Assembly: GCA_944349925.1 (NCBI GenBank)
Contig: CALVNT010000008.1
Coordinates: 2,114 to 66,113, forward strand
Source: an uncultured Clostridia bacterium
Lineage (GTDB): Bacteria; Bacillota; Clostridia; Christensenellales; UBA1242
Length of the DNA stretch: 64,000 nt
Direction of reading: 5' to 3'
Made by a program: the position numbers and the translations under genes. This document shows positions 1-64,000 of this stretch, piece by piece. Below the pieces are notes generated by a model that saw only the letters and a list, made by a program, of their open reading frames with translations, made no database searches and was not told the DNA's origin. Numbering within the stretch: the first letter of the stretch is position 1; the number at the start of each line of letters is the position of its first letter.

Positions 1-149
1 ATAGAACAAAAATCAAACACCACATAATTGATTGCATTTGCAACTCAGGCAAAATTAATATCTATAAACACGGCCGAACCAACATAATCAACTACGACCA
101 ACTCGAAAAAGAACTAATCGAAACCCTAAAACAAAAAGGTAAATATTAA
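1..149 (+). CDS. 3' end of a small excisionase/HTH-like protein (partial, runs off the window edge)
   Basis: Frame from nt 3 reads RTKIKHHIIDCICNSGKINIYKHGRTNIINYDQLEKELIETLKQKGKY*. The G-x-I-x-x-x-K-x-G-R-x-x-I-I-N-Y-D-x-L pattern resembles Xis/HTH_17 C-termini. Not in the ORF track. Confidence 0.4.
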   Translation, partial: RTKIKHHIIDCICNSGKINIYKHGRTNIINYDQLEKELIETLKQKGKY

Positions 150-204
150 GTTTTTATTCTATTTTAAATTTCATTATATTTTTTATAATAATTTAATAAT
201 AATT

Positions 205-966
205 TTAATCGGAATACAATACTGGACTAGCTTGCCCTTTTTTCCTAAATCTAGCAGGTATTTTTTTATCTACAAATAATTTTGCGACCTCATTATTTTT
301 ATCAATTTCAACACCATCAAACTCTACTCTTCCAGAATTTCCATTTGCATAATGCCAATCTATTACTTTAAAGACTTTATTTACTATTCCATCAATAACA
401 GCCAAAACATATGGATATTTTTTTACTCTATCTAAACTTAATTTCCATGCAGATCTTACTGTTTCATAAACATTTTCATTTCGTTGACTAAGCCAATAAT
501 TTTTTATCTTAATCATAATATATTTAGGATTAGTATCCAAATCATCAAATTCTTTTACTGTTAACTTTTTTTCTAATGTTAAAGCATTTATTGGACAAAT
601 ATCTGATCCGTGTCCTTTTACTTGATTTGATAACTTGTCTAAACAATAAACATCTATTAATACACCTTCGACTAATAATGCATCGTCTTCTGTTAAACCA
701 GACTTTTGTATTATATGTATAACTTCCAATCCCGCATCAGCAATTTCTCTTATTGTTTTCATTTTTAAAGATATCTCATCATCTTCTTTAGTAAGATAAT
801 TTTCTCCTTCATAATTTTTAAGAGCACCTTTAACATGTGCAAAAACTCTATTGTTTTTGCCTTTGCCAATATAAAAAGTATTTCCATTTCTTGGATCTAC
901 CAGTCTATAAACATAATACTTCAATTCTTTACATACTTCATTACTAAATTTTTCAATCTTTTCCAT
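205..966 (-). CDS. LEM-3-like GIY-YIG nuclease domain protein
   Basis: YYVYRLVDPRNGNTFYIGKGKNNRVFAH (GIY-YIG/LEM-3 signature), EGVLID, LSNQVKG; AGGGAG RBS. Confidence 0.8.
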   Translation of the reverse strand: MEKIEKFSNEVCKELKYYVYRLVDPRNGNTFYIGKGKNNRVFAHVKGALKNYEGENYLTKEDDEISLKMKTIREIADAGLEVIHIIQKSGLTEDDALLVEGVLIDVYCLDKLSNQVKGHGSDICPINALTLEKKLTVKEFDDLDTNPKYIMIKIKNYWLSQRNENVYETVRSAWKLSLDRVKKYPYVLAVIDGIVNKVFKVIDWHYANGNSGRVEFDGVEIDKNNEVAKLFVDKKIPARFRKKGQASPVLYSD

Positions 967-1300
967 GCATTTCTCCCTTATTCACTATCTTAATGTTCCC
1001 CTGTTAATTCTTAAGCAAATTTTTTAAATCTTACCTATTAATATTTTTAAATTTATGTAAATATTTAATTATTTTATTATAAAATGTAATAATTTTTAAT
1101 TAAATATAATATTTCTCAAACACTCATTTTTCGACTAAAATACGATACAATCTTATTTTGGTCGGATTTTCTACTAAAATCAATGATTGTAATTAAAAAT
1201 GTATTATAAGATACTTTTTACAATTATAAACATAAAATTCGTGTTTTTATTAGTATCTACTATTACAAACAAATATATCAATTCTATAATTAATATAAAT

Positions 1301-3061
1301 TTATTCTTTTTTATCACTTTTAACAAAGCATAATTCTATTTCATAGTTATAATCATTTGATAATAACAAAATATGGTTTAAACAATATTTTGCAATGTTA
1401 GAATCAGAATTTAAAATAGAATTTACACCATCTATATTAATTACGACTTTATATATAAATTTAGAAACTTTTTTCATTTTATCTATAAATTCTTCTTCAT
1501 TATTAAAATTCTTATATAATTCATTATCATCATTTCTCTGTATCTGATTTTGCGAACGCTTAAATAAATCTTTAAAAAAATTTGTATTTCCTAATGTTAG
1601 TTCATTTAATTTTTTCATAGAAAGTTCCACTTGCCTATCTAATTCTCTCATTGAACAATTAAATTTATCCTTTACATGATAAATATAGCACTCATCTTTT
1701 GAGAACTTTAAAACATCGCCAAACTCTATATTATCAGGAATACACTTATGTATTAAAAATCCATTTAAAGATTTTGCTAAAGTCGAATTATACTTATCTT
1801 CATTCAAGACATCCCATTTAGGAAGAGAATCATCGTAACCAAAAATACTTAATTTTTTTTCAAGTAATTTATTTAATCTCATAAAGTAGTTATTTTCCAC
1901 AAAGTAATATACACCATACCACATAAAATAATGTTTATTATTACTTAGAACTTCACCACTTAAATTTTCTATCAACGCACCAAAATTATGTTCATCATCA
2001 TTATCAACGCCGATAACTGTTATTTTTTGTAAGAATTTTATTTTATCTTCATACGGCTTATCTTTTACATTTAAAGATTTATATAAATTTCTTAATGCTG
2101 AAAAAATGTCATATGAATCATCAAATTCTTCAAAATTATCTTCATAAAAAATTTTATATTTATCATAATCTAAAAATGTTTCAACATCTTTATTAAAAAA
2201 ATCATAACCTAAGTATGTTTCTTCTTGTTTTTCGATGTTGTTTAAAATATCATCATAAACAGTCGCATTATTTTTATCAATTTCTTCTTTATCTTTATGC
2301 CTATCCAAAATTTTTATATCTATAAAATCATTTTCTAATTTATCTGGTATCAAGTCATTAATAATTTTAAGCGATTTTATTAAAGCACTTAAATTCATTG
2401 AACTTGATAATTGCAAACTATCCTTTGCAATAACTCCTAATTTATTTTTTTTCGAAGATTGTGGAATATTAAGCAATTTACAAATTATTTCTTTATTGTT
2501 AATTTTTCCTTTTAATCCCTTTATTATTGAATCAATATCTTGTACATCAAAATAATTCAACTCTTGTCTAAAAACTTTATTTTCAGAATGTGTCTTTCCA
2601 CTCATATTGTTCGAATTTAATGCCGTAACCTTAAATGCAGAATCTATAGAACTTAGTGCAATTAATCCAAATTTATCAATTATATAAACAGAAATAACTC
2701 TGAAACCTTGCCCAGTTGGAACAGCATATATTCTATTTTTAATAATAAGAAAAAGTATAGAACTTTGAATCAAGCCTTTTTCATTTAATATTTCTTCTTC
2801 CTTTTCCACAAAATCAGTCGTAAATTTGCTTAAAGCTGACTGTATTTTATAACTATAATAATATAAAAATAATGACACATCACCTACAACATTATTACAT
2901 AGTTTTTGGATTTTATATTCTGGGAACTTTTTCATAATAAAATCAATACAAGCACTATTATCATTATTGTCAAAACTATAATTTTCTTTTTTCATTTCAG
3001 ATTTAATCAAATCTATATTTAATAAATTAATATTGTGCATTTTCGCCGTTGTTTGTGCCAT
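1301..3061 (-). CDS. TIGR04141/DUF6119-like sporadically distributed protein
   Basis: RIYAVPTGQG, KFGL, EDKYN, IEFGDVL...YIYHVK (PD-(D/E)xK-like C-terminus); start moved to the ATG at 3061 behind AAGGAG; very AT-rich. Confidence 0.6.
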   Translation of the reverse strand: MAQTTAKMHNINLLNIDLIKSEMKKENYSFDNNDNSACIDFIMKKFPEYKIQKLCNNVVGDVSLFLYYYSYKIQSALSKFTTDFVEKEEEILNEKGLIQSSILFLIIKNRIYAVPTGQGFRVISVYIIDKFGLIALSSIDSAFKVTALNSNNMSGKTHSENKVFRQELNYFDVQDIDSIIKGLKGKINNKEIICKLLNIPQSSKKNKLGVIAKDSLQLSSSMNLSALIKSLKIINDLIPDKLENDFIDIKILDRHKDKEEIDKNNATVYDDILNNIEKQEETYLGYDFFNKDVETFLDYDKYKIFYEDNFEEFDDSYDIFSALRNLYKSLNVKDKPYEDKIKFLQKITVIGVDNDDEHNFGALIENLSGEVLSNNKHYFMWYGVYYFVENNYFMRLNKLLEKKLSIFGYDDSLPKWDVLNEDKYNSTLAKSLNGFLIHKCIPDNIEFGDVLKFSKDECYIYHVKDKFNCSMRELDRQVELSMKKLNELTLGNTNFFKDLFKRSQNQIQRNDDNELYKNFNNEEEFIDKMKKVSKFIYKVVINIDGVNSILNSDSNIAKYCLNHILLLSNDYNYEIELCFVKSDKKE

Positions 3062-3306
3062 ACAATACTTCTCCTTATATATAAATAATAACATAAAAAA
3101 ATATATTTTTTATATATTCGACAAAAATTGCAATTTTATTTTTAGCTACACTTTAAAATATTTATTATCAAGCAATCTCTATTTTTCATTAGCTTTAATT
3201 TTATATTGCAAACACTTCGAAAGACTTTGTTTATTTAGTTTTTATGATAACAATGTACTTTTAAAACAAAAAGATATAATTTAACCTTCTCTTTTTTTAA
3301 TATTTT

Positions 3307-4032
3307 TTAGTTATCATCTATAATAATCACATTAACTTTTTTAGTATGAATAGTACAAGCGTCTAATGCAATCATTTTATCAGTTATAAATGGTTCAAAA
3401 TTTTCATTTAAACCAAATTCATCATATTGTTCTGGATTTTGCTCATGCCAAAATGCACTACAATGCCAATGCCCACAAACGATTATTTTGCCCGGTTCAT
3501 AAATTTCATATCTATACATTTCTACTGGATTGTTCCAACGAGCTTTTATCCATCTTTCTTTTCTTGCATTTCGCCAATCTTCATCATATAAATAGCAGTT
3601 TTCTATAATTGGTATCCAAGCATGAACAAAAATATATTTTTTTGTTTCATAATAATCAACACACATATCAAGAATTTCTTGCAAGCCTGTTTCTCTTGCT
3701 ATTTTTCGCAAATCAAATTCGCTTATTTGCCATTCTGGACACAAATCAATAATGGTATAAGCTGTCCCATTTGATAAGTCATATTGTGTATTTTTATTTC
3801 GTTCAATCATCTCTTGCATTAAATCTTCATGATTACCACGAACTAAAATAAGCTTATCTTTATGAGATAAAATAAAATCTATGATTTGTTTTGGTTGTCT
3901 TCCCCTGTCAAAAAGATCTCCACAAATAATAATTTTGTGATTAGGATTATTTATATCGAATCCCTTTTCTTTTAATGCAGTTTGCCACTCATCAAAATAT
4001 CCATGGATATCAGAACATACAAAATATTTCAT
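3307..4032 (-). CDS. Calcineurin-like metallophosphoesterase
   Basis: SDIHG, GDLFDRG, RGNHE, FVHA and CGHWH motifs. Confidence 0.9.
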   Translation of the reverse strand: MKYFVCSDIHGYFDEWQTALKEKGFDINNPNHKIIICGDLFDRGRQPKQIIDFILSHKDKLILVRGNHEDLMQEMIERNKNTQYDLSNGTAYTIIDLCPEWQISEFDLRKIARETGLQEILDMCVDYYETKKYIFVHAWIPIIENCYLYDEDWRNARKERWIKARWNNPVEMYRYEIYEPGKIIVCGHWHCSAFWHEQNPEQYDEFGLNENFEPFITDKMIALDACTIHTKKVNVIIIDDN

Positions 4033-4135
4033 ATTTACTCCTTTCTAACATCATAGAAAATAATGATATTATAATTTTCATACATTTTTAAAAAATATTG
4101 ATTAAAACAAACATGTTATTAAAATGTAATTATTA

Positions 4136-4660
4136 TTAAATTTCTTTTTCAATTTCTGCAACGACTTCTTCTTGATCAAATTTTTTAGATGTGAACTTAC
4201 CTGTTTTCTTAAATCCTAAATCATAAAAAACCTTTAATGCTTTTTCTCTATTTTCAGGCACAGTATCAGTTAAAAATTCAACACCTTTCTCTTTTGCCAT
4301 TTCAATTACTTTCATCATCGCAGGACGCATATAACCTTGCCCATGAAATTCACTTTTTATAACAATTCCCATTGTCGCTCTTTTGGTTTTTGGATCTTTA
4401 TTAAAATTAACATACCCAACAAATTGGTTTGTTTCAATATCTAAAATATAAGCATAAAAGAAATTAGAATTATTTAATTTAGTATTTGCCCATTCTTGCC
4501 ACTTGTCTTGTGGAAAATCAATACAACCAGTATCCTTATGATAACCCTCAAAACTAACATCATATCCTGCATTATATGCCATAGTGTTAGGATCAGACAT
4601 GCATTTTTCCCTGAACCACAATTCATCGACAGTTGGTTTATGCAATTTAATATTTTTCAT
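4136..4660 (-). CDS. GNAT family N-acetyltransferase
   Basis: EFHGQGYM acetyl-CoA motif; ENREKALKVFYDLGF. Confidence 0.85.
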   Translation of the reverse strand: MKNIKLHKPTVDELWFREKCMSDPNTMAYNAGYDVSFEGYHKDTGCIDFPQDKWQEWANTKLNNSNFFYAYILDIETNQFVGYVNFNKDPKTKRATMGIVIKSEFHGQGYMRPAMMKVIEMAKEKGVEFLTDTVPENREKALKVFYDLGFKKTGKFTSKKFDQEEVVAEIEKEI

Positions 4661-4717
4661 ATATCCCCCTTTCTAAATTAAAAAAACTTGTCATTATGAG
4701 AGAAGTTTTTTATTGTA

Positions 4718-4796
4718 TGGTGCACCTGAGAAGATTCGAACTTCCGACAAACCCGTCTTAGGAGGACGGTGCTCTATCCTGCTGAGCTACAGGTGC
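4718..4796 (-). tRNA. tRNA-Arg (anticodon CCT), intact, CCA encoded
   Basis: GCACCTG/CAGGTGC acceptor stem, D arm TAGCTCAGCAGGATAGAGC, anticodon arm CCGTC-CTCCTAA-GACGG, T loop TTCGAAT, 3' ACCA. Confidence 0.95.
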
Positions 4797-4896
4797 ATAT
4801 TAAAATTTTTAATAGTTTTACGACTTATTTTCGGTCAGAAATTTTAGTTGTTTTTATGCAATTTATTGAAGATACTCAAATAAATTTTTTAAAATT

Positions 4897-4920
4897 TGTA
4901 TACCAAAATGTATACCAAAA
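4897..4920. repeat. Tandem 12-bp direct repeat (TGTATACCAAAA x2), candidate integrase arm-type sites
   Basis: Seen directly, ~80 bp from the cut point of tRNA fragment 2; function inferred. Confidence 0.5.
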
Positions 4921-5002
4921 TCGTTTTTTCGATTTTTTGAAATCGATACATCCCTTTATTTATAAGACTTATAGCGATTTACAGGGATGGATAGTTCAAC
5001 AC

Positions 5003-5041
5003 CTTAGGAGGCTCTTGTTCTATCCGTTGAACTACGAGAAC
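5003..5041 (-). pseudogene. Orphan 5' half of a second tRNA-Arg(CCT) (att-site remnant)
   Basis: GTTCTCG-TAGTTCAACGGATAGAAC-A-AGAGC-CTCCTAAG, after which tRNA structure stops. Confidence 0.85.
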
Positions 5042-5076
5042 ATATAAATTTTAGGATTTCACACAAGATTTAGGAC

Positions 5077-5100
5077 AAAATTATTGATAAAATTATTGAT
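5077..5100. repeat. Tandem 12-bp direct repeat (AAAATTATTGAT x2), candidate integrase arm-type sites
   Basis: Seen directly, ~70 bp from the cut point of tRNA fragment 1; function inferred. Confidence 0.45.
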
Positions 5101-5171
5101 GCTTTCAAAAATTCAATCAAAAACCTACGAAAACCCAGTAAATAAAGGACTTAAATTCTTTATTACATACT

Positions 5172-5210
5172 CTTAGGAGGGGCTTGTAATATCCACTTTA
5201 CTATGGGAAC
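5172..5210 (-). pseudogene. Orphan 5' half of a third tRNA-Arg(CCT), probably the original host gene
   Basis: GTTCCCA-TAGTAAAGTGGATATTAC-A-AGCCC-CTCCTAAG, then truncated; preceded by a TTGATT-17bp-TAAACT promoter with extended -10 TG. Confidence 0.85.
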
Positions 5211-5372
5211 ATTATTATCTTTTGTTTTTCTTAGTTTAGCATTTTCATACATTAAAATCAAGTGTTTATTATCTTCTTTTGATATTATTGTTAGCGGTTT
5301 ATTTAAATTTTTATGTTTTTTTATTTTGTCCTTTCTTTAGTTGCTTTTTAACTATAACTATAATATAATGTT

Positions 5373-5464
5373 ATTAACCATAAAGAGTGTGCGAGGGACT
5401 GCCCCGTTGACCACACAGCAACCTGATAAAATGTCAAGGTGCTAAAGGCTGATCGATGGTTAAT
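5373..5464 (+). ncRNA. SAM-I-clan riboswitch (SAM-I or SAM-I/IV-like, P4 reduced)
   Basis: P1 ATTAACCAT/ATGGTTAAT; core AAGAG..GAGGGACTGCCCCGTTGACC..CAGCAACC...AAGGTGCTAA; directly upstream of metK. Confidence 0.9.
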
Positions 5465-5475
5465 TTAAAAAATTG

Positions 5476-5503
5476 GCCACCGATTTGGTGGCTTTTTTCT
5501 TTT
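5476..5503 (+). terminator. Riboswitch-controlled intrinsic terminator
   Basis: GCCACC-GATTT-GGTGGC hairpin followed by a T run, just before the metK RBS. Confidence 0.8.
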
Positions 5504-5517
5504 GGAAAGGAGGTAAT

Positions 5518-6594
5518 ATGAGAATTGTAACAAGTGAAAGTGTTAATGTTGGTCACCCAGACAAAACTTGTGATATTATAGCCGACTCTTTTTTAGATGA
5601 AGCTTTAAAACAAGATAAAGATAGTCAAATGGCTGTTGAATGTGCTATTAAAAACGACAAACTTTTTATTTATGGCGAAGCCACAACAAAGGCAAATATT
5701 GATTATGATAAAATTGCTAGAGATGTTTTAAAAGATATTGGTTATAAAAATGATTTTAAAATTATCAAGGAAATTAGTATACAAAGTCCTGAAATAAACA
5801 AAGCAGTTGTTGGAAAAAAATTAAAAGCAAACGACCAGGGGATTGTTTTTGGTTATGCGACAAACGAAACTAAAGAGTTTATGCCTTTGCCACTAGTTGT
5901 TGCGCATAAGCTTATGATGAAATATGAAAAGTTTAGGCGTCTGCGTGATGATTTTTTTGCCGACGCTAAAAGTCAAGTTTCCGTCCTTTATGACGATTTG
6001 CCAAAAGAAATAACAGAGGTGATTATCAGTGTTTCTCATAGCGATAATATTTCTCTTGCAAGACTTAGAAAGACAATAAAAAGTGAAATAGTTTTGCCAA
6101 TTCTTGAAGAATATAAAAATTTGGCAAAAAATGTTAAAATTTTGATAAATTCTGGCGGTAAATTTACAATCTGGGGAAGTTTTGCCGATAGTGGTTGTGT
6201 TGGTAGGAAAATTGTTGTTGATACTTATGGCGGAGAAGGTAAAGTCGGCGGTGGGTGTTTCAGTTCAAAGAATGCGACAAAAATAGATAGGTCAGGTGCT
6301 TATTATGCTAGAAAAGTTGCAAAAAATGTTGTTGCTCATGGCTATGCTGATAAATGTGAAATAGGACTTAGTTATGCCATTGGTGTTGCAGAGCCTATCA
6401 GTGTTTCAGTTGATTGTTTTAAAACAAATAAAATATCTATCGAAAAAATACAAGCGTATATAAAACAAAACTTTGACTTTAATGTCCAAAACATTATAAC
6501 CGAACTAGATCTTTTAAAACCTATTTATAAACAAACCGCTTGCTTTGGCCATTTTGGAAGAGAAGACTTCAGCTGGGAAAAAATTGAAAAGTAA
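5518..6594 (+). CDS. metK: S-adenosylmethionine synthetase (divergent)
   Basis: TSESVNVGHPDK, DQG, GRKIVVDTYGG, DRSGAY, FGHFGR; ATG at 5518 after AGGAGG. Confidence 0.93.
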   Translation: MRIVTSESVNVGHPDKTCDIIADSFLDEALKQDKDSQMAVECAIKNDKLFIYGEATTKANIDYDKIARDVLKDIGYKNDFKIIKEISIQSPEINKAVVGKKLKANDQGIVFGYATNETKEFMPLPLVVAHKLMMKYEKFRRLRDDFFADAKSQVSVLYDDLPKEITEVIISVSHSDNISLARLRKTIKSEIVLPILEEYKNLAKNVKILINSGGKFTIWGSFADSGCVGRKIVVDTYGGEGKVGGGCFSSKNATKIDRSGAYYARKVAKNVVAHGYADKCEIGLSYAIGVAEPISVSVDCFKTNKISIEKIQAYIKQNFDFNVQNIITELDLLKPIYKQTACFGHFGREDFSWEKIEK

Positions 6595-6652
6595 TTTTAT
6601 TATTTTTAAATTTTTTATTGTTTAAATAATCTTTTTTTGCTATAATGCTTGC

Positions 6653-7912
6653 ATGAAAATCTGTGTTTTGACTTTAGGATGTAAAGTAAATAAATATGAA
6701 AGTGATGTTATAATGCATGACCTTGAACAAAAGGGCCATGAAGTATTTGATGTTTTAAAGGAAGCTGATGCATATATTATAAACACTTGTGCAGTTACGG
6801 GAGAAGCCGAAAAAAAATCTAGGCAAATGGTTGCTAGATGCAGAAAATTTAACAAAGATGCAAAAATCTTGGTTTGTGGCTGTGCTAGTCAAAATAATGC
6901 TATTCAATTTGAAGAAAAAAATGTTGATTTTATCTGTGGAACAGCTAAAAAACAATTTATTCCGCTTTATTTAGAAACAATTTTTAATGGGTTAAAAGAA
7001 AAGCAAAATTTTGTTTTGCCGGAAGTTTATGAGCAAGGTCTATTTGCCAAACAGAGTCGCACAAGAGCATATATCAAGGTTCAAGATGGGTGTAATAATT
7101 TTTGTTCATATTGTATAATTCCTTATTTGCGTGGAAGAAGTCGTTCTCGATCATTAAGTTCAATTCTAGAAGAAGTTAAAACTTTGCCAGACGATGTTAA
7201 AGAAATCATTTTAACAGGAATAAATGTTACAGATTTTAAAATCGACGGCAAAAGTGGGCTTATTGATTTGCTTGAAAAATTAGACGAATTTGGAAAAAGA
7301 ATTAGACTTTCTTCATTAGAAGAAACTTTGGTTGATGAAAATTTTGTAGAAAGACTTTCAAAACTAAAAAATTTTTGTCCACATTTTCATCTCTCTTTGC
7401 AAAGCGGAAGTGATAGTGTGTTAAAACGAATGAATAGAAAATACACTACAAAACAATTTTTGGACTCCGTAAATTTGATAAGAAAATATTTTCCTATGCC
7501 TGCAATCACTACAGATATTATTGTTGGCTTTCCAACTGAAACTGAGGAAAATTTTAAAGAAAGCTATGATTTTATTGAAAAAGTTGCTTTTTCCGCTCTT
7601 CATATCTTTCAATATTCTTCTAGAGATGGGACAGTAGCATCTAAAATGCCTGACCTACCTTCTTCAATAAAAAAAGAAAGAGCAAAAATTTTGGAGCAAT
7701 TAGATGAAAATTTACGAAAAAAATTTATAACGAAAAATAAATTTGCAAATGTTTTAATAGAAGAAAAAGAGGATCAATATTATATTGGTTATAGCGAAAA
7801 TTACATAAAATGTTATATTAAATCAGATGAAAATTTGATAAATAAAATAGTTAAAGTTAAGATATTAGAACCTTTTCTTGATGGAGCTTTAGCGCAACTT
7901 TTGGAAAATTAA
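6653..7912 (+). CDS. mtaB: tRNA t6A37 methylthiotransferase
   Basis: TLGCKVN, INTCAVT, radical-SAM motif CNNFCSYC, TDIIVGFP. Confidence 0.9.
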   Translation: MKICVLTLGCKVNKYESDVIMHDLEQKGHEVFDVLKEADAYIINTCAVTGEAEKKSRQMVARCRKFNKDAKILVCGCASQNNAIQFEEKNVDFICGTAKKQFIPLYLETIFNGLKEKQNFVLPEVYEQGLFAKQSRTRAYIKVQDGCNNFCSYCIIPYLRGRSRSRSLSSILEEVKTLPDDVKEIILTGINVTDFKIDGKSGLIDLLEKLDEFGKRIRLSSLEETLVDENFVERLSKLKNFCPHFHLSLQSGSDSVLKRMNRKYTTKQFLDSVNLIRKYFPMPAITTDIIVGFPTETEENFKESYDFIEKVAFSALHIFQYSSRDGTVASKMPDLPSSIKKERAKILEQLDENLRKKFITKNKFANVLIEEKEDQYYIGYSENYIKCYIKSDENLINKIVKVKILEPFLDGALAQLLEN

Positions 7913-7929
7913 AAAGTTTGAAAAAATTC

Positions 7930-7958
7930 TTGACTTTTTAAATGGTTAACAATATAAT
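7930..7958 (+). promoter_or_regulatory. SigA promoter of rpsU-rplS
   Basis: TTGACT-17bp-TATAAT. Confidence 0.75.
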
Positions 7959-7993
7959 ATAAAAGAACTTTATATTGAAAGGTGGTGAGAAGA

Positions 7994-8176
7994 TTGACAA
8001 CTGTTAAAGTAGGCGAAAACGAAAGTCTTGAAAGTGCTCTTAAGAGATTTAAAAGAAAATGCCAAAAAGACGGTATCATTGGCGATATCAGAAAAAAAGA
8101 AGCCTATGATAAGCCAAGCGTTGCTAAGAAAAAGAAACGCGAAGCAGCTCGTAAAAGAGCAAGAAAAAGAGGTTAA
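7994..8176 (+). CDS. rpsU: 30S ribosomal protein S21
   Basis: [18 protein letters not shown]...YDKPSV; TTG start at 7994. Confidence 0.95.
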
Positions 8177-8222
8177 TCATCTTTAATTATATTTGATTGC
8201 AAAATCTTAAAAGGAGAATATT

Positions 8223-8570
8223 ATGTCAAACATTATCGACCAAATCGAAAAAGAAAACATGAAAGAAAATGTTGCTCAGTTTAATATTGGCGATACAGTT
8301 AAAGTTGGCGTTAAAATCAAAGAAGGCGATAAAGAAAGAATTCAAGCTTTTGAAGGTGTTGTTATCGCTAGAAAAAATGGCGGAATTAGAGAAACTTTTA
8401 CTGTAAGAAAAATTTCAAACGGTGTTGGTGTTGAAAGAACTTTCCCTGTTCATTCTCCACTTGTTGCAAGTGTTGAAGTTGTAAGAAAAGGTATGCCAAG
8501 AAGAGCTAAACTTTATTATGTTAGAGAACTTACTGGTAAAGCAGCAAAAATTAAATCTGCTGACAACTAA
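8223..8570 (+). CDS. rplS: 50S ribosomal protein L19
   Basis: [45 protein letters not shown]. Confidence 0.97.
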
Positions 8571-8601
8571 TTTAAATTTTAAAACAATTAAAAAAACACA
8601 T

Positions 8602-9066
8602 TTAACTTATCCCCTAATAGTTGGGTAAAAATTTAATAATTGTATCAGTACATTTTGGGTCCGGTATTTTACCGGACTCATTTTTAATTTAAGCATAATT
8701 TTCGTTGCTGTTATAGTATATATACTTTAGTTTGTCAATGTAATCGTCAACACTCTCAAACTTTTCGACAAATAACATTTTAGTTTTAAGTTTATCAAAG
8801 ATAGTTTTTGAAATACCATTGTTTAAACAATTTCTTTTACGTTGAAACCTTTCCCAAACTAAGGCATCTAACCTTTTTTCTAACCACCTTCTTTTCTTAT
8901 TCACAAAGATATTTTATAGCAGTTTCAATGTAAGACAAACTATGTTCACGCAAATCTATTATATTTTAAATTTTAAATTCATGACTAAATATTTTATATT
9001 ATTTCTTTTTGTCTTTATTAAAAAAGTGAGCCTCCTAAAGTTGTTTAACCTTTGGAGCTCACTTCA
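8602..9066 (-). mobile_element. Degenerate, internally deleted IS3/IS150-family remnant
   Basis: End TGAAGTGAGCTCCAAAGGTTAAACA resembles an IS150-type IR, with a related end near 8602-8625; decayed transposase C-terminus (LKTKMLF..KFES..YI..YYN, then MSPVKYR in another frame). Confidence 0.7.
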
Positions 9067-9083
9067 ATTTTATAAATAGTCTT

Positions 9084-10208
9084 TTATTTATTCATTTTTT
9101 TGAGATACGCACTGTATTTTGTATAATCAGAATCATTATAAGCGCTAGCAATATTTTGTAAAAATTCCTTAGTGTTTTTGTTTAAAGACTTTGGACATTC
9201 CGCTTTTATTGTGACAAGCAAATCTCCATATTTATCTTTATTCAAAATTTTTACACCTCTACCTTTAAGTCTCATAACAGTTCCACTTGGAGTAAGTTCA
9301 GGAATTGTTAAAGAATAATTTCCGTTTAAAGTTGGCACATCAACTCTGCCACCTAAAAGCGTAGTCGTGAAAGGAATATATAGATCCATATATAAATCAT
9401 TGCCTTTTCTAGTTAAAATATTGTGTTGACCGACTGATATATGGATATTCAAATCGCCATTGATGCCGTCTTTTAAAGGAGCGTTTCCTTCCCCTCTCAT
9501 TCGCAAAGTCTGACCATTGTCAATACCAGCAGGAATTTTAACTTTAACAGTTTTTTGAACTCGTTTATAGCCTTTTCCAGAGCAAGCATCGCATTTTTCT
9601 TTAACGATTTTACCCGTTCCTTCACATTTTGGGCAAACGCTTTCTCTTATGGTAGTGCCAAACATTGTGCTTTGTTGAAAGCGAACTCTACCAGAACCTT
9701 GACAGTTAGTACAAGTTGTAAACTCTCTGCCATTTTTTGCTCCAGTTCCATTACATTGAGAGCATTTTTCAATTTTACCAATAGTAATATTTTTTTCTAC
9801 TCCAAAGCAAGCTTCTTCAAATGTTAAATTTAAACTGATATCAATATCTTCACCTCTCTGCATAGTTCTAGTGCCGCTTCTAGAACCGCCAAAAGCCGAA
9901 AAGATGTCGGAAAAAATATCTGAAAATCCGCCACTTCCACCAAAGAAGTCTCCAAAGCCACCGCTTGCACCTGCACCACTAAAAGGATTTCCTTCGGCAG
10001 AGCCATATTGGTCATAATTCGCCCTTTTTGTAGGGTCGCCCAAAACTTCATAAGCTTCATTTATTTCTTTAAACTTATTAGCAGCTTCTTCAGTTTTATT
10101 TAAATCTGGGTGATATTTCTTAGCAAGCCTACGATAAGCAGATTTAATTTCGTCTTCACTTGCCGATTTATCAACACCGAGTATTGAATAATAATCTTTG
10201 TTTGCCAT
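9084..10208 (-). CDS. dnaJ: Chaperone DnaJ
   Basis: J domain with HPD, G/F-rich region, four CxxCxGxG repeats. Confidence 0.97.
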
Positions 10209-10226
10209 AACAGTCCTTTTTATAAA

Positions 10227-12062
10227 TTAGTCAACAACGACTTCAGGGTCTCCGTCTGTAGAACCATTTCCGCCATTGTTTCCGTCGTTATTACCGCCGT
10301 TACCATTAGGGTCAGTATTAGGATTTGCACTTTGATACATTTTTGAAACTATACCATTTGAAGTAGCTGTAAGTTCATCAAGAGCCTTTTTGACAACTTC
10401 AATATCATCACTTTCGAATTCTTTCTTTGCTTTTTCGATTGCGTCTTGAAGTTTTTTCTTATCTTCATCGTTTAATTTGTCGCCATTTTCTTTAAGCATT
10501 TTTTCTAGTCCATAGACCATATTGTCAGCCTGGTTCTTTGTTTCAACAAGCTCTTTTCTCTTTTTATCTTCTTCAGCATGAGCTTCGGCTTCTTTAATTG
10601 CTTTTTCTATATCTTCTTCTTTAAGATTTGAAGATGCAGTGATAGTAATATTTTGTTCCTTATTTGTTCCAAGGTCTTTAGCAGAAACTTTTACAATACC
10701 ATTTGCATCGATATCAAAAGTAACTTCGATTTGAGGAACTCCTCTTGGAGCAGGTGGAATATCAGAAAGTTGGAATCTACCCAAAGTTTTATTTTGAGCA
10801 GCAAATTCTCTTTCCCCTTGTAAAACGTGAATATCTACGCCCGGTTGATTATCAACTGCAGTAGAAAAGATTTGAGATTTTTTAGTAGGGATAGTAGTAT
10901 TTCTTTCAATAAGTTTTGTAAATACTCCTCCCAAAGTTTCAATACCAAGAGAAAGTGGAGTTACATCAAGAAGAAGAACATCTTTAACTTCTCCGCCTAA
11001 AACACCAGCTTGAATAGCAGCTCCAACAGCTACACATTCGTCAGGGTTAATGCCTTTGTAAGGTTCTTTTCCAGTGAATGCTTTAACAGCTTCTTGAACA
11101 GCAGGGATACGAGTTGAACCACCAACCAAAATAACTTTATCAATTTGGCTAGTGCTAAGTTTAGCGTCGCTAAGAGCGCGTTTTGAGCAATCGATAGTTT
11201 CTTTAACAAGATCTTCAGTTATTGAATCAAATTTAGCTCTAGTAAGTTCATATTCCATATGTTTAGGACCAGTAGCGTCAGCAGAAATAAAAGGGAGAGA
11301 AATTGTTGTTTTTGGAGTAGCTGAAAGGTCGATTTTAGCCTTTTCTGCAGCTTCCTTTAATCTCTGCATAGCAAGTTTATCACTAGTAAGATCAATATTG
11401 TTTGTCTTTTTAAATTCTTCAACTAACAAGTCGATAATTCTGTTATCAAAATCATCTCCACCAAGACGAGTATTACCATTAGTAGATAAAACTTCAAAAA
11501 CGCCGTCACCTATTTCAAGAATAGAAACATCGAAAGTTCCACCACCAAGGTCATAAACTAAAATTTTTTGATTAGCATTTTCGCCTTTATCAAGTCCATA
11601 AGCAAGAGCAGCAGCAGTAGGTTCATTGATAATTCTTAAAACTTCAAGCCCTGCAATTTTACCAGCATCTTTAGTAGCTTGACGCTGAGAGTCGTTAAAG
11701 TAAGCAGGAACAGTAATAACAGCTTGATTTACAGTTCCACCCAAATAGCTTTCAGCATCAGCCTTAAGTTTTGACAAAATCATAGCTGAAATTTCTTGTG
11801 GAGTATATTCTTTTCCATTTAATTTTACTTTATAATTTGTTCCCATCTCTCTTTTGATTGATTGAACAGTGTTTTCTGCATTAACAATTGCTTGTCTTTT
11901 TGCAACTTTACCAACAAGCCTTTCCCCTTCTTTAGTATAAGCAACAACAGAAGGTGTTGTTCTGTCTCCTTCAGCATTTGCAATAACGGTTGGTTTTCCA
12001 CCTTCCATAACCGCAACGCAAGAATTTGTTGTACCTAAGTCAATTCCAATAATTTTTCCCAT
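10227..12062 (-). CDS. dnaK: Chaperone DnaK
   Basis: [14 protein letters not shown] start at 12062 after GGAGG; Hsp70 motifs throughout. Confidence 0.98.
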
Positions 12063-12066
12063 AATA

Positions 12067-12759
12067 TTAACCCTCCTTTTTATTGACGATGACTTTTGCA
12101 TATCTAATAACTTTGCCGTTAAAGGTGTAACCAGCTTGATATTCATCAACGATCACATCATTTTCTTTATCCGCAACATTTAAAACGGCGATAACATTGT
12201 GGACATGTGGGTTATATTTTTCTCCCACCGATTCTATTTTTTCGACCCCCAAATTTTTTAAAGCGTCAATGATTTTATTTTCAATCATTTCAACACCTTT
12301 TAAAATTTCTTGATCGTTAATAGATTTTTTTGCTTCTTTAAATGTATCAAGACAAGGCAAAAACACTTCAATTACTGATGCCTGCCCTGCGATTTTGGCT
12401 TGTTTGATATCTTCGATGGCATGACGCCTAAAGTTTTCAAAGTCTGCCTGAATCTGTTTTGCTAACGCAAGATAATCGTCATTGCTATCTTTTTCATTAT
12501 TTTCTTCTTTGCATGCGCACTCGTCACAGCTTTCTTTTTCACAATCGCAAGAATGGTTATCATTACCCTTTTCTTCGAAACCTTCGTCAGAATTTTTCTT
12601 ACAATGTTTTATGTGATTATCTTTGCCGTGACAGCATTTTTCTTCATTTTCACAGTCACAATCTTCATTACATTTGTGATTTTCATCACATCTGCAATCA
12701 TTTTCACAATCGCAGTCATGAGCGCAATCACATTTTTTTTCTTCATCCTGTTTTGCCAT
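12067..12759 (-). CDS. grpE: Nucleotide exchange factor GrpE with Cys/His-rich N-terminal extension
   Basis: [29 protein letters not shown]; lies between hrcA and dnaK. Confidence 0.93.
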
Positions 12760-13752
12760 TTATTCTCCTTTTAAATCTTTTAAGCTATCAACCACAACTT
12801 TTAAAGCAGATGCAATAGAAGCATAATCCATTCTCTGTGGTCCAATAACTCCAATCGAAGCAAGTTTATTTCCGTTAACTGTAATAGGTGCTTTCATGAT
12901 CGAACAATCATCATCTTCTTTAGCAAGTTCCACTTCAATTTCTTGCCCTTTGACGTCCATGATAGAAGCGAGCTTTTCTTCATCATCTAAAACATTTAAG
13001 ATTTTTTTTGCACTTTCTATATCTTTATGTTCTAGAAGTTTTGCACTGCCTTCTCTACGAATGTCAATTAGTCTTTTTTGGTTTAACTTTTTCAATCCGC
13101 AAATTAAAGTATTTACCACATTTTCGAAAGCATGAATTTCATTTTGCATACCTTCTTCAAGTTGGTCAATATTTTCAATCATAAAGCCAACCGTTTCACC
13201 TTTGAAATTTTTAGTAAGATAGTTGGACGCATCTAAACATTCTTCAGCAGAAGCTGACAAATCCATGGTTTGTGAAATGTAACCCGAGCGCGTTCCAATA
13301 AGAACCATAACTTTTTGGTCAAGAAGAGGAATGATTTTAAATTCGTCAAGCACCAGATTTTCTATTCCGTCCATTACAACAACTGTTGGATAGTTTGTAG
13401 CATGAGATACAATTTTTGCAATTGAAGAAACGATTTCTGTTAAAGAATTTGTTCTAGAAGAAATAACATTTTTGACTTCTTCAAGCTCTTTGTTAGATGC
13501 AACAGTTGATGAGAGCAAATTTTCTACATAATATCTGTATCCTTGTACAGTAGGAATTCTGCCTCCCGAAGTATGGAGCTGTTTTAAGTATCCCATAGCC
13601 TCTAGAGCATTAAGTTCATTGCGCAAAGTAGCAGTTGAACAATCAAGCTTTGCCTTTTCTTTAACAAGTCCACTAGTTATTGGCGAACAATCTTTGATGT
13701 ATTCTTCAATAGCCATACACAAAATTTGATTTTTTCTATCTGAAAGTTGCAT
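12760..13752 (-). CDS. hrcA: Heat-inducible transcription repressor
   Basis: LSDRKNQIL..ATLRNEL..LKQLHTSGGRIPT..GYRYYV; IGPQRMDY; ATG at 13752. Confidence 0.95.
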   Translation of the reverse strand: MQLSDRKNQILCMAIEEYIKDCSPITSGLVKEKAKLDCSTATLRNELNALEAMGYLKQLHTSGGRIPTVQGYRYYVENLLSSTVASNKELEEVKNVISSRTNSLTEIVSSIAKIVSHATNYPTVVVMDGIENLVLDEFKIIPLLDQKVMVLIGTRSGYISQTMDLSASAEECLDASNYLTKNFKGETVGFMIENIDQLEEGMQNEIHAFENVVNTLICGLKKLNQKRLIDIRREGSAKLLEHKDIESAKKILNVLDDEEKLASIMDVKGQEIEVELAKEDDDCSIMKAPITVNGNKLASIGVIGPQRMDYASIASALKVVVDSLKDLKGE

Positions 13753-13775
13753 AATGACCTCATTTTTCGACTTTT

Positions 13776-13802
13776 TTAGCACTCTCAATCTTTTAGTGCT
13801 AG
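13776..13802. promoter_or_regulatory. CIRCE element (HrcA operator)
   Basis: TTAGCACTC-N9-TAGTGCTAG versus consensus TTAGCACTC-N9-GAGTGCTAA. Confidence 0.9.
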
Positions 13803-13806
13803 CACT

Positions 13807-13835
13807 ATTATATGCAGTTTAAAAAAAATAGTCAA
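13807..13835 (-). promoter_or_regulatory. SigA promoter of the hrcA operon
   Basis: TTGACT-17bp-TATAAT immediately upstream of CIRCE. Confidence 0.8.
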
Positions 13836-13972
13836 CTATTTTTGCCAAATTTTTAAAATTTTTTTGTCTTTAAAATTAAAATAAGTTTTTAGCCTTAAAA
13901 TAAACTTTAGCCGATTATTGAAAAAGAGATTGAGTTAAATTAAATCTCTTTCCAAAATAAAAATATAATGAT

Positions 13973-14923
13973 TTACATTTCCCCTTCATTAAAATCGTTA
14001 TCATCTGGATAACCATACAATCCGAGTTTATCCCCTAAAATTTTTTCATTTACCCAATCATTATAGAGAGACTTTTCTTTATAAGACAAAGTTGAATCTT
14101 CAAGTAGGCATATAATTAAAAAACACTTTTTCATTAATTTTATATCTTGAAATTTAACTTTATTTAATTCGTTTTGAATTTTTTTTCGTGCAATGTCAAG
14201 AAATTCGTAGGCATACTCAGAAAAACTAAAGCCTTCGCTTTCATTTATTGCTTCCAACATCATGCCTCTTACATGAGGAATGACTTTAAAAAAAGTTTTC
14301 ATATCAATTGATTTTATCAAATTAAGATTGTTAAAAACCTTAAAAGCTATTTCTTTTATTTTTTCGTTATACTCTATAGGTGTATTTATCAATAAATAAT
14401 ATGGTATAAATAATAGCGAATTATCCTTAAAAGCAATTTTATTTGCAAAAAAATTAAAAATGTCACTATGCCCTAAAACAACTGAATGTGTCGAAACAAG
14501 CCATGTTTCATACTTTCCATTTTCTTTTAAGCTCACCTTTTCCCATTCAATGTCAAAGCCAAAATTTGTCATTTCTTTATTGATAGAAAAACCATCAACA
14601 ACCTCTCTTTCGACATATTGAACGGGCGCTTGAGAGTGAAGTTTACACTTTTTTCTAACAAAGTCAATACCTCTTTCTAAAAAAATTTGTTCGTAGTTGT
14701 CGGGAAGTTTAAAGGCAAGTTTATAGCCTATCTTGCTTCTATTAACCTCTTCAAAATATTTGTATCGTATTTGACCTATAGAGCCGTCATTTTTAACATA
14801 ACAAAAAATATCATTTCTTGACTTGTTAATCTCATTTTGATTAGAAATAATATTATTGCCCATAGCCCGAGCAACCTTTTCTGGAAGAATAACAATATTG
14901 TTTATAAATTCTTTCATACCCAT
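13973..14923 (-). CDS. Hypothetical protein
   Basis: 316-aa ORF, no recognised motif. Confidence 0.6.
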   Translation of the reverse strand: MGMKEFINNIVILPEKVARAMGNNIISNQNEINKSRNDIFCYVKNDGSIGQIRYKYFEEVNRSKIGYKLAFKLPDNYEQIFLERGIDFVRKKCKLHSQAPVQYVEREVVDGFSINKEMTNFGFDIEWEKVSLKENGKYETWLVSTHSVVLGHSDIFNFFANKIAFKDNSLLFIPYYLLINTPIEYNEKIKEIAFKVFNNLNLIKSIDMKTFFKVIPHVRGMMLEAINESEGFSFSEYAYEFLDIARKKIQNELNKVKFQDIKLMKKCFLIICLLEDSTLSYKEKSLYNDWVNEKILGDKLGLYGYPDDNDFNEGEM

Positions 14924-15029
14924 ATCTTACCATATCTTTTAAATTTTGTCAATTTTGACATTTTTCATTAGTAAAATCTAAAATTTAAATAGAAAAGGCA
15001 CATTAAGTAACGATTTTTTCTATAATTGT

Positions 15030-16214
15030 TTAAGAATCTTTTCTTAAAATATCACCTGCTGTTAAATTATAAGGACAATTTATATAAACAACATCTTGCA
15101 CACGCTTGCAATCATCAATTTCTTGTCCTTTCATATCTATAATTTTTTCAATCTTTATTTTTTTCAAAAAACTTTCATTTGGCGAAAGTATTTCTAGTTC
15201 ATCTCCAATTTTAAATCTATTTCTCATTTCAACTTTAACTAGGCCATTATTACTATCTTCTAAAACTTTTGCAATAAAGACGGCACTTTGAACAGGCATA
15301 GAGTCTTGCAAAAACTCTTTATCTTCACTATTGAAATAAAATCCAGTGGTATATCTTCGATGACTTGTTTTTTCTAGTTCATTTACTAAAACTTTTTTAT
15401 TATTTTTATTGTCTAATGCCCTTCTATAAGCATTTACAACAGACGCCACATAATAATCAGACTTCATTCTTCCTTCAATTTTTAAAGAACTTATACCGAC
15501 TTTTTCAAGCTCGTTTAAATGCTCTATCATGCATAGATCTTTTGAATTTAAAATATAAGTTCCTCTTTCGTCTTCTTGAATTGGATATTCTTCGCTTTTA
15601 TTTATTTCTCTTATTGCGTATTGCCACCTGCATGCTTGAACACAAGCCCCACGATTGCTATCTCTGCCCGTAAAATAATTTGAAAGAAGACATCTACCTG
15701 AATAAGAAATACACATTGCACCGTGCACAAAAGCTTCAAGTTCGACTTTTCCCCCAACGCTATCATAAATTTCTCTAATTTGTTCAAGGTTTAATTCTCT
15801 AGCAAGAACAATTCTGGTTACCCTCATATCAGCAAAGAATTTTGCCGAATAAGAATTGTTTATATTTGCCTGAGTAGACACATGCACATTTAAAGAAGGA
15901 AAATTTTTGCGAATATAATAAATAAGTCCAACATCACTGACTATCAAACCATCAACATTTGCTTTTACCAATAAATTTAAATATGAATCTATTCCTACAA
16001 AATCATTGTCATTTGCCACAATATTTAAAGTTATATAACCTTTTTTGCCATTTTGATGCAAAAATTTCATTGCTTTAATAATTTCTTCATCATCAAAATT
16101 TCCAGCAAATGCTCTAAGTCCATACATTTTGCCCGAAAAATATACTGCATCAGCTCCGAAGTGAACGGCAGTAACTAGTTTATCAAAATTTCCAGCAGGT
16201 GCTAAAAGTTCCAT
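15030..16214 (-). CDS. Peptidase U32 family protein (tRNA hydroxylation TrhP-like)
   Basis: ELLAPAG, GADAVY, FVHGAMCISYSGRC, RGACVQACR, LKIEGRMK. Confidence 0.9.
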   Translation of the reverse strand: MELLAPAGNFDKLVTAVHFGADAVYFSGKMYGLRAFAGNFDDEEIIKAMKFLHQNGKKGYITLNIVANDNDFVGIDSYLNLLVKANVDGLIVSDVGLIYYIRKNFPSLNVHVSTQANINNSYSAKFFADMRVTRIVLARELNLEQIREIYDSVGGKVELEAFVHGAMCISYSGRCLLSNYFTGRDSNRGACVQACRWQYAIREINKSEEYPIQEDERGTYILNSKDLCMIEHLNELEKVGISSLKIEGRMKSDYYVASVVNAYRRALDNKNNKKVLVNELEKTSHRRYTTGFYFNSEDKEFLQDSMPVQSAVFIAKVLEDSNNGLVKVEMRNRFKIGDELEILSPNESFLKKIKIEKIIDMKGQEIDDCKRVQDVVYINCPYNLTAGDILRKDS

Positions 16215-16329
16215 TTTGTCTCCTTAATCAAATTTGATTTTCTTCATTTGTATTAAAATTCATCAACTATTTTATGTTTACTTATTTTATTCCAAAGTAT
16301 AGTAAGCAATTTTATATTTATTCATTTTA

Positions 16330-17388
16330 TCACAAAGCTACAGTTGCTTTTGCGGTTAAAGAAAGATCAGCAAGGCCTATGCCACTTTTTAAAAGATAAT
16401 ATCCTGCCGAGCCAATCATTGCCGCATTGTCTGTGCAATATTTTAAAACTGGTGAGTAGAAACTTATTCCATTTTTTTCACAAACATTTGCAAACTTTTC
16501 TCTTAACATAGAGTTGGCTCCTACCCCTCCCGCAACGACAATTTTGTTTATTTTTGCATTTATTGATGCCTTAACAGTTTTTTCAACAAGTTCATCTGTC
16601 ACCTCATCTTGAAAAGATAATGCGATGTTTGCTTTATCAATTTCTTCACCTTTTTGCTGTTTATTATGAACAAAATTTACAACTGCAGTTTTCATTCCGC
16701 TAAATGAAAAGTTTAAAGTGTTTTTTAAAGCAGTAGAGTGAACAAAATTATATTTCTTTTCACCTTCCTTAGCTAACTTATCAATTTCAGGTCCCCCTGG
16801 ATAAGGCAACCCTAAAACCCTTGCGACCTTATCAAAGCATTCCCCAACAGCGTCGTCCATTGTAGAACCTAAAAGACGAAAATCATTATAAGAAATTACA
16901 TTTAAAATTGCACAATGGCCACCACTTACCATAAGGCAAATAAATGGAGGCTTAAGAGATTGATGTGAGATATAGTTTGCTGCAATATGTCCATAAACAT
17001 GGCTTACCGCAATAAGTGGCACATCAAGAGAGTAAGCAAGTGATTTAGCAAAATTTACCCCTACAAGTAAAGCTCCAATAAGACCAGCGCCATAAGTAAC
17101 AGCGACGGCGTCTATTTCATTTTTAGTTATGCCAGCCTCTTTTAAGGCTTCCTCGAATATGTTAGATATAGCTAAAATATGATTACGAGAAGCAACTTCT
17201 GGCACGACTCCACCAAAGCGCCTATGGATTTCTATTTGCGAAGCTATAATGTTAGACAAAACTACCCTTCCATTTTTAACTACTGCAACGCTTGTCTCGT
17301 CGCAAGAAGATTCAATAGAAAGGATAATTACATCTTTTTTGTTTTTTAATAACTCAAATTTCTTTTGCATTCGTTCAAAATATTTCAT
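16330..17388 (-). CDS. tsaD: tRNA N6-adenosine threonylcarbamoyltransferase
   Basis: IESSCDET, GGVVPEVASRNH, HVYGH, VSGGH, DDAVGECFDK, TDNAAMI. Confidence 0.96.
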   Translation of the reverse strand: MKYFERMQKKFELLKNKKDVIILSIESSCDETSVAVVKNGRVVLSNIIASQIEIHRRFGGVVPEVASRNHILAISNIFEEALKEAGITKNEIDAVAVTYGAGLIGALLVGVNFAKSLAYSLDVPLIAVSHVYGHIAANYISHQSLKPPFICLMVSGGHCAILNVISYNDFRLLGSTMDDAVGECFDKVARVLGLPYPGGPEIDKLAKEGEKKYNFVHSTALKNTLNFSFSGMKTAVVNFVHNKQQKGEEIDKANIALSFQDEVTDELVEKTVKASINAKINKIVVAGGVGANSMLREKFANVCEKNGISFYSPVLKYCTDNAAMIGSAGYYLLKSGIGLADLSLTAKATVAL

Positions 17389-17477
17389 AATGGTTTTATT
17401 ATATCAAAATTCTAAATTAAAAGCAACAAAATAGTTATTTAAAGTATTTAATAAAAATTTTTGCAGAAAATAAATAC

Positions 17478-18575
17478 ATGAAATTTCAAAAATATATCAT
17501 TGTTTTTTTGTTGCTTTTATTGTATCTATCGAGTTTTAACAGTAGTACTTTTGCTATTGACGGCGATTTAAATGATAGATATGTAATTTACGACGAATAT
17601 AATCAAGAATTAATGGAAAAAAGCGCAGTTGAAATCGGTGACAGCTTTATAACGCCAAATTTTGAAGAATACGAAATTTATTTAATAGAAGGAAAAGTCG
17701 CTTATGCAAAAAAGATAGGCAGTTTTCAACTTACTAAGCAACGCAATGTAAATGAACAAAAAAATTTAAATGCAAATTCAGCCAATCAAACTATCTGTTT
17801 GTATATGACCCATAATGATGAAAGTTTTGTTCCAAGCGACGGATACGATTCTGTTTATGGTGCAGGCGGGATACATGATGTTGCAAAAAAATTAAAAAAT
17901 CAGTTAGAGAACAAAAAATTTAGTGTTATTTTAGATGAAACTTTGCATATTCCCCACAACTGGTCAGCTTATTCTCGCTCTGGAGTGACAGCGACAAAAC
18001 TTTATAATGAATATAATCCTATAGCACTATTTGACATACATAGAGATGGCGTAGGAAAAAGTTATTATTACACACAACAAAACGGAGAAGATTTAAGCAA
18101 AATACGAATTGTTGTAGGCAAAAGTAACCCTAACTATCAAAAAAACTTAGAATTTGCTAAAACACTTTTTGCGACAGGAAACAGTTTATATCCTTGGCTC
18201 TTTTCAGATATATATAGCGGAAGCGGACATTATAATCAAGCATTAAAGGACACTTGTTTGCTATTTGAAATGGGCACTTATATGATAGAAAAAGAATATG
18301 TTTATAATTCTATTCCATATTTAGTAGACGCCATTGATTTGATTTTAGGTAGCGAAGAAAATAACAGCACCGATAATGGAAATTCTATAGACAGTAACAT
18401 ATCAGACAATAATCAAACATCAAACGAAGACCCTAATACATCATCAAACGCTCAAAATTCTAACAACACTGAGAATAATCCGACAACAAATTCTACGGCT
18501 TGGATCTGGATAGTTTTAAGTTTAGCAATTATATCATCAATCATAGCATTTATAGTTTTTAAAAACAAAAAGTAA
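17478..18575 (+). CDS. spoIIP: Stage II sporulation protein P-like autolysin
   Basis: YMTHNDESF, H..AYSRS, FDIHRDG, YNQ..LLFEMG; N-terminal signal and C-terminal TM helix. Confidence 0.8.
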   Translation: MKFQKYIIVFLLLLLYLSSFNSSTFAIDGDLNDRYVIYDEYNQELMEKSAVEIGDSFITPNFEEYEIYLIEGKVAYAKKIGSFQLTKQRNVNEQKNLNANSANQTICLYMTHNDESFVPSDGYDSVYGAGGIHDVAKKLKNQLENKKFSVILDETLHIPHNWSAYSRSGVTATKLYNEYNPIALFDIHRDGVGKSYYYTQQNGEDLSKIRIVVGKSNPNYQKNLEFAKTLFATGNSLYPWLFSDIYSGSGHYNQALKDTCLLFEMGTYMIEKEYVYNSIPYLVDAIDLILGSEENNSTDNGNSIDSNISDNNQTSNEDPNTSSNAQNSNNTENNPTTNSTAWIWIVLSLAIISSIIAFIVFKNKK

Positions 18576-18692
18576 AAAAACACCGAAAAAACAACTCGAA
18601 AAAAGTAGAAAAAGTAAAATTAAGTTAATAAACAAAATTTTACTAAAGCAATTTATATATTTATACAAAAATTATAAAACAAAAAAAGCGGG

Positions 18693-19794
18693 CTAAAAGC
18701 CTGCTTTTTTTAAATATTCATTGATAAAACCTTGAATATTGCCGTCCATAACACTAGCAATATTGCTATCTTCGTAACCTGTTCTATGATCTTTAACCAA
18801 AGTGTAAGGGCAAAAAACATAACTGCGAATTTGACTGCCCCACTCAATTTTTTTGATTTCACCACGCACTTTAGCCATTTCTTGCATTTCTTTTTCTTCT
18901 TCGAGTTCTACAAGTTTTGAGTATAACATTTGCATAGCCATTTCACGATTTTGCACCTGCGACCTTTCATTTTGACAAGCAACAACAATACCTGTAGGAA
19001 TATGTGTAATGCGAATAGCACTTTCAGTTTTGTTGACATGTTGACCGCCAGCGCCAGAAGAACGATAAGTATCCACTTTTAAATCTTCAGGTCTGATTTC
19101 AATGTCGGGTTTTTCTTCGATTTTTGGCATAACTTCAACACTTGCAAACGAAGTGTGACGCCGAGCATTTGCATCAAATGGCGAAATACGAACAAGCCTA
19201 TGCACGCCTTTCTCACATTTTAAAAAGCCATAAGCATTTTCGCCGTCAACTTCAAATGTTATAGATTTTATACCTGCACCATCTCCATCAAGTGCGTCCA
19301 AAACTTTTATTTTAAAACCATTTTTATCACAATACATTTTATACATTCTATATAGCATATCAGTCCAGTCACAAGCCTCTGTTCCACCCGCACCTGCATG
19401 CAATGTTACAATAGCATCAAAACTGTCATATTTTCCAGAAAGTAATGTCTGAATTTTTGCCTTTTCAACTTTATCTTCACTTAAGTGCAAACTGTCTTCA
19501 ATTTCTTTTTCTAAACTTGGATCTTGAAATTCTTGATAAAGTTCAATCGACGCCTCACAATCTCCAATACTTTTGCTTAAGTCATTTATTAAAGCAATTT
19601 TATGTTGACATTCTTTAATTTGTTTGCCTACACTGAGTGCTCTTTTTTTGTCTAAGTAAAAATCTTCTTTTAATTGTTCACTTTCAAGTTTTTTTATTTT
19701 CTCATTTTGACCAGCGTAGTCAAAGACACTCCTTTAAGTAATCAAGTTCTTCTTTTAATTTTCCTACTCTTTCAATTACATTATCTAAAATCAT
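18693..19794 (-). CDS. prfB: Peptide chain release factor 2 with programmed +1 frameshift
   Basis: SPF and GGQ motifs; ATG at 19794; internal SD and shift site AGGAG-TGT-CTT-TGA-C at ~19719-19733; the ORF track shows only the C-terminal part. Confidence 0.95.
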
Positions 19795-20094
19795 AATTCA
19801 CTCCTCATTGCTTTTTATAATAAAATCTCAAATTTTATAATTTATATTTTTTATTATACATCACTTCGATATAAATTAAATCAAAGCTCTAACATATGCT
19901 AAAGAAATCTTTTAATGATTTTTTTATTTAAAAATTTTTTATATAAAAAATAGCAAAAAGATTTTCTTTTAAAAATATTTTAACATAATGAAAAAACAAA
20001 AGCAAGATTTATCTGCACAATTTTTTTTAGTTTTGAATATATTGAGTATAGTTAGTTTACTTGTGTAAAATAGAAGAAAGAAAGAGAGGTAAAA

Positions 20095-20754
20095 ATGTCT
20101 TTTTATATTAACAATACAAATCCCAACCGTCCCGGACCTATAGGCGGGAACGGTTTAAATGGAATTTGCGAAAAAGTACTTATTGAAACTACAAAAGTAT
20201 TTGATGCATGTGTAAGTCAAACAACTGAAAGTGGAATAATTTTGCCTGTATCAAACTTTAATCCAGCATCACCAGCATTGCCATTGACATATATATCAGC
20301 GCAAAATACATCAGGTTCTACTGTAACCGTTTCAGACATTACAATAGATAGAATAGAGCAGACACCGAATTATGCTAATGTAAGCATGACAATCACAATA
20401 CCTGTAACGGTAACATATCGTGACGCAAATGGTGTGATCGGCACAGGAACTTCAACATTAACAGTAACAAAAAGCGTAGTTCTATTTGTTCCACAGCCAT
20501 CACTTTCACCTGTCAATATAACAGCAAATGCTTTATTTACTAGTTCGATTGGCGCCTACACAGCAGAAAATACATTTACTGTTACTGGTTGCATACAAAT
20601 AATAGTTAAGGTTACATCTGTAGTAGATTTACTTATTCCAAGTTATGGCTACCCAGTCATACCACCATGCCAAGCACCAGAACCAGCAAATTCTTGCCCG
20701 GGATTCCAAAACATTCCATTGTATCCTACAGCGACAGTATCGCGAATACAATAA
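20095..20754 (+). CDS. Conserved clostridial hypothetical protein, possibly spore coat/exosporium related
   Basis: CEKVLIETTKVFDAC and LLIPSYGY..IPPC motifs; T/V/P-rich, beta-type composition. Confidence 0.55.
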   Translation: MSFYINNTNPNRPGPIGGNGLNGICEKVLIETTKVFDACVSQTTESGIILPVSNFNPASPALPLTYISAQNTSGSTVTVSDITIDRIEQTPNYANVSMTITIPVTVTYRDANGVIGTGTSTLTVTKSVVLFVPQPSLSPVNITANALFTSSIGAYTAENTFTVTGCIQIIVKVTSVVDLLIPSYGYPVIPPCQAPEPANSCPGFQNIPLYPTATVSRIQ

Positions 20755-20763
20755 ATTAAAACA

Positions 20764-20791
20764 AAAAAACATGCATTATCGCATGTTTTTT
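20764..20791. terminator. Bidirectional intrinsic terminator
   Basis: AAAAAACATGC-ATTATC-GCATGTTTTTT between convergent genes. Confidence 0.75.
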
Positions 20792-20794
20792 AAT

Positions 20795-21568
20795 TTATAA
20801 AACGCTGAAAGCATTTTCTACAACACTATCAATTTCAAATGGAATTGTATTTTCGCCATTTAGATAAAAAAGATATTCTATATTTCCGCTTTTGCCTTTT
20901 ATTTTTGAATAAGTCAGACCTGAAATTACAAAATTACTGCTTTGAAGATAAGAGCAAAAATCTTTTAACAGCTTTATATGAATTGCCCTATTTTTTACTA
21001 CACCCTTGTATTTTTTTGCTAAATCTTTGCCACACTCAAACTGTGGCTTAAAAAGAATACAAATTTCAATTTTATTACCAAAAAGTTCAATAATTTTAGA
21101 AAATATATTTTTTAGAGATATAAAAGATATATCACCAACAATAAAATTGACATCAAAACATCTGTCAAAAACAAGTTCTCTAAAATCTATCCCGCTAAGA
21201 TTGACAACTTTTTTGTTTTCTCTTAAACTTTCATCTAATTCATCTTTGCCAATATCTACAGAATAAACTTTTTTTGCACCGTGTTCCAACGCAACTTCAG
21301 TAAATCCCCCAGTTGACGCTCCAATATCTAATACAATTTTGTCGTTAAAATTTAATTTAAAATCTTGTATTGCACCTAAAAGTTTATATGCTCCCCTTGA
21401 AACATAATTTTTATGTTCTTTAACAACTATTTCATCTTGATTGTCAACTTCAAAAGAAACTTTATCAACCATTTGTTCTTTTACATAAATAAGTTGATTT
21501 TTTATCATTTGTTGTGCTTTTGACCTTGAAATATTAAATTTTTCGCAAATAAATTTATCTAATCTCAT
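20795..21568 (-). CDS. tlyA: TlyA family rRNA methyltransferase/hemolysin
   Basis: S4 domain (MRLDK), YVSRGAYKL, DIGASTGGFT, KPQFE, GNIEYL. Confidence 0.9.
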   Translation of the reverse strand: MRLDKFICEKFNISRSKAQQMIKNQLIYVKEQMVDKVSFEVDNQDEIVVKEHKNYVSRGAYKLLGAIQDFKLNFNDKIVLDIGASTGGFTEVALEHGAKKVYSVDIGKDELDESLRENKKVVNLSGIDFRELVFDRCFDVNFIVGDISFISLKNIFSKIIELFGNKIEICILFKPQFECGKDLAKKYKGVVKNRAIHIKLLKDFCSYLQSSNFVISGLTYSKIKGKSGNIEYLFYLNGENTIPFEIDSVVENAFSVL

Positions 21569-21712
21569 ATATACATATTAAACTTTTAAAACTAAAAAAG
21601 CAATAAAATACAACTCTTTTAATTTAGATTAGCATTATTTTTAATTATTAAAAAAAAGATATTGATTATTATAATATCTTTTTGATTTAATAAAATTTTT
21701 ATAATACAAAAA

Positions 21713-22405
21713 TCAGAATTTAATCCTATTTATGATAATATCTTCAACAATTAATTTTTTGTCATTGAAAATATTTTCATAAATAATTTCTGCTAGGTCT
21801 TTTGCTGGCATGAAAGTTGCTTGCTTCTCCGAGGAAACGTAATCCCTACTATTTTTATAAAAATTAGTATTTATTCCTCCTGGATAAATTCCATAAATTT
21901 GCACTTTAGTGCCATTATAACAAGATTTCAAACTTTCTGTATATCCTCTTTCGCCCCATTTTGTTGCACAATAAACACTTTCTTGCTTGTTACCTCGAAG
22001 AGCCGCAGAAGACATTATGTTTATTATTTTTCCGCCAGATTTTTCCATATTTTTTAGAACATTGGTAGAAAGATAAATCATTCCTTTTAATCCTTCAAAA
22101 CATAGATCTACATCTTCCGCAGTATATTCTGTAGGCATTTTAAAAACAGGAGATCCCGCATTATTAATTAATGCCACTACCTTCCCTAACTTGTTTATTT
22201 TGTTAACAACTGAAATTACAAAATCTTCGTTAGAAATATCACCACAAAAGGAAATATAGTTGCTACCATACTCTTTTTCTAACTTTTTTGAAGCAATTTC
22301 ATCTTTATCAATATTACATACTAAGTAATTTTTAGCAATTAAAATCTTTACTAATTCAAGACCCAATCCGTTTGCTCCACCACTTATAACAATAATATTT
22401 TTCAC
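21713..22405 (-). CDS. SDR family oxidoreductase
   Basis: SGGANGLG, NNAG, YCATK; likely GTG start at 22405 after AGGAG. Confidence 0.9.
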   Translation of the reverse strand: MKNIIVISGGANGLGLELVKILIAKNYLVCNIDKDEIASKKLEKEYGSNYISFCGDISNEDFVISVVNKINKLGKVVALINNAGSPVFKMPTEYTAEDVDLCFEGLKGMIYLSTNVLKNMEKSGGKIINIMSSAALRGNKQESVYCATKWGERGYTESLKSCYNGTKVQIYGIYPGGINTNFYKNSRDYVSSEKQATFMPAKDLAEIIYENIFNDKKLIVEDIIINRIKF

Positions 22406-22481
22406 ATAATCTCCTTTTTTCTTAATAAATCTTGCCAAAGTATTTTGTAAAATTTAAAAATTATGTTTTTTAAATAGAATA

Positions 22482-24116
22482 TTATTCTACACTTACTAAA
22501 TAATAATACACAGGTTGCCCACCATAAACTGCACTTACTTCAATATCTGGATATTTTTTTCCTAAAGTTTCAACAAGAGCATTGGCTTCTTCTTCGCGAA
22601 TGTCTTCGCCATAGAAAAGTGTTATATTCATAATTGACTCGTCAATCATTTTTTCAATAAGTTTGGCAGTAGTATCATTAACAAGTTTTCCTTTTGCGAG
22701 AATTGCTTTGTCATCTAGCCCAATAATTTCACCGACCGCCAAATCAAACCCATCAACATGAGTATCTCTTACTGCATAAGTTACAGCACCTGATCTCACA
22801 TTTTTTATAGCGTCTTTCATAGCTTCCACATTTTCTTCGACACTTCCATCTGGGTTGAAAGACAATGATGCCGTAATACCTTCTGGAACAGACCTTGTAG
22901 GAACAACAATAATATTTTTTGAAGTAAGGTCGTTTGCCTGCTCTGCAGCCAAAACAATATTTTTGTTGTTAGGGAAAACAATAACATTAGTTGCCGGAAC
23001 CTTATCACAGGCAGCTGCGATATCTTCTGCACTAGGGTTCATAGTTTGTCCGCCAGTAATAATTTCATCAACTCCCATATCTTTAAAAATATTTGCAATT
23101 CCATCACCAGGAGCAACCGCAACCATACCAATTTCTTTGGTGATTTCTTGAACTAAAGCTTTCTTTTTAAGTTCACGATTTTGCTCTAGCATATTTTCAA
23201 TTTTTAAATTGTAAAGTTCTCCAAGCTCAAGAGCGTATTCAAGTGCTTTATTAGGTTCATTAGAATGCACATGAACCTTAACCAAACTAAGATCTCCAAT
23301 GCAAATAACAGAATCACCAATTTGCATCAATTTTTCGCGTAACTTATCAATATCGGCTTCAGTGGTTTTCTTTTTCATATTGATAATCATATATTCTGTG
23401 CAATATCCAAATTGAATATCACCCAAGTTGTTGATATCTGCAATAACATCATCAACAGTTTGAGGTTTTTTCTCATCTTCAAAACTGAATTCAAAATTTT
23501 CTTCACCTATAAGAAGTTTATAAAAACCAGTAAAAATAACAATTATTCCGCGTCCGCCAGCATCTACTACACCGGCCTTTTTAAGAACAGGCAACATTTC
23601 TGGAGTTTGTTTTAAAATTTCTTCGCCTGTATCAAGCACTTTTTTCAAGAACACTTCAAAATCATCACATTTTTTTGCCACATTAACAGCATTTTCTGCC
23701 ATAACGCGAATAACAGTCAAAATAGTTCCCTCTTTAGGTTTTGTAACTGCCTTATAAGCGATGTTAGCCCCTTCCTGCATAGCACGAGCAAAAATCTTTG
23801 TAGTTATTTCACTACATTTGGCTGTTTCTGAGCAAAAACCTTTAAAGATTTGAGAAGTTATAACACCACTATTTCCACGAGCACCTTTAAGCGCACCTTT
23901 AGAAAAGGCCTCGCTAAGAGAATCTAAATTATTGTTAATGCATTTAGAAAGTTCATTGACCGCAGATTTCATAGTTAAAAACATATTTGTGCCAGTATCC
24001 CCATCAGGAACAGGGAACACATTAAGTGAATCTACATACTTTTTATTTTGTTCAAGCAAGCCAGCCCCAGCAATTATCATTTTGCGGAAGGTTGCTCCGT
24101 TAATAGTTTTAATCAT
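22482..24116 (-). CDS. fakA: DAK2 domain fatty acid kinase subunit (YloV/FakA)
   Basis: LNVFPVPDGDTGTNM, GARGNSGVI, GYCTE, GGQTMNPS. Confidence 0.93.
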   Translation of the reverse strand: MIKTINGATFRKMIIAGAGLLEQNKKYVDSLNVFPVPDGDTGTNMFLTMKSAVNELSKCINNNLDSLSEAFSKGALKGARGNSGVITSQIFKGFCSETAKCSEITTKIFARAMQEGANIAYKAVTKPKEGTILTVIRVMAENAVNVAKKCDDFEVFLKKVLDTGEEILKQTPEMLPVLKKAGVVDAGGRGIIVIFTGFYKLLIGEENFEFSFEDEKKPQTVDDVIADINNLGDIQFGYCTEYMIINMKKKTTEADIDKLREKLMQIGDSVICIGDLSLVKVHVHSNEPNKALEYALELGELYNLKIENMLEQNRELKKKALVQEITKEIGMVAVAPGDGIANIFKDMGVDEIITGGQTMNPSAEDIAAACDKVPATNVIVFPNNKNIVLAAEQANDLTSKNIIVVPTRSVPEGITASLSFNPDGSVEENVEAMKDAIKNVRSGAVTYAVRDTHVDGFDLAVGEIIGLDDKAILAKGKLVNDTTAKLIEKMIDESIMNITLFYGEDIREEEANALVETLGKKYPDIEVSAVYGGQPVYYYLVSVE

Positions 24117-24129
24117 AAATAAATTTCTC

Positions 24130-24480
24130 CTAAACTCTTACGCCGACAACATGGACATTGACTGCACCAACAAGCATCCCAGTAAAGTTTTCTACTGAGT
24201 ATTTGACAGATTTGCGAAGCGACTCTGCCACGGCGCTTATTGAAACCCCATATTTTAAAATGCAGTATACATCAATATAAATACGATTGTCGATATGACT
24301 TATTTTGATACCTTTAGAGTAAGACTCTTTTTTCATCAATTCTCGGGCGCTATCAACAACAGATTTAGAGACTAAATCGACAACGCCATAGCAATCAAGA
24401 ACAGCATAACCCGCAACAACCCTGATGGAGTTGTCGGAAATAGAGATGTTGCCATAGTAATTATTTGTATCGACCGTCAA
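24130..24480 (-). CDS. Asp23/Gls24 family protein (YloU)
   Basis: YGNISIS..CYGVV..YGVSI..VNVHVVGV; yloU-yloV-rpmB synteny. Confidence 0.88.
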   Translation of the reverse strand: MTVDTNNYYGNISISDNSIRVVAGYAVLDCYGVVDLVSKSVVDSARELMKKESYSKGIKISHIDNRIYIDVYCILKYGVSISAVAESLRKSVKYSVENFTGMLVGAVNVHVVGVRV

Positions 24481-24704
24481 AGGAAAAGCCCCCTAATAAA
24501 AGAATTGATAAAGATTGTCCCAAAAAGAACACCTTTACTGATATATATTACTACACAAAACAAAAAAATACAAATATTTTATTGAGATTTTTGCCAAAAT
24601 AAGCACAAAAATTTTGTAAAGACAAAAAATTATAAAAAAAGAGTTGATTTTTTAGAAAAAAAATGATATAGTAAAGTGCAAAGTAAAACATATGGGAGGA
24701 AATT

Positions 24705-24887
24705 ATGAGCAGAACATGTGACATTTGTGGAAGAGGAAAATCAACAGGAAAACAAGTTTCTTTCTCAAATAAAAAATATAACAGAACTTATGAATTAAAC
24801 CTTCAACAAACAGTAATAGATGTTGATGGCAAACCTGTAAAAGTTAAAGCCTGCACAAAATGTATTAGAACAGCGAAGAAAGCATAA
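24705..24887 (+). CDS. rpmB: 50S ribosomal protein L28
   Basis: MSRTCDICG..G..VSFSN..NLQ..CTKC. Confidence 0.95.
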   Translation: MSRTCDICGRGKSTGKQVSFSNKKYNRTYELNLQQTVIDVDGKPVKVKACTKCIRTAKKA

Positions 24888-24912
24888 TCTTTTTCGCTTA
24901 ATTTTTGTAAGG

Positions 24913-24940
24913 GCTTGAGAGAAAATCTCAAGCTTTTTTA
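24913..24940. terminator. Intrinsic terminator between rpmB and the spoVM-like gene
   Basis: GCTTGAGA-GAAAA-TCTCAAGC followed by a T run. Confidence 0.7.
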
Positions 24941-24948
24941 TTTAACGC

Positions 24949-25053
24949 CTACTCTTCTTCTTTCTTTTGGAATTTGCGTAAAAATCCCGCCATCCACTTT
25001 GGCGCTTTAATGCAGATTATGCGAAATTTCTTTTCCTCGTTTTGTTTTTTCAT
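24949..25053 (-). CDS. spoVM: SpoVM-like small sporulation peptide (34 aa, below the ORF-track cutoff)
   Basis: MKKQNEEKKFRIICIKAPKWMAGFLRKFQKKEEE resembles SpoVM (KFYTIKLPKFLGGIVR) including the key Pro; convergent with rpmB as in B. subtilis. Confidence 0.7.
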   Translation of the reverse strand: MKKQNEEKKFRIICIKAPKWMAGFLRKFQKKEEE

Positions 25054-25061
25054 ATTATTTT

Positions 25062-27155
25062 TTATTCCCCTTTCAACCTTTTTGTGCAACTTTTTTCACA
25101 ATCTTTACAGTCATTGCAAAGTTTTTTCTTTTTTATTTTTTTTATAATTGTAATGATACTTACAATTATTGCAAAAATACAAATCACTGTAAGCATTACT
25201 TTTGCATAACCAAAAATTTGGATAAGCAAAGCCACATTATATATTATCATTGCCACAAAATAGGCAATAACAAATTGTGAGATTGCTCCAAAAATAGTCC
25301 ATTTTTTGCCAATTTCTTTACTTAGCACGCCTACCGAAGCAAGACACGGAAAATACAAAAGACAAAAGACCAGATAAGATAAAACTGATGCGCCGCTTGT
25401 AAAGAAAACTGCACTTGAGGTGTCTTTAATTGAAGATGAAAGTTGCCAGTTGTCAACATGATTAAAAAGTGCAATAGAAGATACAATAACCTCTTTAGCA
25501 ATCAAGCCTGCAATGAGCGCCGACACAAGTCCCCAACTGCCGAAACCCAATGGCACAAACATAGGAGCAAACAATTTTCCAAGCGTTTGCAAAATGCTCT
25601 CTGCTCCACTACTAGGCACATAATCTAAACTAAAAGAAAAACTAGAAAGCACCCAAATAATAGTGTTCATGGCAATGATTAAAGTCCCTACTCTAACCAA
25701 AAACATTTTGCAGTTTTCAAAAAAAACTTTTAATATTTGCTTAAAAGAGACACTACGATATGGCGGGAACTCCAAAATAAAAGACTGCTCTTTGCTTTTA
25801 AGGACTGTTTTTTCGAATATTAAACTCATTATGACAGCAATAACGACACCTAAAATATAAAGCCCCATAATAACAAAAATATTACTAGCACCAAAGAAAG
25901 CGCCTCCTAAGCAAACATATATAGGAAATTTTGCCGAACAACTCATATAGGGAGTTAAAAGCGCTGTTTTAACTTTTGCATTTTGATCCTCCATATTTCT
26001 TGCCGTCAATATAGCGGTAGTCGAGCAACCAAAACCCATTAAAAGAGTATAAACGCTTTTCCCAGACAAACCAACTTTAGACAAAATATCTTCAGTAACA
26101 AATGCCACTCTTGCAAGATAGCCACTATCTTCGAGCAACGAAAGAAACACAAAAAGCAATGCTACTTGTGGCAAAAAGGTGATAACCGAGCCAACCCCTC
26201 CAAAGATAGCATTTTCAAAAAAGCCATAAATCCAACTGCTTGACCCAACCCAGTTTTCAATGACATGTAAAAATGGTGTCGAAACAAATTTATTCAATAA
26301 TAATTCTAGGCAATCAGATAAAAAAGCTCCAACAGAAAAAAATGTTAAATAAAAAACACCTGCCAAAATAAGCAAGAAAATAGGGACAGCTAAAAACTTG
26401 TTAAGTAAGATATTATCTATCTTGCTTTGTCCGTAAATTTTATTATCCTTTTGCGTGCAATCGCTTAAAAGCTGGTCGATATAATCATATCTTTCTTTGG
26501 CAACTTTCTCCGCTCCATTAAATTTTTCGTTAACATTAAATCTTTTTTTGATATCCTCATCATCTTCAAAAAGTTTAATTGCATAGAAAGTTTGTTTTTC
26601 TTTAGCAACACTTGCAGGCAAATTATTTACACAATCTTTTAAATTAAATTTGTTAAGATACGGCAAATTTGGCTTAACTTTTTTAAAATTTACAATTTCA
26701 TTTTTTAATATTTGCATACTTGCCTTATCAGATGCATCAAGTGCTAAAACCTTAACCCCCAATTTTTTTTCTAATTTTGCAAGGTCAATTTTTCTTAATC
26801 TTTTTTTCTCAATTTGATTTACTAATACTATTAAATTTACACCAAGTTCAATCAAGCCAAGTGTTAGATATAGATTTCTTTGTAAATTGTTATAATCACA
26901 AATGTTTATAACTATATCATTTTGATGAGAAAGTAAATAGTCTGTTGCAACTTTTTCTTCGAAAGATAATCGTGACAGTGAATAAATGCCGGGCAAATCT
27001 ACTACTTCTATTTTTTTACCATCAAAAAAGATATCCCGACTTTTTTCTTCGACGGTGACACCATGCCAATTCCCCACATGCTCATTTGCACCTGTCAAAG
27101 TGTTGAAAAGTGTTGTTTTTCCAGTATTAGGATTTCCAATCAAACTAACCCTCAT
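25062..27155 (-). CDS. feoB: Ferrous iron transporter B
   Basis: GNPNTGKTTLFN, VGNWHGVTVE, DLPGIYS, EDSGYLAR, GFGC, multiple TM helices. Confidence 0.93.
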   Translation of the reverse strand: MRVSLIGNPNTGKTTLFNTLTGANEHVGNWHGVTVEEKSRDIFFDGKKIEVVDLPGIYSLSRLSFEEKVATDYLLSHQNDIVINICDYNNLQRNLYLTLGLIELGVNLIVLVNQIEKKRLRKIDLAKLEKKLGVKVLALDASDKASMQILKNEIVNFKKVKPNLPYLNKFNLKDCVNNLPASVAKEKQTFYAIKLFEDDEDIKKRFNVNEKFNGAEKVAKERYDYIDQLLSDCTQKDNKIYGQSKIDNILLNKFLAVPIFLLILAGVFYLTFFSVGAFLSDCLELLLNKFVSTPFLHVIENWVGSSSWIYGFFENAIFGGVGSVITFLPQVALLFVFLSLLEDSGYLARVAFVTEDILSKVGLSGKSVYTLLMGFGCSTTAILTARNMEDQNAKVKTALLTPYMSCSAKFPIYVCLGGAFFGASNIFVIMGLYILGVVIAVIMSLIFEKTVLKSKEQSFILEFPPYRSVSFKQILKVFFENCKMFLVRVGTLIIAMNTIIWVLSSFSFSLDYVPSSGAESILQTLGKLFAPMFVPLGFGSWGLVSALIAGLIAKEVIVSSIALFNHVDNWQLSSSIKDTSSAVFFTSGASVLSYLVFCLLYFPCLASVGVLSKEIGKKWTIFGAISQFVIAYFVAMIIYNVALLIQIFGYAKVMLTVICIFAIIVSIITIIKKIKKKKLCNDCKDCEKSCTKRLKGE

Positions 27156-27385
27156 TTCTCCTCCACAACAATTTGGTCTGCAATTTTAGATCGAAGAGAT
27201 AAAAGATAACCCCTTATTTCAATCAATATAACTTTATTTAAAAGAGAACTTTTTAATTTTTTTACAATCTGTCCTTGAGTAAAACCAAGGTCAAAAAGTC
27301 TTCTTTTCACAGAAAGAGGACAATCATCAGAAATACGAACAATTCTCATGCTTTTAGATTTAGGACAGGAAAAAAGTGTTAACAT
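27152..27385 (-). CDS. feoA: FeoA family protein
   Basis: RRLFDLGF..G..IEIRGY.LSLR; overlaps the feoB start. Confidence 0.88.
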   Translation of the reverse strand: MLTLFSCPKSKSMRIVRISDDCPLSVKRRLFDLGFTQGQIVKKLKSSLLNKVILIEIRGYLLSLRSKIADQIVVEEK

Positions 27386-27497
27386 ACAAATAATTTATTT
27401 TACTGTCCAAGACAAAATGACAAATTGATACAAAAATATAAAAAATATTTGCTATAATTAAAAAAATTGTGCTATATTTAGTGTAAGGAGAAGAGAA

Positions 27498-27941
27498 ATG
27501 AGATGTATATATTGTGGTCATAACGAAAGTAAAGTGTTAGATTCTAGAAATAGTGAAGAAGCAAATTCAATTAGAAGAAGAAGAGAGTGTCTTAATTGCG
27601 GAAGAAGATTTACAACATACGAAACTGTTGAAACAACACCCGTATTAGTTGTAAAAAACGATGGTTCTAGACAACCTTTTGATTCAAACAAAGTTAAAAG
27701 TGGAATTATAAAAGCTTGCGAAAAACGCCCTGTATCTATGAGCCAAATTGATGGCATTGTATTAGAAATTGAAAAAAAAGCTCAATCAAAACCAAATCAA
27801 GAAATTTCTTCAGCGGAAATAGGAGAAATGGTTATGGACGCTTTAAAAGGATTAGACGAAGTCGCATTTGTTCGCTTTGCTTCAGTTTATCGCAAATTTG
27901 CTGATATAACATCATTTAAAAAATTACTTGAAAATATGTAA
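27498..27941 (+). CDS. nrdR: Transcriptional repressor NrdR
   Basis: MRCIYCG..KVLDSR..IRRRRECLNCGRRFTTYE; ATP cone; AFVRFASVY. Confidence 0.96.
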   Translation: MRCIYCGHNESKVLDSRNSEEANSIRRRRECLNCGRRFTTYETVETTPVLVVKNDGSRQPFDSNKVKSGIIKACEKRPVSMSQIDGIVLEIEKKAQSKPNQEISSAEIGEMVMDALKGLDEVAFVRFASVYRKFADITSFKKLLENM

Positions 27942-27971
27942 TTTTTAAAGCTTGCAAGCATATATAAAATT

Positions 27972-28343
27972 ATGAAAAAAATTGAATTAGCAGAGTTCTC
28001 GCTTGCAGAAATGATTTCTATAATATCAAAAAAAAGCATAGTCAACATTCTAGATATGAATGATTGCCTATGTTTTTTGTTTCAAGATGGCGTAAGCGCT
28101 TATGAAATGCTAGATGCAATGGAGATTGCTAGGCCTTACATTTTAAAAAAATATCCTAAATTAAAAGATTTTGAAACTTTCCAAATGCATTTTAGTGATG
28201 GAAACAACATAAAAAAGTGCAAAGAAGAAATAGACCAATTTGTATTAAATAAAGAAAAAATATATGGAAAAAGTTTTATTTTAAAACCATTACCTGAAAA
28301 AGAGCGTCTGAAACTTTTAAATTTTGAAGAAGAAAATATTTAA
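27972..28343 (+). CDS. Hypothetical protein
   Basis: 123-aa ORF; no confident family. Confidence 0.55.
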   Translation: MKKIELAEFSLAEMISIISKKSIVNILDMNDCLCFLFQDGVSAYEMLDAMEIARPYILKKYPKLKDFETFQMHFSDGNNIKKCKEEIDQFVLNKEKIYGKSFILKPLPEKERLKLLNFEEENI

Positions 28344-28380
28344 ACTTTAAGTAAATAACACTCTTATTAAATTTTATTCT

Positions 28381-29418
28381 TTATTTTTCATTTGCAATAT
28401 CAGAAAATGATGTGTTTTGCAAATTTATGTTTTTGTATTTTTTGCTTTTAGTAACATCTCTGCCAAACCAAGAAGGCTCTTTAAACTTTTTTGCTTCTGC
28501 TAAAGAAGAAAATTCTACTTCAACTGTTCTAAGCCCTTTCAATTTTCCAAGATAAAAGTCAATTTCTGCCGTTTTGTTTGCTAAAGGATAATAAAATCGC
28601 ACTTTTTTAATAATATCATCACTTGCTTTTTTTAAAAGAGATTGATATTCTTCCTCTGAAATTTCATATTCAAATTCTTGTCTTTCTATACCCGAGCCAA
28701 ATTTTTCTGTAATATAAAACTTTTTGTGATTGATATCTCGAACGCGATATTCTTTTTCATTCGAATTAAGATAAAATTGAGTAATAAAATCTTTTTTGCA
28801 ATCTTTTAAACCTTTGGGCATTGATTTTAAAATAAACTTGCGTTCAATTTCATTTCCGTCTTTTTTTAGTTTTTCATTATTTTTTATTCTTTCTACAATT
28901 TTATTTACAATTATTTCGCAACAGTCTTGACTAGAAGAGAGCGTTTGAAAATCAATAGGTAAACTAGACATCAATGCTTGCAAAACTTTTTCTTCCTTTT
29001 TTGCCTGCTCTTCATTTTGATAACGCCCTTCTTGCTTATATTCATGGTCTCTTTTTATGAAAAAGTTTAAATTGTCAAAAGTTGAATAACAGTATAAAAC
29101 AATATCATTGAATGTTTTGTTTGGAATTTGATTAAAGTTCCCCTTACTATTGTAGAAAATACTAAGTAAAATTGGTGAATCGGTTACAATTATTTTCACC
29201 TTATCTCTTATACTGTCCAAATTGTAATATTGATTAGCAAATATGTAAAGCTGATTATTTAATTTCTTAAAATTTTCTTCATACACAATTTGCTTGGCAA
29301 ACTCTGGTACATACTCACAATTATACCCTTTCATTTTTAAACTAGCAAAAACTCTAGTGGCTAGCGTCGACTTGCCCGAGCCTGCCGCTCCTAATAAATT
29401 TACAACAATAGTTTTCAT
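28381..29418 (-). CDS. NadR/AAA_28-like P-loop kinase fused to a CYTH domain
   Basis: N-terminal NLLGAAGSGKST, EYVPEFAK, TDSPILL, GRYQ; C-terminal EIERKF, E.E, EIDFY, VEVEF, P.WFG.DVT. Confidence 0.8.
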   Translation of the reverse strand: MKTIVVNLLGAAGSGKSTLATRVFASLKMKGYNCEYVPEFAKQIVYEENFKKLNNQLYIFANQYYNLDSIRDKVKIIVTDSPILLSIFYNSKGNFNQIPNKTFNDIVLYCYSTFDNLNFFIKRDHEYKQEGRYQNEEQAKKEEKVLQALMSSLPIDFQTLSSSQDCCEIIVNKIVERIKNNEKLKKDGNEIERKFILKSMPKGLKDCKKDFITQFYLNSNEKEYRVRDINHKKFYITEKFGSGIERQEFEYEISEEEYQSLLKKASDDIIKKVRFYYPLANKTAEIDFYLGKLKGLRTVEVEFSSLAEAKKFKEPSWFGRDVTKSKKYKNINLQNTSFSDIANEK

Positions 29419-29437
29419 AAAATCTCCTCCTTAAGTT

Positions 29438-29454
29438 TGCGTATTTTGTACGCA
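29438..29454. promoter_or_regulatory. Putative NrtR operator upstream of the kinase-CYTH gene
   Basis: Palindrome TGCGTA-TTTTG-TACGCA, fitting the GT-N7-AC core described for NrtR sites. Confidence 0.7.
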
Positions 29455-29500
29455 TTTATATTGATATATAAAAAGGGATAAAACCCTTTAATATCTAAAC

Positions 29501-30151
29501 TTAATCTGCAAACATGTAAAGTTTAGAAGGTTTTTTCCCGTTTGCACTTTCAATTTTGCCGGTATCAATAATAATATTTTTTTGTAAAAGCCTTTTTCTA
29601 AAATTACGCCTATCAACATGTTTGTTTAAAATGCTTTCGTAAGCCTTATGTAAGGAAGGCAAAGTAAAATACTTTGGAAATAAATCTTTTAAAATATTAG
29701 TGTCAAAAATTTGTCCTTTTAGAAATTCGATAGCATCACCAAGAATTTCTTGATGGTCGTAACCCAAATTAGGAATTCTATCAATCAAAAACCAATCAGC
29801 ATCTTGCGTTTTAGTTGTTTCTTTTAAGAATTTTACTCTATTTGCATCAATAACTCCAATATAAGCAATAGCAATCATTCTGCACACAGGACTTCTGTCT
29901 GGCTTAGAATAAACATTAAACATTTTAAATTTAATATTTTTAAGACCTGCTTTTTCCAGCATTTCTCTTTTCATTGCACTATCAACATCTTCGTTGTTAT
30001 AGCACGCCCCGCCAAGTAAAATCCATTTGTCTTTAAAAGGTTGATTTTTTCTTTTGATAAGAAAAACTTTAACTTTTCCCTCTTCCGCAGTAAAAAGCGC
30101 AAGCACGACATGAATACCTTGATTTTTATAAAGCGGATTTTTGATATCCAT
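29501..30151 (-). CDS. nrtR: NrtR family regulator (Nudix + wHTH)
   Basis: LIKRK..PFKDKW.L.GG, KREM.EK.GL, PDRSP, L.YDH, FTL..L...YE.IL....DRRNFRK, KPSKLY. Confidence 0.88.
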   Translation of the reverse strand: MDIKNPLYKNQGIHVVLALFTAEEGKVKVFLIKRKNQPFKDKWILLGGACYNNEDVDSAMKREMLEKAGLKNIKFKMFNVYSKPDRSPVCRMIAIAYIGVIDANRVKFLKETTKTQDADWFLIDRIPNLGYDHQEILGDAIEFLKGQIFDTNILKDLFPKYFTLPSLHKAYESILNKHVDRRNFRKRLLQKNIIIDTGKIESANGKKPSKLYMFAD

Positions 30152-30170
30152 TTAAACTCCTTACTTTTTT

Positions 30171-30199
30171 ATTATATGCGTACAAAATACACAAGTCAA
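30171..30199 (-). promoter_or_regulatory. SigA promoter of nrtR whose 17-bp spacer is a second NrtR operator
   Basis: TTGACT-TGTGTATTTTGTACGCA-TATAAT; the spacer matches the 29438 palindrome at 16/17. Confidence 0.8.
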
Positions 30200-30251
30200 G
30201 CAATTTAAAAAAAATTTATAGATTTCTCTATAAATTTTTTTGTGCAATTAA

Positions 30252-31919
30252 TTAAACTTTTTGCCAGAAATACCACAAGTAATTATCTTTTAAATACCCT
30301 GCCGTAGTAGATGTGTTTTTTAAATTTTCTGAATCAATATTTATCACATCGATTGAAAAATCTTCTCTTACAGATACCTGCCAACCTTCAGTATCTTCAA
30401 ATACAACATTTGCGAGTCCACTGCAGCTATCAAAAGCATATGCACCAATACTTACAATACTAGTTGGTATTGTTATCTGTGTTAAAGCACTACATTCTCT
30501 AAACGCAGATTGACCAATATTAATAACATTATCACCTAAATCTACATTTTGTAAATTAGAACATTGCGTAAATGCATACTCGCCTATTTGTTTAGTGCCT
30601 TGAATAGTTATTTTATTTAGTGTGTTATTAACGGCAAAGGATATATCTAAAATTAAAATTGAATCAGGAATAGTTATTTCAGTTACTTTATCTGCAAAAA
30701 CTGTATCACCCGACACAGAATCAAAAGTTCTTTCAACTCCTATTACTTTTATTATTTTAGAATCAAATTCAAAACTAGTTGGTAATGTTATAATTTGGCT
30801 TTCTCCTATGTATTGTTTTATAAATGCTACATTTGCATCAGAATAATAAGTATATTTATAATCGCTCACTGTGACTTCTTGTATATTATCTTTATTTATA
30901 AAAATAATTCTGTAATTAGGATCGGCTTCATAATTAATTTGTAAATTTACAACACCATTTTCTATTTCATCAAACTTATTTTCTGCAAAGTCTAAATCGT
31001 TTTGTGTATATTTACTACTACTTCCCATTATAGATAAAATTTCAGATTTATACTCTAAAACTTCTGTTAGAGTTGCATTATCTAACAAAAAATTAGATTG
31101 TAATTCATTAAGTTTTTCTTGACTTAATGAAGTACTTAAACTACCATCATTAAGTTCAAAAGCAAAATTATAGAGTTGATGACTGACGCTGTTGACGTAC
31201 TCTACATGATTTGTTTCTAAGTTTTCATAACCTAATAGTAAGCACCCTTCTTTAGGTTTAGCAACAACATCTATGGTTTTATCTATATCATTTATTGTAT
31301 ATTCTATTGTTCCCAAACTTTCATTATTCGAAACAACTGGATCAGGCGCAACATAACTTTCATCACTTAAATCAATTGTGTAACCAAATTGTACTCCACT
31401 TACCGGTTGATTTTTATCGGCTACTGAAAAAGTTATTTTAAAAGTTGTTGTGCTTTCACTTTCTGTCGTGCTTTTTGGCAAAGCATATGTAGAACCCGCT
31501 GTATATTGTCCATCATCTCTTGTTATTGTCTTGTCTACATTTTCTATAGTTTGATAGTTATCTAAAATCTTAACATTTACCGCATTTTCTTTACTAAGAT
31601 TTGTAATTTTGATAGCAATAACTATGTCAAATACTTCGTCATCATTTCTGCCAAATGTTAAAGCCTTGTTTTTCCATGTTTCAACATCTCCACTTGACTC
31701 ACCATCATTCGCGGAAAATATCAAAGTATCTAAAGTTTGTGGCTCGCTTGTTCCTGTTATTGATCCTTCAATTTTTACATTAACATCGTTTGCGTCAAAA
31801 GTTAAACTTCCTCCCATTTCTATTTTTACGCTTTGCGCTGCCCATACTCCTATTATTAGCAAAGCAAGCACTAAACAAAATGCAGAAATACTAGCAACCA
31901 TTTTACTTCGAAGTGTCAT
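30252..31919 (-). CDS. Secreted/surface protein with BspA-type leucine-rich repeats
   Basis: N-terminal TM/signal; C-terminal IGEYAFTQCSNL, IGQSAFRECSAL and IGAYAFDSCSGL repeats. Confidence 0.85.
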   Translation of the reverse strand: MTLRSKMVASISAFCLVLALLIIGVWAAQSVKIEMGGSLTFDANDVNVKIEGSITGTSEPQTLDTLIFSANDGESSGDVETWKNKALTFGRNDDEVFDIVIAIKITNLSKENAVNVKILDNYQTIENVDKTITRDDGQYTAGSTYALPKSTTESESTTTFKITFSVADKNQPVSGVQFGYTIDLSDESYVAPDPVVSNNESLGTIEYTINDIDKTIDVVAKPKEGCLLLGYENLETNHVEYVNSVSHQLYNFAFELNDGSLSTSLSQEKLNELQSNFLLDNATLTEVLEYKSEILSIMGSSSKYTQNDLDFAENKFDEIENGVVNLQINYEADPNYRIIFINKDNIQEVTVSDYKYTYYSDANVAFIKQYIGESQIITLPTSFEFDSKIIKVIGVERTFDSVSGDTVFADKVTEITIPDSILILDISFAVNNTLNKITIQGTKQIGEYAFTQCSNLQNVDLGDNVINIGQSAFRECSALTQITIPTSIVSIGAYAFDSCSGLANVVFEDTEGWQVSVREDFSIDVINIDSENLKNTSTTAGYLKDNYLWYFWQKV

Positions 31920-31987
31920 TTGTTTTTCCCTCCTATTTTTTTACAAAATTCAACTTCTTTCTAGTTATTATTTTTATCAGTCAATCA

Positions 31988-32015
31988 ATTATACCCCCCC
32001 CCGCAATTTTGTCAA
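31988..32015 (-). promoter_or_regulatory. SigA promoter with a G9 tract in a 16-bp spacer (candidate phase-variable)
   Basis: TTGACA-AAATTGC-GGGGGGGGG-TATAAT on the - strand. Confidence 0.8.
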
Positions 32016-32212
32016 ATATTTTCGACATTTTTCTAAATTTTTATTAAAATACTTATTTTTGAAAACTTTTTTACAAAATACAAATGCATAATGATGAATT
32101 TAAATTTAATTAAAACTATAGTATTTTAAATAAAAAACTCTAACAGTTTATTTGTTAGAGTTTTGTTAGAGTTATATCCAAAATTTATTTACGATTTTTC
32201 CATCACTAAATT

Positions 32213-32494
32213 TTATTTTTTTTGCAAAACTGAATAAGGATTTTCGGGAACACCTTGCCCTTGAACTTCAACCAAAATGGCGTCTTCACCTATTTTCACT
32301 ATACAACCAAAAGGGATAAAAAGCTGATTGGTGTTTTTAAAAACATTCCAGCCCGATCTTTCGCCCGGCACTAAAATGCCCAGCACTCTTGCCGTAGACA
32401 AATCAAAAATAATATCTAGAATATGACCTAATTTGCGCCCATCGAGCACATTTACCACTTCTTTGCATCTTAATTCTAAAAATGAACTTTCCAT
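32213..32494 (-). CDS. ylmC: YlmC/YmxH family sporulation PRC-barrel protein
   Basis: ELRCKEVVNVLDGRKLG..IVKIGEDAILV; directly after sigG. Confidence 0.9.
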   Translation of the reverse strand: MESSFLELRCKEVVNVLDGRKLGHILDIIFDLSTARVLGILVPGERSGWNVFKNTNQLFIPFGCIVKIGEDAILVEVQGQGVPENPYSVLQKK

Positions 32495-32501
32495 TACTCA
32501 T

Positions 32502-32531
32502 GATATATGTCGAATTTTTAAAAAAAATGAC
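32502..32531 (-). promoter_or_regulatory. Putative SigE promoter of ylmC
   Basis: GTCATT...CATATAT resembling the SigE consensus. Confidence 0.45.
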
Positions 32532-33304
32532 TAAACTAAATATTCTTTTATAGATTTTAATGCATTTTTTTCCAGTCTAGACACTTGCGCTTGGCTTATA
32601 CCAATTTCTTCGCTAACTTCCGTTTGTGTCTTGCCTACATAATATCGCATAAGCAAAATTTCTTTTTCTCGTGGAGACAAAGTCTTTATTGCATCTTTTA
32701 TCGAAATATTTTCGTTTATATTTTCGTCAGTGTTTTTGTTGTCCGCAATTTGGTCAAGTAAAGCTATGGTATCACTTCCTTCATTATAAATTGGATCACT
32801 TAGCGAAAGAGTATCACTAATTGCATCTAATGCAAAAGTTACAACTTTTGCTGGCATATTTATCTTTTGAGCAATTTCTTCTACTGTTGGCTCTGCGAAG
32901 GAAGTTTTAGCCAGTTCCTCTTTAGCTTGCATAGCACGATAGGCAATATCGCGAAGCGAGCGACTTACCCTAATAGAATTATTATCTCTTAGATATCTTC
33001 TAATTTCTCCAACTATCATGGGTACAGCATAAGTTGAAAAGCGAACATTTAAAGATTCGTCGAAATTATCAATGGCTTTTAAAAGACCTACACAACCGAC
33101 TTGAAACATATCGTCAGCCTTGTCTCCTTTAGCATTAAATCTATGCACAACACTAAGCACAAGCCTTAAGTTTGCAACTACAAACTGATCTCGCGCATGA
33201 GGATCACCCATTTTGACTTTTTTTATAAGTTGTAAAATATCATTATTTGACAATTTTGGCAATTTTGCGGTATCTACACCAGCGATTGAAACTTTAGAAG
33301 ACAT
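32531..33304 (-). CDS. sigG: Sporulation sigma factor G
   Basis: KVSIAGVDTAKLP, NLRLVLSV, FSTYAVPMIVGEIRRYLRD, GISQAQVSRLEK. Confidence 0.95.
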   Translation of the reverse strand: MSSKVSIAGVDTAKLPKLSNNDILQLIKKVKMGDPHARDQFVVANLRLVLSVVHRFNAKGDKADDMFQVGCVGLLKAIDNFDESLNVRFSTYAVPMIVGEIRRYLRDNNSIRVSRSLRDIAYRAMQAKEELAKTSFAEPTVEEIAQKINMPAKVVTFALDAISDTLSLSDPIYNEGSDTIALLDQIADNKNTDENINENISIKDAIKTLSPREKEILLMRYYVGKTQTEVSEEIGISQAQVSRLEKNALKSIKEYLV

Positions 33305-33403
33305 AATCTCTCCTTTCGAGAGATATCTTTAACATTAAAAAATTTATTATTCAAAAAAGTCAAAAAATTATAAAAAAACAAAAAATTCGAGCAAAAATTA
33401 CGA

Positions 33404-34132
33404 TTAAAACATAGTTTTCTCTAGTTCATATCTCATATCTTTTAAAATTCTTTTTTCTAAACGCGAAATATAACTTTGACTTATACCAAGTTTATCTGCA
33501 ACTTCGCGTTGAGTCAGTTCATCTTGCCCCATAAGACCATATCGCAAAATCATTATTTCTTGCTCCCTTTTGTCAAGTTTGGCGATGAGTTGATGTAGGA
33601 TAGTCCTGTCTGCAGGCTCATCAACTGCTTGAGCAACAACATCTTCATCACTTGGCAAAATGTCGGACAAAACAAGTTGATTGCCGTCAAAATCTTCACT
33701 CAAAGGTTTATCAAGGCTAATATCGTTTTTAATTTTGCTTGTTTTACGAATCTGCATTAAAATTTCATTTTCTATACATCTCGATGCATAAGTGGCAAGT
33801 CTTATATTTTTGTCAAGTTTGAAAGTTTTAACCGCTTTAATAAGTCCAACCGCACCAATGGAAATTAAATCTTCATACTCAATCTTACTAGATTCAAATT
33901 TTTTGGCTATAAATGCCACCAGCCTCAAATTATGTTCTATAAGTTTTGACAAAGCTTCTTGAGAGCCAGCTTCTTTTTGTGCCAAAAGTTCATTTTCCTC
34001 TTCAGTAGAAAGAGTTGGCAAAAACTCTTCATTGCCACAAATGTAACAAACAATTTGTTTAGACCATAAATAATCTCTTTTATGAAAAAGTTTAAATAAA
34101 AACATTTTGATTTTGAAAATAATTCTTTTCAT
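33404..34132 (-). CDS. sigE: Sporulation sigma factor E (pro-SigE)
   Basis: NLRLVAFIAKKF, LATYASRCIENEILM, GISQSYISRLEK; lies between spoIIGA and sigG. Confidence 0.92.
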   Translation of the reverse strand: MKRIIFKIKMFLFKLFHKRDYLWSKQIVCYICGNEEFLPTLSTEEENELLAQKEAGSQEALSKLIEHNLRLVAFIAKKFESSKIEYEDLISIGAVGLIKAVKTFKLDKNIRLATYASRCIENEILMQIRKTSKIKNDISLDKPLSEDFDGNQLVLSDILPSDEDVVAQAVDEPADRTILHQLIAKLDKREQEIMILRYGLMGQDELTQREVADKLGISQSYISRLEKRILKDMRYELEKTMF

Positions 34133-34133
34133 T

Positions 34134-34940
34134 TTAACCTCCAAAAATCATTTGACTATTAAGTAAAACATTTGCTTTAAAACTTTTTTCGAAACCAGAA
34201 AATGAAAGTGCAAGTGTTGGATTTTTAAAAGATTGTGCTCCGTTTATTATCAGCTCATCTGCAACAAAAGCCAAGATATTATTAGCGCCGCCAACAGAAT
34301 TTATTTTGATATAGTGAGCACAATTTATAGATTCATTATATTTTTTGCCTAATATGCTTATTAAAGAAATATTTTGATAAATTTGTTTAAAAACGTCATA
34401 ATTTATAAGAACAATCGGAGAGTTTGTTATTTTATCAAGCAGTACATTTCCACTGTCTAAATAACCAATCTCTTCAATTTCTTTACCATTGGCTTTAATC
34501 ACAACCTTATATGTGAAAGATTTTATTCTTTGCAATCGATTATGATAAAAAATAACAAATTTAACAACAAAAAACAAAGATAAACTAACAAGACAAACCA
34601 CAAAAAGCGGATAATCTCCAATAGCCTGTTCTAATGCAAAACAGCCACCGCCTAATAATAATGTAAAAATAAAGAAAGTGAAAAAAGAAAATAAAAATTT
34701 ATTTATAGGTTTTGATGAAAATGAAATACAAATTAAGATAGTCGCTAAAGGAATTTGTATTAATATTTTGAAAAAACCATTTAAATTGAAAAAAGGTAAA
34801 ATTAAAGCAACAACAGCGCCTAGCGAAGATGTCAAAAACCAAAATCTTGCCTTTTCTTTTATAAAAAAAGAAGTCATATGCAATATTAAAGCGTTTTGAA
34901 AAAAATTTATCAAAAAGGTCTGCTCTATATAAATTTCCAC
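34134..34940 (-). CDS. spoIIGA: Pro-SigE processing aspartic protease
   Basis: Five TM helices, then GYLDSGN; GTG start at 34940 after AGGAG; synteny. Confidence 0.88.
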   Translation of the reverse strand: MEIYIEQTFLINFFQNALILHMTSFFIKEKARFWFLTSSLGAVVALILPFFNLNGFFKILIQIPLATILICISFSSKPINKFLFSFFTFFIFTLLLGGGCFALEQAIGDYPLFVVCLVSLSLFFVVKFVIFYHNRLQRIKSFTYKVVIKANGKEIEEIGYLDSGNVLLDKITNSPIVLINYDVFKQIYQNISLISILGKKYNESINCAHYIKINSVGGANNILAFVADELIINGAQSFKNPTLALSFSGFEKSFKANVLLNSQMIFGG

Positions 34941-35132
34941 TATTTCTCCTGTTATAAATAGAATAACAAAAGCAAAACAAAAAACGCAAACTATAAAAAG
35001 TCGAAATTTTGACATTTCTTTTCTTTTTTGTCTGCGTTTTTGTGATAATATTTATTTATAAAACATTTGATAAAAACTTAAATAGAATATAAAAAGATGT
35101 GTTTTGTGATTTAATCTATGCTAATTTAAATA

Positions 35133-36329
35133 TTATTTTTTATTTCTTCTAAGTTTTTCAATCCAAGGTGGTACATTTGAAGATATATCCATTCTCGAAG
35201 AAGATTTATCTTCACCTGCTCTTTCAAGAGATACATTTGGATTTGCCATTTGCTGTTCTTTCTCTTTTTGCATAAAACCAGAGAAAATGCTTCTAGCTGA
35301 AGGCATTTCATTTTTTTGTCCCATGTTTCCAATAGAACGAGCACTATCCATTACATTTTCTTTCTTTTCTGGTTGCTCAGGATTTTTAAAGCCAGTTGCA
35401 ATTAAAGTGATTTCAACTTCATCATGCATATTTTCATCAATGCTTGTACCAAGAATAATGTTGCACGATGCGTCAACGACTTCTCGGACTAAAGATGCAG
35501 CTTCATTTACATCATCTTGAGTAAGGTCATCTCCACCTTTGATATTGATTAAAAGACCTGTAGCACCTTCAATAGTTGTTTCAAGCAAAGGTGAAGCAAC
35601 AGCCTGCTTAACTGCATCGAGGGCTTTGTTGTCCCCAGAGCCATAACCAATCCCCATATGTGCAAGACCTTTATCTTTCATTATTGTAGTGACATCAGCA
35701 AAATCAAGATTAATAAGCCCCGGATAAACGATCAAATCACTAATTCCTTGCACACCTTGTCTTAAAACGTCATCTGCAAATCTAAACGATTCAGAAAGTG
35801 GAGTTTTCTTAGGAACAATTTGTAAAAGTTTTTCATTAGGAATAACAACAAGAGAATCTACATATTTTTTTAAATTTTCGAGACCTTCTTCTGCGTTTTT
35901 AGCTCTAATAGGTCCTTCAAAAGAGAAAGGTTTTGTAATAACTGCGACAGTCAAAATCCCCATTTCTTTGGCAATTTGAGCGATGACAGGAGCCGCTCCT
36001 GTTCCAGTTCCGCCACCCATACCAGCAGTGATAAATACCATATTAGTGCCCTTAAGCATATCTGTAATAGATGCTTTGCTTTCTTCAGCAGCCTTTTGAC
36101 CAATTTCCGGTTTTGCACCAGCGCCAAGACCACCGGTCAATCTTTCCCCGATTTGCAATCTAGTTTCAGCCTTACTAACAAGCAAAGACTGTTTATCTGT
36201 ATTAACAGCAACAAATTCAGCAGAAGAGACACCTGCATCAATCATTCTGTTGACAGCATTATTACCACCACCGCCAACGCCAACAACTTTAATTTTAGCA
36301 ACAGCAGTTCTCATCATATCATTATCCAT
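35133..36329 (-). CDS. ftsZ: Cell division protein FtsZ
   Basis: [26 protein letters not shown]. Confidence 0.98.
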
Positions 36330-36470
36330 AGTTTACTCCTTTGTCCTTTATATTGTAACTCTTTTTTTATTAAATTGCAACCTTTTAAGATAAGATTTTT
36401 TGATAAAATGCATAAATTTTCATTTTTTTTGTAATTTATGCATTTTTTAACAATAAACAAATTGGAAGAA

Positions 36471-37583
36471 TTATTTTAAAGCCTCATTTACTAGAGAATA
36501 AATTGAAGCAAGTTCAGGTTTATCTTTTGCAGGAAGTGGAGCAACTCCATACTTGATATTTCGTCCAAGGCATTTAGCAAGAAAATCTCTTCCGCCTTTA
36601 ATTTTACTAACTCCCGCGCCCGTAAGATATACCGGCAAATAATTTATATAAGCGTTTGAGAATAGTTGCATACATTTTGAAATTGCTTGAGCTATCTCTT
36701 CAATTCTATACGAAACTATTTCGTTTGCGCTACTAAGAGGAATTTTGACAACTTTGCCTAGATCTGTAGTAAGCTCATAAAAATCGCTATTTTTTCCTTT
36801 TAAGGACAACACAATAATACTTTTAAGTCTTTCTGCTTCACTCATTGAAAGGTCGAAAGCCTCAGCCAAATCGTTTGTAATAAACCCGCCTCCCCTAGAA
36901 AAACTTGCCATATTGCTTAGGCCATCGCCTTTAACAAAACATACACTTGTTGTAAGGTCTCCAACATCAATAAGAAGAGCCAAATCTTCTCTTTCAGCTT
37001 TGCTAATCACAAACAAAGCTTGAGCAAGAGATTCAGAAATATATTCAACGCTTTCAAACTCATTTGCTGAGACAATTTTATTAAAAGTTTCAATAAAACT
37101 GCGATTTGCATAGATTATAGACAAATTTGCAGAAATAGAGGTGGCATTTTCTCCAACAGGAGAAAAAGAAGATCTTCCTTCATCTAACATATATGACAAA
37201 GCATTTACAGATAAAATTTCTACATTTTTATCTTTAGCCCTTTCACTAGCGATATAAAAAAGTTGATCTAAATCTTGTTGTCTTATCTTGCGCCTAGAGC
37301 CAAGATTAAGCGAAACGGTAGTTGTGCTTACAGAAGAAAATTCACTAGGCACGCCAATATAAACCTTATTTATGTTTTCTTTTTGGCAATCAAATTCATT
37401 TACAATTTGAGAAAACAAGGTTGAAAGTTTATCAGGTGCTAAAAATTTCCCTTCGTAAAAGCCGTCATAAGCAACTTCTTTAAATGATTTTACAACGAAG
37501 GTATTGTTCAGCCCCTTGCCCGCAATAATTGCTCTTAAAAAGGAAGATCCAAACTCAAAAACCAAAACTTTATCTTTTTTCAT
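36471..37583 (-). CDS. ftsA: Cell division protein FtsA-like
   Basis: EFGSS, IDVG..TT, GG.FITNDL..AERLK, LTGAG; upstream of ftsZ. Confidence 0.82.
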   Translation of the reverse strand: MKKDKVLVFEFGSSFLRAIIAGKGLNNTFVVKSFKEVAYDGFYEGKFLAPDKLSTLFSQIVNEFDCQKENINKVYIGVPSEFSSVSTTTVSLNLGSRRKIRQQDLDQLFYIASERAKDKNVEILSVNALSYMLDEGRSSFSPVGENATSISANLSIIYANRSFIETFNKIVSANEFESVEYISESLAQALFVISKAEREDLALLIDVGDLTTSVCFVKGDGLSNMASFSRGGGFITNDLAEAFDLSMSEAERLKSIIVLSLKGKNSDFYELTTDLGKVVKIPLSSANEIVSYRIEEIAQAISKCMQLFSNAYINYLPVYLTGAGVSKIKGGRDFLAKCLGRNIKYGVAPLPAKDKPELASIYSLVNEALK

Positions 37584-37691
37584 AAACCCACCAAATTAAC
37601 AAATGCACAAATGTGCAACTTTAGTAATATTTTAATACATAAAAATAACAATGTCAATCTAAAAAGAGAATAGTGCTACAAAAATTGTTTA

Positions 37692-38555
37692 TTAAGAGGC
37701 AGGGAAAATATTATAATAACATTCAGTTTCATCGTGCTGTGTGTAGTTGTAATAATTGTTTATTAAAATTGTACAAGAGTCTAATAAATTTTCAGACCAA
37801 ACTTGACCGGTTTGCGCAATTTCTTTGCCTATCAAAGAATATAAATTAGAATACACATAAAGAAAAGTATTTAATTTATACTTTAACCCGTAACTTGCAT
37901 TTTTGATTAAAACCGTTTGACCGCTAAAAAGATTTAACTGAGCTGTCAGTTGATTTTGTTTAATTTCTTCATCATATTCTATTTTGAAGAAAATTTCTTT
38001 TATTAACGCCTGTTGCTCGTTAAGCGAGCGATTGCATTCAAAAAGGGAAGAATATATATCGATAAAATTTTCAAACTGTAAGTAATCTCCTTCCTTTACG
38101 CTAAACTCTTCACTACCAGAAATAGAAACAGATATAGCATTATTTTGTTCAGAAAGAAAGTTTTCGTCTATTTTTAACACTCTAAGATTTTCATCGGTAA
38201 TATAGGTCTTGCCCTCGCTTGAAAAAGCATAAACTTCACATCGCTGAGCAATGTGCACAACAAAAATTGACGGGAAAACAGTTTCAATGTTTACAACATT
38301 GATATAAGGTGAGAGATTTTCTATTCGAGATATATAGTCTTTTTTGCTATGAAAAAAAACACTTTGCCCAAAACCAAATTGTCCGCCGTCAATAATTTCT
38401 TGATCAGATAAAGAAATTTGAGAGTGAGAAGTTTTAAAATTTATTTCAACTTTTTTAAGAGAAAACACCGTAAAAGAAAGCGCAACCAAAACAATAATGA
38501 TAGCGAAAATAAAACTCAGTGGAATAACGATTTTTTTTGTTTTTTTATTCATCAA
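37692..38555 (-). CDS. FtsQ/DivIB-like POTRA protein
   Basis: N-terminal TM, F.LKKVEI, PYI....IETVFPS; position in the dcw cluster. Confidence 0.7.
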   Translation of the reverse strand: MMNKKTKKIVIPLSFIFAIIIVLVALSFTVFSLKKVEINFKTSHSQISLSDQEIIDGGQFGFGQSVFFHSKKDYISRIENLSPYINVVNIETVFPSIFVVHIAQRCEVYAFSSEGKTYITDENLRVLKIDENFLSEQNNAISVSISGSEEFSVKEGDYLQFENFIDIYSSLFECNRSLNEQQALIKEIFFKIEYDEEIKQNQLTAQLNLFSGQTVLIKNASYGLKYKLNTFLYVYSNLYSLIGKEIAQTGQVWSENLLDSCTILINNYYNYTQHDETECYYNIFPAS

Positions 38556-38589
38556 TAGATATTTTAAAGTAAAAGAGTAAAAAAATCAA

Positions 38590-39840
38590 CTAAATTCTTT
38601 TTATATCCCCGCCAAGTGCAACCAATTTTTCTTCCAATTTGAAATACCCCCTATCAATCAAGCCAATATTGTCAACAGTCGTATAGCCTTCGCTAAAAAG
38701 CCCAGCGAGTACAAGCGCTGCCCCTCCGCGCAAATCGGTTGCCCATACATCTGCCCCATACAATTTGCGTTTGCCTCTAATTATGCAAATAGATGACTTG
38801 AATTTTATGTCTGCCCCCATTTTTAACAGTTGACCAACATAATTAAACCGAGATTCAAAAACATTTTCAAAAATCAAACTACACCCATTACAAACACAGC
38901 CAAGCGTAGCCATTTGCGGTTGCAAATCAGTTGGAAAACCGGGATAAACCGCAGTTTCAATATCCCCAAAACTTTCTAAAACTGAAGGCGCAATTATTCT
39001 TATGCCTTTTTTTTCTTTTAAAACTTTACAACCACAGACCTCTAATTTGTCAATTAACGCACTATTATGCTCATAAATTGCGTTTTTGAGATAAATATCA
39101 CCATTACATACAGCACCCGCGATTAAAAATGTACCGGCTTCAATTCTGTCGGGAATAGCTTGATGCTCACAACCATGCAAATTTTTAACACCTTCAACTA
39201 AGATAATATCGCTACCTGCACCATCAATTTTTGCTCCACATTTATTTAAGAAGCAAGCAAGGTCAACAATTTCAGGTTCTTTTGCGGCATTATAAATAAC
39301 AGTTCTGCCTTCAAAAAGCGACGCAAACATCAAAAGATTTTCTGTCGCTCCAACACTAGGAAATTTGAGCATAATTTCGCTTTTGTTTCTTTTTAGCTTT
39401 TGACCATAAATATAACCATTTTTTTCAACAATCTTGCACCCAAGTTCTTTTAACCCGTTTAAATGTATGTCTATAGGTCTTAACCCTATATCGCACCCAC
39501 CGGGATAAGCAACTTTTGCACAACCCAACCTAGAGAGAATTGGCCCTAAGGTAAAAATTGAAGAGCGCACAACACTTGCAAGCTCGTTTGAAATTTCGCT
39601 TTTATCAATTTGCGAGCAGTCCACCAAAAGGTCGTCGCCCTGCCATTTAACAAAACCACCTAAGTTTAGCAAAATGTCGCACATGGCACAAACATCTTTA
39701 TATTTTGGCACATTTTTTAAAAGCACCTGCCCATTTACCAAAATACAACCTGCTAATATTGGCAAAAGCGAATTTTTTGCACAGTCAATTTTTATTTCGC
39801 CTTTGAGGCAGTTACCACCATTTATAAAAAACTTATCCAT
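38590..39840 (-). CDS. murA: UDP-N-acetylglucosamine 1-carboxyvinyltransferase
   Basis: AKNSLLP, PGGCDIGLRPID, SVGATEN, YPGFPTDLQ, TDLRGGAAL. Confidence 0.95.
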   Translation of the reverse strand: MDKFFINGGNCLKGEIKIDCAKNSLLPILAGCILVNGQVLLKNVPKYKDVCAMCDILLNLGGFVKWQGDDLLVDCSQIDKSEISNELASVVRSSIFTLGPILSRLGCAKVAYPGGCDIGLRPIDIHLNGLKELGCKIVEKNGYIYGQKLKRNKSEIMLKFPSVGATENLLMFASLFEGRTVIYNAAKEPEIVDLACFLNKCGAKIDGAGSDIILVEGVKNLHGCEHQAIPDRIEAGTFLIAGAVCNGDIYLKNAIYEHNSALIDKLEVCGCKVLKEKKGIRIIAPSVLESFGDIETAVYPGFPTDLQPQMATLGCVCNGCSLIFENVFESRFNYVGQLLKMGADIKFKSSICIIRGKRKLYGADVWATDLRGGAALVLAGLFSEGYTTVDNIGLIDRGYFKLEEKLVALGGDIKRI

Positions 39841-40017
39841 ATATGTTTATATGATAAATTGAATAAAATTGATAAATTAAATAAAATAAAAATCATAAAA
39901 ATAACTAGCCATATTAAACGATAAAAAAATAAACAAAATAAAAAAGGAAGATTTTCCTTTTTCTTCCTTTTTTTATTTATATTTTAAAACAGCATTAATC
40001 AAAAACAATTTTTCTTA

Positions 40018-42159
40018 TTATGAATTTATAATGCTCAAACCAGTGTAGAATTTATAGTTTGTAGATGTGTCTCCAACCTTTTTGATAACCCTATAAGTTA
40101 TCTCTAGATAGTCACAGCCATCACTTCCCATAAATTTGTTTGCATCAAGTTGACCTGAAAGATAAGTGTTGCCACTTGCAATTTGTTCTTCTGTTGGCTC
40201 TAAAATCTCATAATAATCTTTAACTGCTGTATTACCTTGAAATGTTATTGGTCTTTTGGAAACAAAAGGGTTTCCTCTATAGTTGTTCTCTCCTACATCA
40301 GTTTTCAATATTCCATTACCTATATCTACATTAAAAGGTCCAACAATCAAATCTTTTTTGCTATCTCCTAAAATTGGTTCGTCAAACCCAAACATCGCAC
40401 TTTGGCTAAATGAAATACCTGTATCTCTTGATAATTTATCTAAATCACTATCACCAAATGGATCAGTAAGTTTTCCGTCAGGCAAAATAACCTTTTTTGT
40501 ATCTACAACAGTTTTTTCTCCTGTTTCATGGTCAAAGAAATTTAACCCAACTTCAATTTCAAGATAACGACTTGCGTCAAAAGTATTACCCGTCGCGGTT
40601 TGATAACCGTCTAAATCAGCATCATATTGAAAAGCAATGACAAGCGCATCAATAGAAACTTCTTCTTTAAACATAAGCACTGCACTTTGATACTCAAGCG
40701 GTCTAATTGCTCTTGCACCAGCACCTGTAGTAAAGTCTTCGTAATAAGGAAAAGGTTCGTCGTCTAAGTTAAAACTGAAAGACTCACCATAATATTCCAT
40801 GATTTCTGATGCAAGATATCGTTCATCAACTTCAACACTTCCACCTTCGCCACTACCAATAGAAACCTGACTGCACACCTTGTCGACAATAACTTTAACT
40901 GTACTTGCATATGCTCTGCCAACATCTTTCTTAGTTTGACTTGCAGTTTTAATGTTGGTATTTAAAAACTGTTTATCATTGTCAGAAAGATTTACACCTG
41001 CTTTTGTTAATTGATTTATTGCATCGTCTGCACTTACAACTACATAAGTCTTGCCATTGTAAACAATTTCAGTTGCCCCGCTATATTCTACAACCTCGTC
41101 ATTTGACATCGCTTTTTGCCCAATAACATTGTCTAGTATCCATTGTGTAATTTTGTCCTTGTTTCTCTCTGCAATACCAACATAAGAGCCAATTTTATTA
41201 AAAACTTCTTTAATATCATCTAGTGCATCAGTTGGAGTTTTTGCAATTTGTTGACCATTGCTTGTTTCATATATCACAACTTGATAATATTTCCCGTCCG
41301 AATAATTTGGAGTTACAACCACCTGCCCCGGTGTCAAATCAAGACTGTAGCAATAAATAATATATTCAAGAGTTTTTACAAAATCAGAGTAAAAATCAGT
41401 TTGAGTCTCAAAAACATTATTAGTCCCTAAATAAACATCAAGATAATTGCTAGAAAGTCCTGAATAATACCTTTCAAAATCTGCAACTACATTATTATAA
41501 CTCCTTTTAAAAATAGCTTTAACATAATTATTTAAATTATTTTCGACAGATAGTCCATCTTCTGAATAGTACAAATATGCCAATAAATTGCTTTCATCTC
41601 TATCAAAACTCCAATTCCAAGCATTATCAAGATTTGCTGAAAGCATAGTATATTCGCTATTTATATCATTCGAGTTGTTTGTCCAAACGCCATCGTAAGA
41701 AAGAGAATTTGTAACTTGTGCGTACTCTTCAACTTGATATCTTATAGAATCATATAAATATGGCAAGGTAACATTGTTTAAATCGAAATATTTGTATATA
41801 ACATCGTTTTCTTGATACTCTAATTCTTTATTTGCGTCATTAGAAATTCCATATATTAAATTAAGTTTTCTTAATATATACCAGGCATATTGACCATAAT
41901 AATCGTTTTGTTGACTTTCTGTGCCACCAGAATTTCCACTAAAGTCGTAGTTGTCTGGTCTATAAAGCACTTTTGTTCCATAAAGTGGCACAACTTGCCC
42001 TTTGTCTAATTCTTCATAATATTCATCTTCTGAAATTTCGCCATTTTCAAACTTTTCCCATAAGTCATCAAAAAAGTTGAACTCAGTGCAACCAGTCCCT
42101 AAAAAACAAAAAGAAATCACCAGCAAAACACTAAAAATTTTTGCAAACAACTTTTTCAT
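40018..42159 (-). CDS. Hypothetical lipoprotein
   Basis: Signal peptide ending in lipobox FLGTG-C; 713 aa, acidic. Confidence 0.7.
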   Translation of the reverse strand: MKKLFAKIFSVLLVISFCFLGTGCTEFNFFDDLWEKFENGEISEDEYYEELDKGQVVPLYGTKVLYRPDNYDFSGNSGGTESQQNDYYGQYAWYILRKLNLIYGISNDANKELEYQENDVIYKYFDLNNVTLPYLYDSIRYQVEEYAQVTNSLSYDGVWTNNSNDINSEYTMLSANLDNAWNWSFDRDESNLLAYLYYSEDGLSVENNLNNYVKAIFKRSYNNVVADFERYYSGLSSNYLDVYLGTNNVFETQTDFYSDFVKTLEYIIYCYSLDLTPGQVVVTPNYSDGKYYQVVIYETSNGQQIAKTPTDALDDIKEVFNKIGSYVGIAERNKDKITQWILDNVIGQKAMSNDEVVEYSGATEIVYNGKTYVVVSADDAINQLTKAGVNLSDNDKQFLNTNIKTASQTKKDVGRAYASTVKVIVDKVCSQVSIGSGEGGSVEVDERYLASEIMEYYGESFSFNLDDEPFPYYEDFTTGAGARAIRPLEYQSAVLMFKEEVSIDALVIAFQYDADLDGYQTATGNTFDASRYLEIEVGLNFFDHETGEKTVVDTKKVILPDGKLTDPFGDSDLDKLSRDTGISFSQSAMFGFDEPILGDSKKDLIVGPFNVDIGNGILKTDVGENNYRGNPFVSKRPITFQGNTAVKDYYEILEPTEEQIASGNTYLSGQLDANKFMGSDGCDYLEITYRVIKKVGDTSTNYKFYTGLSIINS

Positions 42160-42205
42160 ACTTTTATTTTACCCTTTTTTTCAACAAAAATCAAGTTTAT
42201 ATAAC

Positions 42206-42230
42206 AAAAAATTGGCTTGCGCCAATTTTA
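42206..42230 (-). terminator. Intrinsic terminator
   Basis: AAAAATTGGC-TTGC-GCCAATTTTT. Confidence 0.6.
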
Positions 42231-42231
42231 T

Positions 42232-44118
42232 TTAAAATTTTTCAGTTTCATTCAATTTGACAGTATAAGTTTGTGTGGCATCAGTCGGCAAACTTATTTC
42301 AATGTCTTCATTTCTTTTTTCAATAAAAGAATATTCTTCTATTATTTCACACCTATAATTACCTGTTAGTTTTGCTTTTTCAATAATTGTATCTACATTG
42401 TTGTCATTATGTTCATTAACAAACCTAAAACTTAAATGCTTGTATGTATTATTTTTTATATTAACAAATTTGATTGCTATCGTTAAAATATTTTTATTAT
42501 TTTCCGAATCACCACCTTGTAATAACATTACAAAATTATAATCGCCTTCTTGTACTAGCCCTTGCTCAACTGCAAGTGGCATAACTTTATCAAAAATATT
42601 TACTTGCTCTTCTGTTAAACACTTCTGTGGTTCAAGACCTTTAATGTTTCTATTATACCCAGCATTTGCACTAAATTGAAAAAAAATTGTCAAATCTATA
42701 GAATAATTTGTTCCATCTTTTTCAAACTGCACAACATTTTCGTCAATTTCACCATTTGTTTTTGCTTGCATTTGAGAAATGTTTATCGGCTCACTAAAAG
42801 TAAAAGTTGCACCTTGTAACCGAACCTTGTTATCATCACCCAGCATGCCTTTTCTAACGCCTAAAATTTGCACGCCATTGATTTTGTCGCCTTCTACATC
42901 AAAAGCCCATTTGAAAATCTCAATCTTCTTTGAACTTGAAGTTAAATCTTCCTTAGACATACTATTTCCAAACATATCTTTTATTCGAGCATCAGTAAGC
43001 AAAGTATCCTGCAAAATTTCAATGATTTTTTCTTTAACGCCGTCAATTTCAAAAACTTCATTCCAGTTTTCAAAATTTATTGTTTTTTCGACTTCTTTTT
43101 CTATCACATTTACAACATATTCTTTTGTTTTTTCGCCCGAAACAAGAATATTGTATCCCTCATACTTTGAAAAATCATTTGTCGAACTAGAAAATTTTAC
43201 ACTTTCATTATTAAATTGATTTTGTGCTATTTCCTTGTCAAAAGTTCCATTTGCCATCAAATTTCCTTCAAAAACAAATTCGCAATTTTCAATTGTGTAG
43301 TTGTCTATAGCATAAGACAAGTTGACCTTTGTGCGGTCGTTTGCCTTGTCATAAGTTATGTCATTGACTGTTGGATAAAAAACTGTTTTATTGCTGTCAA
43401 TAATATTTCCAAGCAAAAGGTTAAAAATTTCAAGTTCACTTTCGCTTATAGAAGATTTTACTTGAAGTTCTTCCACACTTGTGTTTTCAAAAGCAGACAA
43501 TATTTTTTGGTCAACTTTGTTTGTATCAACAACATACAAATCGCCAAGCGCGTCAGTATAATAAAATTTTCCTTCCAAACTTACCGTTTGTTCTTCGCCG
43601 TCTTGATAAAAAGTCAAATTGTCATCATTTAATGCAAAAGTCCCGTTTTCATATTTTTTCGCATCAAAATCTTCTGCCGACAAAGAAATCTCAGTGCTTT
43701 CTATTTTAAGCCCGTTTTTATCAACAACGACTGCAATTTTTCCGCTTCCATCATTATTTTCACTGCTTATTGAAACTATGCTATCTTCTCCGTAAGTGGC
43801 CTTAACTGCATCTTCAATTTTTTCGCTCAAAACAAAGTTGGTTCCAAGCAAAGAATATATTTCTGAAAGAGAAGTCACATCATTTACATCAACTTCTACA
43901 TGTTCAACAATAGGAGGTTTTTCATTTACGACGCACCCCATAGCAGTCACTGCAACACCAGCAGAAGCAATTCCAATTCCTGCAACTTTCCAACCTTTAG
44001 ATTTAAATTTATCTTTAAATTCTTTCAAATTTATACATAAAAATGCTTTAAACTCTTCCCACTTTGAAGGCCTGATAACTTCTCCGTTTTTAATATTACT
44101 CTTTTGTCTTTTCGCCAT
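42232..44118 (-). CDS. Hypothetical membrane-anchored protein/lipoprotein
   Basis: Basic N-terminus, hydrophobic stretch ending VTAMG-C; 628 aa. Confidence 0.65.
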   Translation of the reverse strand: MAKRQKSNIKNGEVIRPSKWEEFKAFLCINLKEFKDKFKSKGWKVAGIGIASAGVAVTAMGCVVNEKPPIVEHVEVDVNDVTSLSEIYSLLGTNFVLSEKIEDAVKATYGEDSIVSISSENNDGSGKIAVVVDKNGLKIESTEISLSAEDFDAKKYENGTFALNDDNLTFYQDGEEQTVSLEGKFYYTDALGDLYVVDTNKVDQKILSAFENTSVEELQVKSSISESELEIFNLLLGNIIDSNKTVFYPTVNDITYDKANDRTKVNLSYAIDNYTIENCEFVFEGNLMANGTFDKEIAQNQFNNESVKFSSSTNDFSKYEGYNILVSGEKTKEYVVNVIEKEVEKTINFENWNEVFEIDGVKEKIIEILQDTLLTDARIKDMFGNSMSKEDLTSSSKKIEIFKWAFDVEGDKINGVQILGVRKGMLGDDNKVRLQGATFTFSEPINISQMQAKTNGEIDENVVQFEKDGTNYSIDLTIFFQFSANAGYNRNIKGLEPQKCLTEEQVNIFDKVMPLAVEQGLVQEGDYNFVMLLQGGDSENNKNILTIAIKFVNIKNNTYKHLSFRFVNEHNDNNVDTIIEKAKLTGNYRCEIIEEYSFIEKRNEDIEISLPTDATQTYTVKLNETEKF

Positions 44119-44305
44119 ACTCTTCTTCCTCTATAAAATTTTCTATTTATATTTTATCACAAACGATTTCAAATTTCAATACTTTTTTTCAAAAACGGCA
44201 AAACTTTAAAAGCTCTAAAAATTTTTTACTTTCAATTACAAAAAATGTCGAATTTTAATAATTTTAAAGTTATGGCTTTTAAAAAAGAGATACAATTATC
44301 TCTCG

Positions 44306-44599
44306 TTAAATTAAAAAAGGATCTTTCTTTAAGGCCTCTTCAACATCTCCATATTTTTTCGTTATATTCTCAAGTTCTTTTGTCAAACTTTCTACAGGCA
44401 AAACAAATATATTTGGATTAACTAAAAGTAAAGATGATATATCTTCTTGTGGATAACCATAATGAATTAAAGCGATCATATCTTCAGTAAACTCTTCTAA
44501 TGTAATGTTTTCAAACATAGGTGCCATCATTTCTATGCTTTTGATTTCATCATCAGTTAAATCTAATTTTAAAAGAAAATGTTTTAACTCTTTTTGCAT
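44306..44599 (-). CDS. Small protein with degenerate mTERF-like helical repeats
   Basis: FLLKLDLTDDEIKSIEMMAP and LIHYGYPQEDISSLLLVNPNIF; ATG at 44599, 10 nt after the upstream stop. Confidence 0.55.
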   Translation of the reverse strand: MQKELKHFLLKLDLTDDEIKSIEMMAPMFENITLEEFTEDMIALIHYGYPQEDISSLLLVNPNIFVLPVESLTKELENITKKYGDVEEALKKDPFLI

Positions 44600-44609
44600 A
44601 CCTTTCCCC

Positions 44610-46229
44610 TTATTTATCCAAACCAAGTTCTTCTTCGGATAATTTTAAATCTAAGCCATCAATTTTTTCTGCCACCTTTTTATATTCCGCATTTATTTGT
44701 TTTACAGCTTCTTTTGTAAATGGATATCTTTCCATTAAAGTTTTACTATCAATATTATATTTTTGAAAAAAGTTTTTTTCGCTGATAAGTAGATCCATTG
44801 CCGTAATTTTTAATTTCCCTATTTCTCTTATTCCACATAGTCTAGCCCAAGTTTTTTTATGGCTTGTCATTTGCCAACAAGGTCTATCTAAAAAAGAATC
44901 GGAACCATATGCAATATACAAAATCATATATCTTACTTTAAGGCTCTTCTCTGGTGCTGTTAATATATCTGGATGCTCAACTACAACACTATTATCAATT
45001 TTCAATTTTTTGATTGATTTATGTTTATTGATTATACTATCTTTATCCAATCCTAACAATGTTGGCATTTTGATAAGCATCTTACAGAATTCTTTCTTTG
45101 TTAATTTAAATTCTTCCATGTAAAATGTTTTTTTCGCTTGAACGCTATCTTTATCCAGTCCTATCAATGTTGGCATTTTAATAAACATCTTACAAAATTC
45201 TTCATTTGTTAAGTCAAATTCTTCCATGTAAAATGTTTTTTTTGCTTGAACGCTTTCTTTATCCAATCCCAACAATGCTGGCATTTTAATGAAAATCTTA
45301 CAAAATTCTTCCTTTGTTAATTTAAATTCTTTCATATAAAATGATTTTTTCGCTTGTATGTTATCTTCACTATAACATAATAATGCTGGCAAGACCTTAA
45401 CTATCTTATCAAATTCTTCCTTTGTTAATTTAAATTCTTGGATATAAAACGATTTTTTATCTTTGACACTTTCTTTACTTAAACTTAACAATGCTGGCAA
45501 TTTTATAACCATCTTGCTAAATTCTTCCTTTGTTAATTTAAACTCTTGGATATAAAATGATTTTTTCGCTTGTATTTTATCTTCACTATAACATAATAAT
45601 GCTGGCAAGACCTTAACTATCTTATCAAATTCTTGCTTTGTTAATTTAAACTCTTGGATATAAAATGATTTTTTATCTTGAACACTTTCTTTACTTAAAC
45701 TTAACAATGCTGGCATTTTGATAAGCATCTTCCCAAATTCTTCCTTTGTTAAGCCAAATTCTTCCATGCAAAATGCTTCTTTCGCTTGTATATTATCTTC
45801 ACTATAACATAATAATGCTGGCAAGACCTTAACCATCTTATCAAATTCTTCCTTTGTTAAGCCAAATTCTTCCATGTAAAATGCTTCTTTCGCTTGAACG
45901 CTATCTTTATCAAATCCTAACAATGATGGCAAAATTTTAACCATCTTGCAAAATTCTGCTTTTGTTAAATTAAATTCTTCCATATAAAATGATATTTTTG
46001 CTCGAACACCATCTTCATTGTAACCCAACAATGCTGGGAAATTTACGATCATCTTCCCAAATTCTTCCTTTGTTAAATTAAATTCTTCCATATAAAATTT
46101 AATTTTTTCTTCAACTTTATTTTGATCTAAATATGAAATTCGTGAAAAGGTATCTTCTTTGCCTTCTAAATCTTTATCAATAAAACCAAATTTTTCTTTT
46201 AATATTTCTTTTATATCTTGTTTTGCCAT
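44610..46229 (-). CDS. Tandem 36-aa repeat protein, mTERF-like alpha-solenoid
   Basis: Ten repeats of F(Y)xxEFxLTKEEFxK(M/I)xxx(L/M)PALLxxxx(D/E)xxxxKxx; AGGAG RBS; own promoter. Confidence 0.75.
   Translation of the reverse strand: MAKQDIKEILKEKFGFIDKDLEGKEDTFSRISYLDQNKVEEKIKFYMEEFNLTKEEFGKMIVNFPALLGYNEDGVRAKISFYMEEFNLTKAEFCKMVKILPSLLGFDKDSVQAKEAFYMEEFGLTKEEFDKMVKVLPALLCYSEDNIQAKEAFCMEEFGLTKEEFGKMLIKMPALLSLSKESVQDKKSFYIQEFKLTKQEFDKIVKVLPALLCYSEDKIQAKKSFYIQEFKLTKEEFSKMVIKLPALLSLSKESVKDKKSFYIQEFKLTKEEFDKIVKVLPALLCYSEDNIQAKKSFYMKEFKLTKEEFCKIFIKMPALLGLDKESVQAKKTFYMEEFDLTNEEFCKMFIKMPTLIGLDKDSVQAKKTFYMEEFKLTKKEFCKMLIKMPTLLGLDKDSIINKHKSIKKLKIDNSVVVEHPDILTAPEKSLKVRYMILYIAYGSDSFLDRPCWQMTSHKKTWARLCGIREIGKLKITAMDLLISEKNFFQKYNIDSKTLMERYPFTKEAVKQINAEYKKVAEKIDGLDLKLSEEELGLDK
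45018..46097 (-). repeat. Ten tandem 108-bp coding repeats
   Basis: Recurring AAATTCTTCCTTTGTTAA...AATGCTGGCA units at a 108-bp period. Confidence 0.92.
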
Positions 46230-46247
46230 GATTTCTCCTATAAAAAT

Positions 46248-46276
46248 AGGATAACATATAATTTAATATAAGTCAA
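46248..46276 (-). promoter_or_regulatory. SigA-type promoter of the repeat-protein operon
   Basis: TTGACT-17bp-TATCCT with extended -10 TG. Confidence 0.55.
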
Positions 46277-46306
46277 TATACATCAATATTTGAATTGAAT
46301 AGAAAA

Positions 46307-46431
46307 TTATCTATTTTTACTTTGTCTTAGCACATTTAGGCAAATTCCAACTCCTGCCATAAACACAGTTACCGAAGTTCCTCCGCTTGAAATAAATGGA
46401 AGAGGCAAACCTGTTGGAGGAATTGAACATG
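46307..46431 (-). repeat. Displaced copy of the ftsW 3' end (att-like), encodes ...SIPPTGLPLPFISSGGTSVTVFMAGVGICLNVLRQSKNR*
   Basis: 46344-46417 is identical over 74 bp to 48397-48470; flanking differences are synonymous up to RQS. Confidence 0.92.
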
Positions 46432-46761
46432 TTAAAATAAGTTCGTGCACTAGTAATAAAATCTAACGGATTATAAGTTTTTATCTAAAATTCATAAACT
46501 ACTTTGTTACATAATTTTAATCATAAGAATTTGCATTTAGTCTTTTATTCAAAAATTCTATAAAAGATTTATTTTTGTTATCGTTGGGTTGTAAATTTCA
46601 AACAAATAAAATTTTGTTTTCAAAACTATTTCTCGTATTACTATGTATGAAAATTTATCGTTTGCCAACAAAAAGCCTTTATTTACTAACAAGTGTACAT
46701 TTATTCAAATATAAAGTAAAAACTGTATTATTAATTTATTCTTACAAGTGAGTTAAAATTG

Positions 46762-47382
46762 TTATATGGTTAACCCTTTTGAAATTTCTATCATTTCATT
46801 ATTGTGTTCTTTCATTGTTTGTTTTTTCCCTAAATCTAACCCTCTATAATATGATATGTAGTCGTTGCTTCCACCAACTTGATAATTTAGGTGGATATAA
46901 TTACAATCATAATTATTTTCTATTTTTTTAAAAGTTGGGTCAACTAAAATCCATTTTCCATTAAAATAGCACTCACAAAAAGAATGCCCCTTGCAAACAG
47001 TTATATCTTTATTATTTTTAACATCTTCAACAAATGATTTTTCAGCTGTATGCAAAAGTGTTGCAGGTATGCCAAGTTGTCTAGCAAAAGTAACAAACAA
47101 TGTCGCCCAATCTGTACACCCCGTAGCCACGCCACTCTTCCAAATTTCTTTTGCAGTTCTTTGAAATTTATTTTTTATAGAAAATTCTTCACTATTTGAA
47201 CTTGTTACATGTGCATGTACCCATCTCATTAAACTTTCAATGTCATTCGCGTGAGAATGCGTATTTTTGTCATACAATATTTTATTTTTTACTATTTCAC
47301 CACTCAAAAATGGTTCGGTTAAAACTCCTGCTTGTAGATAAGTTTGAATATCATTTATATTTAGTTTATTTAATTCCTTCAT
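46762..47382 (-). CDS. Transglutaminase-like (Cys-His-Asp) domain protein
   Basis: TGCTDWA..F...ARQLGIP, GHSFCECY..GKWILVDPT. Confidence 0.85.
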   Translation of the reverse strand: MKELNKLNINDIQTYLQAGVLTEPFLSGEIVKNKILYDKNTHSHANDIESLMRWVHAHVTSSNSEEFSIKNKFQRTAKEIWKSGVATGCTDWATLFVTFARQLGIPATLLHTAEKSFVEDVKNNKDITVCKGHSFCECYFNGKWILVDPTFKKIENNYDCNYIHLNYQVGGSNDYISYYRGLDLGKKQTMKEHNNEMIEISKGLTI

Positions 47383-47399
47383 ATTTATTTAATTTCTCC

Positions 47400-47560
47400 A
47401 TATATGACAATTTTACCATATTTCCAACATTTCCGCAATTGTTTTTACTTTGTTTTGCAACATACAAACAAATACCAAGCCAAGCCATAAAAACAGTAAC
47501 TGAAGTCCCACCACTTGAAATGACAGGAAGAGAACGTAATTTTGGTAATATTGAACCTAT
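47400..47560 (-). repeat. Second, diverged copy of the ftsW 3' end
   Basis: Translates as GSILPKLRSLPVISSGGTSVTVFMAWLGICLYVAKQSK..., collinear with FtsW GSIPPTGLPLPFISSGGTSVTVFMAGVGICLNVLRQS. Confidence 0.85.
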
Positions 47561-47683
47561 TTAAATCAATTACTTCGCTTACAAAAAATAGTTAAAATTA
47601 TATTTCTTACCATTTTATAATTAAAATTTAATTTTATTTTACTTTCGAATTAATTTTTTTTACAAATAATTGATTATTTATTT

Positions 47684-48229
47684 CTATACTTTGTTCCATT
47701 CTTCTTTTAAAAGTCCGTAACAATACAAATCTACAAATTTATTGTTTTTAATTCTTGCCTTTCTTTCAATGCCTTCTTGAACAAATCCAAGTTTGCTTGC
47801 CAACTTTTTACTTGCATCATTTTTATTCCAAATAACAACTTTTATTCTATTCATTTTAACAATATTAAAAATGTAATTTATTAAACACTTCACTGCTTCA
47901 TAGGCAAACCCTTGATTTTGGAATTTAGGGCTTAATCCCCAACCAATTTCACACCATTTATGTTTAATATTCCAATCTTCTATCGACACACTTCCTATAA
48001 GTTTATTGTTATAAAAAATTCCCCATAACAAATTAGGTTCATCTTTATTGTCATAATTCTTAATAATTGAATTTAATGATATTTCATATTCTTGTTTTGT
48101 TTTAACATCGGTTGGTAAAAATTTATGATATTCTCTGTTGCTTTTCCATTCTACATAATCATTTAAATTCTTTTTTGTTATTTTTTTTAAAACCAATCTT
48201 TCAGTTTTTAGAGTTTTCACTTGTATCAT
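47684..48229 (-). CDS. GNAT (RimJ/RimL-type) acetyltransferase
   Basis: LKTERLVLK, EIGWGL...FQNQGFA.EA, N.AS.KLA.KLGF..EG..R. Confidence 0.9.
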   Translation of the reverse strand: MIQVKTLKTERLVLKKITKKNLNDYVEWKSNREYHKFLPTDVKTKQEYEISLNSIIKNYDNKDEPNLLWGIFYNNKLIGSVSIEDWNIKHKWCEIGWGLSPKFQNQGFAYEAVKCLINYIFNIVKMNRIKVVIWNKNDASKKLASKLGFVQEGIERKARIKNNKFVDLYCYGLLKEEWNKV

Positions 48230-48311
48230 ATATAAACCATTTACAATATTGTAACAAAAAATATAAAAATTGTAAACAAGAAATTTGCCTTTTAAGACTT
48301 TTTGTCTTAAT

Positions 48312-49472
48312 TTATATTTTTTGTTTTATTTTCTTATTGACTATTTTTACTTTTTTGTAATCTTGTCCTTGACTTTGTCTTAAAACATTTAAACATATTC
48401 CAACTCCTGCCATAAACACAGTTACCGAAGTTCCTCCGCTTGAAATAAATGGAAGAGGCAAACCTGTTGGCGGAATTGAACCTGTAACAACTGCTATATT
48501 TAATAATGTTTGAACGCCTATGATAAACGCCACACCACTTACTAGCATGGCACCAAAGCGGTCTTTTGCATTTAATGCTATTTTTATAAGATTGTAAATA
48601 AGTGCCACAAAAACAAACATGAGCATACATAAACCAAAGAAACCTATTTCTTCTCCAATTATAGATAAAATAAAATCAGATTCTGCAAATGGCAAAAAAA
48701 GATATTTTTGTCTTGAATTAAAGAGTCCAACACCGAATAGTCCACCACTTCCTAGCCCATAAAGAGATTGTATAAGTTGAAAACCTTCCCCTTGTGGTGA
48801 CGCCCAAGGATCAATAAATGCCATAAGTCTTTTTAGTCTATAAGGCTCAAGGACTACAAGCAAAGGGACAACTGCTCCCGCTGGGATTGAAAACATAAGA
48901 GTGTGCTTTTTGCTCATACCACCAATTATCAACATGAAAAGTGTAACAAAAGCAATGCACATAGTTACGCTCATGCTTGGCTCTAACATTGTTAAAACGC
49001 AAATACTACCCCCTGCAATTAAGACTGGCAAAAGACCTTTAAATGTTTTTACTTTGTCATGGTTATCCGACATATAGCCAGCAATAAAAATGATGAGAGC
49101 AAACTTCGCAATTTCAGAAGGTTGAATAGAAATTCCTAAAATCGAAATCCATCGTTTCGCGCCATAACTTTCCATGCCAAGACCGGGCACAAAAACCAAA
49201 ACAAGCAAAACGATAGCAATTATCAATATCCATAGCTTGTATTTTTTTAGTATATGATAATCAACAAAACTAAAAAAAATCATAGCAACTATGCCAAGCA
49301 CAACTCCGAAAATTTGTTTAAAAAGAAAAAAGTATTGGTTGCCATAATGATACTGCGCGCTATAAAAACTAGCGCTGTAAACCATGATGCAACCAAAAAT
49401 TGTCAGTGCAAGCACAAGAAATATAATTTTAAAAATGTCTCTATTGCATTTCGATTTTATCGTAAACACCAA
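48312..49472 (-). CDS. ftsW: SEDS protein FtsW/SpoVE
   Basis: GCIMVYSAS, GAKRWI, QPSEIAK, DFILSIIGEEIG, P.TG.PLPFIS.GG; follows murD. Confidence 0.93.
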   Translation of the reverse strand: MVFTIKSKCNRDIFKIIFLVLALTIFGCIMVYSASFYSAQYHYGNQYFFLFKQIFGVVLGIVAMIFFSFVDYHILKKYKLWILIIAIVLLVLVFVPGLGMESYGAKRWISILGISIQPSEIAKFALIIFIAGYMSDNHDKVKTFKGLLPVLIAGGSICVLTMLEPSMSVTMCIAFVTLFMLIIGGMSKKHTLMFSIPAGAVVPLLVVLEPYRLKRLMAFIDPWASPQGEGFQLIQSLYGLGSGGLFGVGLFNSRQKYLFLPFAESDFILSIIGEEIGFFGLCMLMFVFVALIYNLIKIALNAKDRFGAMLVSGVAFIIGVQTLLNIAVVTGSIPPTGLPLPFISSGGTSVTVFMAGVGICLNVLRQSQGQDYKKVKIVNKKIKQKI

Positions 49473-50751
49473 ACATAATCTCCTTGAAGACTTCGCCTCT
49501 TACAGCATATGAAGAAAATTCGTCAAAACTTGCGCATGCTGGAGCAAGCAAAATTTTTTGACCTTTTTGCGCATTTTCTTTTGCATAAAAGGACGCATTT
49601 TTCATGCTAGAAAAAAGTTTTGGCAGATATCCATATTTACTTGCACAGTCAAAAACTTCTTGCCCACATTGACCAAAGCATAAAACATTTTCAAGGTCAT
49701 AACCTTGTGAAAATATTTCATCAAATTTGCAGTCTTTGTTTTGTCCACCAATTAAAAGCGTTATCTTTTTTCCGCCCAGCGATTCAATAGCACTTATGCA
49801 CGCTGAAACATTTGTAGCTTTAGAATCATCAAAAACATCTGCTCCATTAACTTGCCCAAGAAATTCAAGCCTATGTGAAGGAGCTTTAAATTGCATGATC
49901 GCCTTTTTTATAAAAGCAGGCTTGATTTTGTACTGGCAAGAAATTGCAACCGCCGCTAAAACATTTTCAAGATTTTTTTCACCAAATAATGGAATATCAT
50001 TACATGAAATTATTTTTGTTTTATTGAAATAGATTGCACAATTTTTGACAAAAACACCTTTGCTAAGCATTTTTTTTGAAAAATACAAGACTTTTTTGTG
50101 TAAAACGAAGTTTTTACTTATCTCATCATCAAAATTTAAAACGATTTTTTGTCTTCTTGGTTTTGGCAATATTTTTTTCTTAACTTTAATATATTCATCA
50201 AAACTACCATGTCGATCAATATGGTCAGGCGCAATATTTAACACGCATGCAAGCGAAGGAAGAAAATATTTTGAAAGTTCAAGTTGAAAGTTGCTTACTT
50301 CACAAACAACAAAACTTTTTTTAGTGGTCTTTAATGCTACTGCGGACAAAGGCAGACCAATATTGCCACAAACAAAAGTTTCTTTCCCTGCTTGCTTAAA
50401 AATTTCTCCCACAAGCGAAGTTACCGTAGTCTTTCCGTTTGTTCCTGTAATTGCAACAATGTTTCCATTGCAAAAAAGAAAACCTAAATCAAGTTCGCTA
50501 ATAACAGGCACTTTATTAACAATGAAAAAACTTATAAGTTTGTTGCCTAAAACTTTAATACCCGGACTAACAACCACTAAATCAAATTTTTTTATTGTGG
50601 GATTTTTTTCAAACGAATAAAAAGAGGAAAATTTGTTTTCATCATCATATATGCTCACGCAAGCCCCTTTATCGTGAAGCAATTTGCAAGCAGATTGCCC
50701 ACTAGATGCAAGACCATATACAAGAACATTTTTTCCTCTTAAATTAAACAT
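49441..50751 (-). CDS. murD: UDP-MurNAc-L-Ala:D-Glu ligase
   Basis: VVSPG, AITGTNGKTT, GNIG, DHIDRH, HRLE, DDSKATN, PACASFD. Confidence 0.95.
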   Translation of the reverse strand: MFNLRGKNVLVYGLASSGQSACKLLHDKGACVSIYDDENKFSSFYSFEKNPTIKKFDLVVVSPGIKVLGNKLISFFIVNKVPVISELDLGFLFCNGNIVAITGTNGKTTVTSLVGEIFKQAGKETFVCGNIGLPLSAVALKTTKKSFVVCEVSNFQLELSKYFLPSLACVLNIAPDHIDRHGSFDEYIKVKKKILPKPRRQKIVLNFDDEISKNFVLHKKVLYFSKKMLSKGVFVKNCAIYFNKTKIISCNDIPLFGEKNLENVLAAVAISCQYKIKPAFIKKAIMQFKAPSHRLEFLGQVNGADVFDDSKATNVSACISAIESLGGKKITLLIGGQNKDCKFDEIFSQGYDLENVLCFGQCGQEVFDCASKYGYLPKLFSSMKNASFYAKENAQKGQKILLAPACASFDEFSSYAVRGEVFKEIMFGVYDKIEMQ

Positions 50752-50752
50752 A

Positions 50753-51712
50753 TCATATCACTCCTGACAATGCTAGATAACCAATATAACAAGAAAGTCC
50801 TAGTACCATTGTCAGTAATATATATATTAAAACAATTCTATTTTCATGCACGCCTTTTTTTTCAAAATGGTGATGAAGAGGTGCCATAAGAAAAATTCTT
50901 TTGTGAGTTTTTTTGTAGTATGCAACCTGTAATATATCCGAAATAACTGTGATAACAAAGACTAGACCAATAATTGGCATCAAAAGTTCTGTTCCTGTAA
51001 GACATGCTATGCTTGCCATAAGACCACCAAGCGCCAAGGAACCGGTATCACCCATAAATATTTTAGCAGGAAAGCAGTTTACAATTAAAAAAGCGAGTAG
51101 TGCTCCCACCGACGCAAAGCATATAAGAGCGTATTGAGTTTGCCCAAGCACAACTAAAATCAACCCGAAAAACAAAAAATATACACTATTAACTCCACCT
51201 GCAAGCCCGTCCAGTCCGTCAATTAAGTTTACTGAATTTGTAACAGCTACAAAAAAGAAAACTATAAATGGAATTATGGCCCAACTTAGATTCAGTTTTA
51301 ACGAGAAAAATTCAAGCTCTCCTCCAAAATTTAAATAAACAAAAATTGCCATAATCAAAGATAAGCCTATTTGTCCTATAATCTTTTGATAAGGTTTTAA
51401 CCCTTCATTTTTGTGAAATTTTATTTTTATAAAATCATCAAGAAAGCCTAGTAGTCCATATCCAAACATGGTTGCTAGAGCTAAAACTGCTCCCATAACT
51501 TGTCCTCTCAAAAAGAAAAAAGAAGATATAATTATAGCAAAAATAAAAATTATTCCACCCATAGTAGGCGTTCCGCTTTTTCCCTTATGCTTGTCCACAT
51601 AATGAAGAATTGTTTGCGATAAGTGAAATTTTTTACATACCTTTAGAATAGGGAAAGATAATATGACACCTAAAAACAAAGCAAGAAAAAAAGCCATATA
51701 ATATTTTAACAT
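50753..51712 (-). CDS. mraY: Phospho-MurNAc-pentapeptide transferase
   Basis: KSGTPTMGG, GFLDD, NSVNLIDGLDG, FMGDTGS, MAPLHHHFE. Confidence 0.96.
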   Translation of the reverse strand: MLKYYMAFFLALFLGVILSFPILKVCKKFHLSQTILHYVDKHKGKSGTPTMGGIIFIFAIIISSFFFLRGQVMGAVLALATMFGYGLLGFLDDFIKIKFHKNEGLKPYQKIIGQIGLSLIMAIFVYLNFGGELEFFSLKLNLSWAIIPFIVFFFVAVTNSVNLIDGLDGLAGGVNSVYFLFFGLILVVLGQTQYALICFASVGALLAFLIVNCFPAKIFMGDTGSLALGGLMASIACLTGTELLMPIIGLVFVITVISDILQVAYYKKTHKRIFLMAPLHHHFEKKGVHENRIVLIYILLTMVLGLSCYIGYLALSGVI

Positions 51713-51760
51713 AAATTCCTCCTAAAATATTTTATGGCAATTTTTTATATTTAGTCATGT

Positions 51761-53242
51761 TTATTCGTTTTCGTCATCAAATGGATAATCTTTTCTTTTT
51801 TTAAAAGATTTTCGGGTATCATTATAACAGTTATAAACCACATCAAAATCACTATAAGGATATTTAACCCCTTTGATTTCTTGATATTTTTCGGCGCCTT
51901 TGCCTGCAATAACTATTGTGGTTTTATTTTTATATTTATTCATCGCAAATTCGATAGCCTCTTGACGATTTGTTATGCATTTACATTTCTTTTTTACACC
52001 TTTTTCAATTTCTTCAATTATAAAATCAGGGTCTTCGAATCTAGGATTGTCACTTGTTATAATAACTTCGTCCGCAATGGTTGAGGCAATCTCCCCCATA
52101 ATCGGCCTTTTTAATCTATCACGATTTCCTCCACAGCCAAAAATGCAAACAAGTTTGTTGTCCGACAACTTTTTTGCTGTTTTTAAAACTTTTTCAAGAC
52201 CATCAGGCGTATGTGCATAATCAATAATAATGTTTTTGCCGTTAAGATTGATTATATTAAATCTGCCTTCTACAGGAGCAAGTGTCCTAATCCCCTTTTT
52301 TACAATATCTTTGTCAATTCCAATTGATCTTGCGGCTGCAATACCAGCAAGCAGATTTTCGATGTTGTAATCGCCAACAAGAGAACTTTTTATTTTAAAT
52401 TTTTCACCTAAAAAGTCACATTCAAATTCGCTTCCATCAAATCCTGTTTTAATGTTCTTTGCAAAAACATCAAAAGACGTGCTTTGGCCATAACAAATCA
52501 TTGGCACTTTCGGATAAAGATACATCGCTTTACAATAGGGATCATGAGCATTTACAATACCAAGTTTCATAGATTTTTGATTAAAAAAAGAGATTTTCGC
52601 TTTTGCATAATTTTCCATGTTATCGAAAAAATCTAAGTGGTCCTCTGTAATATTGGTCAATATTCCTATTTCAAATTTTACATCTTCCAACTTTTTTAAT
52701 GCTAAAGCATGAGCCGAAACTTCCATAACAACCCATTCAACCCCTTCTTCTAGCATTTGTTTCGAAAGTTTATGAAAAAGATAAGGGTCAGGTGTAGTCA
52801 TGCCCGTTTCGATTTCTTTTCCATTAAATTTAACTCCTAAAGTACCAATAGTCGCGACATTGTTTCCATTTTCTTTTAAAATGTTAGAAATAATGTTTAC
52901 TGTTGTAGTTTTGCCATTAGTACCTGTGACGCCTATATATTTTAATTTATCACAAGCACAATCAAAAAAATTTTTACAAATTTGAGCATAGGCATCTCTA
53001 ACATTATCAACAACTATAACATTATCAAAATCACACTTTTTATCAGTTACAACAACTTGCGCACCTTGCTTAAAAGCGGAAGAGATAAAATCATTTCCAT
53101 CAAAATTTTCGCCCTTCATGGCAATAAAAAGGTCGCCACTTTCAACCTTTCTGCTATCGATTTTAATATCTTTAATTTCTTGATTCAAAGAGCAACCATA
53201 TTCTCTAATTTTTACATCAAGCAACATATCATAAAGATTCAT
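51761..53242 (-). CDS. murE: UDP-MurNAc-tripeptide synthetase (meso-DAP)
   Basis: GVTGTNGKTT, MEVSAH, DHLDF, DYAHTPD, GCGGNRD, DNPR (DAP specificity motif). Confidence 0.95.
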   Translation of the reverse strand: MNLYDMLLDVKIREYGCSLNQEIKDIKIDSRKVESGDLFIAMKGENFDGNDFISSAFKQGAQVVVTDKKCDFDNVIVVDNVRDAYAQICKNFFDCACDKLKYIGVTGTNGKTTTVNIISNILKENGNNVATIGTLGVKFNGKEIETGMTTPDPYLFHKLSKQMLEEGVEWVVMEVSAHALALKKLEDVKFEIGILTNITEDHLDFFDNMENYAKAKISFFNQKSMKLGIVNAHDPYCKAMYLYPKVPMICYGQSTSFDVFAKNIKTGFDGSEFECDFLGEKFKIKSSLVGDYNIENLLAGIAAARSIGIDKDIVKKGIRTLAPVEGRFNIINLNGKNIIIDYAHTPDGLEKVLKTAKKLSDNKLVCIFGCGGNRDRLKRPIMGEIASTIADEVIITSDNPRFEDPDFIIEEIEKGVKKKCKCITNRQEAIEFAMNKYKNKTTIVIAGKGAEKYQEIKGVKYPYSDFDVVYNCYNDTRKSFKKRKDYPFDDENE

Positions 53243-53377
53243 TGTCCCCTCCGCTCAAAAATTTTACTATAAATAATTTAAAAAAATTACATCATCACAA
53301 AATAAGTCAAAAATAGACAAACAAATGATTTTAAAATAAATATTGCATAATTATGCAATTTAATTTATTATTATGCA

Positions 53378-54502
53378 TTATTTAATTTTTTTAAAGCCGT
53401 TATGACTGAGCTTAATGAAACTTTCTATTGCCTCGCTACTAAATTGATAAATGCTTGCCTGATGTGCTTGATTTTTTTCAATACCTTCTTCAATAAGAAG
53501 AGTGATCATATCTTCAAATGGACCATCAAACATATTAAAGGAAAGCGAACCGGGAATAGAATTTAATTCATTTACATACAACTTTTGACTTTTCTCTTCA
53601 AGCAAAAAATCTATTCTTACAACCCCATCACATCTTAAAGCTGTATAAGATTTAATAGCAAGATTCTGTATTTTTTCGTTTAAAGATTTGTCAATTTGAC
53701 TTTTTGTGTTTTCTCTTTCGCGCAAATATTTTTCTTCGAAAGTGTAAATTTTACTTTTTTTAACTTCACAAACCTTGCTTGCTACTGATTTACCATTTAT
53801 TTTAACAACTGCGCAACTGTACTCTTTTGCATTTGAGAGGAATTTTTCTACTAAAATTCGATTATCATATTCAAATGCTTTTTCTATTTCAGACTCTAAT
53901 TTTGCTTCACATTCACATATGCTAATACCCACACTACTTCCTAATGTAGCAGGTTTTATAATACAGGGCAAGTGCAAATTCTTTTTTATAGAATTTAAAA
54001 TTTTTAATTTATTTTGTTTATATTGACATTTGTCAAATTGTACATATGGCAAAGTTTTGATACGATCAGAGCTCAACATGACCTTAGTTAAAGTCTTATC
54101 CATAGTTAAAGCAGAGCTAGCAACTGAAGAAGAGGAATAAGGAATTTCTAGCAAATCTAACATTCCTTGAAGCGAGCCATCTTCGCCACCATGACCATGA
54201 TTGCAGAGCAGAGCACAATCTATTTTTATTCTATTTTTAATTTTGTTATTTTTTAAAATGACAAAACATTTGTTAGCAAAGTCAACTGAAACATCATGCA
54301 GATTTTTAACTTTTTTATTAAAATTTAAATAAATTTCTGCTTTATTTAGATTGTCAGCCGTTAAAAATCGGCCATCGTGGTTTATGTAAATAGGGATCAC
54401 TTTATATTCTTTTGGCATGTTTGCAAGTGCCTGCATAGCCGTTATGATAGAAATGTCATGCTCAACACTTTTTCCTCCAAAAATTACTGCAACAGTTTTC
54501 AT
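53378..54502 (-). CDS. ddl: D-alanine--D-alanine ligase
   Basis: FGGKSVEHDIS, HGHGGEDG, LGSSVGI, RIDF, NELNSIPGS. Confidence 0.93.
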   Translation of the reverse strand: MKTVAVIFGGKSVEHDISIITAMQALANMPKEYKVIPIYINHDGRFLTADNLNKAEIYLNFNKKVKNLHDVSVDFANKCFVILKNNKIKNRIKIDCALLCNHGHGGEDGSLQGMLDLLEIPYSSSSVASSALTMDKTLTKVMLSSDRIKTLPYVQFDKCQYKQNKLKILNSIKKNLHLPCIIKPATLGSSVGISICECEAKLESEIEKAFEYDNRILVEKFLSNAKEYSCAVVKINGKSVASKVCEVKKSKIYTFEEKYLRERENTKSQIDKSLNEKIQNLAIKSYTALRCDGVVRIDFLLEEKSQKLYVNELNSIPGSLSFNMFDGPFEDMITLLIEEGIEKNQAHQASIYQFSSEAIESFIKLSHNGFKKIK

Positions 54503-54511
54503 AAAACCTCC

Positions 54512-55933
54512 TTATTTATAATTATCTGGCAAATCATTTTCAAATAAGACAATGGAATTTTCATTTACTAAAAGTTGTAAAATTTCTTGCTGTTTTTTCC
54601 GAGTATTTGCGAAAAAAATATTTTTTCTATTAAAATTGTGCGAAATAGCACCGCAATAAAGGTCATTTTTGTTGACTTCGTTCATAATTATGATAAAATC
54701 TGCCACATCTGCAATTTGAGAACCAAGTTTAAAGTTGATTGTTGACTGTTCTTTCCCTAGTTCTACAATTCCGGGGGTAACAACAATTTTTTTGCCTTTA
54801 AATTTTGTCAAGACTTCAAGTGCCTGTTTAAATCCAATTTCATTCGAGTTGTAAGAATCATCAATAACAACAGGATTTTCTCTGATAATTTGAAGCCTAT
54901 GTTCAGTCGCAGGCAGAGTAAGAATTGCGTCAATAATATCTTGCTGAGGGACTTGTAAAATGTAAGCACACGCACTTGCCGTAACAATATTGTTAATGTT
55001 TATTTCTCCTAAAAGTCGGGTGTGCACTTTTAAAACTTTGCCATCTATAATTAAATCAAAATCACTTCCTTTATTGGAACACTTGATGTTTTGTGCATAA
55101 GCAAATGATTGCGGAATATTTGTTAAAAATTTATTACCTTTAAATTTTTTGTAAAGCTTTGTAGTACTTTTGCTGTCACCATTAAAAATGGCTTTTCCTT
55201 CAGTTTGCAAACTTTCACACAACTCAAATTTTGTTTTTTCAATTTCAGAAATAGTTTTAAAACTTTCTAAATGTGCTTTCCCTATAGTTGTAATAATCGC
55301 AATATCTGGTCTTACTATATCTGCAACCTTTTTTATGTCATATTTTTTTCTAGCACCCATTTCAGCAATAAAAATATCGTGGTCATCAAGTTTATCTAAA
55401 ATAGTTTTAGTTATTCCCATTTCAGTATTGTAATTTAAAGGAGTAACACAAACCTTATATTGTTTTTCAAGAATATGGGTTAATATATTTTTAGTGCTTG
55501 TTTTGCCATAACTTCCTGTAATTCCGATTTTAATAATTTTTTTCTTTTTTAATTTCGCTTTGGCTCGTAGTATGTAAATTTGTTTTATAAACTGCTCTGT
55601 TGGCAACATGAAAAAATGAACAATGCACACAATCAACGGAGAGAGCAAAAATATAACAATAATATTTAAAATAACAAGTGCAACAATTTTAATAAAATAT
55701 GTTATCAAGAAAAATATAAGAAAACTAAAAATAACATAGACAATAGAAAATCTAACAAATCTTTTTGTCCAAATTATTTTATTTTTATCTCCAAATGAAA
55801 AATGAAAAAGCAAAATGTCATCTAAAAATTTTTTTATTTTGTATTGATTAAGCTGATAACTTTTAAAAAAAACTAGTGACCAAATGAAGAATATAACAAC
55901 AAGTATACATGTGAAAATAAGTGCAACTATCAT
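54512..55933 (-). CDS. murF: UDP-MurNAc-tripeptide--D-Ala-D-Ala ligase with N-terminal TM segments
   Basis: GITGSYGKTSTK, NYNT.MG, EMGA, IDDSYNSN, TPGIVELG, FENDLPD. Confidence 0.88.
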   Translation of the reverse strand: MIVALIFTCILVVIFFIWSLVFFKSYQLNQYKIKKFLDDILLFHFSFGDKNKIIWTKRFVRFSIVYVIFSFLIFFLITYFIKIVALVILNIIVIFLLSPLIVCIVHFFMLPTEQFIKQIYILRAKAKLKKKKIIKIGITGSYGKTSTKNILTHILEKQYKVCVTPLNYNTEMGITKTILDKLDDHDIFIAEMGARKKYDIKKVADIVRPDIAIITTIGKAHLESFKTISEIEKTKFELCESLQTEGKAIFNGDSKSTTKLYKKFKGNKFLTNIPQSFAYAQNIKCSNKGSDFDLIIDGKVLKVHTRLLGEININNIVTASACAYILQVPQQDIIDAILTLPATEHRLQIIRENPVVIDDSYNSNEIGFKQALEVLTKFKGKKIVVTPGIVELGKEQSTINFKLGSQIADVADFIIIMNEVNKNDLYCGAISHNFNRKNIFFANTRKKQQEILQLLVNENSIVLFENDLPDNYK

Positions 55934-56658
55934 TGCGTTTCCTCCCAAAATTTGCCAATCAATTTATTAAAAGTAAGGGGACTAGACAGAAAACAAAAAT
56001 GGCCTGAATTTTTTATAATTTCTAGTTTCGAATTTCTGACATATTTTGCAATTTTTTTTGCCATATACATAGGTGTTTCATTATCTTTTTCTCCCCAAAT
56101 AATTAAACTTTTACAAACCACATTTTTATAATAGGGTGATAGGTCTTCGTTGACAATACTGTTAAAAGTTTTTTTCATATTTTCATCAAGTTTTTGATAG
56201 TCTTTTGAGCCCATATTCAGCGTGCTTTTGCCTAATTTTTTTAGTAATTTATATTTATAAACTTTGTAATAATATTTTAAATTTCTCTTAGGCTTAATAC
56301 CAGCACTATCAACAAATATGCATGAGCGTACAAGTGAGCACTTAACAGATGCTAAAATGCTAGCAACGCGACCGCCAAAAGAATGAGCAAGCAAATCACA
56401 TTTATCTATCTTCAGATGCTCACATAAACTCATGACCAAAGCAACATATGTATATATGCTATAATTTTCAACTATTTTTTGACTTTTACCAAAAGGAGGA
56501 AAATCTATGCACAAAAAAGATTTTTCAGGAAAAGATTTAACAATTCCATCAAAAATTTGACTATCTACACCCCAACCATGCAAAAGAAGAACAGGTTCTC
56601 TAGATTTTTTATTTTTAAAAGTGTAAAAGACCTTGACTCCACAATAGGAATAAAACAT
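55930..56658 (-). CDS. Alpha/beta hydrolase
   Basis: LLHGWG, DFPPFG.S, AHSFGG, IWGEKD, SGHF. Confidence 0.9.
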   Translation of the reverse strand: MFYSYCGVKVFYTFKNKKSREPVLLLHGWGVDSQIFDGIVKSFPEKSFLCIDFPPFGKSQKIVENYSIYTYVALVMSLCEHLKIDKCDLLAHSFGGRVASILASVKCSLVRSCIFVDSAGIKPKRNLKYYYKVYKYKLLKKLGKSTLNMGSKDYQKLDENMKKTFNSIVNEDLSPYYKNVVCKSLIIWGEKDNETPMYMAKKIAKYVRNSKLEIIKNSGHFCFLSSPLTFNKLIGKFWEETQ

Positions 56659-56805
56659 AATAATTTTTATGAAAACAAACATGATAAGTTGAAAGAATTT
56701 TCATAATTTCTTTAAATTTTTATTAAATTATTTGTGTTTTTTTAAAAAAAATAGTAATATATATTTAACCGAAAGGTAATTTTGACAAAAGGAAGGTAAA
56801 TAGAC

Positions 56806-57075
56806 TTGAAAATCACAGATGTAAGAGTTAGACTTGTTGCAAAAGAAGAATTAAAATTAAGAGGTGTTGCTTCAATCACAATTGATGATTGCTTTGTTGT
56901 TCATGACATCAAAGTTATTGAAGGAAAAGATGGTCTTTTCATTTCAAAAAAAAAAAAAAAAACTCCAGATGGTGAATTTAAAGATATAGTTCATCCAATC
57001 AACACTGAAACAAGAGAAATGATTAAATCTGCAGTTTTAGAAGCATACGAAAAAGCAAAAGTTGAAGGAAAATAA
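56806..57075 (+). CDS. spoVG: Septation regulator SpoVG
   Basis: [38 protein letters not shown]; an A17 run replaces the usual MPSRK motif. Confidence 0.92.
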
Positions 57076-57107
57076 AAAATTATCGCTATTTAGCGATAAT
57101 TTTTTTT
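57076..57107. terminator. Bidirectional terminator
   Basis: AAAATTATCGCTA-TT-TAGCGATAATTTT. Confidence 0.75.
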
Positions 57108-57140
57108 ATTTTTTAATTATTTAAAATATCTTTTTTCCCT

Positions 57141-58592
57141 TTACATTAGAAGACTGCCATTATCTGTTTTGATTACTTTTAAAATATTTTCAGTGTTGCC
57201 GTTTTCAACATTAAAATAGAAATAGTATGTATTTTCATCTTTAGTTGCTTCCACTTCGTAACAAACCACTTCCCTATTATAATCAAGCGGAGTAAGTGCT
57301 TTACGAGTTTGAACAATAGTAAAAGCAGAAGAAACTTTGCTTTCTGCATCTTCTTGTGTTATTGCACCTTGATTTAAAGTTCTCTCTGTATGATTTGTAA
57401 AATATGAAGTAGCATCATATCCCACAACAGTTCCTGTTACTAAGTTTATCTTTACTTTAACAAGGTCTGGATATAAAATAATTCCATTTTGAACCGGAGC
57501 AATATTTAAATATAAATCTTCATATAATTGGTCGCTCCAAACTACTTTTGCATTTTCAACTCCGTTATTTTTTGCAAATTCAATAGCCAACTTTTCAGCC
57601 TGAACTTTATCAATTGACGCCTCACCTGCTCTACCGGCACCGCTGACAGTCAAAATATTTCCACCAATTTTTGTAACTTGCATGTAAAGTGTTTCAGCGT
57701 CAGAGTTTATCGCTCTGAAATTATAAGTTACAAATCTACCGTTCGTCATTTCTTCATAATTTAATTCTACTAAATTTTTAAACTGTGTGTTTATTTTTTC
57801 TTTTGCTTTTTCTTCAGACACGCTTGCCCCACTAAGTCCTTTTATCTCGCTATTTACAACAGAATCTGAAAAAGGCCCATCATAAATCATGGTAGGATAT
57901 TTTACATCTAAATCGGTCATTTGTGTAAAAATTTGCGTAAAATTTGTTGTTCCATCATCATTATAAACACTTTCATCTAAAATGGAATACCCTTTATCTA
58001 ATTTCCTAGCAAAATTGTTTAGCTCATTTTTGAGAATTAAAATGTTTTGATAAACATCTTCAAGGGTGCTGATTTCACTTTCTGTCAAAGACTCCCCTTT
58101 AGCAACTTTTTCAGAAAGAGAGCTTGTATAACCATAGATTTGATTGACCATTTTTACTGTATCATAAATATTGCTTTGAGTTAATGGCAAAGACGCAACA
58201 GAAATTTGCGCTTCATTTGATGCTTTGGCAACAGAATCAAGCATTTTTGCTTGATAATCACCGCTTTGACTTGCTAAAACTTTAGAAAGATCATTCTCTG
58301 CAGTATTAACACTATTTAAAAGATTATAAAAGTTTTTTTCATAAACATTTTCAAGATTATTTTTATAATACATTGATTGACTTTGCGCAACACCAAATGC
58401 AATACTCATTCCAATCGTAGATAATGCAAGAATAGAAGTTGAAAGAGCAAGAGCTTTAATAGCTCTATTTTTCTTTTTTATATTATTTTTTGTTAGTTTT
58501 TCGTTGTTTGATAAATCAACAATTTTATCTGACATAGAATTATCTATAGAAATATTGCTATCTATATTTAAATTTTTATCATTTTTTTCCAT
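57141..58592 (-). CDS. ypeB: Germination protein YpeB
   Basis: LENVYEKNFY.L, YPTMIYDGPFSD, YPDLVKVK, PepSY-like C-terminus; follows sleB. Confidence 0.9.
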   Translation of the reverse strand: MEKNDKNLNIDSNISIDNSMSDKIVDLSNNEKLTKNNIKKKNRAIKALALSTSILALSTIGMSIAFGVAQSQSMYYKNNLENVYEKNFYNLLNSVNTAENDLSKVLASQSGDYQAKMLDSVAKASNEAQISVASLPLTQSNIYDTVKMVNQIYGYTSSLSEKVAKGESLTESEISTLEDVYQNILILKNELNNFARKLDKGYSILDESVYNDDGTTNFTQIFTQMTDLDVKYPTMIYDGPFSDSVVNSEIKGLSGASVSEEKAKEKINTQFKNLVELNYEEMTNGRFVTYNFRAINSDAETLYMQVTKIGGNILTVSGAGRAGEASIDKVQAEKLAIEFAKNNGVENAKVVWSDQLYEDLYLNIAPVQNGIILYPDLVKVKINLVTGTVVGYDATSYFTNHTERTLNQGAITQEDAESKVSSAFTIVQTRKALTPLDYNREVVCYEVEATKDENTYYFYFNVENGNTENILKVIKTDNGSLLM

Positions 58593-58601
58593 ATTTACCT
58601 C

Positions 58602-59282
58602 CTATCTTGCAAAAATATGACTTCCAATGGTAACAACTTGTTCTCTAGACCAAATCCAAGAACTTGTAGCCGTTGCAGGGTTAAAATAATAAATGCAACC
58701 ATAAGTTGGATCCCAGCCGTTTAAAGCATCTTGCGCTGCTTTATATGCAGTGCTGTTTGGTGTTAAATTGATTTGACCATCATCAACCGCAGTAAAAGCA
58801 TAAGGCTGATAAATAACTCCAGCGATAGTGTTTGGGAAAGACGCACTTTTTACTCTGTTTAATACAACAGCGGCAACTGCAACTTGTCCAGTATAAGGTT
58901 CGCCTCTTGCTTCAGCATAAACACATCTAGCAAGCAAGTCAAGGTCACTAGAAGAAACTGACGAAGTAGAACCAGACAAAGTCATTCCAAGAGCTGCTGC
59001 AGTTTTAGGTCCAATAATACCATCAACAGCCAAGCCATTTTTACTTTGAAAATATCTTACTGCTTGTTTAGTAAGCGGACCATTGATGCCATCTACCGAA
59101 CCAGTATAATATCCCCACCTTTTTAGTTTTGTTTGAGCTGTTCTTAGCTCTGAAGTTGTTATTGCGGCTTCCGTTTGAGCATAGTGATGCTGGGAAAATG
59201 AAAAATATGTAAGTCCTGCGCCTGTCAAAGTAAGCATAAACACAAATAACAAAGAAAGAGATGCAAAAAGTCTTTTTTTCAT
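58602..59282 (-). CDS. sleB: Spore cortex-lytic enzyme
   Basis: PG-binding domain (DGI.GP.T) plus Hydrolase_2 (AEARGEPY.GQVAVAAVVLNR). Confidence 0.93.
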   Translation of the reverse strand: MKKRLFASLSLLFVFMLTLTGAGLTYFSFSQHHYAQTEAAITTSELRTAQTKLKRWGYYTGSVDGINGPLTKQAVRYFQSKNGLAVDGIIGPKTAAALGMTLSGSTSSVSSSDLDLLARCVYAEARGEPYTGQVAVAAVVLNRVKSASFPNTIAGVIYQPYAFTAVDDGQINLTPNSTAYKAAQDALNGWDPTYGCIYYFNPATATSSWIWSREQVVTIGSHIFAR

Positions 59283-59295
59283 AAATTCCTCCTAA

Positions 59296-59820
59296 TTATG
59301 AAATTACACTTTTAATTATCTCCCAAATTTGCGAAATATATACAATGTTGTCAGATTTTTTTGTTTGAGTAAAACAAAATGCTGGAAAAACTATACACCA
59401 CCAGTTATCACCTTGTCCGCTACCTAAATTTAAAATTAAAGCATCATAATAACCTTCTTGCAAAGTAATATTTTCATAAGTTCTTGTGGGGAAATATTCA
59501 TTAGAAATATTTGCTTTGCTAGAATATGTAAAGCCATTTTCTTGCAATGTTTTATTTGCGACTGATTCAATTAAACTAAAGTTGCTTGCGACAACTTCTT
59601 TTGCCTCATCAAAGCTCGTTATTTCGCTAAGTAATGGTATTAAAGCTTCTACAATATTATCTTTTACTTTATATTTGACATTTTGATCTTCGACAGAATT
59701 CGAATTAGCTCTTATATGTATTCTAAGATATTGTACATCTTCAGTTGTACTATTAAGACCGCAAAAGCATAATATTAAAAAAGTCACAATGACAGAAACT
59801 GCAACTAATATGTATTTCAT
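59296..59820 (-). CDS. spoIIR: Stage II sporulation protein R
   Basis: LRIHIRANSNS.EDQ.VK.KVKD, FPTRTY, G.G.NWWC..FP. Confidence 0.93.
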   Translation of the reverse strand: MKYILVAVSVIVTFLILCFCGLNSTTEDVQYLRIHIRANSNSVEDQNVKYKVKDNIVEALIPLLSEITSFDEAKEVVASNFSLIESVANKTLQENGFTYSSKANISNEYFPTRTYENITLQEGYYDALILNLGSGQGDNWWCIVFPAFCFTQTKKSDNIVYISQIWEIIKSVIS

Positions 59821-59956
59821 CTTTATAACCTCGCTTTAATTATTGCAAGAAAATAGTAAATAAAAAGGAAAAGAAGTGCAAAAAAACACTAAAAAAATAA
59901 AAAAAGTGCAAATTAAGATTTTTACACTTTTTTTGTTTTAGAGAGTATTTTAAATT

Positions 59957-61468
59957 TTAACCTTTTTTATAATATAAAACAATCGAGGTATCTTGTTCAA
60001 GTGGGAAAATAACATCAGGATTTTGAGCCGACACTTGTTCAACAGGCACGTGTGTAGATTTGGCAATATCCCAAGCACTTTGACCAGACATTGCAAAAAT
60101 CACTTCCATTGCGTAATCGCGTTCTGATAAAGGTTCTGAAATGTTTGCCTGTGAAATAACTGCCGAAACATTATCATAACTACAATTTATTGTGACTTTT
60201 ACTTTTGAATCATAATACAAGTCTCTTCCTTTCTTTACGACAACATCTACATCGCTTACAATAGCACTAGCAATCAAAACGCCATCACATTCACAATCAA
60301 ACTTGTCTGAAAAACTAAAAGGCACATCAACTTGAACACTATTAAGAGAATTTGTATCGTCATTTAAATACACAACATTTGTTTTTGCGATACCTTCAAT
60401 ATAGACCTGCCCGTCCTGAAGATAAACGTTGGTTAGATTAACCCCATTTCCGCTAGCAAACAAAACTTTGTCAACTCTTGGTGCGTCTTCTTCTAAGGTT
60501 AAACTACCTTCAATTTTATCTTCAATATTAACAGCAGGACAAACAACTGTATTTTCAAAAGATTCAGTTGTTAAAGCTATTTCATTTTTTGTGCTATATA
60601 GATCATTGATAACAGTTATCAGTTCATTTTTAAAGACTTTTACATTAGCACATACAGGAACTTTGATATTAAGTTTTTGACCATTATCTTCATTTTCTAT
60701 TGAAGTTGTAACATCTTTTTCTTTTACAGATAAATAAGCTTCGCAAATATAATCTTTTTCAACTCCATCAATTTCAATTTCTTGCTTAAAAGATTCATTT
60801 ATATAAAAACTATCAAATTTGTCTTCTTCAGTCAAATATAAAACTCTTGTAAGGACATCACCTTGTAATGATACAAATCCTGTTCCGCTTTCAACACTTT
60901 TAAGCATAACTTGACTTTCGGTTGTTAAAACTTTTTTGATGTTTTCTCGTAGTACTGTTTCACTTTCGACATCAAAAATTCCCTTTTTAGAGCCGACAAA
61001 TTTTACGACTTCTATTTCTTCATTTTTGCAACACACTTCTTCATCGTTAGACCCAATAGAAGAAATTTCATTTTGACCAAGGCAAAGACCAGATTGATTT
61101 AAATTTACAACAATCCTTAAGCTATCCCCTGAAATACTTTCTATTGAATAATCGACGACTTTTAAAATGATTATAGGTTCTTGCCCCGTCAAAATATCAC
61201 TGCTTTCAAACTTTGATGAAAAATTGCAACTGTGACAAGTTGAATTTATTTCACCTTCAGGCGTAATAAAAATGATTTTTAAATCTACTATTCCAGAATA
61301 GTTCAAAACACCATTCAGTGTTTCACTGGACTCGTCGTAGGCTTTAACCCCTATTGATAAAATTTTGTCAACTTCACAGCCAAGCGAAACATTACATTCA
61401 ACTGAAAAATCGCTTGTTGGAAGCTTTATCTTCTTTGCGACTGAAAATTTGTTACTTTCAAATGCCAT
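59957..61468 (-). CDS. DUF3794/SPOCS-repeat spore coat morphogenetic protein (SipL-like) with degenerate LysM
   Basis: Three beta-rich repeats (G.V...VLY...F); C-terminal GQSAWDIAK..N LysM-like segment; next to veg. Confidence 0.75.
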   Translation of the reverse strand: MAFESNKFSVAKKIKLPTSDFSVECNVSLGCEVDKILSIGVKAYDESSETLNGVLNYSGIVDLKIIFITPEGEINSTCHSCNFSSKFESSDILTGQEPIIILKVVDYSIESISGDSLRIVVNLNQSGLCLGQNEISSIGSNDEEVCCKNEEIEVVKFVGSKKGIFDVESETVLRENIKKVLTTESQVMLKSVESGTGFVSLQGDVLTRVLYLTEEDKFDSFYINESFKQEIEIDGVEKDYICEAYLSVKEKDVTTSIENEDNGQKLNIKVPVCANVKVFKNELITVINDLYSTKNEIALTTESFENTVVCPAVNIEDKIEGSLTLEEDAPRVDKVLFASGNGVNLTNVYLQDGQVYIEGIAKTNVVYLNDDTNSLNSVQVDVPFSFSDKFDCECDGVLIASAIVSDVDVVVKKGRDLYYDSKVKVTINCSYDNVSAVISQANISEPLSERDYAMEVIFAMSGQSAWDIAKSTHVPVEQVSAQNPDVIFPLEQDTSIVLYYKKG

Positions 61469-61578
61469 TTTACCCTCCAAAACATTTTACGAGATATATT
61501 TACGAGGCAAATATTTTTTTTATGACAAAAATGTTTGAAAATAATAAAAAGAGGCAAAAATTACAAAAAGGAGATAAT

Positions 61579-61809
61579 ATGCGAAGAATAACAATGAGTT
61601 TAGAAGAAGCAAAACTAAAAATACTCGCTTTAAAGGGAAGCCAAGTCGAGATGAATGTCAATAGAGGTCGAAAAAAAATAGAGGCAGTAAGTGGGATAAT
61701 TCGAGATGTATATCCTAGCGTATTTACTGTTGAAACAAATATGGACAAAATTCAAACATTTTCATATTATGATGTTTTGTGCGGAAACATCAAAATATTA
61801 GATAATTAA
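61579..61809 (+). CDS. veg: Veg family protein
   Basis: N.GRKK....G.I.DVYPSVF.V......FSYYDVL; ATG at 61579 after AGGAG. Confidence 0.88.
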   Translation: MRRITMSLEEAKLKILALKGSQVEMNVNRGRKKIEAVSGIIRDVYPSVFTVETNMDKIQTFSYYDVLCGNIKILDN

Positions 61810-62076
61810 ACATATAAAAAATATTTTTATTTAAAATCATCAATTTTTTGTTTTTAAAAGAAATGACTAATCGTTAAAATTTTTAACAATTTAAGATATT
61901 TTTGACAATTTGTTGGAATTTTTCATATTTTAAACTTGTTTTTAACGATCTGTTGAATTTTTCATATTGTAAAGAAATTTTTAAAGTTTTTATATAGTTA
62001 TAAATAAAAAAGCACACAAATCAAAGTGTGACTTAAAATTTTTTAAGTGCACTTTTTGTGTACTTTTTTTTATTTA

Positions 62077-64000
62077 TTATTTCTTTCTAGGATTTTTTAT
62101 ATTTGCTTGCGCTGCAGCAAGTCTTGCAATAGGCACTCTATATGGAGAGCAAGAAACATAAGTCAATCCTGCATTGTGGCAGAATTCAATTGAAGATGGG
62201 TCTCCGCCATGTTCGCCACAAATTCCAAGTTTAATTTCAGGTCTTGTTTCTTTACCAAGATCAGCAGCCATTTTAACAAGTTTTCCTACACCATTTTGAT
62301 CAAGTCTTGCAAATGGATCGCTTTCAAAAATCTTTTTAGCATAATAAACATCTAAGAATTTACCAGCATCATCTCTTGAGAAACCGTAAGTCATTTGTGT
62401 AAGGTCATTTGTACCAAAAGAGAAGAATTCTGCATATTTAGCGATTTCATCAGCAGTTAAAGCGGCACGAGGAATTTCAATCATTGTACCAATCTTATAA
62501 GTAAGTTTAACACCTTTTTTAGCAATAATTTCATCAGCTTTATTAGCTACTATATCACGAACATATTTAAATTCTTTCCAATCGCAAGTAAGAGGAATCA
62601 TAATTTCAGGAACAATGTTGTATCCTTTTTCTTTATTTACTTCAATAGCAGCTTCAATAACAGCCTGTGTTTGCATCTGGGCAATTTCAGGATAAGTTAC
62701 CGCAAGTCTAAGACCTCTATGTCCCATCATTGGGTTAAATTCATGAAGGTCAGCAACAGTTGCTTTTAGTTTATCGAATGAAATACCCATTTCTTTTGCT
62801 AAATCGCGAATTTCACTATCTTCATGAGGTAAAAATTCATGAAGAGGTGGATCCAAGAAACGAATAGTAACAGGATATCCGCCCATAGATTTATAAATGC
62901 CTTTAAAGTCTTTCTTTTGCATTGGCAATAATTTAGCAAGAGCCTTCTTTCTTTCTTCAGTTGTAGAAGAAACTATCATTTCTCTGACCGCAGGAATTCT
63001 GTCAGCTTCAAAGAACATATGTTCTGTTCTGCAAAGTCCAACACCTTGTGCACCAAAATTGAAAGCATTTTTAGCATCGGCAGGGTTGTCAGCATTAGTT
63101 CTTACTTCAAGAACACGGTATTTATCAGCCCATTGCATAATAGTTGCAAATTCACCAGAAATTGTAGCAGGTTCAGTTTTAACTTCTCCGTCATAAATCT
63201 TACCAGTTGAACCATCAAAAGATATAACATCACCCTCTTTGTAAGTTTTTCCACCAAGAGTGAAAGATTTTTCATCAGAAGCAAACTTGATTGCAGAGCA
63301 ACCAGCAACACAAGCAGTACCCATACCACGAGCAACAACTGCAGCGTGAGAAGTCATTCCTCCACGGGCAGTCAAAACACCTTGACTTGCAGCCATACCT
63401 TCAATATCTTCAGGTGAGGTTTCAAGACGAACCAAAACGACCTTTTCTTTCTTTTCTGCCATTTCCTTTGCTTTTTCAGCAGTAAAGCAAATTTTTCCAC
63501 AAGCCGCCCCAGGAGAAGCAGGCAAAGCTTGTCCAATGACAACAGCTTTTTTCAAAGATGAGTTGTCAAATTGTGGGTGCAATAAAGCATCAAGTTGTTT
63601 AGGGTCAATCATCATAACTGCTTCTTTTTCAGTTATCATGCCTTCATTTACAAGGTCAACAGCAATTTTCAACGCAGCTTTTGCAGTTCTTTTTCCGTTT
63701 CTTGTTTGAAGCATATAAAGTTTACCATTTTCAATAGTAAATTCCATATCTTGCATATCTTTATTATGTTTTTCAAGTTTCTTTGCAATAGTTGCAAATT
63801 GTTTGTAAACTTCAGGGTTTTGTTTTTCAAGCTCAGCAATAGGCATTGGAGTTCTAATACCAGCAACAACATCTTCGCCTTGAGCATTCATCAAATATTC
63901 ACCATAAAGTTTGTTTTCACCGGTAGCAGGGTTACGAGAGAAAGCAACACCTGTACCAGAAGTATCACCCATATTACCAAAAACCATAGATTGAACATTT
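62077..64000 (-). CDS. ppdK: Pyruvate phosphate dikinase (5' part outside the window)
   Basis: MVFGNMG..SGTGVAF, GGMTSHAAVVARG, GLCRTEHMF, SFGTNDLTQ, GICGEHGG. Confidence 0.97.
   Translation of the reverse strand, partial: NVQSMVFGNMGDTSGTGVAFSRNPATGENKLYGEYLMNAQGEDVVAGIRTPMPIAELEKQNPEVYKQFATIAKKLEKHNKDMQDMEFTIENGKLYMLQTRNGKRTAKAALKIAVDLVNEGMITEKEAVMMIDPKQLDALLHPQFDNSSLKKAVVIGQALPASPGAACGKICFTAEKAKEMAEKKEKVVLVRLETSPEDIEGMAASQGVLTARGGMTSHAAVVARGMGTACVAGCSAIKFASDEKSFTLGGKTYKEGDVISFDGSTGKIYDGEVKTEPATISGEFATIMQWADKYRVLEVRTNADNPADAKNAFNFGAQGVGLCRTEHMFFEADRIPAVREMIVSSTTEERKKALAKLLPMQKKDFKGIYKSMGGYPVTIRFLDPPLHEFLPHEDSEIRDLAKEMGISFDKLKATVADLHEFNPMMGHRGLRLAVTYPEIAQMQTQAVIEAAIEVNKEKGYNIVPEIMIPLTCDWKEFKYVRDIVANKADEIIAKKGVKLTYKIGTMIEIPRAALTADEIAKYAEFFSFGTNDLTQMTYGFSRDDAGKFLDVYYAKKIFESDPFARLDQNGVGKLVKMAADLGKETRPEIKLGICGEHGGDPSSIEFCHNAGLTYVSCSPYRVPIARLAAAQANIKNPRKK

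Follow-up and report, generated by a model that had tools for sequence, protein, structure and literature searches.

Orphan tRNA-Arg(CCT) 5' halves stacked beside a tyrosine-integrase island in a gut Clostridia genome

Organization of the locus

The window, by which we mean the whole 64,000-nt stretch of DNA analyzed here, corresponds to positions 2114-66113 of contig C8 of its source genome (G000), whose assembly comprises 910,138 bases in 40 contigs and is 89.7% complete. Three units related to tRNA-Arg(CCT) lie on the minus strand of the window, in the order that had originally been noted: an orphan 5' half (half #1, 5210-5172, acceptor strand GTTCCCA), a 130-bp spacer (spacer 1, 5171-5042), a second orphan 5' half (half #2, 5041-5003, acceptor strand GTTCTCG), a 206-bp spacer (spacer 2, 5002-4797) and finally an intact tRNA-Arg(CCT) gene (tRNA #3, 4796-4718, acceptor strand GCACCTG), which is called by ARAGORN and matches RF00005 with 58.7 bits. 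The chromosomal flank, on the plus strand, has a SAM riboswitch (5375-5462; RF00162, 60.6 bits) followed by metK (5509-6594), which is 62–71% identical to the MetK homologues of 12 genus genomes, with one additional partial match.

Both halves are 39 nt long and stop at the same base, G39, right behind the anticodon loop; they thus end after a common core, as had been claimed. This core, CTCCTAAG, is 8 bp in length, the seven-base anticodon loop plus G39, and is located at 5179-5172 in half #1 and at 5010-5003 in half #2 (both minus strand). A nine-base sequence common to both halves and the intact tRNA, CCTCCTAAG, has six copies in the 910,138-base assembly, three of which are in the window. 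At E<=10 Rfam calls neither half, as is expected of truncated tRNAs. The halves are nevertheless no chance look-alikes, since they are identical to the 5' parts of intact tRNAs in relatives: half #1 matches the 5' end of an intact tRNA-Arg(CCT) at 39/39 positions in 12 relatives' loci, and half #2 matches that of the intact type-2 tRNAs of L066, L068, L072 and L087, again at 39/39. We read half #1 as what is left of the resident, type-1 tRNA-Arg(CCT) and as the attL of a first element (element 1), the P' arm of which would be spacer 1. Half #2 would come from the tRNA-Arg(CCT) that element 1 itself carried (tRNA #2) and would be the attL of a second element (element 2), with spacer 2 as its P' arm and tRNA #3 as the replacement that it brought along. 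A promoter-like site in spacer 1 (5108-5080, minus strand) would have driven tRNA #2.

The 3' strand of tRNA #3 pairs with its own 5' strand and with that of neither half, which agrees with the claim that the halves are unable to pair with the 3' half of the intact gene. tRNA #3 is the sole tRNA-Arg(CCT) detected in the assembly, where ARAGORN also finds a tRNA-Arg(TCT), and it is probably functional. The stack itself is no artefact of assembly or binning, because both halves are bridged by a Logan contig of independent origin, obtained from chicken gut (run X1, record 6; 1159 nt with 19 differences) and covering positions 4768-5700 of the window. No excision joints were seen among the sequencing-run contigs aligned to the window.

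Integrase and cargo

The integrase that had been predicted beyond the left edge of the window is indeed there, at C8:213-1640, 5.2 kb beyond tRNA #3. It is a tyrosine integrase (PF00589, 4.2e-24; PF14659; PHROG 1) in which Pfam matches both a SAM-like and a catalytic domain, and its frame of 475 codons is interrupted by a single in-frame TGA (C8:804-806). This looks like a recent nonsense mutation, since eight homologous integrases of 474–502 aa have ordinary sense codons at that position. We have ruled out a recoding of the TGA as an amino acid, as no TGA interrupts metK or the other genes and the homologues have sense codons. A 132-aa ORF, of which the window holds the end (1-149, plus strand), accompanies the integrase, and the block formed by these two genes is 94% identical in G058. 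A small ORF ahead of the integrase, with no PHROGs matches, is read as excisionase-like.

The cargo genes between this block and tRNA #3 are all on the minus strand. They encode a GIY-YIG protein (205-966), which matches the PD-T4-3 anti-phage defence family in PADLOC (PDLC04031, 5.3e-58) and a LEM-3-like GIY-YIG domain in Pfam; a DUF6119 protein (1301-3094; PF19614, 5.4e-26) with neither a PADLOC nor a PHROG match; a calcineurin-like metallophosphoesterase (3307-4032; PF00149, 5.4e-18) that corresponds to the NinI-like phosphatase of PHROG 246; and a GNAT acetyltransferase (4136-4660; PF00583, 9.7e-11) that is also present in G041.

The right end of the island

A search of all 40 contigs located a perfect 3' half #1, ending TGGGAAC-A-CCA, on the minus strand of contig C27 (35574-35535). 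The order there is a non-tRNA arm, the core CTCCTAAG, 3' half #1 and then a gene for a bacterial PH domain protein (bPH_2), while the 3 kb ahead of 3' half #1 encode a YpsA-like protein, an HTH regulator, an AAA_33 kinase and a pyrophosphatase fragment. Joining half #1 and 3' half #1 in silico gives a tRNA that, when compared with the intact tRNA-Arg(CCT) of each of 11 relatives, shows no mismatch at all (0/74) to seven of them and 2–3 base differences from the remaining four. Since the two halves together make up the intact tRNA of the relatives, the resident gene must have been split within its anticodon loop. The attL and attR of G000 have only the 8-bp CTCCTAAG in common, and their flanks are non-tRNA arms. 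The element is divided over the left end of C8 and the right end of C27, between which no overlap was found; we infer that these pieces are parts of one element.

Matching 3' halves had been predicted for both orphans, and this proved correct for half #1 but not for half #2, whose partner is absent from the assembly (89.7% complete) whether exact patterns are sought or up to 6 mismatches to the type-2 3' half of relatives are allowed. The acceptor strand predicted for it, CGAGAAC, was also mistaken: in the relatives the type-2 strand is CGGGAAC, giving a G-U pair. ARAGORN still accepts a tRNA composed of half #2 and 3' half #1; the halves are therefore not strictly incompatible, and we make no claim that excision would be lethal. 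When the bPH_2 gene behind 3' half #1 was used as a synteny marker, none of the 20 loci scanned had a tRNA-Arg(CCT). Several of these loci have a tRNA-Ser(CGA) or a tRNA-Trp in its stead.

Attachment-site arms

The two arms of the island could be assigned by means of their repeats. An 11-mer, TTTTGGTATAC, is present in four copies in the assembly, as a tandem pair in spacer 2 (4920-4910 and 4908-4898, minus strand) and as a tandem pair of equal orientation on C27; the pairs are located about 90–105 nt inside attL and about 120–135 nt ahead of attR. Because these pairs are common to spacer 2 and to the arm beside 3' half #1, that arm belongs to element 2, the carrier of tRNA #3. The nested order of ends that had been predicted is thus not the one found: the arm adjoining 3' half #1 is not that of element 1. 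Spacer 1 has a tandem pair of its own, ATCAATAATTTT (5100-5089 and 5088-5077, minus strand), that differs from the pair in spacer 2; the complete element 1 of G126 (see below) has this pair, as ATCAATA(A/G)TT, on both its P and P' arms. Such tandem repeats on both arms are candidate arm-type integrase sites, in a lambda-like layout.

Both spacers recur elsewhere, in company that varies. Spacer 1 precedes an intact type-2 tRNA in G126 (96% identity), G047, G023, G162 and G011, and it is also found in G168, there ahead of a second orphan. Spacer 2 recurs in G058 (90%), where it stands behind yet another 5' half, and in G041 (96%), which is 96% identical to G000 over a 1.7-kb stretch running from the core through tRNA #3 and into the cargo. 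The P arm of element 2 (94–97% identity over 162–200 nt) adjoins the core and 3' halves of three other types in G058, G074, G009 and G123. With one arm beside several types of 3' half, the element 2 family must have entered tRNA-Arg(CCT) genes with differing stems. In no searched genome was element 2 found from attL to attR on a single contig.

Relatives within the genus

To obtain an overview of this locus in the genus, we have employed a 581-bp stretch as a BLAST query against 154 genus genomes, 133 of which gave a match. The 29 best non-self loci were inspected; since they were picked by similarity, the counts that follow do not describe a fair sample. Twelve of these 29 have an intact type-1 tRNA, the first 39 nt of which are those of half #1, and 11 have an orphan (or decayed) 5' half ahead of an intact tRNA-Arg(CCT) (L063, L064, L065, L066, L067, L068, L070, L072, L078, L088 and L091), two of them (L070 and L078) with two orphans. 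G157 likewise has two orphans and then an intact gene, and its upstream flank is syntenic with that of G000. Relatives free of the island had been expected to show an intact GTTCCCA-type tRNA next to metK. Such a tRNA is present in relatives without islands, but a tRNA-Arg lies beside metK in none of 13 genus loci, which therefore provide no island-free allele at this position.

G126 has, on a single contiguous stretch of about 6.5 kb, half #1 (with a single change in the core), spacer 1, an intact tRNA resembling type 2, an integrase gene, cargo genes and 3' half #1. This is the state that had been postulated to precede the arrival of element 2. The integrase of G126 is intact (470 aa), convergent with the type-2-like tRNA and 29% identical to that of G000; the cargo includes a T5orf172-domain protein; and the right end, about 6.3 kb away, consists of a P arm, the core and 3' half #1. 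The flanks of G126 and G000 show no synteny, and G126 consequently represents a parallel event and not the ancestor. None of the genes of the G126 element 1 was found in G000.

A wider integrase family

A scan of species-representative genomes by integrase alignment gave 80 loci, mostly in gut MAGs labelled Clostridia or Christensenellaceae. They comprise a close set, the 30 loci in which the integrase identity is at least 57%, and a distant set of 50 loci at 27–35%. In 18 of the 30 close loci a tRNA-Arg(CCT) is located just beyond the integrase and convergent with it; the other 12 are mostly on short contigs. At least one orphan 5' half lies within 610 nt ahead of the tRNA in 15 of these 18 loci, and two orphans are present in 5 of the 18; L099, L122 and L127 have no orphan 5' half within 610 nt upstream. 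Individual loci show further arrangements. The 5' and 3' halves of L102 match each other across a distance of 10 kb. In L124 an outer orphan encloses an inner pair (about 3.9 kb) whose halves match, and in L101 the 5' and 3' halves are of unlike types, a mirror image of the hybrid in G000. Scars of the same sort occur in the distant set at tRNA-Thr(CGT), with two orphans in L128 and one in L131, and at tRNA-Arg(CCG) in L173; the 13 tRNA-Met(CAT) genes adjoining distant-set integrases are all free of them. These integrase relatives at tRNA-Thr(CGT) and tRNA-Arg(CCG) may indicate that C34 isoacceptors, being dispensable, are preferred.

Among the members of the family that were examined, the replacement tRNA lies about 100–340 bp inside attL (206 bp in G000). 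In 16 of 32 attL-like junctions, a set in which two entries are actually the intact tRNA #3, the P' arm has TATCC or a near variant 11–15 nt past the loop. This motif mirrors the D-loop sequence GGATA, located 11–15 nt before the loop, and the complementarity is 0.56–0.88 in the junctions versus 0–0.37 in intact tRNAs. It suggests that core-type recognition may use the conserved D-loop region and the anticodon loop and not the variable stems; were this so, the tolerance for differing tRNA-Arg(CCT) types would follow.

Relation to phages

One alternative is that the element is a prophage or a phage satellite with strict tRNA-dependent lysogeny, the structural genes of which fall in the unassembled gap. 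Its integration strategy is that of the Fionnbharth-type phages (PMC10865867); an HTH repressor-like gene, the NinI-like phosphatase and the putative excisionase-like small ORF are visible; and the gap between C8 and C27 could hold the structural genes. However, no match to capsid, tail, terminase or portal genes was obtained for the 13 ORFs scanned over 10.2 kb of the gap-interrupted element. The contiguous members of the family are small, as the G126, L102 and inner L124 elements described above show, the best 80 relatives of the integrase in IMG/VR are only 24–36% identical to it, and there is a defence gene among the cargo. On balance, we regard this alternative as improbable.

Probable serial disruption and replacement of tRNA-Arg(CCT)

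The anatomy of the locus, both of its junctions and their recurrence in relatives are direct observations, and we are highly confident that the region of the stack marks the left boundary of an island with a tyrosine integrase, one of a family that disrupts and replaces tRNA-Arg(CCT) and targets it serially. The original prediction, that an island breaks the resident tRNA and brings a replacement that becomes the next target, is borne out by the right end on C27, by G126 and by the 15 of 18 close loci with orphans. The data show that the crossover falls in the anticodon loop plus G39, that the target is left unrebuilt and that the carried tRNA is reused as the next target.

Integration would proceed as follows. 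The attP would have just the 8-bp CTCCTAAG in common with the target tRNA and, with identity limited to this core, the target would not be rebuilt: attL would keep the host promoter together with the 5' half, and attR would keep the 3' half. The incoming element would supply a complete tRNA-Arg(CCT) with its own upstream region, toward which the integrase points from the opposite side. As its loop is identical, this replacement tRNA would be the attB for the next element.

For G000 we propose a history of four steps, the order of which is probably the one given here. An element 1 like that of G126 would have entered the resident type-1 tRNA, and element 2 would then have entered tRNA #2 of element 1. 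Subsequently the body of element 1, together with its P arm and 3' half #2, would have been lost, probably via recombination of the two cores; alternatively, the composite may have been excised elsewhere and integrated here as one unit. In-place recombination of the right-hand cores and transfer of a composite fit the data equally well. Finally, the integrase would have gained its nonsense codon. With 3' half #2 missing, we infer the nesting in G000 from its relatives. The nest originally proposed thus survives as a two-layer stack, but it has collapsed, the body of element 1 and 3' half #2 being absent. The mirror-image hybrid of L101 suggests that such core-to-core events recur.

It might be argued that the locus reflects instead a rarer, mirror-image version of the classical islands, in which the 5' part of the tRNA comes with the island and the former 5' fragment is displaced, the spacers being remnants of deleted islands. 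Islander does contain islands with a displaced 5' tDNA fragment (159 of 3919; PMC4383910), and the fragments in G000 are also upstream of the intact gene. In such islands, however, the intact tRNA would retain the original 3' half, whereas the 3' strand of tRNA #3 fits neither orphan. Moreover, the 130- and 206-bp spacers are without any gene, both G126 and L102 have their integrase and cargo downstream of the intact tRNA and not between fragment and tRNA, and the presence of 3' half #1 beyond the island, beside an element arm, contradicts this explanation, which we consider very improbable. The least probable explanation of all is a tandem duplication of tRNA-Arg, with no mobile element and with the upstream copies being truncated and diverged pseudogenes: there are three tRNA-like units in one orientation within 500 bp, but the comparative data contradict this explanation. 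The fragments end at exactly one base, the two halves are identical (39/39) to two distinct types of intact tRNA found in relatives, other genomes have the spacers in combination with different 5' halves, and a matching 3' half lies at the far side of the integrase-bearing region.

The serial disrupt-and-replace reading can be extended, although here we are much more tentative. In this genus and related gut Christensenellales-type Clostridia, tRNA-Arg(CCT) may be a relay gene, repeatedly destroyed and re-supplied by competing islands. Three points would speak for this: the type-1 tRNA, resident in most loci, is island-borne in G049, where it follows a different orphan; the P arm of element 2 stands beside four types of 3' half; and the D-loop mirror is present in 16 of the 32 junctions. 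If the relay reading is true, the working tRNA-Arg(CCT) would usually be carried by an island, its sequence type would no longer follow the host lineage, and core-to-core recombination within stacks would make hybrid ends, as in G000 and L101, and lock islands in.

The principle of disrupting and replacing a tRNA is already known from phages (2024, PMC10865867). In our search of mainly open literature, in main texts, we found neither non-phage islands with a carried replacement tRNA nor stacked 5' halves. What appears to be new is the occurrence of the principle in what are probably non-phage islands of gut Christensenellales-type Clostridia, the serial re-targeting and the hybrid ends. Our results support the view that small islands of this tRNA-replacing kind form a widespread family in gut Clostridia and attack each other's tRNA genes, and the G000 locus is apparently a collapsed two-layer stack with a dead integrase. 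Owing to this serial action, successive invasions can be read from a stack of orphan 5' halves. There are consequences for annotation as well: programs that seek a tRNA plus a fragment of that tRNA would miss such islands or misplace their bounds, and the orphan halves could pass for pseudogenes. The family would also offer integrases that, with a core of 8 bp, accept several tRNA-Arg(CCT) variants.

Comparison with known systems

The classical tRNA-restoring islands, at site A of Islander (PMC4383910, which cites the sublocation scheme of Williams 2002), likewise have a tyrosine integrase and a crossover in the anticodon loop. Their integrase, too, is beside the intact tRNA, and the displaced 3' fragment is located at the opposite end. 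In these islands the 3' part of the tRNA in attP rebuilds the gene and there is no 5' orphan, whereas in G000 only 8 bp are common, nothing is rebuilt and both 5' and 3' orphans are left. In the 159 of 3919 Islander cases with a 5' fragment, the island lies between fragment and gene, and the gene is rebuilt (PMC4383910).

Tandem arrays at a single tRNA have been described for the tycheposons of Prochlorococcus (10.1101/2020.12.28.424599) and for 125 of the 3919 islands of Islander (PMC4383910). As at our locus, serial integration at one tRNA leaves partial tRNAs in a row, from which the order of arrival can be read. In those arrays, however, the rebuilt host tRNA remains the target and the partial copies mark attachment repeats (10.1101/2020.12.28.424599, PMC4383910); in G000 the newcomer cuts the tRNA of the previous element, and a row of unlike 5' halves results. 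A superficially similar arrangement is known from Caldiarchaeum subterraneum, in which a tRNA-Thr 5' fragment is located ahead of a second tRNA-Thr (Sugahara et al. 2012, PMC3293823). This case also has the 5' fragment ahead of an intact tRNA of another type and a recombinase-bearing insert linked to it, but it is archaeal and intron-related, and the 1.8-kb insert lies between fragment and gene (PMC3293823).

In the lambda-like heterobivalent systems a short core is flanked by arm-type repeats, on the P as well as on the P' arm, and the putative arm-type repeats of our elements are arranged likewise.

Among phages, the Lj965 prophage of Lactobacillus johnsonii is reported to leave its tRNA unreconstructed and to carry a cognate tRNA (PMC10865867). 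It shares with the G000 island the unrebuilt tRNA, the carried cognate tRNA and a Firmicute host; it differs in being a prophage and a single case, for which stacking is not reported in the accessible text of PMC10865867.

The closest parallel is the tRNA-dependent lysogeny of actinobacteriophages, including Fionnbharth of subcluster K4, cluster L and others, for which it has been demonstrated experimentally that a tyrosine integrase acts at a common core of about 10 bp, that the tRNA is not reconstructed and that lysogeny depends on a phage tRNA of the same isotype (Guerrero-Bustamante and Hatfull 2024, PMC10865867). Like these phages, our islands have a tyrosine integrase, an attB in a tRNA gene and paired repeats flanking the attP core, a common core too short to rebuild the tRNA (about 10 bp there versus 8 bp here) and a complete tRNA of the same isotype carried by the element (PMC10865867). 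The accessible text of that study does not mention the carried tRNA as the next attB, stacked orphan halves, hybrid ends or non-phage islands. The actinobacteriophages are temperate and target an essential single-copy tRNA, such as tRNA-Lys-TTT of M. smegmatis (PMC10865867), whereas here we have small islands with no visible virion genes, in gut Clostridia, that target a C34 isoacceptor in the additional presence of a tRNA-Arg(TCT). The same paper raises the question of how frequent tRNA-dependent integration is outside the actinobacteriophages (PMC10865867). Our results indicate that it is not confined to these phages: in uncultured gut Clostridia it defines a whole family of small islands with cargo and defence genes.

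tRNA types and attachment arms of the islands

At locus L088 (genome G049, contig C25), a type-1 tRNA, the tRNA-Arg(CCT) that matches half #1, is preceded at a distance of 170 nt by an orphan 5' half whose type differs (GTGGGTG); type 1 is therefore an island-borne replacement in G049. Elsewhere, type 1 is the resident type. At the relatives' loci L101, L103 and L124, one P' arm is combined with differing P arms across genomes and a given P arm borders differing 3' halves; these elements have reshuffled arms.

The P' arm of element 2, the island that brought in the intact tRNA-Arg(CCT), starts with a sequence (window 4954–5000, minus strand) that resembles positions 70–125 of contig C14 of the source assembly, where the counterpart consists of the host tRNA-Tyr's T-arm end and the flank downstream of this tRNA. 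Comparison of the two sequences gave an identical 10-mer and 21-mer in conserved order, while the 12 nt comprising the acceptor strand and CCA of tRNA-Tyr are absent from the P' arm. This tRNA-Tyr-like piece in the attP of element 2 could be what remains of a tRNA 3' end, either captured or ancestral. In the genus BLAST search with the 581-bp stretch over the tRNA stack, the multiple-copy matches at query positions 291–331 are probably tRNA-Tyr flanks.

Locus L069 (G134, contig C10, 1–1941) has the 8-bp core at 243–250, followed by a P' arm resembling spacer 2 and by a tRNA-Arg(CCT); the stretch upstream of the core is not tRNA-like. This junction could be of the attP type (a circle or a tandem copy) or else contain a decayed half.

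Cargo and chromosomal flanks

Among the cargo genes of the island, one (window 205–966, minus strand) encodes a GIY-YIG protein that matches the anti-phage family PD-T4-3 (5.3e-58). The adjoining gene (1301–3094, minus strand) encodes a 597-aa DUF6119 protein, for which the defence library gave no match; the two proteins are a possible pair.

With respect to the flanks, a bPH_2 gene comes after 3' half #1, and its homologues adjoin other tRNA genes in relatives (L036–L038, L042, L046–L048), either immediately after tRNA-Ser(CGA) or near tRNA-Trp(CCA), and the bPH_2 gene may itself be located at island-prone tRNA sites. Searching with the window's MetK protein found a homologue in 13 of 24 genus genomes (one a partial match) and none in the remaining 11, several of which are at least 97% complete.

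Other tRNA targets

Integrases about 30% identical to that of the source assembly adjoin tRNA-Thr(CGT) and tRNA-Arg(CCG) in L128, L131 and L173. Beside such distant integrases, tRNA-Met(CAT) had an orphan 5' half in none of 13 cases. Orphan 5' halves lie upstream of the tRNA-Thr(CGT) and tRNA-Arg(CCG) genes, two of them stacked in L128, and disrupt-and-replace integration is therefore not confined to tRNA-Arg(CCT).

Follow-up and report, generated by a model that had tools for sequence, protein, structure and literature searches.

A two-gene unit, located between ftsW and murA in a 64,000-nucleotide stretch of DNA from an uncultured Clostridia bacterium (the window), encodes a protein built largely of ten tandem mTERF-type units and, directly downstream, a 97-aa acidic protein of the same fold (Table 1). 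The large protein is a probable member of pTERF, a group of tandem mTERF-like proteins with 3–11 units from gut Bacillota MAGs (PMC11417379, Nucleic Acids Res 2024); this assignment follows the description of pTERF in the excerpted text of that paper, not a sequence alignment. In the account favoured here, which we consider reasonably probable, the large protein is a DNA-bound solenoid of the pTERF type, the small partner docks on its groove and modulates it, and the pair is accessory cargo. The pair would then sit on specific DNA sequences as a regulator or roadblock, with the partner modulating its activity.

Table 1. Features of the mTERF-type gene pair and its flanks (positions in the window)
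Feature	Position	Strand	Basis	Remark
Large gene, mTERF-fold tandem-repeat protein, probable pTERF member	44610–46229	−	ORF	539 aa + stop
N-terminal region, residues 1–44	46098–46229	−	model	ahead of the array; helical in the model
Array of ten 36-aa (108-bp) mTERF-type units, residues 45–404	45018–46097	−	motif spacing, TRF, model	
C-terminal domain, residues 405–539	44613–45017	−		non-repetitive, conserved; predicted docking site of the partner
Partner gene, 97-aa acidic mini-mTERF	44306–44599	−	ORF	about 2.5 motifs
Ribosome-binding site AGGAG	46235–46239	−	read from sequence	5 nt ahead of the large-gene ATG
Promoter-like site TTGACT-17-TATCCT	46248–46276	−	9/12 matches	candidate only; TG before the second hexamer
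Hairpin AGAGATA/TATCTCT, loop 4, then T-run	44279–44310	−	sequence, inverted repeat I2	past the partner
Remnant copy of the ftsW 3' end	46316–46437	−	repeat family D2, tblastn, alignment	just upstream of the pair

The fold and family of the large protein are those of mTERF, as a preliminary description of this DNA had proposed. The protein matches Pfam mTERF (PF02536) in four stretches at 189.6 bits (E 8.3e-56), above the curated cut-off of 23.1 bits, and a profile (A2) searched against the sequences of the PDB retrieves MTERF3 at E 2.7e-13 and MTERF1 at about E 1e-10. The solved structures of MTERF1, MTERF3 and MTERF4 are left-handed solenoids made of three-helix motifs; the AlphaFold2 model (pLDDT 93.4, pTM 0.80) has three helices in each unit, of about 14, 10 and 5 residues, and Foldseek places mTERF proteins at all of ranks 1–17. 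MTERF3 (PDB 3m66) is the best single match by sequence profile and by TM-score (TMt 0.67, rmsd 4.0), as it is for the partner, and the profile and Foldseek matches further include MTERF4 and the mitoribosomal protein mS93. mTERF is the sole Pfam family above cut-off in either protein and NCBIfam returns sub-threshold noise only; these scans agree with the earlier statement that no catalytic domain is visible in the large or the 97-aa protein. To our knowledge, mTERFs, which include mitochondrial transcription terminators of animals and plants, are otherwise organellar proteins of eukaryotes. The gene described here lies on a bacterial contig, between two bacterial genes; the association with eukaryotes and organelles is a feature of the distribution of mTERFs, not of their fold. 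A plant paper from 2026 still calls mTERF proteins absent from prokaryotes (PMC12977773).

Human MTERF1 (PDB 3mva, 3n6s and mutants), a mitochondrial transcription terminator solved in complex with DNA, shares the fold (Foldseek E 3e-7 to 6e-6, prob 1.00), and its Pro-anchored motif aligns with the repeats unit for unit. Identity is 14–16%, however, and the motifs of MTERF1 are uneven in length and are not tandem copies, whereas the present protein has ten exact 36-aa units, another C-terminal domain and a separate partner protein.

Within the array, P-x-L-[LI] occurs ten times, at residues 65, 101 and so on to 389, with a spacing of exactly 36 aa; the Pro is invariant, and the units have L23/L24. 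The three residues after P.LL read GYN, GFD, CYS, SLS, CYS, SLS, CYS, GLD, GLD and GLD in units 1–10, VKVL pairs with CYS, and IK(M/L) pairs with SLS and GLD, so that the residue states and the pairing listed in the preliminary description are all found. Tandem Repeats Finder reports a period of 108 bp (9.8 copies, 45036–46098, 78% matches) and also one of 216 bp (82% matches). Units 3, 5 and 7 are 89–97% identical to one another in DNA, with 97% between units 5 and 7, and units 4 and 6 are 85% identical; this mutual similarity points to duplication in steps of two units for units 3–7, in support of the 216-bp duplication suggested earlier. The repeats had also been called near-perfect, which is an overstatement, since unit pairs are 66–97% identical in DNA and only 11 of the 36 protein positions never change. 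Eight scaffold codons are identical across all ten units. Differences between unit pairs are mainly non-synonymous (630, against 147 synonymous) and concentrated at groove-facing positions, and the variation involves about ten positions in a unit.

Repeat number appears to change quickly in the family. Across 80 distinct family sequences the number of units ranges from 0 to 11, and one relative, P0001, has only 3 units compared with 10 here, yet is identical at 41 of the 44 N-terminal residues and at 118 of the 135 C-terminal residues. The count of ten comes from the assembly: in four runs, Logan contigs give the array piecewise and none reaches from one end to the other, one contig of run X3 omits 108 bases (39 letters fit either side), one of run X4 corresponds to a form 216 bases shorter in net, and the close identity of units 5 and 7 would also suit an assembly error. 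That the array is an artefact, expanded or collapsed during such assembly, is nonetheless most improbable. Logan contigs are short and break at repeats, which makes their joints weak evidence, and those in X3 and X4 may reflect strain variation or the path taken across the repeats. Exact internal repeats reach 58 nt at most, a length exceeded by usual reads and assembler words. Run X1 matches all 30 bins with 0 differences, the X3 pieces are identical to the window, the 539-aa frame is unbroken, confidence in the model is high along its whole length, and 8–9 units are carried by independent genomes.

The C-terminal domain has the pattern ..P.ILTAP..LK.RY.. MTSHKKTWARL ..EK.F.. and contains invariant and near-invariant columns. 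It is present in 62 of 156 proteins compared, which are every bacterial-type match identified, and on these sequences it is a marker of the bacterial family. The mTERF matches that lack it, among the best 150 of 1456 representatives (E <= 0.001), are about 400–2000 aa long with 21–30% identity; in five that were scanned, mTERF is the only Pfam family among the matches listed.

The ten units and the conserved C-terminal domain are predicted to form one continuous superhelix, a solenoid whose concave face would bind specific double-stranded DNA. Positions 17–20, 22, 25–27 and 30, around the invariant Pro, would line the groove and vary between units, and for that reason most likely set specificity. 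The concave face was placed from the predicted contact list and the alignment with MTERF1 mutants. When mutant MTERF1 chains are compared with the wild type in a profile alignment, R162 and F243, which stack on bases in MTERF1, fall on variable repeat positions 19 and 22, close to the Pro. This bears out the proposal that the DNA-contacting face is where the variable residues are found; by entropy, position 19 ranks second in the family. In the ten units the places of R162, F243 and Y288 are taken by different residues, so base flipping is not to be assumed for the large protein.

DNA binding has been demonstrated by others, for pTERF relatives, and it is these experiments that back the nucleic-acid binding proposed in the preliminary description. 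As reported in the excerpts of PMC11417379, the sole literature match on bacterial mTERF-like proteins, pTERF1 and pTERF2 bind specific double-stranded DNA with nanomolar Kd in four kinds of assay; pTERF1 binds ACTNNNAGTC with a Kd of 1.87 nM, and the motif of pTERF2 is different. The binding of pTERF1 and pTERF2 was measured in vitro, whereas the present protein is known from its sequence and a model, and its fold, family, repeat anatomy, partner conservation and distribution come from the present analysis. As described there, pTERFs share several features with the present protein: they are bacterial, from MAGs of gut Bacillota or 'Clostridia bacterium', their repeats stand in tandem instead of being interspersed and are annotated as mTERF motifs, each unit has three helices, the units number 3–11 (ten here), there is no other domain, and relatives differ in repeat arrangement. 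One difference is that the conserved Pro and Leu positions of the mTERF motif were not observed in pTERF1 (PMC11417379), while the Pro/Leu pattern is plain in the units described here. The protein had been put forward as undescribed; this kind was published in 2024, and the large protein very probably belongs to it by description.

The preliminary description also likened the array to the recognition codes of TALE and PPR proteins, a programmable binder in which the variable residues of every 36-aa unit would read a single nucleotide, or a short step of fixed size, and shuffling would rewrite the target. Such a binder would be consistent with variable positions that take discrete, recurring states on the face contacting DNA in MTERF1, with unit differences that are mostly non-synonymous over a scaffold identical in DNA, and with close relatives that keep near-identical termini and differ in unit number. 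The motifs of pTERF1 and pTERF2 differ, too, and reprogrammability was already raised as a potential of pTERF in the excerpts of PMC11417379. We nevertheless regard a per-repeat code as unlikely. The pTERF1 motif spans 10 bp, its ACT and AGT halves standing inverted around a centre of 3 unspecified bp (PMC11417379, as excerpted); this resembles neither one base per repeat nor what an array of at least six units would give if read co-linearly. Docking of the partner is predicted to cover four of the ten units, and a correlation of repeat with base has been shown by nobody. In MTERF1, about eight motifs span roughly 20 bp and recognition relies on few arginines and base flipping, not on a per-repeat code. 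The half-palindromic form of the published pTERF1 motif suggests that these proteins may homodimerise. In the window this motif is not enriched (2 found against 3.65 expected).

TALE and TALE-like proteins (AvrBs3; STAR proteins, PMC11417379) are likewise bacterial, with near-identical tandem units of about 33–36 aa, few hypervariable positions and relatives that differ in repeat number. Their fold is unrelated: the present protein has three helices per unit, one-repeat-one-base reading is without support in it, and neither a type III secretion signal nor an activation domain is seen. TALE is absent from the 53 Foldseek matches of the model, and variation extends over about ten positions of an mTERF-fold unit in place of a repeat-variable di-residue in a TALE fold; membership of that class was rejected.

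The 97-aa frame is a real gene for a true partner of the same fold, as had been suspected. Its ATG, at 44599, lies 10 nt past the TAA of the large gene, with GGGGAAAGG ahead of it. Alone, the partner scores below the Pfam mTERF cut-off (E 0.0018, 17.7 bits against 23.1 bits); its profile has MTERF3 as best match in the PDB (E 1.1e-6), and its model (pLDDT 96.2) has mTERF proteins at all of Foldseek ranks 1–15, with MTERF3 at TMq 0.76 and rmsd 2.4. Its net charge is −11 and its pI 4.41. Partners are acidic in all 11 sequences (net −6 to −13), and the pI of the large protein is 8.3–9.3 in 10 of the 11. In all 11 loci L012–L022, which come from other species, the partner gene directly follows the large one; the same order holds in L009 and in L004, where the stop and start of the two genes overlap. 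Within the genus, 13 of 14 partner-bearing genomes also have the large gene, adjacent wherever both are on one contig; the partner is missing, at E <= 1e-5, from 15 of the 28 pTERF-bearing genomes. Partner-less copies in L005 and L006 keep a similar C-terminal motif, judged by eye, which argues that the motif is not there for the partner alone.

When the two proteins are co-folded, a check proposed at the outset, the partner is predicted to dock on the groove of units 7–10 and on the C-terminal domain with an ipSAE of 0.73 (runs 0.74, 0.71 and 0.73; best control 0.00), a model score obtained with alignments built for this analysis; among solved complexes 58 of 80 attain this mark, as do 2 of 110 mismatched pairs. 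At least 95% of contacts recur between runs, and in the complex the partner has a pLDDT of 87 or more. Predicted contacts fall on positions 15, 18–20 and 22 of units 7–10 and on residues 421–429, 450–459 and 482–486, where invariant T455, S456, K459 and E484 touch P50, E52, D53, L57 and E87 of the partner, themselves invariant or near-invariant. On this model the partner probably sits in the DNA-binding groove. The co-translated acidic mini-mTERF would thus bind the large protein across the groove face of units 7–10 and its most conserved C-terminal motifs, and by docking there it would either hide some of the surface that binds DNA, serving as a DNA mimic or anti-factor, or change the shape of that surface. 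The heterodimer, the occupation of the groove and the cellular role are inferred. In the excerpts of PMC11417379, pTERF1 bound DNA without a partner, so a partner is dispensable for binding in vitro.

A bolder version of this account, which we offer only tentatively and hold to be doubtful, is that pTERFs are two-component switches. The acidic mini-mTERF would be a built-in DNA mimic or anti-factor that fills the groove of the last repeats and C-terminal domain, in a fast-evolving module that moves horizontally and clamps specific places on the chromosome, such as operons for division and the cell wall or their surroundings, loss of the partner releasing or arming it. If so, published binding specificities determined without a partner describe the unmasked state only, and the regulatory principle would be new for any mTERF.

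A heterodimeric mTERF has a precedent. MTERF3 and MTERF4 act on rRNA and recruit partner proteins, and MTERF3 works on ribosome assembly as well as on DNA. The partner of MTERF4 binds its C-terminal end; docking of the 97-aa partner is predicted on the groove face. MTERF4–NSUN4 (4fp9, 4fzv, 7o9k) illustrates that an mTERF solenoid can work as a heterodimer, the difference being that MTERF3 and MTERF4 act in mitoribosome biogenesis and that MTERF4 pairs with a methyltransferase in place of a mini-mTERF. The large protein could by analogy be an RNA-binding or ribosome-assembly factor whose DNA binding in vitro is incidental. This would suit its best match, MTERF3, the presence of MTERF4 and mS93 among its matches, the heterodimeric state of MTERF4 (titles of PDB entries 4fp9 and 4fzv) and a SAM methyltransferase gene just upstream in one relative's locus (L018). 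It is quite unlikely, however: pTERF relatives bind specific double-stranded DNA at nanomolar Kd, as described above; the methyltransferase neighbour occurs in one of nine loci with ORFs listed, among the selected neighbours scanned; and a core factor is expected to be less patchy than a gene that no more than 28 of 150 other genomes in the genus carry, with several copies broken.

Distribution and surroundings point to accessory cargo. The large-gene family is absent from the 380 genomes of the order outside the genus, and is confined to one genus among 401 sampled genomes of the order; several copies in the genus have internal stops, and there are tandem paralogues. For the loci from other species, record titles name Clostridia or Christensenellales in 10 of 11 cases; uncultured Clostridia bacterium, Christensenella sp. 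and Candidatus Onthoplasma sp. are among the titles. The distance from ftsW to murA is 2.0–2.7 kb in four genomes without the pair, and 8.1 and 8.5 kb in two with it. The ftsW remnant beside the pair is 92% identical to the real ftsW end (48369–48490). From these sequences, the pair appears to be non-essential accessory cargo of the chromosome, patchy in occurrence and placed here in a variable slot with ftsW on one side and murA on the other.

Patchiness of this sort, combined with pseudogenes, tandem paralogues and a variable slot that remnants of ftsW ends mark out, recalls conflict modules of the toxin-antitoxin or defence style. The solenoid would clamp DNA as a roadblock to replication or transcription and the acidic protein would neutralise it until a trigger removes that protein, a scheme to which the tight coupling of the two genes (10 nt apart here, overlapping in L004) and the predicted position of a small acidic partner on the groove face would also be suited. 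We hold this to be very unlikely. PADLOC gives one sub-threshold match (E 7.6e-5, 19.9 bits, no stretch passing alone) and PHROGs only weak matches, to families of unknown function, and integrase, phage or plasmid genes are not seen beside the pair in the loci examined. With Pfam added, these searches assign the pair to no known toxin-antitoxin or defence family.

Least probable of all, to the point of being barely credible, is the earlier suggestion of a secreted effector, acquired from a eukaryote and acting on organelles of a host or protist. It would fit the organellar nature of other mTERFs, the confinement to one genus of the sampled order, and the life of these bacteria in animal guts; the runs holding the sequence are labelled chicken gut metagenome, including X1 with its 0 differences. 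A signal peptide is evident in neither protein, judged from sequence by eye, the bacterial family alone has the partner and the C-terminal domain, and the genome that carries this chromosomal cargo is of about 0.9 Mb. The suggestion is unsupported.

The bacterial examples were treated as candidate tools, their biology left open, in the excerpts of PMC11417379, where the 97-aa partner, the C-terminal docking domain, the genomic context and the patchy distribution go unmentioned. Three things are added here: a partner that accompanies the subfamily closest to the large protein and, by the model, probably occupies the DNA groove; a C-terminal domain that is the predicted docking site; and a pair that is dispensable and patchy, with fast repeat turnover, in one genus of small-genome gut Clostridia among the genomes sampled. 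Together they make the biology of bacterial mTERFs testable. The partner matters to anyone engineering pTERFs as programmable binders, and the narrow distribution bears on the direction in which mTERFs were transferred, from bacteria to eukaryotes or the reverse.

As to expression, none of the 22 runs listed as holding the sequence is an RNA run. In the intergenic DNA flanking the pair, the inverted-repeat scan finds no striking palindrome besides the hairpin past the partner, which is likely an intrinsic terminator that closes the two-gene unit. The terminator scan does not list this hairpin since, by our own count, the G-C pairs of its stem are too few for the rule of the scan. The pair had been credited with its own promoter, which is no more than plausible: the candidate at 46276–46248 has 9 of 12 matches, and the surrounding AT-rich DNA abounds in promoter-like sites, the scan finding 33 where shuffled sequences give 18.5 ± 4.0.

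The large gene encodes a 539-residue protein in which the motif P-x-L-[LI] occurs ten times at a spacing of exactly 36 residues, in agreement with the ten 36-residue repeats of the preliminary description, and the units share the consensus F-Y-x-x-E-F-x-L-T-K-x-E-F-x-K-x-x-x-x-x-P-x-L-L-.... All of the residue states listed earlier are found when the protein is cut into these units; the sole correction to the observation is that the repeats are not near-perfect, DNA identity between units being 66–97%. The proposed mTERF fold is borne out by profile, modelling and structural searches. Pfam mTERF matches the protein with 189.6 bits (E 8.3e-56; cut-off 23.1), and a profile built from the protein plus ten relatives, compared with PDB sequences, finds the human mitochondrial proteins MTERF3 (E 2.7e-13) and MTERF1 (E about 1e-10). 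The AlphaFold2 model, computed from 52 family sequences (pLDDT 93.4, pTM 0.80), has three helices per unit, which continue unbroken into the C-terminal 135 residues. When this model is compared with the PDB using Foldseek, ranks 1–17 are all mTERF (MTERF1 with DNA, MTERF3, MTERF4 and mitoribosomal mS93). Across 80 distinct family sequences the number of units ranges from 0 to 11, ten being the second highest count, and one C-terminal domain is common to all bacterial-type matches identified among the best 150 of an exhaustive protein search. The titles of related-locus records include uncultured Clostridia bacterium, uncultured Christensenella sp. and Candidatus Onthoplasma sp. (Christensenellales according to NCBI).

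The system had been presented as possibly undescribed; however, such proteins have been published as ‘pTERF’, a name defined for prokaryotic mTERF-like proteins (PMC11417379, Nucleic Acids Res 2024). According to that account, pTERFs carry tandem repeats that are annotated as mTERF motifs, come from metagenome-assembled genomes, mostly of Bacillota, and have between 3 and 11 units, each made of three helices; the first was from a ruminant gut ‘Clostridia bacterium’. SELEX, EMSA, BLI and a GFP reporter are reported there for pTERF1, which binds the target ACTNNNAGTC (Kd 1.87 nM), as is the enrichment by pTERF2 of a second, different motif, and its authors had already proposed ‘potential reprogrammability’ (PMC11417379). 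A passage of PMC12977773 still calls mTERFs absent from prokaryotes. The family recovered here fits the pTERFs in its range of unit counts and its Clostridia sources, and the large protein is very probably a member, the likeness and the assignment both being drawn from the published description. One difference is that the proline and leucine pattern of mTERF motifs, reported as not seen in pTERF1 (PMC11417379), is plain in the units of the large protein. By analogy, DNA binding by the large protein is likely.

Several lines of evidence bear on whether the array could be an assembly artefact. The longest exact repeat within it is 58 nt. Logan contigs from sequencing run X1 cover all 30 bins of the array with 0 differences, and pieces from run X3 are identical to the window; no contig spanning the whole array was found among the Logan contigs compared. 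An X3 contig omits exactly one 108-base unit (window 45527–45636), and a contig from X4, which represents a related strain (7 further differences per piece), has 54 bases in place of 270 (window 45572–45843), a net loss of two units. These shorter forms may be strain-level variants in repeat number, or else repeat-induced paths or artefacts of short-word contigs. Arrays of 8–9 units are present in independent genomes. The array is regarded as real, and ten as its probable number of units.

Tandem Repeats Finder reports a 108-bp period with 9.8 copies, while a 216-bp period matches better; DNA identity is 89–97% among units 3, 5 and 7, and 85% between units 4 and 6. In a rough codon count over all 45 pairs of units, 630 differences are non-synonymous and 147 synonymous; eight scaffold codons are the same in all ten units, suggesting that the scaffold is held alike in DNA while certain positions are free, or under pressure, to differ. 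P0001, the closest relative of the large protein, is identical to it at 41 of 44 residues in the N-terminal region and at 118 of 135 in the C-terminal domain but has three units against ten, which points to fast turnover of repeat content. Groove positions were located by profile alignment to wild-type MTERF1 and its R162A/F243A/Y288A mutant chains. R162 aligns to unit position 19, two residues before the proline, F243 to position 22, one residue past it, and Y288 close to position 30, beyond an insertion of two residues; these columns of DNA-stacking residues lie within the variable stretch of the ten units (positions 17–20, 22, 25–27 and 30). Family-wide, the most variable positions are 14 and 19 (62 ungapped units). 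The alignment of R162 and F243 thus supports the suggestion that the variable residues face the groove, and the variability and turnover fit a role for groove-facing positions in setting specificity. Such a pattern is no proof of a TALE-like code, which is not supported: the sole published motif, as given in PMC11417379, is 10 bp long with inverted half-sites and does not look co-linear with an array. Nor is there support for a secreted effector.

The small gene noted 10 nt downstream is confirmed, and encodes a partner with a related fold. Its profile matches MTERF3 and MTERF1 among PDB sequences (E 1e-6 to 6e-6), and its model (pLDDT 96.2) contains about two and a half mTERF motifs, with Foldseek ranks 1–15 all mTERF (best MTERF3, TMq 0.76). 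Its gene immediately follows the large gene in all 11 loci from other species (L012–L022), as well as in L004 and L009. Among 150 other genomes sampled from the genus, the partner is found in 14 and the large gene in 28; both are present in 13 of the 14 partner-bearing genomes, adjacent whenever they share a contig, and in 15 genomes the large gene is more divergent and no partner is detectable. All 11 partner sequences are acidic (net charge -6 to -13, pI 4.05–4.62), and 10 of the 11 large proteins are mildly basic. Section 53 of PMC11417379, on pTERFs, does not mention a partner, and relative to that section it is an undescribed component of a pTERF-kind system.

Co-folding supports binding between the two proteins. 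The predicted complex has an ipSAE of 0.73 (0.74, 0.71 and 0.73 in three runs) against 0.00 for the best of three controls; as a rough guide, custom alignments having been used here, 58 of 80 solved complexes score this high, as do 2 of 110 mismatched pairs. Between runs, 95% or more of the contacts coincide, and the pLDDT of the partner is 87 or higher. To our knowledge there is no solved complex of this type, so that a passing score from model memory seems unlikely, although the value is a prediction and does not amount to a measurement. On the large protein, the predicted contacts involve positions 15, 18–20 and 22 of units 7–10, on the face that carries the stacking residues in MTERF1, together with the most conserved C-terminal residues (P.ILTAP, MTSHKKTWA and SEKN); on the partner they involve the invariant G-Y-P-x-E-D..L and E87/K91. 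Since so small a partner contacts seven successive motifs, it would sit inside the curve of the solenoid. From the model, we infer that the acidic partner fills part of the DNA groove, serving either to mask it or, as a subunit, to shape it. A real heterodimer is reasonably probable, whereas masking of the groove is a tentative reading. Taken as a whole, the favoured proposal, held with moderate confidence, is that the large protein is a solenoid of the published pTERF kind that binds DNA sequence-specifically, and that a dedicated acidic mini-mTERF works with it, probably as its gate.

Features of the pair and its surroundings (window positions, except for the amidase genes, which are numbered within their own loci)
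Feature	Positions	Strand	Remarks
713-aa ORF downstream of pair	40018-42159	-	lipoprotein-like start MKKLF...LGTGC
628-aa ORF downstream of pair	42232-44118	-	N-terminal hydrophobic stretch
Partner ORF, 97 aa	44306-44599	-	starts 10 nt past large-gene stop, preceded by GGGGAAAGG ribosome-binding site
Large-protein ORF, 539 aa	44610-46229	-	ORF reading
ftsW 3'-end remnant	46316-46437	-	92% identical to reference copy; then mTERF pair
ftsW 3'-end remnant	47444-47565	-	70% identical to reference copy; then transglutaminase-like gene
ftsW 3' end, real copy	48369-48490	-	then GNAT acetyltransferase gene
Amidase_3 (N-acetylmuramoyl-L-alanine amidase) gene, L012	3187-3876	-	E 1e-39 to 2e-47 over the four loci
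Amidase_3 gene, L014	3145-3843	-	as for L012
Amidase_3 gene, L016	3184-3909	-	as for L012
Amidase_3 gene, L022	3217-3906	-	as for L012

In the host genome (about 0.91 Mb, 40 contigs, 90% complete, about 30% G+C) the pair lies inside a division and cell-wall cluster, the minus-strand order being ddl, two Mur ligases, mraY, murD-like, ftsW, GNAT acetyltransferase, transglutaminase-like, the pair, two large unassigned ORFs, murA, ftsA and ftsZ. L004, L015, L017 and L018 likewise have ftsW ahead of the pair, with murA after it in L015 and L018. A different branch of the family (L012, L014, L016 and L022) has the pair head to head with an Amidase_3 gene, a second cell-wall neighbourhood. This recurrence is suggestive, but may merely mark where cargo lands. 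The two large ORFs have no Pfam match over cut-off and no PADLOC or PHROGs match; they may encode surface proteins.

The ftsW–murA region of the cluster (window 38590–49472) holds a variable slot. In four genomes of the genus that lack the pair (G006, G031, G130 and G304), the distance from ftsW to murA is 2.0–2.7 kb, compared with 8.1 kb in a pair-bearing genome, G011, and 8.5 kb in the host genome. The ftsW remnants are copies of its last ~120 bases, and it looks as though cargo has been inserted serially at the ftsW end, with ~120 bases duplicated each time; no integrase was seen near these copies at the locus. Two draws of genomes within the genus gave Pfam mTERF in 4 of 15 and in 7 of 36; for other genera in the order, it was found in none of 380 genomes. 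Within the genus, relatives of the large gene with 1 to 4 internal stops and tandem paralogues occur on seven contigs (G512:C4, G456:C1, G451:C35, G471:C10, G027:C11, G520:C5 and G524:C14), the paralogues being two open frames side by side in both G520 and G524. The patchy distribution, variable slot and broken copies argue that the pair is dispensable and, on an evolutionary scale, mobile.

Locus L017 is titled ‘Eggerthellaceae bacterium’, yet its partner protein is identical to that of L004, the G011 locus from the Clostridia genus, with the same ftsW identity, and the label looks wrong. A more divergent, partner-less family member of 401 residues (L006/L011, on G017:C39) is flanked on one side by a UvrD/PcrA-like helicase gene and on the other by a large gene whose product, by eye, resembles the sporulation protein SpoIVA. 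The G+C content there, also judged by eye, looks higher than in the rest of the genus, and the contig may be foreign to that genome.

Follow-up and report, generated by a model that had tools for sequence, protein, structure and literature searches.

Tandem single-gene cassettes and displaced gene ends at the 3' end of ftsW in gut Clostridia

The 3' end of ftsW, which encodes an essential peptidoglycan polymerase, carries tandem cassette arrays in a family of uncultured gut Clostridia with genomes of about 1 Mb, represented by metagenome-assembled genomes (MAGs) from chicken, ruminant, and human. The cassettes hold mostly one gene each and no recombinase, they are separated by displaced copies of the ftsW end that share a common breakpoint, and they are polymorphic for presence and absence. 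Comparison of displaced and working ends shows that these tails travel with the cassettes and replace the FtsW end that is in use. The arrays are probably built by site-specific integration at a core within ftsW, cassette by cassette, with some homologous recombination besides, and we infer that the cassettes are mobilized in trans by a recombinase.

The ftsW locus in the window

The window, meaning the whole stretch of 64,000 nucleotides that was analysed, contains a small, old, and partly decayed two-cassette example of this family-wide system at the 3' end of ftsW (spoVE by position). The genes upstream of the array are murE/F, mraY, murD, and ftsW, with murD on one side of ftsW and the cassettes on the other. 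The first-pass annotation had read, on the minus strand, ftsW, a GNAT gene, a first copy of the ftsW tail (copy A), a transglutaminase-like gene, and a second tail copy (copy B), an order that is borne out by ORF calls and Pfam matches. The features are as follows.

48312..49472, minus strand: ftsW/spoVE-type SEDS gene, 386 aa (PF01098, E 2.8e-97)
48463..48482, minus strand: core and breakpoint GGTTCAATTCCGCCAACAGG, codons G331-G337, at which every displaced tail in the family starts
48312..48482, minus strand: working FtsW tail, GSIPPTG...QSQGQDYKKVKIVNKKIKQKI plus stop (from the sequence)
48248..48276, minus strand: promoter-like site upstream of the GNAT gene, TTTACA-17-TACAAT, its second hexamer preceded by TG (consensus match only)
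47684..48229, minus strand: cassette 1 cargo, GNAT acetyltransferase, 181 aa (PF13302, E 1.1e-25)
47558..47585, minus strand: arm A, a diverged version of the 3' arm conserved among cassettes (aligned by eye to the family consensus)
47444..47557, minus strand: displaced tail copy A, in frame, with 70% identity to ftsW (repeat search; the frame continues to 47366)
46762..47382, minus strand: cassette 2 cargo, transglutaminase-core protein, 206 aa (PF01841, E 1.6e-11)
46430..46457, minus strand: arm B, matching the TAGTGCAATAACTCGTGTTAACA arm subtype at 16 of 21 positions (manual count)
46307..46429, minus strand: displaced tail copy B, CSIPPTG...LRQSKNR plus stop (repeat search and sequence)
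46340..48392, no strand assigned: 2,053-bp block comprising both cassettes, missing in a related strain (run X4 contig)

In the window genome, ftsW is the only SEDS gene matched, with one full-length match. Its product belongs among the SEDS proteins by this full-length PF01098 match and by alignment to solved FtsW and RodA chains (E 5e-57 to an FtsW chain), which includes the motif G-x-P-x-x-G-L-x-L-P-F-x-S-x-G-G-S; residues 331-349 of the window FtsW align to the GLLPTKGLTLPFLSYGGSS stretch of that chain. A repeat search recovers one family with three 122-nt copies, at 46316-46437, 47444-47565 (70% identical), and 48369-48490 (92%). Both displaced copies begin, as had been proposed, at the Gly331 codon with (G/T)GTTCAAT, and both are preceded by a related stretch carrying the non-ftsW motif CGAA.T.ATT..TTAA.A, which in our reading is a diverged member of the arm of about 28 nt that lies upstream of displaced tails throughout the family. 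The descriptions of the two copies hold as well. An exact 74-nt run is common to copy B and ftsW (48397-48470 = 46344-46417); beyond it, copy B differs by synonymous changes only up to R-Q-S and then closes with K-N-R-stop, while copy A is free of stops across its homologous part. The insert had further been said to lack a recombinase, and the six ORFs between ftsW and murA give no match to a recombinase family. Relatives of the GNAT cargo sit in arrays of genomes G021, G013, and G171. Contigs of run X1, the run in which the window is best represented, span the window cassettes with no differences, but X1 may be the source sample of the window, so this agreement is not independent support. The arms in the window have diverged, and its cassettes may no longer be mobile.

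Distribution across relatives

Within the genus, displaced tails were confirmed in 18 genomes, and 22 of 154 give more than one tail match. Across the family, 20 of 151 sampled genomes do so at E ≤ 1e-8, with a maximum of 11; the longest arrays, with 11 tails, belong to another genus of the family. Roughly one species in seven carries an array, and the pattern recurs in MAGs of many independent records. In all genomes examined, the first residue of the displaced tails falls at ~328-338 of FtsW. The first-pass annotation had named fixed gene content and random start points in relatives as grounds for giving up its reading; the relatives have the opposite, variable arrays with a common breakpoint. 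A literature search returned no report of ftsW as an integration target. Separately, four genomes outside the family in an order-wide sample (G190, G243, G387, and G472) have two matches each, which may be SEDS paralogues.

Cassette anatomy

The proposal of one-gene cassettes of about 1 kb, stacked in tandem at a single fixed point of ftsW, extends well to the relatives. Across 62 units from 33 loci, the tail-to-tail length has a median of 901 bp (interquartile range 796-1011 bp), 53 of the 62 units carry one ORF (minimum 90 aa), and 64 of the 66 ORFs read in the direction of ftsW. The order of parts within a unit is conserved, made up of the core, the tail (the last ~40 FtsW codons plus stop), a hairpin terminator, an extended -10 promoter, an RBS, the cargo ORF, a cargo terminator, and the arm of ~28 nt. 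The 5' module that follows the tail consists of the conserved terminator hairpin, TGnTATAAT, and AGGAG-ATG, and the cargo start sits at a fixed distance set by this terminator-promoter-RBS module. The cargo itself includes GNAT acetyltransferases, Nudix, HAD, and HD hydrolases, an APH-GNAT fusion, ABC-F proteins, and others.

The arm has the consensus ...TTTATAATACAATAACTSRTGTTAASA followed by GGYTCAAT, with per-column conservation of 70-90% across genera, and its motif is nearly confined to arrays (25 of 29 places, in 4 of 5 genomes; the control gave one match). By inspection, symmetry in the arm is limited to a 4-bp TAAC/GTTA pair, and the aligned core has no conserved dyad symmetry beyond coding constraint. 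Two short arm matches, on contigs C16 and C22 of the window genome, considered as second att sites, lie inside ordinary coding sequence and were set aside as chance. The start of the spare tails has a conserved in-frame stop and then ATG or GTG, downstream of a promoter-like TATAAT box in the arm; the tails may be expressed as membrane micro-proteins of ~45 aa. Stops or small hairpin inserts break 30 of 68 displaced tails, which indicates that many arrays are fossils; the two-hairpin insert of ~100 nt present in many displaced tails had no Rfam match at that place (E ≤ 1).

Tail replacement and an empty site

Cassette gain had been predicted to swap the C-terminus of FtsW, and this is the state found in G090 and G106, both of which have a foreign working tail and, displaced, the tail of their own lineage. 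The displaced tail of G090 is 93.5% identical to the working tail of a relative and starts exactly at G331. In this genome the foreign and native tails diverge beginning with the third base of codon G331, which places the crossover at the very edge of homology. The working tail of G096 matches a displaced tail of G015 at 90% identity, against 71% for the gene bodies. L051:2313-3340 and L081:1398-2427 are 90.2% identical, with gene bodies at 70.8%, and the same HAD cassette stands second in one of these two arrays and first in the other. One GNAT cargo retains 91% protein identity across genera.

Tails of one array appear to be independent acquisitions, since their pS within arrays (0.66) is equal to the between-genome value and the pN/pS of displaced tails is as in working tails, at ~0.17-0.19 in a set picked for intactness, which lowers pN. 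The longest exact run between neighbouring tails has a median of 13.5 bp and reaches at least 25 bp in only 10 of 62 pairs; runs this short make most neighbour pairs a poor RecA substrate. Hybrid tails are nevertheless present in G046, in G004, and in copy B of the window, with its 74-nt identity, and show crossover or conversion inside the tail, a signature of homologous recombination.

An empty site, lacking a unit of about 2.05 kb, was among the predictions, and a related strain in a chicken-gut metagenome is without exactly 2,053 bp. The contig of run X4 joins 46339 to 48393, and cassette depth is absent except for one 184-bp bin, which is attributed to another organism. The real ftsW end of this strain is what stands in the window as displaced tail copy B. 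The joint falls somewhere inside the shared stretch of ~75 nt, and the difference between the strains is probably due to homologous recombination across the 74-nt identical run. Other joints in the same read-contig comparison were dropped, because their sides, of 21-28 letters, are not long enough to be reliable.

Search for the recombinase

A family scan of 161 ORFs in and around arrays found no recombinase or transfer gene, and none of about 45 loci has a cognate integrase-bearing element at the site. There were no matches to the arm pattern in viral contigs; a query with the FtsW C-terminus gave 48 pattern matches there, none of which was confirmed by tblastn. Metagenome contigs yielded five stretches on four contigs, all of them array fragments, with no autonomous arm-core-tail element, no circular form, and no terminal overlap suggestive of circles.

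Array-flanking ORFs have no PF00589 match that could represent an adjacent intI. The window genome has four PF00589 matches, on contigs C22, C15, and C34 and at C8:996-1640, about 49 kb from ftsW, and none of the tyrosine recombinases of array-rich genomes lies near an array. In G090 and G106, one Xer-like enzyme is the only tyrosine recombinase, and serine recombinases are missing. Across the genus, large serine recombinases are frequent, with matches in 90 of 154 genomes; PF00239 is absent from G090, G106, G096, and G016, four of the five array-bearing genomes tested, and among the matches listed, those in array-bearing genomes all lie on contigs other than that of ftsW. A search of the window genome with a Firmicutes dif consensus gave 3-mismatch matches only, 4 vs 7 for the reversed-pattern control, and the flanks of the xer-like gene contain a terminator palindrome and no recognizable dif. 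ComEC and DprA are present in the window genome.

Formation of the arrays

Under site-specific integration, the mobile unit would be equivalent to a circle running from the core at about the G331 codon through to the ~28-nt arm. Recombination at the core would join the tail of the incoming unit to ftsW, so that the gene stays whole, and the earlier tail would be pushed downstream, behind the arm. Repeated rounds would stack cassettes, with the newest adjoining ftsW; the working tail of the window ftsW would, on this model, have come in with the GNAT cassette. The joining would be carried out by a site-specific recombinase supplied in trans, and a candidate is the Xer-like tyrosine recombinase, the sole such enzyme in some array-bearing genomes. 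Homologous recombination between tails would also act where long identity exists, as in the 74-nt run of the window.

Alternatively, though we consider it unlikely, the exchange may be driven by homology with no dedicated recombinase. RecA-dependent loop-out and re-entry would then occur anywhere in the ~120-nt tail homology, natural transformation would spread the units, and the fixed left edge would merely mark where the conserved arm ceases to resemble ftsW. The hybrid tails of G046 and G004 fit such exchange, as do the 74-nt identity of copy B with the 2,053-bp joint inside it, ComEC and DprA in the window genome, arrays with no linked recombinase, and one tyrosine and zero serine recombinases in G090 and G106. 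However, neighbouring tails with a median of 13.5 bp of exact identity and a within-array pS of 0.66 argue against it, as does the G090 crossover at the very edge of homology, and both the non-coding arm conserved across genera and the standardized 5' module are left unexplained.

It is improbable that the units are CIME-type scars, in which IMEs, ICEs, or prophages entered the ftsW 3' end, lost their integrase and most genes, and went on to accrete. One review documents this course of events as a source of tandem elements that lack recombinases and are flanked by att sites at the 3' ends of genes (PMC5704250), and the 90 of 154 genomes with serine recombinases could be taken in its favor. Against this, the 161 ORFs include no integrase or integrase fragment, four of the five array-bearing genomes tested lack PF00239, and array-bearing ftsW contigs carry no serine recombinase among the matches listed. 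The units are also uniform (796-1011 bp interquartile) with a single co-oriented ORF, and random deletion would not leave a standard terminator-promoter-RBS module with a fixed cargo start. Finally, a simple duplication of the ftsW end in place, in tandem, or an artefact of assembly, suggested by three similar copies inside 2.2 kb of a MAG, is scarcely credible given that unrelated genes separate the copies, that arrays of other genera have the same non-ftsW arm, that within-array synonymous distance is saturated, that the pattern recurs in MAGs of many independent records, and that X1 contigs span the cassettes without differences and X4 has a clean empty allele.

Implications

Gene capture of the integron type is among the main ways in which bacteria adapt. 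One enzyme family is known to perform it, and examples in Gram-positive bacteria are hardly known. The ftsW arrays look like an integron-analogous platform in gut Clostridia of ~1 Mb, gathering small modifying enzymes of kinds that integrons also gather. It is quite conceivable, although we stop short of calling it probable, that they represent a second, independently evolved "integron" of Bacillota, a cassette-capture platform in which the attachment site is the coding end of ftsW/spoVE, the cassettes are standardized expression units, the recombinase is encoded elsewhere, and an essential polymerase is re-tailed at each event. The recombinase of such a platform is possibly the single Xer-type enzyme of the cell. 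The standardized cassette would comprise a replacement transmembrane helix and tail, terminator, promoter, RBS, one ORF, and arm, and each gain, loss, or reshuffle would re-tail the cell-wall polymerase. Exchange of the last transmembrane helix and cytoplasmic tail at each event makes the arrays a natural experiment on interchangeable SEDS C-termini. An anchor inside an essential polymerase is unusual, as is a single cassette design that includes a promoter and a ribosome-binding site. The catalyst, once found, would provide a new site-specific tool and explain the flexible gene pool of highly reduced genomes.

Comparison with known systems

Accretion of CIMEs and ICEs is described at gene 3' ends such as fda in Streptococcus thermophilus, the site of ICESt1 and ICESt3, in a review whose text has 0 occurrences of ftsW (PMC5704250). 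As in CIME accretion, the ftsW arrays target the 3' end of a conserved gene, which the element restores while the old end is displaced as attR; they are tandem, recombinase-less, att-flanked units beside which newcomers insert, and they are flanked by direct repeats of the gene end. Unlike CIMEs, they consist of one-gene units of ~0.9 kb with a standard expression module, up to 11 in a row, and the repeat has ~120 coding nt plus the 28-nt arm, whereas the att core of a CIME is ~27 bp. There were also no cognate elements, and no remnants of integration or transfer functions in 161 ORFs, that would point to derivation from an integrase-bearing ICE or IME.

The SCC and pseudo-SCC islands of staphylococci are tandem elements at the 3' end of rlmH (orfX), some of them without recombinase genes. 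Direct repeats of the integration site bound each element, and recombinases of other elements mobilize them in trans. SCC elements span kilobases to tens of kilobases, with repeats of ~15-27 bp and Ccr serine recombinases as the enzyme. The ftsW arrays are likewise tandem recombinase-less units at a conserved gene end, bounded by direct repeats, but four of the five array-bearing genomes tested are without a serine recombinase, and among the matches listed none in an array-bearing genome shares a contig with ftsW. IMEX and the pdif modules of Acinetobacter plasmids are recombinase-less, rely on host Xer, and act at dif or dif-like sites. They would resemble the ftsW arrays if the single Xer-like enzyme is the catalyst; they differ in that the site here is inside ftsW, and no dif-like site was recognized in the window genome or beside the xer-like gene. 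In the tycheposons and tRNA-anchored islands of Prochlorococcus, cargo reportedly builds up at a gene 3' end in streamlined genomes, with partial target copies between blocks. Tycheposons (bioRxiv 10.1101/2020.12.28.424599) use tyrosine recombinases and tRNA targets, while the ftsW arrays use an essential protein gene and no element-borne recombinase.

The arrays had been called integron-like in the first-pass annotation, a term that stands only as an analogy; an adjacent intI and, by inspection, attC-type sites were looked for and neither was found. Inspection of the sequence between ftsW cassettes found none of the foldable imperfect inverted repeats with R''/R' that make an attC-type site. 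The repeat is a collinear coding gene end plus an arm, where integrons have a structured attC. Each ftsW cassette also arrives with a promoter and RBS of its own, the anchor is internal to an essential gene, and the host belongs to Bacillota, in which integrons are, to our knowledge, essentially unknown. What the arrays have in common with integrons and CALINs is a set of promoter-proximal, co-oriented, single-ORF cassettes of ~1 kb (integron cassettes are about 0.5-1.5 kb) with a repeated recombination-associated unit between them, cargo rich in GNATs, small hydrolases, and resistance-like enzymes, and a newest cassette that appears to enter beside the anchor.

The ftsW locus and its spare gene ends

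The genome that carries the window (G000, a MAG of about 0.91 Mb in 40 contigs, 90% complete) has a dcw/sporulation cluster of the Clostridia type, in which ddl, murF/E, mraY, murD and ftsW are followed by murA, a divIB-like gene, ftsA, ftsZ, spoIIGA, sigE and sigG. No SEDS protein other than FtsW gives a full-length match in this genome, and its gene occupies the position that spoVE has in Bacillus. In relatives with no insertion (G009, G019, G008 and G001), murA directly follows ftsW. The window has two single genes behind ftsW, each followed by a displaced copy of the last 40 or so FtsW codons (the tail).

Features of the ftsW locus (window coordinates)
Upstream of ftsW, - strand: murD
49472..48312, - strand: ftsW, 386 aa (PF01098, E 2.8e-97)
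48229..47684, - strand: GNAT gene (PF13302)
From 47557, - strand: copy A, first spare ftsW end
47382..46762, - strand: transglutaminase-core gene (PF01841)
46429..46307, - strand: copy B, second spare ftsW end, with its own stop

A repeat search groups the three ftsW ends into one family of 122-nt copies, two of them 70% and 92% identical to the third, the reference. Both spare copies start at the codon for Gly331 (G331, the core), and a similar non-ftsW stretch, the arm, lies ahead of each. Copy B and the working gene have an exact 74-nt run in common (48397-48470 = 46344-46417), past which copy B shows only synonymous changes until R-Q-S and then reads K-N-R-stop. Copy A has diverged further, with no stop in its homologous part. 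ORFs, Pfam matches, repeats and alignment thus bear out the gene order and common breakpoint of the first-pass annotation, which had proposed integron-like cassettes here, and the alignment likewise upholds its account of both copies. Its remark that the insert holds no recombinase stands as well, with no recombinase family match among the six ORFs between ftsW and murA.

Further downstream (44610-46229, - strand) lies a 539-aa protein of 36-aa (108-nt) tandem repeats that matches Pfam mTERF (PF02536, E 8e-56), a family known almost only from eukaryotes and their organelles. A partner protein of 106 aa is encoded at 44306-44626 (- strand), and the same pair directly follows ftsW in G011 (locus L056).

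Parts of the window occur in 17 public sequencing runs, mostly chicken-gut metagenomes, four of which were compared with it. In run X1, which is probably the source sample and hence not independent, contigs span the cassettes without differences. Run X4, another sample of the same study, yields a 967-nt contig in which 46339 is joined directly to 48393, leaving out 2,053 bp; the shorter side of the joint is 89 nt long, and 75 nt fit both sides. Over 870 ftsW positions this contig has 31 differences from the window, and X4 has no depth over the cassettes save in one 184-bp bin, attributed to another organism. The joint and the absent depth indicate a related strain whose ftsW ends in the copy B tail with the downstream gene at once after, which is the empty site that had been predicted. 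Either the cassette-bearing or the empty state may be ancestral. Because the joint falls within the 74-75-nt identity, homologous recombination is the simplest agent for the 2,053-bp difference.

Distribution of the arrays

The pattern of ftsW tails and cassettes is family-wide. A search with the FtsW C-terminus matched 149 of all 154 species genomes of the genus, 22 of them more than once, and DNA downstream of ftsW was fetched from 23 genus genomes and then 16 more. Displaced tails with the arm were confirmed in 18 (G000, G005, G015, G016, G021, G023, G042, G043, G046, G047, G050, G062, G069, G090, G091, G096, G106 and G109), a set from which G061 was left out. No confirmation was obtained for G064 and G168, for G080, whose contig is too short, or for G105, where the second match proved to be that one gene end again, at a contig start, and was rejected as a displaced tail. 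An exact-pattern scan for the arm returned 21 loci from about 13 named MAG records of deer, chicken and human gut. Several come from further genera of this family and have larger arrays, with an FtsW 52-64% identical to that of the window. G170 has 11 displaced tails across the 12 kb from ftsW to murA, and G171 has six on one contig and others elsewhere. Relatives with the same repeat are titled 'Candidatus Onthoplasma' (Christensenellales in the NCBI placement), 'Clostridia bacterium' or 'uncultured Catabacter'. A family sample of 151 genomes gave 144 with a match and 20 with more than one at E<=1e-8, the highest counts at that threshold being 11, 6, 6, 5 and 4; in an order sample of 401, four genomes outside the window's family had more than one match, perhaps from SEDS paralogues. 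Such arrays are present in 18 genus genomes, G000 among them, and in other genera.

Arm-plus-tail units also occur away from ftsW. In G171 (loci L114, G171:C9, and L113, G171:C7) they lie directly after thrS and after an FMN/pyridine-nucleotide oxidoreductase gene, the latter with three tails and GNAT cargo, and in L048 (G021:C12) one follows an MBL-fold gene. These may be secondary sites or translocated pieces. At three loci synteny breaks exactly behind ftsW or the array, so the ftsW site also marks larger rearrangements: murA and the divIB-like gene are inverted in L073 (G047), and unrelated genes lie downstream in L072 (G046) and L055 (G003).

Anatomy of the unit

The non-redundant loci contained 120 tail hits, 49 working gene ends and 71 displaced. 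Two of the latter were mis-anchored second halves and a third was a copy at a contig start, which left 68 displaced tails for the counts. The 62 tail-to-tail units, from 33 loci, have a median spacing of 901 bp (interquartile range 796-1011, full range 220-2813). Exactly one ORF of at least 90 aa is present in 53 of the 62 units, and 64 of their 66 ORFs run in the orientation of ftsW, so the one-gene cassettes of about 1 kb that had been read from the window hold for the arrays at large. In many units the tail stop is followed by a hairpin (AATGTATACA...TGTATACATTTTTT), an extended -10 box (TGnTATAAT), AGGAG and the cargo ATG, in that order. A loose pattern places this hairpin behind 16 of the 49 working tails and 17 of the 38 intact displaced ones. 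The cargo includes many GNATs, Ser_hydrolase, HAD, HD, Nudix, inositol monophosphatase and peptidase S51 proteins, as well as an NMN transporter, prephenate dehydratase, an APH-GNAT fusion, ABC-F-type proteins and BspA-type LRR proteins. Genes that look to be of resistance type lie between ftsW and murA in L075 (G062, 2784-4127), L080 (G091, 1667-3322) and L085 (G109), namely the fusion of an APH phosphotransferase with GNAT and two ABC-F-type proteins (double ABC_tran plus ABC_tran_Xtn).

Upstream of each displaced tail, the arm has the consensus ...AATTTATAATACAATAACTSRTGTTAASA|GGYTCAATYCCNCCAACAGG, with columns mostly 70-90% conserved. A TATAAT/TATAGT box is present in 41 of the 68, an ftsW-frame stop codon five codons ahead of G331 in 53, and ATG, GTG or TTG three codons ahead in 53. 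The order of box, in-frame stop and ATG or GTG can be seen in loci L105, L115 and L070 and at window 46430-46457 and 47558-47585. With this stop and start, every spare tail becomes a free-standing ORF of about 41-50 codons; the open frames measured are 40-52 aa, and judged by sequence these may be candidate micro-proteins. A 17-nt arm motif (at most one mismatch) is present in four of five array-rich genomes, at 29 places of which 25 fall within array regions; the reversed control occurred once. The same search gave no match in G691, a genome with six tails, which implies that other arm types exist.

Crossover point and movement of tails

The arm differs from ftsW up to the last base ahead of the G331 codon. 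The two tail copies of G090, working and displaced, differ already at core bases 3 and 9, fitting tail ownership, and one secondary junction begins its homology at base 9. Five displaced copies have the S-I codons replaced (GLV or GMV) and keep P-P-T-G-L-P onward. These alignments would put the exchange somewhere from the first base of the G331 codon to about 10 nt beyond it. No conserved dyad was seen at the core beyond coding-sequence constraint.

Tails move together with cassettes and replace the FtsW end. G015 and G096 have in common a 1,034-nt block of 90.2% identity, with ftsW bodies only 70.8% identical. The block starts 6 nt past the first G331 base and spans a tail, a HAD gene and the arm into the next tail. 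The block's tail is the working FtsW end in G096 and the second, displaced tail in G015, where an extra Ser-hydrolase cassette precedes it. G090 and its sister G106 have a working tail of the 'FISAGSTSLLVFMSAIGVVLNVDRQSR' type, typical of other lineages, and a displaced copy that starts exactly at G331, directly behind the arm, with 93.5% identity to the working tail of the relative G007. The proposal that each gain of a cassette swaps the FtsW tail is supported by the G015/G096 block and by this foreign working tail. Between G171 and G021, genomes of different genera, a GNAT cargo protein has 91% identity.

Tails within one array are not local duplicates. Among intact tails of this kind synonymous difference is saturated, with a pS of 0.658 over 19 pairs within arrays and 0.657 over 212 pairs between loci. 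The longest exact run between neighbouring tails has a median of 13.5 bp, reaching at least 25 bp in 10 and at least 50 bp in 2 of 62 pairs. The pN/pS of intact tails (0.17-0.19) equals that of working tails (0.18, 105 pairs); intact here means no stop and at least 60% identity, a choice that biases pN downward and leaves the pS result unaffected. Of the 68 displaced tails 38 are intact, and the other 30 have stops or inserts, among them a recurrent two-hairpin insert of about 100 nt and a hairpin insert of about 40 nt. In several genera, many spare tails carry the former (about 100-110 nt; GCGTCAAAAC...GTTTTGACGC plus a T-run, and CCCCRCAA...TTGCGGGG) after their 'GLPLP' codons and ahead of 'AGSTS' (L047 in G021, L059 in G016, L070 in G042, L088, L094, L095, L101, L122 and L123), and the latter follows 'LLVF' in L096, L048 and L074. 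Neither matched Rfam (E<=1 for the two-hairpin insert).

Candidate recombinases

None of 161 ORFs in and around the arrays (21 + 53 + 52 + 35) matches a recombinase or transposase family. G000 encodes four PF00589 proteins, namely an Xer-like protein of 363 aa (contig C22), two integrases of about 330-360 aa (C15 and C34) and a 214-aa fragment (C8:996-1640), and one serine recombinase of 598 aa on a 5.9-kb contig; none of the five is near ftsW. Of the 154 genus genomes, 90 have homologues of the serine recombinase, and among the matches listed none is on the ftsW contig of an array-bearing genome. The G000 protein (C25:3528-5321, outside the window) has 100% identity across 597 residues with one in G005 (C1:258135-259925), also not near ftsW, which points to very recent transfer of its element between two species. 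G090 (100% complete, 8 contigs) and G106 each have a single PF00589 match, which is Xer-like, and PF00239 has no match in G090, G106, G096 or G016. The idea of a serine recombinase as the agent thus gained no support. Among resident enzymes, the Xer-like recombinase is the one candidate that all have in common. A search of G000 with a Firmicutes dif consensus, and of the flanks of the xer-like gene, gave no convincing dif site to compare. ComEC and DprA are present in G000, making DNA uptake a possible delivery route.

Comparison with known systems

The finding is real, and the first-pass reading is supported in all its testable parts. The window locus is an old, partly decayed and polymorphic member of a widespread cassette-array system, which is apparently undescribed so far: no report of ftsW/spoVE as an integration target, or of such arrays, was found in the full-text literature outside subscription journals or in the review PMC5704250. 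The closest documented process, described in that review, is the site-specific accretion that involves cis-mobilizable elements at the 3' ends of genes, which likewise restores the gene end and involves att-flanked units with no recombinase; the ftsW arrays differ in their uniform one-gene units, their standard expression module and the lack of a visible parent element. They resemble integrons and CALINs in array logic and cassette size, but show neither an adjacent intI nor attC sites. SCC arrays, tycheposons and Xer-dependent modules offer partial analogies.
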